A DNA stretch of 21,612 nt from Octopus sinensis (taxonomy: Eukaryota). The notes under the pieces are model-generated. The model ran no database searches. It saw only the letters and a list, made by a program, of their open reading frames with translations, and was not told the DNA's origin. Position numbers and translations under genes: made by a program. The DNA lies in contig NW_021823661.1 in the NCBI RefSeq assembly GCF_006345805.1, positions 1 to 21,612 on the forward strand, written 5' to 3'. Shown here piece after piece: positions 1 through 21,612 of the stretch (position 1 is its first letter; each line of letters opens with the position of its first letter).

Positions 1-52
1 GACGAAATACGGCTACGCATTTCGCCCGGCGTGCTAACGTTTCTGCCAGCTC
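1..52 (-). mobile_element. tRNA-derived SINE family B, 5' head fragment (cut by window edge)
   Basis: GACGAAATACGGCTACGCATTTCGCCCGGCGTGCTAACGTTTCTGCCAGCTC also occurs in the head of the copy at 16606-16838 and nearly so at 15620-15850. Confidence 0.85.
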
Positions 53-589
53 TTTGCTTTTTTAATATTAAATTTCTTGCCTTTTGCACAAATAAATACA
101 ATAAGTGAAATGAAACGCATTAGCTTAGAAACGAAATCGTGTTAGAAGCCTCGTCACTGAGATGCCACTTCTTAATAGCAAACGAAAGCAAGTACTAACA
201 GAATGGAAACATTTTCAATTTATACATGTGGCTTATTAACTAGTTTTAATATATTGTTTATTAGAAGGTGGCTGACTATAGGATCCTGGAACATGAGTAT
301 GTTAAATAATTAGAAGGAGATTTCACGGAGACATGCGGCTTGTTTACATTAAGATGTTTAATACGTCACCAAATTGGTGGTCGAGACGGAGTAAATAAAA
401 TAAAGCCGAATGACGCAATATCATTGGTTAAAATTCTAATTATTAAACAACGTTAAACTTAGAAGTTACAATTCCGTTTTCATTCTGGTTTACAATTAAG
501 TTTACTTTTGACACATTCTACCAGTATACGAAGTTTCAAATTGTTTGGTTCAGTAGGAAAAATTTGAAAAAACTGGCTTCAGAATAGAA

Positions 590-692
590 AAGATCCAAAA
601 AAAGTACTGGGGTCGATTCGTTCGCCTAAAAAGTCTTGAAGGCTGTGCTCCAGTATGACCACAATCTAATAACTGAAATAAGTAGAAGATAA
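590..692 (+). mobile_element. Diverged 3' tail of a family A-like SINE
   Basis: AAGTACTGGGGTCGATTCG...GAAGGCTGTGCTCCAGTATGACCACAATCTAATAACTGAAATAAGTAGAAGA aligns by eye with the family A 3' end (GGCGGTGCTCCAGCATGGCCGCAGTCAAATGACTGAAACAAGTAAAAGA). Confidence 0.65.
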
Positions 693-812
693 TATATATG
701 TGTGTGTAATATGCGTATATACATGCTTATGTATGTGTGTGTTTGTGTATGTATATATTAAAGTGGGCCTACATTAAAGATCGGCTTCTATGAAAGCGAA
801 TCCCATCACACT

Positions 813-1027
813 TTAACCTTTCATCATTCAGATTTACTCTCTCAAATGTAATGCTCATAAATTTACATTATTTTAAATTAATCACGCTTTGATATTTCAA
901 TGATGTGGTTGTTTATTTTTATAATGACATTATAGGGTAGGTGTGAGAAGTCAGATCTGGCAAGTTTAAACTTAAAACAGGTAGAATATTTCGGCTGGAA
1001 TTGGCCGGTTAAAATGCTAAAAGGTTG
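813..1027. mobile_element. Degenerate copy of the piggyBac-type MITE at 12300-12527
   Basis: Colinear similarity to 12304-12523 along its length (e.g. TTTCAATGATGTG.TTGTTTATTTT, GTAGAATAT, TGGCCGGTT). Left TTAA retained; right end decayed. Confidence 0.7.
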
Positions 1028-1321
1028 CGTGCCGTAAAAACATAATAAAAACAGGCGAATGGTTACCTGGTACTGTTACAATTGTTTTGTTTAGAGTTTT
1101 TATTGTGACGGAAATATGGGCACAGCCAGGTATATAGTGTGCACAACATCCATAAGATTATATAACACATTACGGAACTCTCAACTCATCAGGTTTACCA
1201 TATGAACAAATGAGCAGCGATTTGTTGATGAAACAACAGTTCATAAGCAAGTGAAATTTCTAATTAGAATCAAATTTTCAAAAATGTAAGGTGGGTGGGA
1301 CTGCAGACGGTCAATCCAGAA

Positions 1322-1374
1322 GAGGTTGTAAATTATAGAATAATTAATGAGGTTGTAAATTATAGAATAATTAA
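1322..1374. repeat. Local tandem duplication, 26-bp unit x2 (27-bp period)
   Basis: GAGGTTGTAAATTATAGAATAATTAA at 1322-1347 and 1349-1374. Confidence 0.9.
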
Positions 1375-1574
1375 AGGGCATGTCTAATCTAAAAACGTCT
1401 TTAAACTTAGCGGCCTCCAATTCGGTTCAGGTACGTGATGTTGATAAGCCACAAAAATGTCGAAACATTCGATGTCCATCGCACCTGAATGGGATTTGGA
1501 GTGAGTTATCTCGCCTGTCTACGACTTTCAGGTGTTTTAACGCTCGGCGTCAGATTGCAGCCTACTGGCGTGTG

Positions 1575-1715
1575 CAAATTCCGCCGAGGTCGACTTTGCC
1601 TTTCATCCTTTCGAAGGTCGATAAATTAAGTACCAGCTGAGCACTGGCTTTGAAATGTAATCGACTTACTCTTCTCCCAAAATTGCTGGCCTTGTGCCAA
1701 AACCTAAAATCAATA
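1575..1715 (+). mobile_element. 5'-truncated family B-related SINE with a different 3' tail
   Basis: CAAATTCCGCCGAGGTCGACTTTGCCTTTCATCCTTTCG..GGTCGATAAATTAAGTACCAG matches the family B body; the tail (CCCAAAATTGCTGGCCTTGTGCC) differs. Confidence 0.75.
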
Positions 1716-2249
1716 ATTATAATTTCTATCATTCTTAAAATAAGAATTTCTCCACAATTCTACACCCGCCCTACCCAAAGGTAACGTGATACACACCTCG
1801 GAAACCCGGAAGTGTACCCGGTGGTTCTGTAGAATATCGCATGAAACCCCTGGTAACTAATTAAACGTCAAGTCCATATACACCATGTTAAAATAAATTT
1901 GTCACAATAAAGAAAATAAGACACCATCTTGTTTGTTTTTCTTTTCCCAAGAAAAAAGAAAAAGAAAGAAAGATGATCTTCAGATTTCATTTCCCCTTAA
2001 TTTATTTAAAGGTTCACAGCCCCTAATTTGTAAAAAAAAAGAAGGGATCTTATGTCTTTCTGACTCATTGAATATGCTGAGCTCACAACATGACTATCAG
2101 ATGATAATAGAGAACTTTTGTCTTGAATATAGAGATACAATGGCGGCTGTTTGGCTGCTAGCCTCTGGCCCCATGACGTGAACGAGTTTAAACTATGGGT
2201 AGGATCGAGTAGTGGAGGGGGTGCAGATTGTTGTTTAAGATAACGATGG

Positions 2250-2340
2250 GATGATGATGATGATGATGATGATGACGACGATGATAATGGTTGTAGTGGT
2301 GGTGGAGATGGTGGAGATGGTGATGATGGTAGTGAAAGAG
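2250..2340. repeat. (ATG)n/(GTG)n trinucleotide microsatellite
   Basis: Direct reading; source of poly-M/poly-H/poly-S ORFs. Confidence 0.9.
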
Positions 2341-2574
2341 TGTGAGGCAGATATAGGGATGGATAAAAAGACAAGTCATTTAGATAAAACACACACACAT
2401 GCGCAGAGAAATGGTATCACAGTACCACAAGGAAGTGAGATATGACTTGACAAATGGACAGAGAGGCACATTGATAGAAACATAAATAGGGAGACAAACA
2501 GACAGACAGGCAGTGAGATAGAATGCCATATAAGGACATATAAACTGACGGATATAAATTAAAAATGGGCTGGT

Positions 2575-2668
2575 AGTTTATATATATATATGTAGTTTTA
2601 TATATTATATATATATATGTTTTGTGTGTGTATGTGTATATATTATATATTGTGTGTGTGTGTGTATG

Positions 2669-2741
<73 letters not shown>

Positions 2742-2762
2742 GATGTATATATATGTATATAT
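2575..2762. repeat. (TA)n/(TG)n compound microsatellite
   Basis: Direct reading. Confidence 0.9.
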
Positions 2763-2826
2763 TAACAGAATCAGGTAAAAAAAAATCAAGGCTGCGAATA
2801 GTTCTCAGAACATTTATAAAGAGAAA

Positions 2827-2874
2827 GTCTTACAGCTGTTTCCGGGATAGTTTATATATCCCTTCATCAGAGAC
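2827..2874 (-). ncRNA. Minimal type I hammerhead ribozyme with canonical core (PLE-type)
   Basis: Minus strand reads GTCT-CTGATGA-A-GGGATA-TATAAAC-TATCCC-G-GAAAC-AGCT-GTA-AGAC: stem I GTCT/AGAC, core CUGAUGA and GAAA, 6-bp stem II, palindromic stem III ACAGCTGT, GUA triplet. Predicted cut between 2831 and 2830. Confidence 0.8.
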
Positions 2875-3018
2875 GGTGCGAGAAAATGTTTGAGCAATAA
2901 TTATTGTAGAGAAGGTATGAAATACAGAGGAAAGTGAAGGAATGAAAATAGAATTGATATACGTAAGGATATTGTAGTTGCAGTTCCATTATTTAAGCAG
3001 AATGGTGTATATAGGTAG

Positions 3019-3391
3019 GAACACTCCGTCGGTTACGACGAAGAGGGTTCCGGTTGATCCGATCAACGGAACAGCCTGCTCGTGAAATTAACGTGTAAGT
3101 GGCTGAGCACTCCACAGACACGTGTACCCTTAACATAGTTCTCGGGGATATTCAGCGTGACACAGAGAGTGACAAGGCCGGCCTTTTGAAATACAGGTAC
3201 ACACAGAAACAGGAGTAAGAGGAGAGAAAGTTGTGGTGAAAGAGTACAGCAGGGATCACCACCATCCCCTGCCGGAGCCTTGTGGAGCTTTAGGCGTTTT
3301 CGCTCAATAAACACTCCCCGGTTTGGGAATCGAAACCGCGATCCTACGACCGCGAGTCCGCTGCCCTAACCACTGGCCATTGCGCCTCCAC
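3019..3391 (-). mobile_element. tRNA(Arg)-like SINE family C, full length
   Basis: Minus-strand head GTGGAGGCGCAATGGCCAGTGGTTAGGGCAGCGGACTCGCGG...GGTTTCGATTCCC with A- and B-box-like motifs; close paralogue at 4320-4703; imperfect TSD-like GGTGTATA(TA)TAGGT at 3004-3016 and 3395-3409. Confidence 0.85.
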
Positions 3392-3691
3392 AAAGGTGTA
3401 TATATAGGTTTCCTGTACCTTGTGTGTGAGAAAAAAGAGGCAGTCAGAATTTGGGATAATTCTTTATTAGCGATTTCGTTCGTTTAGTAAGTTTGCTGTG
3501 TTTACGATATTCGGACGTGTGTTTGGTGTTTGTCTGGATTTAATGAGCAGATTGCAGTAATCCGTGGGTTATCTGTTGTGTTATGAGCCTATCAGCATGT
3601 ATCCACCAACAAAACATAGATACATGCATCCCGTATACATACAGATACAAACGTTCATACATACATGCACACATACACATCTGTACGTATA

Positions 3692-4270
3692 TATTTCTTT
3701 ACTGCCCACAAGGGGCTAAACATAGAGGGGACAAACAAGGACAGACAAACGGATTAAGTCGAAACTGGTACTTTATTTATCGACCGCGAAAGGATGAAAG
3801 GCAAAGTCGACCTCGGTGGAATTTGAACTCAGAACGTAACGACAGACGAAATACCTATTTCTTTATTACCCACAAGGGGCTAAACACAGAGGGGACAAAC
3901 AAGGACAGACAAACGGATTAAGTCGATTACATCGACCCCAGTGCGAAACTGGTACTTTATTTATCGACCCCGAAAGGATGAAAGGCAAAGTCGACCTCGG
4001 CGGAATTTGAACTCAGAACGTAACGACAGACGAAATACCTATTTCTTTATTACCCACAAGGGGCTAAACACAGAGGGGACAAACAAGGACAGACATAGGT
4101 ATTAAGTCGATTACATCGACCCCAGTGCGTAACTGGTACTTAATTTATCGACCCCGAAAGGATGAAAGGCAAAGTCGACCTCGGCGGAATTTGAACTCAG
4201 AACGTAACGACAGACGAAATACCGCTAAGCATTTCGCCCGGCGCGCTAACGTTTCTGCCAGCTCGCCGCC
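3692..4270 (-). mobile_element. SINE family B head-to-tail trimer (one full unit plus two head-less units)
   Basis: Units 3692-3855 (internal deletion), 3856-4039 (184 bp) and 4040-4270 (with head GGCGGCGAGCTGGCAGAAACGTTAGC); both junctions read GACGAAATACC|TATTTCTTTATTACCCAC. Confidence 0.9.
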
Positions 4271-4319
4271 TTAGACATCTATATGTATAAATACATTCAT
4301 ACATACACATTTATATATT

Positions 4320-4703
4320 GGAAGCAATCCGTCGGTTACGACGACGAGGGTTCCGGTTGATCCGAATCAACGGAACAGCCTGCTCGTGAAATTAGCGTGT
4401 AAGTGGCTGAGCATTCCACAGACACGTGTACCCTTAACGTAGTTCTCGGGGATATTCAGCGTGACACAGAGAGTGACAAGGCCGGCCCTTTGAAATACAG
4501 GTACAACAGAAACAAGAAGTAAGAGTGAGAGAAAGTTGTGGTGAAAGAGTACAGCAGGGATCACCACCATCCTCTGCCGGAGCCTCGTGGAGCTTTAGGT
4601 GTTTTCGCTCAATAAACACTCACAACGCCCGGTCTGGGAATCGAAACCGCGATCCTATGACCGCAAGTCCGCTGCCCTAACCACTGGGCCATTGCGCCTC
4701 CAC
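4320..4703 (-). mobile_element. tRNA(Arg)-like SINE family C, full length
   Basis: Colinear with 3019-3391; the ORF track shows near-identical spurious peptides from both copies. Confidence 0.85.
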
Positions 4704-4997
4704 ACACATGTATAGAGTGTTTGGAGTGATGTACAGATATTGTATATTGAGAAAAAGGAGGCGGTCAGAATTTTGGATAATCCTGTATTAGGCCTTCCTT
4801 TATTTTTTCGTACTCATCGAGACAAAATCAATATCAAAATGATTTAATCTCGTCTTGACAATTTCAATAAACGAACGAAATCGCTAATAAAGTATTTGTC
4901 TCAAATGTTTCGTGAGTAGTGGTAGACCGAAAACAGTCGTAAACATTCATTCCCTCCTTGGAGGCCGATCCGTGTTCTTTGTACAAAAAGATGAGTC

Positions 4998-5396
4998 TTA
5001 CTTACTCTTTACTCTTTTTGTTTCAGTCATTTGACTGCGGCCATGCTGGAGCACCGCCTTTAATCGAGCAACTCGACCCCGGGACTTATTCTTTTGTAAG
5101 CCCAGTACTTACTCTATCGGTCTCTTTTGCCGAACCGCTAAGTAACGGGGACATAAACACACCAGCATCGGCTGTCAAGCAATGCTAGGGGGACAAACAC
5201 AGACACACAAACACACATAGATATATATACATATATACGACGGGCTTCTTTCAGTTTCTGTCTACCAAATCCACTCACAAGGCTTTGGTCGGCCCGAGGC
5301 TATAGTAGAAGACACTTGCCCAAGGTGCCACGCAGTGGGACTGAACCCGGAACCATGTGGTTGGTAAACAAGCTACTTACCACACAGCCACGCCTG
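4998..5396 (-). mobile_element. tRNA-derived SINE family A (copy A1)
   Basis: Reverse complement of the element at 6306-6710: tRNA-like head, CCTTGGGCAAGTGTCTTC segment, internal TA/TG tract, (GAGTAA)-type tail. Confidence 0.9.
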
Positions 5397-5557
5397 TGTA
5401 AAAAAAAAAACAATAACTGCAGCTAGAATACAGTCGATGGGGAGTGATTGTGTGAGGGGGTAACATCTAGTTAAGATGGGATATCCCACGAGTTTTATGG
5501 ATACATATCATGCTTGTTAGCTTCTCTCTTGGTAGGTATCTAACATAACTAGCAACA

Positions 5558-5855
5558 GACGCAGGAGTGGCTGTGTGGTAAGTAGCTTGCTTACCAACCA
5601 CATGGTTCCGGGTTCAGTCCCACTGCGTGGCACCTTGGGCAAGTGTCTTCTACTATAGCCTCGGGCCGACCAAAGCCTTGTGAGTGGATTTGGCAAACGG
5701 AAACTGAAAGTAGCCCGTCGTATATATGTATATATATAATATATATAATATATATATATACGACGGGCTTCTTTCAGTTTCCGTTGCCAAATCCACTCAT
5801 ATATATATTATATATATAATATGTGTGTGTGTGTGGTGTGGTGTTTGTTGTGTGT

Positions 5856-5896
<41 letters not shown>

Positions 5897-6117
5897 ATTT
5901 TCTGTGTCTGTTTTTGTCCCCCTAGCATTGCTTGACAACCGATGCTGGCGTGTTTATGTCCCCGTCACTTAGCGGTTCGGCAAAACAGACCGATAGAATA
6001 AGTACTGGGCTTACAAAGAAAAAGTCCTGGGGTCGAGTTGCTCGACTAAAGGCGGTGCTCCAGCATGGCCGCAGTCAACTGACTGAAACAAGTAAAAGAG
6101 TAAAGAGAGAGAGAGAG
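5558..6117 (+). mobile_element. SINE family A (copy A2) with an internal inverted duplication
   Basis: A-box-like TGGCTGTGTGG and B-box-like GGTTCAGTCCC, same body and tail as 6306-6710; extra fold-back at 5681-5799. Confidence 0.9.
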
Positions 6118-6305
6118 ACAGGAAACGTTCACATCTGTGTTAGCGGGAAATGGTGGGGCTGGTGAGGAAACATGCAAACAAGGCGGGGAGGGCATCGTCG
6201 AAAATCTCTGGTTTATAACTCTGTTGAATGCAAAGATTATGATTTTGGCTTAAGTGCTTGCAAAGAGGTTGGCGTTTGGCAGGAATGTAGTCAAGAGCGA
6301 GAAGA

Positions 6306-6710
6306 GGCGCAGGAGTGGCTGTGTGGTAAGTAGCTTGCTAACCAACCACATGGCTCCGGGTTCAGTCCCACTGCGTGGCATCTTGGGCAAGTGTCTTCTG
6401 CTATAGCCCCGGGCCGACCAATGCCTTGTGAGTGGATTTGGTAGACGGAAACTGAAAGAAGCCTGTCGTATATATGTATGTATGTGTGTGTGTGTGTGTG
6501 TGTGTTTGTCCCCCTAGCATTGCTTGACAACCGATGCTGGTGTGTTTACGTCCCCGTCACTTAGCGGTTCGGCAAAAGAGACCGATAGAATAAGTACTGG
6601 GCTTACAAAGAATAAGTCCCGGGGTCGAGTTGCTCGACTAAAGGCGGTGCTCCAGCATGGCCGCAGTCAAATGACTGAAACAAGTAAAAGAGTAAAAGAG
6701 TAAAAGAGTA
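6306..6710 (+). mobile_element. SINE family A (copy A3), full length
   Basis: GGCGCAGGAGTGGCTGTGTGG head to (AAAGAGT)n tail; flanked by AAGA at 6302-6305 and 6711-6714 (short TSD). Confidence 0.9.
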
Positions 6711-6992
6711 AAGACTTGCGCAATTAGCGATAATATTTATCTCATGCGATATAGTGCAGAGAGGATGGGTGATAAATCCGTTGGGCTTTCATCCAGTTTG
6801 ATAAATCCAAAACATGTGAATATGATCGCCCATCGGTATTTAGTAGCGCTCCTCAATGCAGCCGGTGTTCGTTTTTCAAAGACTGGGCCGCTTCAATGTC
6901 CAATGGTACCTGTTCGATTATAAGGCTAGATGGCCACTATTAGAACCGTTTTGATTCATAGTCTCGGTCCAGGAGCAGCACTATAAAAGCAA

Positions 6993-7299
6993 GTGGAGGC
7001 ACATGGCCTAGTGGTTAGAGCAGCGGACTCGCGGTCGAGGGATTGCAGGTTCGAATCTCAGACCTGGCGATGTGTGTGTTTATGAGCGAAACACCAAAGC
7101 TCCACGCGGCTCCGGTAGAAGGTAATGGTGAACTTCTGCTGACTCTTTCGCCACAACTTTCTCTCACTCTTTCCTCCTGCATCTTGGAGTTCACTTGCGA
7201 CGGACCGGCGTCCCGTCCAGGTGGGAAACCTATATGCCAAGGAAACCGGGAAACCGGCCCTAATGAGCCAGGCATGGCTCGAGAAGGAAAGAAGAAGGA
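6993..7299 (+). mobile_element. Chimeric tRNA-derived SINE (family C head, different 3' tail) with 13-bp TSD
   Basis: A-box TGGCCTAGTGG (7004-7014), B-box GGTTCGAATCT (7048-7058); TSD ACTATAAAAGCAA at 6980-6992 and 7300-7312; 3' stem-loop GAGCCA-GGCA-TGGCTC (7265-7280) and GAA-rich tail. Confidence 0.85.
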
Positions 7300-7779
7300 A
7301 CTATAAAAGCAAACGTTGACTAGACTTGCAGCTGGGCACCTGGAGAAGACATCCTGTGTTAGTCAATGTAGAAAATTAACTATGTAGGAGGTTCTGTTAA
7401 CAGACTTGATGAAGGGAGGCGGGTTCGAACTACATGCTGAGACGGCTAGGAACTGGGACGACGTTATGAGCAGAAACGCTAGTCTCATTCAGAAATGGAT
7501 CCAGCGGAAGATATCGCGGAAATTTTTTGGACAGTTATGGCGAACGCGTTAATCAGCCCCGGTTATTTGTTACCGTCTGACCGTTGTATCTTAACCAGTT
7601 ATCGTCTGATCAGATTGGAGCATCCGATGTTTCGCATCTTGCCGAAGAGACGCATTGTAATATGGTCAAGCGGGCCATCTGTTGTCAAAACCCTGTCTGC
7701 GGAAGGCTTGGAATACCGTAGTTGATTCTCAGACAAGTGCTGAGATTTCTGGACAGACAACAAAACAAATAATAATAAT

Positions 7780-7991
7780 AAAATATTCAGACAAATACAT
7801 AACAAAAACACCAGGACTTACAAATATATACAACACACAGAAAATTGCAGTACTGGGCGCTGCACACATCCTACGCAAAACACTTTCAATACAGTAACCA
7901 TAAGAGCATCACAACAAACCACAGCACATACCCAAGACACACAGAGCTGCGCTTGGTAGTGAAGTGAAAGCACGATATAAAAATAAAACTA

Positions 7992-7994
<3 letters not shown>
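7780..7994 (+). mobile_element. R4/Dong-clade non-LTR retrotransposon 3' fragment (ORF C-terminus plus 3' UTR)
   Basis: Encodes KYSDKYITKTPGLTNIYNTQKIAVLGAAHILRKTLSIQ*, resembling the QKxAxLGTAxILR end of RLE-type LINEs; preceded by (AAT)4 and followed by about 20 AAT units. Confidence 0.7.

Positions 7995-8056
<62 letters not shown>
7995..8056. repeat. (AAT)n microsatellite
   Basis: Direct reading. Confidence 0.95.
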
Positions 8057-8057
<1 letters not shown>

Positions 8058-8420
8058 GCTACCATACTCTGGGATATGCCAATAAACACAGAATTTAAAG
8101 CTAATAGGCCGGATATAGTTATCAGAGATTACCAAAAAAAAATGCTTTCTAATCGATGTCTCAATACCAACAGATGACAATGTTTTTCTAAAAGAAACGG
8201 AGAAACTTTCAAACTACAAAAATAGAGGTAACTCGAATGTGGAGTCTAAAAACAGAAACGATTCCTATCATAGTAGGTGCATTAGGTATGATAAAAAAAA
8301 CATTCAGACAAATACATAACAAAAAAGAAAACAGGACTTACAAGTGTATATAACATACAAAAAATAGCACTACTAGACACCGCACACATCCTACGTAAAA
8401 CACTTTCAATACCCAAGGCA
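8055..8420 (+). mobile_element. Second R4/Dong-clade fragment with restriction-like endonuclease motif, frameshifted
   Basis: ILWDMPI..KANRPDIV..LIDVSIPTDDNV..KETEKL..IEVTRMWSLKTETIPIIVGALGMIK..IQKIALLDTAHILRKTLS, a PD..D(xxxP) RLE signature; 3' part paralogous to 7780-7900. Confidence 0.75.
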
Positions 8421-8431
8421 GCATGCTAACG

Positions 8432-8638
8432 ACTCTTTTATTCTTTTACTTGTTTCAGTCATTTTACTGTGGTCATGCTGGAGCACCGCCTTTAGTCGAG
8501 CAAATCGAAACCAGGGCTTATTATTTGTAAGCCAAGTACTTATTATATCGGTCTATTTTACCGAAAAGCTAAGTTACGGGCATGTAAACACACCAGCATC
8601 AGTTGTCAAGCGATGTTGGGGAGACAAACACAGATACA

Positions 8639-8734
<96 letters not shown>

Positions 8735-8892
8735 TACGACGGGCTCCTTTCAGTTTCCGTCTACCAAATCCACTCACAAGGCATTGGTCGGCCCGAGGCT
8801 ATAGTAGAAGACACTTGCCCAAGGTGCCACGCAGTGGGACTGAACCCGAAACTATGTGGTTGGTTAGCAAGCTACTTACCACATAGCCACTC
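8432..8892 (-). mobile_element. SINE family A (copy A4) with expanded internal (CA)n(TA)n
   Basis: Reverse complement of the family A sequence seen at 6306-6710. Confidence 0.9.
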
Positions 8893-9278
8893 AAAGACGA
8901 GTCCTTTGAAATTATTCCTACCAAATCTCATTAAATGACATGAATTGCCCCACGATGGTAGTCTTTAACTATATTAGAGTCGCTTTGGGTATCAACGGGG
9001 AGTTTTTTTTTAAAGTCAAACCATTAAGACACTGAAAACAAAGGACACGGGTGTACAGTAAAGCAAATGGATAAAAACCCGGTACTCTTATTAGAGGCAG
9101 TGATTAATTGAAATAGCCATCTATGTATCATACTTAATGTATATACACCGTCGATAGGCCAGTTACTACAGTATTTGTCCCGAGATAACATCTCTTACGG
9201 ACTGGCTTTGTTAAAAATGCAAATACATCAGAGGGAGACGGAAATGAATAAAAGATTGATAATTAAACTGAAAGTTAC

Positions 9279-10748
9279 CTGTTGACGATAGATTTAGCTG
9301 TCTAAGAGTGGAGTTCTGTTCCAGGGCGTTGCCAATCATTGTAGCTCCCTCGTTTCCAATATTGTTAAGTCGTACATCCAAAACAGTTAAACTGTTATTT
9401 TTTTGCAAAGGTATGGACAACAAACCAATGTCCGAACCTGTCAACTGTGTCTTGCCAAGGCACAGTTCAAGAATACAATTGTACCTGTGAAGAACTTCGG
9501 CCAGAACCATGGCACGTTTACCTTGTAGATTGTGTCCAAGAATACTGACCGTCATCATTGGTACTAAATTAGTTTTTCCATTGCCGTTAATGTCTGTTGT
9601 GTTATTTTGTTGGTCCTTCGATAGGAAACTAGAAGATATCTGTGACGAGCAAGAGTTGGAGTTGTGTAACCCCCATTTACCATTGACGTCTTTGATACGC
9701 TCAAGCTCAACGACAGGCTTCAGTTGACGGATCGAATCGTCATAGAAACCTACGTCAAACTTCATCGTTGTTTCATCAGCAAGGACATTGTCTTCCTGAT
9801 CTGAACTGGGAATATCGGAAATCATAAACGATATCCGAGTCATAGCGTCCAGAATATCGGAAATATCTCTATAGCCGTCCGTATTGCGAAGGACGTTACA
9901 GAAAGACTCGTACTGTTGGCTGTCTCCTCGAGATACATTGTTCACTAAGCTCTCACAGACCAATCTCTGGTCTGGATGACCGTGGAATGCTTGTAGGTCG
10001 CCTGTGGTTATCACATGTTCCTTGTACATATTTTCGATAAGGTCCACCGGTCTCAACCGCTGACATAATAAATCAGTAAGGCAATGTAATATAATGCCAT
10101 GCCGGGTGATCTTGTCACGGGCATTTTGCAGTTGGCCTGAAGCAGGCAAGTCCATTTTGATACGCATCGGATTGCCGTTTGCCGAATATTTGATACGTTT
10201 TTCTCTGCGAATAGATTTGGTCGTTAAATCTGGAGTCATTTGACCCACAGCTTCTGGGTTCTTGGGGGAAGGAATGGTTCCGTTGTACGGAGAGTTGTTC
10301 AAAAAGCGCCCGTTTTCAATGTTAATAGGAAATTTGATAATTGCTTCCTCCTTGGAATTCGTGCTCGGGGACATGAGAAACGAGTTCCGCGACGAAGACG
10401 GCGTTATCGAGTTTCTATGATTCGTAATCGAAGTCGAACGCATCAAGAACAATCTAGGAGGTTTTGGTGGAGGCTTCAATGACTGCGACCGTCGCAGAGC
10501 ATTGTTATCAAGAACATCGGGGAGGTCTTCGAGATGGTCGTCTTCTTCGTTAGATACACCATTAGAGAGACGTATAGTTTCTTTGAGAATACATTCGCGC
10601 CTTCCGCGGCCATCCGAATGGCTCACAAGAAGACTGCCACCGTATTCCCCCCTATCGCCGCCTTTCTTATCATTTGCGTTCCTTCTAGAGGACAACCTTC
10701 TCCAGAACTTCCATGTGGGTGCATGAGTTGTTGGTGGAGAACCACGGT
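9279..10748 (-). CDS. Large internal coding exon: Pro/Ser-rich region, CARD/death-fold-like domain and RI-type LRRs (NLR-like CARD-LRR protein, no NACHT in this exon)
   Basis: Stop-free for 490 codons. Acceptor TTTTGGTTCTTTTTCTCTCTTCCAG| before 10748, donor CAG|GTAACT after 9279; both phase 1. The track's start at 10695 is TTG, and the frame extends upstream as RGSPPTTHAPTWKFWRRL. CARD-like helices at about 10131-9841 (LQNARDKI..LRPVDLIENMYKEHVIT..LVNNVSRGDSQQYESFCNVL). LRRs from about 9540 (ILELCLGKTQL, LTVLDVRLNNIGNEGATMIGNALEQNSTLRQLNLS). Domain calls are by motif recognition. Confidence 0.85.
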
Positions 10749-11065
10749 CTGGAAGAGAGAAAAAGAACCAAAATTAGTTACATATATACACACACATAGT
10801 CAAAAATATACATTCGTTCATGTGCATAGTTATAAATCCACTAACATATACATCGTTATACATACATGTATATATACAAAATGAGAAAATGGAGAAATAT
10901 ATCTAAATCAATCCTCAACTATCAGATAATACCGAATCATATACTTTATTAAAACACTACACAATAGCAATGAAATTAGACATTAATACAGTACAATAAT
11001 TACAATCAATATGGTGAGATATAACTAAATAAATATAACAAGATATAAAAATACATATACATTAT

Positions 11066-11125
11066 AACTGACAGCTGTTTCGGCCATGAAGATAGGTATG
11101 TCTCATTTAACCTATTAGCCATATA
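11066..11125 (-). ncRNA. 3' half of a hammerhead motif (core lost), PLE remnant
   Basis: Minus strand ..ATAGGT-TAAATGAGACAT-ACCTAT..TGGCC-GAAAC-AGCT-GTC-AGTT has the same palindromic stem III as the 2827 ribozyme and a GUC triplet, but no CUGANGA upstream. Confidence 0.45.
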
Positions 11126-11129
11126 TTGC

Positions 11130-11168
<39 letters not shown>

Positions 11169-11425
11169 TACAATTTAGAGACGAACTACCATTCCACAAT
11201 TCAGTCAATGAATAACCCGTCCAAAACCATACTATGAGATATATACTATACAAAATACTAATCTAAAATTTTGATAATATGTAATATTGAAAAGTAAGAT
11301 TATTACAATTTAGATTAGTTATGTACATATATTATATATTACGAAATTCGGTCTAATATTATTATTATACTGGATTTTACTTGTAAGGATGGAATAATAA
11401 TTTATTCCCTAATATTATTATTATT

Positions 11426-11983
11426 GAGTGAGAGAGCAGAGCATGCCATCAAAGTGACACTGGGGTAAAATATACGAAGCCCAGTATACCCATCATGACT
11501 ACCCGTCTGATAAGGGTCCACTAGGCACATGCATCACAACCCATATGTGCGCGACATGGTGATCTCAGATGAAGATAAACAGCGTTATGACCTTGAAGGT
11601 GGGGCCCAGTTAGAATTTTCTTCTGATCGAGTAACCCATCTCACTCAAAAGGTCCCTGAATGAGGATTGTTTAAGAATGTTGAACGAAACACCCATGTTT
11701 CCCGGGGCGAATTATTCAAACCCCAAAGAATCTCTCTCTCAACACATGGCTATGATGCTCCCCTACTATTTCTGATCGTGATCAGAGATGCACATATCGT
11801 CAGCCACTAAGGGACATGCTCAACTGGTTACGGTCAAACAACCGACAAGCAAATCTGTGGTATTGAGCAGAATATTTGCTGTAGCCCATCTTTTATACCA
11901 AGACAAAACAATGTACATGATAACACTTCCAATCAGTTAAGATCAGAAGCCACGAGAGCCACTGCCTGGTACTACATCAGAGC

Positions 11984-11986
<3 letters not shown>
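11426..11986 (-). mobile_element. Unclassified ~560-bp interspersed element flanked by (ATT)n on both sides
   Basis: Balanced-composition, non-coding block sharply bounded by (ATT)4 at 11413-11425 and a long (ATT)n at 11987-12040. Orientation is a guess; no second copy in the window. Confidence 0.5.

Positions 11987-12066
<80 letters not shown>
11987..12066. repeat. (ATT)n then (AT)n microsatellite
   Basis: Direct reading. Confidence 0.95.
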
Positions 12067-12072
<6 letters not shown>

Positions 12073-12299
12073 CGGATTTTTCTTAATCCGTCTACCGGTG
12101 ATTGTAATTATTGTACTGTATTAATGTTGGTTTTCGATCGCAGCTGTGGGTATCCCAAGTGTTGAATGAATATCCTATCGCGGAGACATCGGGGCAACCT
12201 CGTATTTGTTTATTAGACAACTAGTTGAGGCTCCGCACAAATAACGCTGTTGTAGTATAATTCAGAATGCTGTGTGTGACTTTTACCTGAGAATGTACC

Positions 12300-12527
12300 T
12301 TAACCCTTTAGTGTTCAGATTACTCTGTTAAATGTAATAATTTTTCACTCAAATTGTTTTGAATTAATCATGCATTATCTTATAGCTTTGAGGTTTCAAT
12401 GATGTGATTGTTTATTTTCAGAATGTCAATGTAAGTTAGGTGGGAGAGGCTAGATATTGCCAGTTTGAATGTAAAACATGTAGAATATCTGGGCCAGATA
12501 TGGCCGGTTTAAACACTAAAGGGTTAA
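12300..12527. mobile_element. piggyBac-type MITE (220 bp) with TTAA target site duplication
   Basis: TTAA|CCCTTTAGTGTT ... AACACTAAAGGG|TTAA: perfect 12-bp TIRs with CCC/GGG ends; no coding capacity. Confidence 0.85.
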
Positions 12528-12647
12528 GAATGTAAAAATATACAACAAAGCTATGTAGGCATATAGGCCGACTTACCACCAGTCAATTGGAACCAATTGT
12601 GGTCATAAGTCGACGAAGACCTGTATATATATATATATATATATATA

Positions 12648-12758
12648 TCGGGAGAATTCACAACAAAAAAAAACAGACGAAAACAGGTGGTGTAGACAAC
12701 AAACAGATGTATTAGTTTAACGCTCGGGAAGTGAAAAAGTCTTTAACGTTTCGAGCCC
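12648..12758 (-). mobile_element. Short PLE-like terminal remnant between (TA)n tracts, with HHR 3' half
   Basis: Minus strand begins GGGCTC-GAAAC-GTT-AAAG (GAAAC plus GUU triplet); upstream core truncated. Confidence 0.35.
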
Positions 12759-13359
12759 TATATATATATACTAGTATTATAATCCGATTTCTTTCGGATC
12801 TACTCGGGCCACATTTTAAAGTTGAGGAATTCTGCCCTAGAGGCCACGCCTTTCTATCAAGCAAACTCAAAGTTGCCATGCAAACTCCCCAGCACTTTTA
12901 ACATAGGTGTGCAAATTCTCAGGTCAATCCAACCGCATTTACTGCTTGTGAGACAAAGTCCGCCCTTTTCACAAATGTATTGCTTACACAAAAGGTTTAT
13001 ATTTATATCTGACCTGTGTAATGATTTATGTTTCAACATAAAAGAAGATCAGTGTTTAGTCGGGGTCAAACGAAGATTTTGGTTACAAACGAACATAGAA
13101 CTGTGTTAATACATCTATATATTACATTCATAAATAACAGATGTGTTGAGCATCGTTAACAGATTTAAAATTCATCAAGATCTTTTGGGGTTGCATCATT
13201 CAGTACATCTCCATCTACGTCTGTGATTCTTAAACCATTTTCAACGTAAAATTTTCTAGAAGTTAATCATTATATATATATATATATGAATATGTCTAGA
13301 CATGCAAGTATATTCATGAGAAGACACACACAAAACAAAACATACAGATCTGCACATAT

Positions 13360-13943
<584 letters not shown>

Positions 13944-14237
13944 CATAGACAGACGCATAGCCGAATGAAAGCTGATAAAGACACACACAGCATAAAGACA
14001 CAGACACACAGACATACAGGCACACAGGCATACACAAAGCACATACAAGGACACACACATACAGGCGTACAGGCAGACAGACATCCAGACAGCCAGCCAG
14101 ACATACAAACATGAAAAAAATCCCAGCTGACACAAAATTTATGCAAAGATACAGGCAGACATACGGACAGACGTATTGAATAACTGTCGTACAGAAATAC
14201 AGAAATACAGTCACAGACGTCTAGACATAGAAATTGA

Positions 14238-14360
14238 AAGAGAGAGAGAGAGAGGGAGAGAAATAGAGAGAGAGAGAGAGTCAAAGAGGGAGTGTGAGGG
14301 AGAGAGAGAGAGAGACAAAGAGGGAGTGTGAGGGAGAGAGAGAGAGAGAGAGAGACAAAG
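14238..14360. repeat. (GA)n-rich tract
   Basis: Direct reading. Confidence 0.9.
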
Positions 14361-14490
14361 AGGAAAAATCGAGACTGCTCGATTCAAAGACATTGTCAGC
14401 CAAATAAATAACGGTAACCGTGTAGAGATAGATGCATGCTGGGACACGATAACATTTTATGTGAGCTGGGGTGGGGGGACATAGCGCAGA

Positions 14491-14813
14491 GTAGTAGTAG
14501 TAGTAGTAGTAGTAGGAGTAGTAGTAGTAGTTGTGGTAGTAGTAGTAGTAGCTGTAGTAGTAGTTGTAGTAGTAGCAGTTGTAGTAGTAGCTGTAGTAGT
14601 AGTAGTAGTAGTAGTTGTGGTAGTAGTAGTAGTTGTAGTAGTAGTAGTAGTAGTTGTAGTAGTAGTAGTAGTTGTAGTAGTAGTAGTAGTAGTTGTAGTA
14701 GTAGTAGTAGTTGTAGTAGTAGTAGTTGTTGTTGTAGTAGTAGTTGTAGTAGTAGTAGAAGTAGTTGTAGTAGTAGTAGCAGCAGTAGTAGTAGTAATAG
14801 TAGTAGTATATGC

Positions 14814-14868
<55 letters not shown>

Positions 14869-14920
14869 ATAGTAGCAGCGCAGCAGCAGCAGTAGTAGTA
14901 GTAGTAGTGGTAGTAGTGGT
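14491..14920. repeat. Long (GTA)n/(GTT)/(GCA) trinucleotide microsatellite
   Basis: Direct reading; source of poly-S and poly-V ORFs. Confidence 0.95.
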
Positions 14921-15239
14921 GTTGATTTGATTTGGCTGCTATTTCTAGCAGGTCAAATGACCGGGTAGATGTTCTCTTGAATATTAAATCTAAGATGTGA
15001 GGGTAGTTGTTGTGGTTAGGGTCGGAAATGGGGTGGGGTGGGGTGGGGGCATGGTGGATGGGATTGTTGTTTAACTAGGAAACAAACAGGAACAAATGTG
15101 AAGTTGTGACGTTCATGCATTTCTGCAGGCGGACGGTGTGAGGCTGCGGAGTGACTTAAACAGCTTTGGTGTCAAAGATGTAAAGTTTACCGCCATCTCT
15201 GATAGCTGGATCTTAATCTCAGCGACGTTTGATGGTCAT

Positions 15240-15340
15240 AAGAGAGACAGAGAGAGAGAGAGAAGGAAAGAGAGGGGGAGGAGAGAGAGAATGAGACAAA
15301 GAGACAGAGAGAGTGTAAGGAAAAGAGAGAGAGACAGAGA
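15240..15340. repeat. (GA)n-rich tract
   Basis: Direct reading. Confidence 0.85.
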
Positions 15341-15619
15341 GGTGTTATGTATTTATAAAAAACAGAGCGAACGACACAAAAACTGATCAGACGGAGACAC
15401 GTTGAAATATTAGTTTATGTGAAGTCAAAGCAATCTCAATGACAACGTATGCACCCGTCCCGTTTGTGTCTGTGAGTAGGTGGTGTATGTGTGTGTATCT
15501 GTGTGTGTGTGAGTGTATGTGTGCACGTGCATATACACACTTACATACACATGTATATATATAACATGCATAACCCACATACATATATGTATTCGTACAT
15601 GTATGCACATATAAATACT

Positions 15620-15850
15620 TATTTCTTTACTACCCATAAGGGGCTAAACACAGAGAGGACAAACAAGGACAGACAAAGGGATTAAGTCGATTATATCGAC
15701 CCCAGTGCGTAACTGGTACTTATTTAATCGACCCCGAATGGATGAAAGGCAAAGTCGACCTCAGCGGAATTTGAACTCAGAACGTAACAGCAGACGAAAT
15801 ACGGCTACGCATTTCGTCCGGCGTGCTAACGTTTCTGCCAGCTCGCCGCC
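15620..15850 (-). mobile_element. SINE family B, full-length monomer
   Basis: Head GGCGGCGAGCTGGCAGAAACGTTAGC through B-box-like GAGTTCAAATTCC to tail AAAGAAATA. Confidence 0.9.
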
Positions 15851-16473
15851 GTCTGGGGAGAGTCATTCTCTTTTAGCGCCTTATTATTTAACACACGCAC
15901 CGGTAAAGTTTCCACTCTCTTTTACTCTTTTACTCGCTTCAGTCATTTGACTGCGGCCATGCTGGAGCACCGCCTTTAGTCGAGCAAATCGACCCCCCAG
16001 GACTTATTCTTCGTAAGCCTAGTACTTATTCTATCGGTCTCTTTTCCCGAACCGCTAAGTTACGGGGACGTAAACACACCAGCATCGGTTGTCAAGCGAT
16101 GTTGGGTGGCGGAACAATCAGTCACACACACACATATATACATATATACGATGGGCTTCTTTCAGTTTCCGCCTACCAAATCCACTCACAAGGCTTTGGT
16201 CGGCCAGAGGCTATAGTAGAAGTGGGACTGAACCCGGAACCATGTGGTTGGTAAGCAAGCTACTTACCACACAGCCATTCATTCATTTATTTTCACCAAA
16301 ATTTTCGTTGTGCTTTGCAACCTTTTCAATAGTCGTTCAAGAGTCAACGACCATTGAAAAGGTTGCAAGACGCAACGAAAATTTTAGGAAAACATAAATA
16401 AGTAAATGAGTGGAAACTTTACCGGTGAGTGTGTCAAATAATAAGGACTAAAAGAGAATGACTCTCCCCAGAC
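15851..16473. mobile_element. Fold-back (near fully palindromic) MITE-like element interrupted by a SINE
   Basis: 15851-15917 is the reverse complement of 16408-16473 with few mismatches; 16277-16407 is itself a near-palindrome centred at 16338-16345. Removing the SINE gives arms of about 125-130 bp. Confidence 0.8.
15918..16276 (-). mobile_element. SINE family A (copy A5), slightly 5'-truncated, with internal deletion
   Basis: Reverse complement of family A; lacks the GACACTTGCCCAAGGTGCCACGC segment seen in other copies. Confidence 0.9.
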
Positions 16474-16605
16474 ACAACAAAATATGCTTCGACACACGAA
16501 CTCACATAAAGAATCTTGCAAACCAAATCCCAAAACGATATATATATATATATGTTTTTTTTTAATGTTTAGTTATAATAAAAACAATTTTACATCAATC
16601 TGATA

Positions 16606-16838
16606 TATTTCTTTACTGCCCACAAGGGGCTAAACGTAGAGGGGACAAACAAGGACAGACAAACGGATTAAGTCGATTACATCGACCCCAGTGCATAACT
16701 GGTACTTAATTTATCGACCCCGAAAGGATGATAGGCAAAGTCGACCTCGGCGGTATTTGAACTCAGAACGTAACGGCAGACGAAATACGGCTACGCATTT
16801 CGCCCGGCGTGCTAACGTTTCTGCCAGCTCGCCGCCTT
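16606..16838 (-). mobile_element. SINE family B, full-length monomer with 9-bp TSD
   Basis: TSD AATCTGATA at 16597-16605 and 16839-16847; inserted in the first of two 31-bp tandem units (TTTTACATCAATCTGATAG.TTA.TCTATAC). Confidence 0.9.
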
Positions 16839-16915
16839 AATCTGATAGCTTACTCTATACTTTTACATCAATCTGATAGGTTATTCTATACTTTTGTAGA
16901 GTATTAATTTATTAT

Positions 16916-16993
16916 TCTTAAACAGGAATGTTGTTGACTGTGACTTCGACGTTTCGGCCAGCTTTCACAGTCAACAAACATTCTTGTTTAAGA
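16916..16993. repeat. Inverted repeat (28/29-bp arms) enclosing an HHR 3' half
   Basis: TCTTAAACAGGAATGTTGTTGACTGTGA / TCACAGTCAACAAACATTCTTGTTTAAGA (1 mismatch, 1 indel); the spacer on the minus strand includes AGCTGGCC-GAAAC-GTC. Confidence 0.8.
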
Positions 16994-18245
16994 GTAATAC
17001 ACACACACACACACATATGTATGTATTCATATATATACACATACACACACAGATACATATGTATGCGTGAGCGTGTGTATATATGTCTTCCTGTATACGT
17101 GCACATGATATGAGTTTATGAGTTTACAGTTTTATAAAGCTGTTTCGATCATTTTAATCTTCTCAGATTTAATGAAAAAAAATAATAATAAAAAACTGTC
17201 CATGGGTCAATGAAATAATTTAAAAGGAAAGAAAGTGGAAAAAAACTCAGTGAAATTAGGGAGTGAAAGCTCAAGAACAAACGATTTAGTTGCGAGGACA
17301 AGCTTAATTAATATTTATGGCTGTTTAGCATTAATTAGATATCAGGGTTAAGAGACATGAGACAGTTTAGGAAAAAAAATCCCTGATGAACGCTTGACAT
17401 AGAAACGATTTATCTCGCAGAATGCAAGAATATTGTTGAATAAAAAAATGAGTAAAGCTGGCGATAATAAATGGAACTTGGAAACAAAGATGATCTAAAT
17501 TCTATTGAAGATTGAAGAGGCGAAAAATTAAAACGGGCTTGTAATGTATGTAATATGTTAGGAAAAAAGGATGTACTGGTGTTTAAAATTAATATTTAAC
17601 GAGTAGGGAAAAAAATAGTTGGAAAATTTTTATGCTTATGCGAAAAGTATTTAATGAAAGGAGTCAAGGAAAAACGAAGAGTCTGAGTTAGGAGCCAAGT
17701 TAGACATTCTTAAGAAGATAGACAGTGCCAAACAGATGATTCAGTATTAGATAAGTTGGAGGAAAGTATGTTGGGAGTAGAGAGGTTGTTGAAAGGGAGA
17801 TAAATAACGGTAGACGTCTGAGATGAAATATCTTAGGGCAAGACGATGGTGTGGGTGATTTATAGAGAACAAGGACGTAAATAGTGGAGATAGCTGAGTG
17901 GAATAAAGATGTTAATAATATATGACACTTTATAAATGTATTCGTTGAACTAAGAGGGGTTGACAAATTGATTAAAGAGGCTAAAATCAAGCAAATAAAG
18001 AGGCGGAAACACCGTGACACAGAGATTTTATGCTGGCAACTGGAGAACCCGTAAGCTTATCACCTGGATTCCCAGTTTCACACTCGTTTGCACAGAGGCA
18101 TGCAGTTACTGGGGTGTATATACGTATACACACAAATAGGAACAAACGAGGTTATACACACACATACACATACGCACACAAGCATACACACACACAGACA
18201 CAGGCACGAACAGACACACAAACACATATATATACATATAAATAT

Positions 18246-18247
18246 GC

Positions 18248-18332
<85 letters not shown>

Positions 18333-18345
18333 ATATATATATATA
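18246..18345. repeat. (TA)n microsatellite
   Basis: Direct reading. Confidence 0.9.
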
Positions 18346-18461
18346 CTTTATTTAAAAGCAGCAGAAATTTAACAAAAGGCTGTTACTCGGAGTTTCACGT
18401 TCCCGTTCGTCGGACAGTTTTGTAACAGCTTTTGTTAAATTTCTGCTGCTTTTAAATAAAG
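18346..18461. repeat. Inverted repeat (41/40-bp arms, one indel), PLE-like terminal fold-back
   Basis: CTTTATTTAAAAGCAGCAGAAATTTAACAAAAGGCTGTTAC (18346-18386) versus GTAACAGCTTTTGTTAAATTTCTGCTGCTTTTAAATAAAG (18422-18461). Confidence 0.9.
18380..18417 (-). ncRNA. Minimal type I hammerhead ribozyme, U4C core variant
   Basis: Minus strand CTGT-CCGACGA-ACG-GGAA-CGT-GAAAC-TCCGA-GTA-ACAG: stem I CTGT/ACAG, stem II with GNRA loop, near-palindromic stem III ACTC-C-GAGT, GUA triplet. Confidence 0.65.
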
Positions 18462-18570
18462 CATATTACTCTACCACTGGTATTTGAATACTCTTTTATC
18501 CACCTTGTTTCACATTAATGTATTTACTCCGGTGTATATATATATATATATATACACACACGTACAGACA

Positions 18571-18612
<42 letters not shown>

Positions 18613-18905
18613 ATATATATATATATATATATACATACATGTCATGCATAGATATATTTATTCTCAAGTAAAGACGCGTCTACACTCATGGACAGGGACG
18701 TAAATAGACATATTCTAACACATACACACATCTGTCTGTGTGTATGTATAAACACACAAACATGCACACTCATACATACACACACACACACCATACACAT
18801 ACACATATCTGCATTGAAACAAAGCTAGACATAGGTGCTCCATTTTGGCTTCAACCCCTCAATGGCTAAAGCAAAGAACATGAAAGATAATAACTTCTTA
18901 AATTG

Positions 18906-19028
<123 letters not shown>

Positions 19029-19339
19029 GAATATTAATGTTTGTTTTTGTGTCGTGTTATGAATATAAATAATTTTACATTAAACTGAAGAATTTCTCAG
19101 TACTTTTTGTAGATTACATATTTCTTATTCTTTTGCAAGAGTAGTGCTGACAGTGACTTCGAAGTTCCGACCATCGAAGTGCTGGAGAGTCCGACAAAAT
19201 CGAACGGGCCAAAATTATGATATATATAAATGTATAGAATAATATATATATATATATTGGTAAAACGGTAAGATAACAAAAGAAAGAAAGAGACCTCAAT
19301 ATTATGTAAATAGAGGAAATTTATCTATAAAATAATATG

Positions 19340-19435
19340 TTACATTACTCGATAGTCAAGATAAAACTATGAGTTTCAGATGCCGAAGTGGGCATCTGAA
19401 ACTCAGAGTTTTATCTTGACTATCGAGTAATGTAA
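19340..19435. repeat. Near-perfect palindrome: 45-bp arms, 1 mismatch, 6-nt loop
   Basis: TTACATTACTCGATAGTCAAGATAAAACTATGAGTTTCAGATGCC-GAAGTG-GGCATCTGAAACTCAGAGTTTTATCTTGACTATCGAGTAATGTAA. Confidence 0.95.
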
Positions 19436-19853
19436 TATATATATGTATATATATATATATAGGTATAGAATAATATACATACATATATCACACACACATT
19501 TTATATAAGGACGTTATCGCGACATATCCAACTCGGCCAGAAATGTTACAACGCTAAATTACTCCATCAACAAACAAAAATCAATTTTTCAACTCAAATA
19601 GTTTTTTTTAAGACCAAAACTTTTAGAAACAAAACCCAGACTTACATATGATTTCGCTCCTGCTACGTTTGATATCCACTTTGGATGTTTGCGTTGTTGT
19701 CTCTTATCTTATATTTATATATATATTTATATATCTATATCCTGCTGGAACCAGCTAATGTTTGGTATGCTTAGCTATGATGTCGTTATAGTTTTGAACA
19801 AAGAAACACAAATGACACATATATATATATATATATATTTGTACGTATATATA

Positions 19854-19911
19854 TCTGTCTGTCTGTCTCTCTATCTTATCTATCTGTCTGTCTGTCTCTC
19901 TATCTTATCTA

Positions 19912-19967
<56 letters not shown>

Positions 19968-19983
19968 TCTATCAGTCTGTCTG

Positions 19984-20043
<60 letters not shown>

Positions 20044-20082
20044 CTATCTATCTATCTGTCTGTCGTCTGTCTGTCAGTCTCT
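19854..20082. repeat. (TCTG)n/(TCTA)n tetranucleotide array
   Basis: Direct reading. Confidence 0.95.
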
Positions 20083-20150
20083 GATAGACTCCCATGTCTT
20101 ATGTAAAATATATATGGCATACAGTTTTTATCTACATATATGTATTATAT

Positions 20151-20198
<48 letters not shown>

Positions 20199-20299
20199 TA
20201 CGAGTGTTTGGTGTGTGTGTGTGTGTGTGTAATATTTCTTATTGTCTTTTAGTCCAAACGACGCTTCTAGAGATAAAAGCAATTCAGCTGTTGTCTTAT

Positions 20300-20452
20300 T
20301 TGTTATTGTTGTTGACGAGGTCCTTGTTTTAAAGGCTGTTGTTTTAGTTCATACTATTGTTGATGTTGTTGTAATTCTTCATAATGTCCCGTCTTTGTTT
20401 GTTGTTGTTATTGTTATTGTTGTCGTTGTTGTTGTTGTGATTGTTGTTGTTT
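20300..20452. repeat. Degenerate (GTT)n tract
   Basis: Direct reading. Confidence 0.85.
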
Positions 20453-20526
20453 TTGATTACAAGCTTTTTCATCAATGGTGGCCCCAGAATGGACGAATGG
20501 ATAATATGGACGGTTGGCTTAATGAA

Positions 20527-20724
20527 CGGTTTGATGGTTTGACGGTCGGACGGTTTGATAGCTGGATGGTTTGATGGTTTGATGGCTTGATGGTTTGATG
20601 GTTTGATGGTTTGATGGTTTGATGGTTTGATGGTTTGATGGTTTGATGGTTTGATGGTTTGATGGCTTGATGGTTTGATGGCTTGATGGTTTGATGGTTT
20701 GATGGTTTGATGGTTTGATGGTTT
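20527..20724. repeat. 8-bp tandem repeat (TTGATGGT)n with TTGATGGC variants
   Basis: Direct reading; explains the KPSNHQTI-repeat ORF. Confidence 0.95.
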
Positions 20725-20876
20725 TCGATTGCCCAACAATTAAACAGGTGAATGGTTGGATGGTTGTATAAATAATCCGTGCGCGGTTAATTCCACGCTT
20801 AATTTACCCGGGTCACAGAAAAACGGTTTGCAGAACACCGTGGCAGTGTCATTCTTTATAAGGACAAGAAGCAGCA

Positions 20877-21612
20877 TGATGATGATGGTGGTGGTGGTGG
20901 TGGTGATCGTGGTGGTGGTGGTGTGGTGGTGGAGGTGGTGATGGTGGTGATGGTGGTGGTGGTGGTGATCGTGGTGGTGGTGGTGTGGTGGTGGTGATGG
21001 TGGTGGTGGTGGTGGTGGTGGAGGTGGTGATGATGGTGGAGGTGGTGATGATGGTGATGGTGGTGGTGATCGTGGTGGTGGTGGTGTGGTGGTGGAGGTG
21101 GTGGTGGTGGGTGATTCGTGGTGTGTGGTGGTGGTGGGAGGGTGGTGTGGTGGTGGTGGTGGTGGTGGTGATCGTGGTGGTGGTGGTGTGGTGGTGGAGG
21201 TGGTGGTGGTGGTGATCGTGGTGGTGGTGGTGTGGTGGTGGTGGTGGTGTGGTGGTGGAGGTGGTGGTGGTGGTGATCGTGGTGGTGGTGGTGTGGTGGT
21301 GGTGGTGGTGTGGTGGGGAGGTGGGGGGTGGTGGTGATCGTGGTGGTGGTGGTGTGGTGGTGGAGGTGGTGTGGTGGTGGAGGTGGTGGTGGTGGTGATC
21401 GTGGTGGTGGTGGTGTGGTGGTGGAGGTGGTGGTGGTGGTGATCGTGGTGGTGGTGGTGTGGTGTGGTGGGTGTGTGTGGAGGTGGTGGTGGTGGGATCG
21501 TTTTGGTGGTGGTGTGGTGGTGGAGGTGGTGTGGTGGTGGAGGTGGGGGTGTGGTGATCGTGGTGGTGGTGGTGTGGTGGTGGAGTGGTGGTGGTGGTGA
21601 CGTGGTGGTGGG
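20877..21612. repeat. (GGT)n-derived G-rich array with higher-order unit marked by GATCGT
   Basis: Recurrent GGTGGTGATCGTGGTGGTGGTGGTGTGGTGGTGGAGGT block; runs off the window end. Confidence 0.9.

What the first reader, a model, noticed from the sequence alone, without database searches (positions are those of the whole stretch)
2827..2874. Core-intact minimal hammerhead ribozyme on the same strand as the CARD-LRR gene
Seen: all conserved core nucleotides (CUGAUGA, GAAA, GUA triplet), closed stems I and II, and palindromic stem III ACAGCUGU; only an A.G mismatch at the base of stem II departs from the ideal. Established: PLE terminal repeats carry such minimal type I HHRs, and palindromic stem III allows dimeric cleavage. 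Inference: if the gene's pre-mRNA runs about 6.4 kb past the big exon, this could cut the nascent transcript (intronic cleavage, termination or recursive processing).
Basis: partly seen in the sequence, partly recalled or inferred. Interest (0 to 1): 0.75.

Follow-up and report, generated by a model that had tools for sequence, protein, structure and literature searches.

The report
Transposon-borne minimal hammerhead in octopus intron
The hammerhead-ribozyme motif is really there, but it belongs to one old, truncated copy of a short retrotransposon-like repeat found thousands of times in the Octopus vulgaris genome, so it is an ordinary example of a known kind and probably does not cut the host gene's RNA.

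Summary
On the minus strand, 2874->2827 reads GUCU|CUGAUGA|A|GGGAUA-loop-UAUCCC|G|GAAA|CAGCUGU|A|AGAC. It has a full hammerhead core, a 4-bp helix I, a 6-bp helix II and a palindromic 8-nt helix III, with cleavage predicted at 2831/2830. It is the only such motif in the window; 5 of 1000 shuffles give any loose match and none an equal one. No Rfam hammerhead model scores it.

It is not a host-gene device. It lies about 70 nt from the 3' end of a 256-bp repeat copy (3015->2760). The genome (Octopus vulgaris, 2.7 Gb) holds 1,579 exact copies of the core plus helix III. The repeat shows 5' truncation, head-to-head inverted pairs and microsatellite insertion sites, as Penelope-like elements (PLEs) do. 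The genome also holds thousands of GIY-YIG PLE ORFs and two other hammerhead-bearing repeat families.

The 'A.G mismatch' is a family trait; subfamilies carry A/A, A/G, U/U or A/U there.

Published single PLE minimal hammerheads show no detectable self-cleavage.

Verdict: a new member of a known kind, of low interest.

The parts
2827..2874 (-). Minimal type I hammerhead motif. Helix I is 2874-2871 paired with 2830-2827. Core CUGAUGA is 2870-2864. Extra A is 2863. Helix II is 2862-2857 paired with 2849-2844, with loop 2856-2850. Extra G is 2843. GAAA is 2842-2839. Palindromic helix III ACAGCUGU is 2839-2832. A17 is 2831. Predicted cleavage is between 2831 and 2830.
   Evidence: Sequence read. 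The descriptor scan finds it as the only hit in the window, with 5/1000 shuffles giving a loose hit and 0/1000 an equal one. The dimer cofold gives the double-hammerhead as MFE. No Rfam hammerhead hit.
2760..3015 (-). One 5'-truncated (short-form) copy of a dispersed non-autonomous repeat, called 'H' here. The hammerhead occupies H positions 142-189, about 70 nt from the element's 3' end (...CUGUUAAU).
   Evidence: The own-genome search gave 1,864 first-look candidates, with scored copies 85-92% identical. Copy boundaries, 5' truncation and inverted partners come. Per-column comparison with 35 copies is. Longer copies reach at least 850 bp.
2579..2762 (.). (TA)n microsatellite abutting the 3' end of the repeat copy. 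It is the preferred insertion context of the family.
   Evidence: Tandem Repeats Finder gives period 2 with 93.5 copies. Most other copies are also flanked by (TA)n or other microsatellites.
9277..10749 (-). Large coding exon (aa 3-493) of the host gene, named by NCBI 'LRR and PYD domains-containing 2-like' in Octopus vulgaris. It has a weak CARD match and an LRR_6 match. An AG acceptor lies before 10749 and a GT donor begins at 9276.
   Evidence: Pfam scan. 100% identical protein found. tblastn and k-mer mapping. Splice-site sequences.
1..9276 (-). Intron of the host gene that runs off the start of the contig. It contains the repeat copy in sense orientation.
   Evidence: No residues 494-730 are encoded in the window. 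The next exon is on G000:C3169:8692-9363 behind an AG acceptor.

Best explanation
The motif is a Penelope-like-element (PLE) type minimal hammerhead. It is carried in the conserved 3' module of a short, non-coding, non-autonomous retroelement family of Octopus vulgaris. The window holds one old, 5'-truncated, solo copy that landed in a (TA)n microsatellite inside an intron of a CARD-LRR gene, by chance in sense orientation. What is shown: the motif, its repeat membership, the copy numbers, the insertion architecture, the intronic sense position, and the thermodynamic preference of two copies for the double-hammerhead. What is inferred: in the element's own life cycle the hammerhead acts, if at all, as a dimer on multimeric or paired element transcripts, and rare tandem loci with 295-1050 bp periods do exist. 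Also inferred: the family is mobilised in trans by one of the genome's many GIY-YIG PLEs. As a lone monomer with only a 2-bp/tetraloop helix III, the window copy is expected to be catalytically idle or very weak. It is expected to have no designed role in processing the host pre-mRNA.
For: Repeat membership and abundance. The own-genome DNA search gave 1,864 first-look candidates. The exact 23-mer across helix II, GAAA, helix III and helix I occurs 428 times, against 0 for the control. The pattern CTGATGA-N14-26-GAAACAGCTGTA occurs 1,579 times, against 1 for the control. The hammerhead state in the window is the family majority state at every helix and core position except one position, at the junction of loop II and helix II.

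PLE hallmarks. Copies have variable 5' truncation and a fixed 3' end. Copy number falls 1,864 -> 532 -> 173 candidates walking upstream. Head-to-head inverted partners occur in 8 of 30 loci. In the coordinate lists there are 11 head-to-head pairs, no tail-to-tail pairs and 3 tandems. Flanks are microsatellites, mostly (TA)n. These features are described for PLEs in PMC8557442.

Architecture. It matches the published PLE min-HHR: helix II of 6-7 bp, helix I of 4 bp, a nucleotide between A9 and helix II, and a palindromic helix III (PMC4209133).

Genome context. The genome holds 4,846 candidate GIY-YIG hits, with C-terminal endonuclease ORFs up to 883 aa. The main autonomous family carries its own U3-A8 min-HHR-like motif about 100-140 nt before a (TA)n junction. 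A third repeat family has Rfam-passing minimal hammerheads (RF00163 up to 48 bits) with the same 4-bp helix I and 8-nt AC-NNNN-GU helix III.

Shared module. A roughly 150-nt 3' module, the hammerhead plus its tail, is shared by families whose bodies differ.

Dimer and solo status. The dimer MFE is the double hammerhead, -27.9 against 2 x -10.6 kcal/mol. No second motif lies in the window or in the 8.7 kb before the next exon. Single PLE min-HHRs gave no detectable cleavage in vitro (PMC4209133).
Against: No Rfam hammerhead model scores this motif or 14 related copies, even at E<=10. There is an extra nucleotide on both sides of helix II, so either G10.1-C11.1 is displaced from the core or the closing 'pair' is A.G. 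Cleavage of this variant has not been shown. No RT or endonuclease ORF was found joined to this repeat: there is no sequence similarity to 30 PLE loci and no Pfam domain in 894-bp arms. The PLE link therefore rests on architecture and not on homology. The 37 copies show no covariation beyond chance, as expected for neutrally decaying copies, so there is no evolutionary proof of the fold within the family. No expression data were available. Trans-dimerisation with other family transcripts cannot be excluded.
Confidence: 0.75

Rival explanations
1. One reading: the sense-oriented intronic hammerhead cuts the nascent CARD-LRR pre-mRNA, giving intronic cleavage, premature termination or recursive processing, and so regulates the gene.
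For: The motif is in the intron and in sense. The core is intact. Thousands of family copies could supply partner RNAs in trans, and the dimer is thermodynamically favoured. From memory, host-co-opted intronic and 3'-UTR hammerheads exist in amniotes (HH9/HH10) and in rodent Clec2.
Against: It is one of at least 1,579 equivalent copies of a repeat. The copy is old, about 7% from the family majority. No cis partner lies in about 18 kb of readable intron. Single PLE min-HHRs do not cleave detectably, and dimers only weakly (PMC4209133). Helix III as a monomer is 2 bp plus a tetraloop. Nothing ties the motif to this gene specifically.
Confidence: 0.07
2. A hammerhead by descent only. In this family the two extra nucleotides flanking helix II (A/G, A/A, U/U) have inactivated catalysis. 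The conserved 3' module then survives as a structured recognition or priming signal for the mobilising reverse transcriptase, not as a ribozyme.
For: No Rfam hammerhead score in any copy. The flanking positions vary freely between subfamilies without keeping a Watson-Crick pair. The whole 150-nt module, not only the ribozyme, is what is shared between families. Craig et al. note that PLE clades lacking hammerheads proliferate well (PMC8557442).
Against: All 11 core nucleotides, the GUH site, the palindromic helix III and all three helices are retained in several subfamilies that have diverged elsewhere. The axolotl HHR_Amex2 has a U.U mismatch at the base of helix II and still self-cleaves, and does so better as a dimer (PMC7229834). 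Tandem loci that would allow cis dimers exist.
Confidence: 0.17
3. A chance match of a short descriptor in AT-rich DNA, with no relation to hammerheads.
For: The monomer fold energy is unremarkable (z = -1.08). There is no Rfam hit.
Against: 0 of 1000 shuffles match equally well. The motif is the ancestral state of a large repeat family that shows PLE-like insertion behaviour in a genome rich in PLEs and other hammerheads.
Confidence: 0.01

Closest known systems
Minimal hammerheads (min-HHRs) of metazoan Penelope-like elements (Cervera & De la Pena 2014, PMC4209133)
   Same: Type I topology, a 4-bp helix I, a long 6-7 bp helix II, an unpaired nucleotide between A9 and helix II, and a palindromic, nearly loop-less helix III that implies dimeric action. 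They are mostly dispersed as solo motifs from truncated elements, with some pairs on opposite strands 100-700 bp apart, and number thousands per genome.
   Different: This motif has an additional nucleotide between helix II and G12, so the closing opposition is A.G (A.A, U.U or A-U in sister subfamilies). No RT-EN ORF was found attached to this family. No within-family covariation was seen.
Animal non-LTR retrozymes (Cervera & De la Pena 2020, PMC7229834; Li et al. 2026, bioRxiv 10.64898/2026.07.22.740005)
   Same: Short, AT-rich, non-coding, hammerhead-bearing non-autonomous elements, proposed to derive from and depend on PLEs. Dispersed monomers are common, and about 43% lie in introns in Xenopus. 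A few tandem loci of this family exist, with periods of 295, 948 and 1051 bp.
   Different: Retrozymes are defined by tandem arrays with canonical hammerheads that have loop-loop contacts. Here the great majority of copies are solo or head-to-head and the hammerhead is of the minimal type. Circular RNAs were not tested.
Axolotl HHR_Amex2 (PMC7229834)
   Same: A natural type I hammerhead with a non-Watson-Crick opposition (U.U) at the base of helix II and a 2-bp/tetraloop helix III. It is weak as a monomer and much better as a dimer.
   Different: Amex2 has loop 1-loop 2 tertiary contacts and sits in 350-bp tandem repeats. Its activity is measured, whereas the activity of this motif is not.
Sm-alpha SINE hammerhead of Schistosoma (Ferbeyre et al. 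1998, as cited in PMC4209133; details from memory)
   Same: A hammerhead embedded in a highly repeated short interspersed element.
   Different: Sm-alpha carries a canonical hammerhead and has a SINE-type structure. Here ARAGORN finds no tRNA gene in the window, the copy included, and the insertion architecture is PLE-like.
Host-conserved intronic hammerheads HH9/HH10 of amniotes and the Clec2 3'-UTR hammerhead (Rfam RF02275/RF02277; from memory)
   Same: A hammerhead in sense orientation inside a protein-coding transcription unit.
   Different: Those are single-copy, orthologously conserved motifs with stable helices and tertiary contacts. This one is a multi-copy transposon relic with a minimal helix III and no Rfam match.

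Membership tests
Hammerhead ribozyme, type I (Rfam RF00163 and clan) | Conserved core C3 U4 G5 A6 N7 G8 A9 ... G12 A13 A14 and a cleavage triplet N-U-H | tested here: met
   CUGAUGA, GAAA and GUA are all present at 2870-2864, 2842-2839 and 2833-2831.
Hammerhead ribozyme, type I (Rfam RF00163 and clan) | Three helices around the core, with the open end in helix I | tested here: met
   Helix I is 4 bp and helix II 6 bp (7 bp in the family majority). Helix III is 2 bp plus a tetraloop, or an 8-bp intermolecular palindrome.
Hammerhead ribozyme, type I (Rfam RF00163 and clan) | Score at or above the family's gathering threshold with the covariance model | tested here: not met
   No hammerhead hit at gathering score, or at E<=10 on 501 nt, 71 nt, or 7 related loci. 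Other hammerheads of the same genome reach 34-48 bits.
Hammerhead ribozyme, type I (Rfam RF00163 and clan) | G10.1-C11.1 pair stacked directly on the A9.G12 pair | tested here: inconclusive
   A G-C pair closes helix II, but it is separated from the core by one extra nucleotide on each side (A2863, G2843). Subfamilies have A/A, A/G, U/U or A/U at these positions.
Hammerhead ribozyme, type I (Rfam RF00163 and clan) | Site-specific self-cleavage giving 2',3'-cyclic phosphate and 5'-OH ends | not testable with these tools
   This needs in vitro transcription or RNA end mapping.
PLE minimal hammerhead (PMC4209133) | Long helix II (6-8 bp), short helix I (4-5 bp), and no or minimal helix III | tested here: met
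   The helices measure 6-7 bp, 4 bp, and 2 bp plus a 4-nt palindromic loop.
PLE minimal hammerhead (PMC4209133) | [quoted passage not shown] | tested here: met
   A at 2863. It is A in most subfamilies and U in one.
PLE minimal hammerhead (PMC4209133) | Palindromic 15.2-16.2 / loop 3, permitting a dimeric active fold | tested here: met
   ACAGCUGU is palindromic. The cofold MFE of two copies is the double hammerhead, -27.9 against 2 x -10.6 kcal/mol.
PLE minimal hammerhead (PMC4209133) | Location in the terminal repeat (pLTR) / 3' region of an element encoding RT plus GIY-YIG endonuclease | tested here: inconclusive
   The motif lies about 70 nt from the 3' end of a non-coding repeat that shows PLE-type truncation, head-to-head pairs and (TA)n targeting. 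No RT/EN ORF is attached, and there is no similarity to 30 PLE loci. Longer copies could not be fetched.
PLE minimal hammerhead (PMC4209133) | Consensus families with covariation and compensatory changes in the helices | tested here: not met
   Among 37 distinct copies, 92.9% of cells are paired but covariation equals the shuffled expectation, with 2 double changes against 1.6 expected. Only between-family comparison shows different helices on the same architecture.
Animal non-LTR retrozyme (PMC7229834) | Head-to-tail tandem repeats of 150-450 bp, each with a hammerhead | tested here: not met
   The window copy is solo. In the coordinate lists only 3 same-strand neighbour pairs were seen (295, 948, 1051 bp), against 11 head-to-head pairs and hundreds of solo copies.
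Animal non-LTR retrozyme (PMC7229834) | Expression as self-cleaved linear and circular RNAs | not testable with these tools
Host-conserved intronic hammerhead (HH9/HH10 type) | Single-copy motif conserved at an orthologous gene position | tested here: not met
   The motif is multi-copy, with at least 1,579 core-intact copies genome-wide. Orthologous loci in other species could not be examined.

The most novel reading that the evidence does not exclude
This octopus family may represent a distinct, active hammerhead variant. In it a non-Watson-Crick opposition (A.A, A.G or U.U) is inserted between the catalytic core and helix II. With thousands of sense copies in transcribed introns, family RNAs might then pair in trans through the palindromic helix III and cleave host pre-mRNAs such as this CARD-LRR transcript at a low but biologically relevant rate.
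Probability: 0.05. Interest if true: 0.6.

Novelty: new member of a known kind. Interest (0 to 1): 0.2.

Why it matters
As it stands, the finding adds an Octopus vulgaris family to the already large catalogue of PLE-type minimal hammerheads. A detailed 2026 repeat annotation of this species does not mention ribozymes (PMC13282606). The finding also shows that covariance-model scans miss this variant completely. There are two points of modest wider interest. First, the two nucleotides flanking helix II vary between subfamilies (A/A, A/G, U/U, A/U), which recalls the U.U mismatch of the active axolotl HHR_Amex2. This is a natural test set for how much the core/helix II junction tolerates. Second, a conserved 150-nt 3' module is shared by families with different bodies, which fits the view that animal hammerhead repeats are non-autonomous parasites of PLEs. 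For the CARD-LRR gene itself, nothing indicates a regulatory role.

Tried and rejected
Rfam scans. I ran cmscan at gathering score, and at E<=10 on 501 nt, 71 nt and 7 related loci. None gave a hammerhead hit, only spurious miRNA matches on (TA)n and (TG)n arrays.

Monomer fold. The MFE is an alternative fold and is not significant.

Search for an attached RT/endonuclease. H has no similarity to 30 GIY-YIG loci. No Pfam domain was found in ORFs of the 894-bp inverted arms of L072. ARAGORN finds no tRNA gene in the window, the copy included.

Walking upstream to a full-length element. Two steps worked. The full-length element and its autonomous partner therefore remain unidentified.

Covariation. 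The test on 37 copies gave nothing beyond chance.

Host gene locus. The look-up of encoding contigs held no record for the host protein. The gene structure was instead pieced together from two contigs.

Pattern search.

Repeat 'X'. In 10 of 30 loci H is flanked by an older repeat 'X'. I considered that H is nested in X. L072 shows that the 5' part of X is contiguous upstream sequence of a longer element. The 3' part (about 170 bp, on one side only) is unresolved. It could be a long PLE-style tail or a tandem junction.

Full report
1. The observation.

The minus strand of the window from 2874 to 2827 reads GUCU CUGAUGA A GGGAUA UAUAAAC UAUCCC G GAAA CAGCUGU A AGAC. Every conserved hammerhead core nucleotide is present. 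Helix I (GUCU/AGAC) has 4 bp and helix II has 6 bp. Helix III is the 8-nt palindrome ACAGCUGU. In a monomer it forms 2 bp plus a tetraloop, and between two molecules it forms an 8-bp helix.

A type-I descriptor scan that I wrote finds this as the only hit on either strand of the 21.6-kb window. Of 1000 dinucleotide-preserving shuffles of the window, 5 gave any loose hit and none gave one with a helix II of 6 bp or more.

Rfam gives no hammerhead hit at gathering score. It also gives none at E<=10 when only 501 nt or 71 nt are searched. The monomer MFE is a different fold and is no better than shuffles.

2. What carries the motif.

A 141-nt query around the motif finds 1,864 first-look candidates in the window's own 2.7-Gb genome. 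The 40 scored copies are 85-92% identical. Alignment of 30 fetched loci defines a repeat copy in the window at 3015->2760 (256 bp, minus strand), here called H.

H has a fixed 3' end (...CUGUUAAU) that abuts a microsatellite, usually (TA)n. In the window this is the array at 2579-2762. The 5' ends are variable. The hammerhead occupies positions 142-189 of this copy, about 70 nt from the 3' end.

Eight of the 30 loci carry a second, inverted copy joined head to head, often truncated at nearly the same point.

Genome-wide counts:
- The exact 23-mer spanning helix II, GAAA, helix III and helix I occurs 428 times, against 0 for the reversed control.
- The pattern CTGATGA-N14-26-GAAACAGCTGTA occurs 1,579 times, against 1 for the control.
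- In the coordinates listed by those two calls there are 11 close head-to-head pairs, no tail-to-tail pair and three same-strand neighbours.

Fetching some of these showed three things. One locus (L072) has 894-bp inverted arms, so the element is at least about 850 bp long and the window copy is a truncated form. There are three tandem loci, with periods of 295, 948 and 1051 bp. No recognisable protein domain lies in the arms. Candidate numbers fall from 1,864 to 532 to 173 when walking upstream, which is the gradient expected for 5'-truncating retrotransposition.

A module of roughly 150 nt, the hammerhead plus a tail of about 70 nt, is shared at 70-85% identity by families whose upstream bodies differ.

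3. The genome and its other hammerheads.

The large exon ORF is 100% identical to an Octopus vulgaris protein. This genome has thousands of GIY-YIG matches (4,846 candidates), with the endonuclease at the C-terminus of ORFs up to 883 aa. These are canonical EN+ Penelope-like elements.

The main autonomous family ends in a (TA)n junction, sometimes with a tail of about 38 nt. About 100-140 nt before that junction it carries UUGAUAA-GGUUC...GAAC(C/U)-GAAAC-AUGU. This is a minimal hammerhead-like motif with the U3-A8 core covariation described for Cercyon PLEs (PMC4209133).

A third repeat family carries minimal hammerheads that do pass Rfam RF00163, with 8 hits over the cut-off and scores up to 48 bits. 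They have the same 4-bp helix I and the same 8-nt AC-NNNN-GU helix III. This family occurs in tandem (431 bp) and inverted arrangements, and its 3' end is ...CUGUUA followed by (TA)n.

The features of H are exactly those published for PLEs and their hammerheads (PMC4209133, PMC8557442):
- a hammerhead near the 3' end;
- 5' truncation;
- head-to-head inverted copies;
- microsatellite targeting;
- a long helix II and a short helix I;
- a nucleotide between A9 and helix II;
- a palindromic helix III.

[quoted passage not shown] I therefore read H as a non-autonomous, PLE-associated retroelement. The PLE link rests on architecture only.

4. The 'A.G mismatch'.

The 100 sequences listed show several subfamilies. 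All keep the core, helix III and the helix II sequence GGGAUAU/AUAUCCC. They differ in loop II and in the two nucleotides that flank helix II. These are A/G in the window's subfamily, A/A in the commonest, U/U in another and A/U in another.

In the window's subfamily the G lies in a CpG and has decayed to A in 11 of 35 copies. So the mismatch is a family trait. It can be read as a symmetric one-nucleotide insertion between core and helix II. Equivalently, it is a non-Watson-Crick 10.1/11.1 opposition.

This explains the missing Rfam score. Whether it abolishes catalysis is unknown. The axolotl HHR_Amex2 has a U.U mismatch at the base of helix II and still cleaves, better as a dimer (PMC7229834).

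Among 37 distinct copies there is no covariation beyond chance: 92.9% of cells are paired, and there are 2 double changes against 1.6 expected. This is what neutrally decaying copies should show, and it neither supports nor refutes the fold.

5. The host gene.

The exon at 10749->9277 (minus strand) encodes residues 3-493 of a 730-aa protein, 'LRR and PYD domains-containing 2-like'. Pfam gives a weak CARD match and an LRR_6 match. An AG acceptor precedes the exon and GTAAC follows it at 9276.

Residues 492-715 are encoded on another contig of the same assembly, C3169:8692-9363, behind an AG acceptor. Window 9276->1 is therefore intron, and the hammerhead lies 6.4 kb into it, in sense.

However, no second copy of the repeat or of the motif exists in the rest of the window. 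None exists in the 8.7 kb that precede the next exon.

6. How it most likely works.

Two 48-nt copies co-fold into the classical double hammerhead as the MFE. That fold has an 8-bp intermolecular helix III with helices I formed in trans, at -27.9 kcal/mol against 2 x -10.6 for two monomers. This agrees with the published view that such motifs act as dimers on multimeric element transcripts.

In vitro, single PLE min-HHRs showed no detectable cleavage, and dimers or trimers cleaved only weakly (PMC4209133). The window copy is solo and about 7% diverged from the family majority. The most likely situation is that it is a passenger with no role in the host transcript.

7. Novelty and verdict.

Minimal hammerheads in PLE-derived repeats are known to occur by the thousand in metazoan genomes. 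This is a new family in a species whose repeat annotation does not mention ribozymes, so it is a new member of a known kind. The only mildly unusual aspects are the variable non-canonical opposition next to helix II and complete invisibility to Rfam models. Interest is low (0.2).

Noticed in passing
L045, L047, L048, L052, L056-L057, L060-L061, L063-L070 (G000 PLE loci), about 800-1000 nt downstream of the GIY-YIG ORF stop: The main autonomous C-terminal-GIY-YIG PLE family of this genome carries a minimal hammerhead-like motif with the U3-A8 core covariation (UUGAUAA-GGUUC...GAAC(C/U)-GAAAC-AUGU). It lies about 100-140 nt before a (TA)n junction. Subfamilies close helix II with G-C or G.U. Some copies have an extra tail of about 38 nt after the 3' end.
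   Followed up: partly
L031, L033-L037, L039-L040 (e.g. G000:C16:25146363 and 25146794): A separate repeat family has Rfam-passing minimal hammerheads (RF00163, 34-48 bits), in tandem (431-bp period) and inverted arrangements. Its 3' end is ...ACUGUUA followed by (TA)n, which resembles the 3' terminus of the window's repeat.
   Followed up: partly
L078 (G000:C1:9311500-9313000), L079 (C1:38728800-38731000), L082 (C1:161780700-161782900): These are rare head-to-tail tandem loci of relatives of the window's repeat, with periods of 295, 948 and 1051 bp. L078 and L079 have a core-intact hammerhead in each unit; the two L082 units match the repeat, but their hammerhead core is not intact. They are candidates for cis double-hammerhead processing or circular RNAs.
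   Followed up: partly
L002, L008-L010, L012, L016, L021, L023-L024, L029, just 3' of the repeat; L072:180-334: A segment of about 170 bp ('X3') follows the 3' end of the repeat in about a third of loci. In the inverted dimer L072 it is on one side only, and it ends in another microsatellite. It may be a long PLE-style tail or a tandem junction. This is unresolved.
   Followed up: partly
window 9277-10749 (-) and G000:C3169:8692-9363 (+): The host CARD-LRR gene is split between two contigs of this assembly. The window starts at base 1 of contig C132, inside the intron.
   Followed up: yes
window 2579-2762 and many other microsatellites (5822-5896, 8624-8736, 18226-18345 and others): (TA)n and (TG)n arrays give spurious sub-threshold Rfam matches to mir-297, mir-3149 and mir-1277. 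These are composition artefacts.
   Followed up: yes
window 14490-14917 and 20886-21611: Long trinucleotide arrays, (AGT)n about 143 copies and (TGG)n about 248 copies, create stop-free ORFs in several frames. Two of these ORFs (14281-14952 and 20740-21612, both minus strand) were scanned and gave no Pfam match.
   Followed up: partly
window 3760-4223: A 184-bp unit is repeated 2.5 times at 97% identity. Related sequence appears in the flank of an unrelated PLE locus (L056), so it is probably one of the abundant octopus SINE-like repeats.
   Followed up: no
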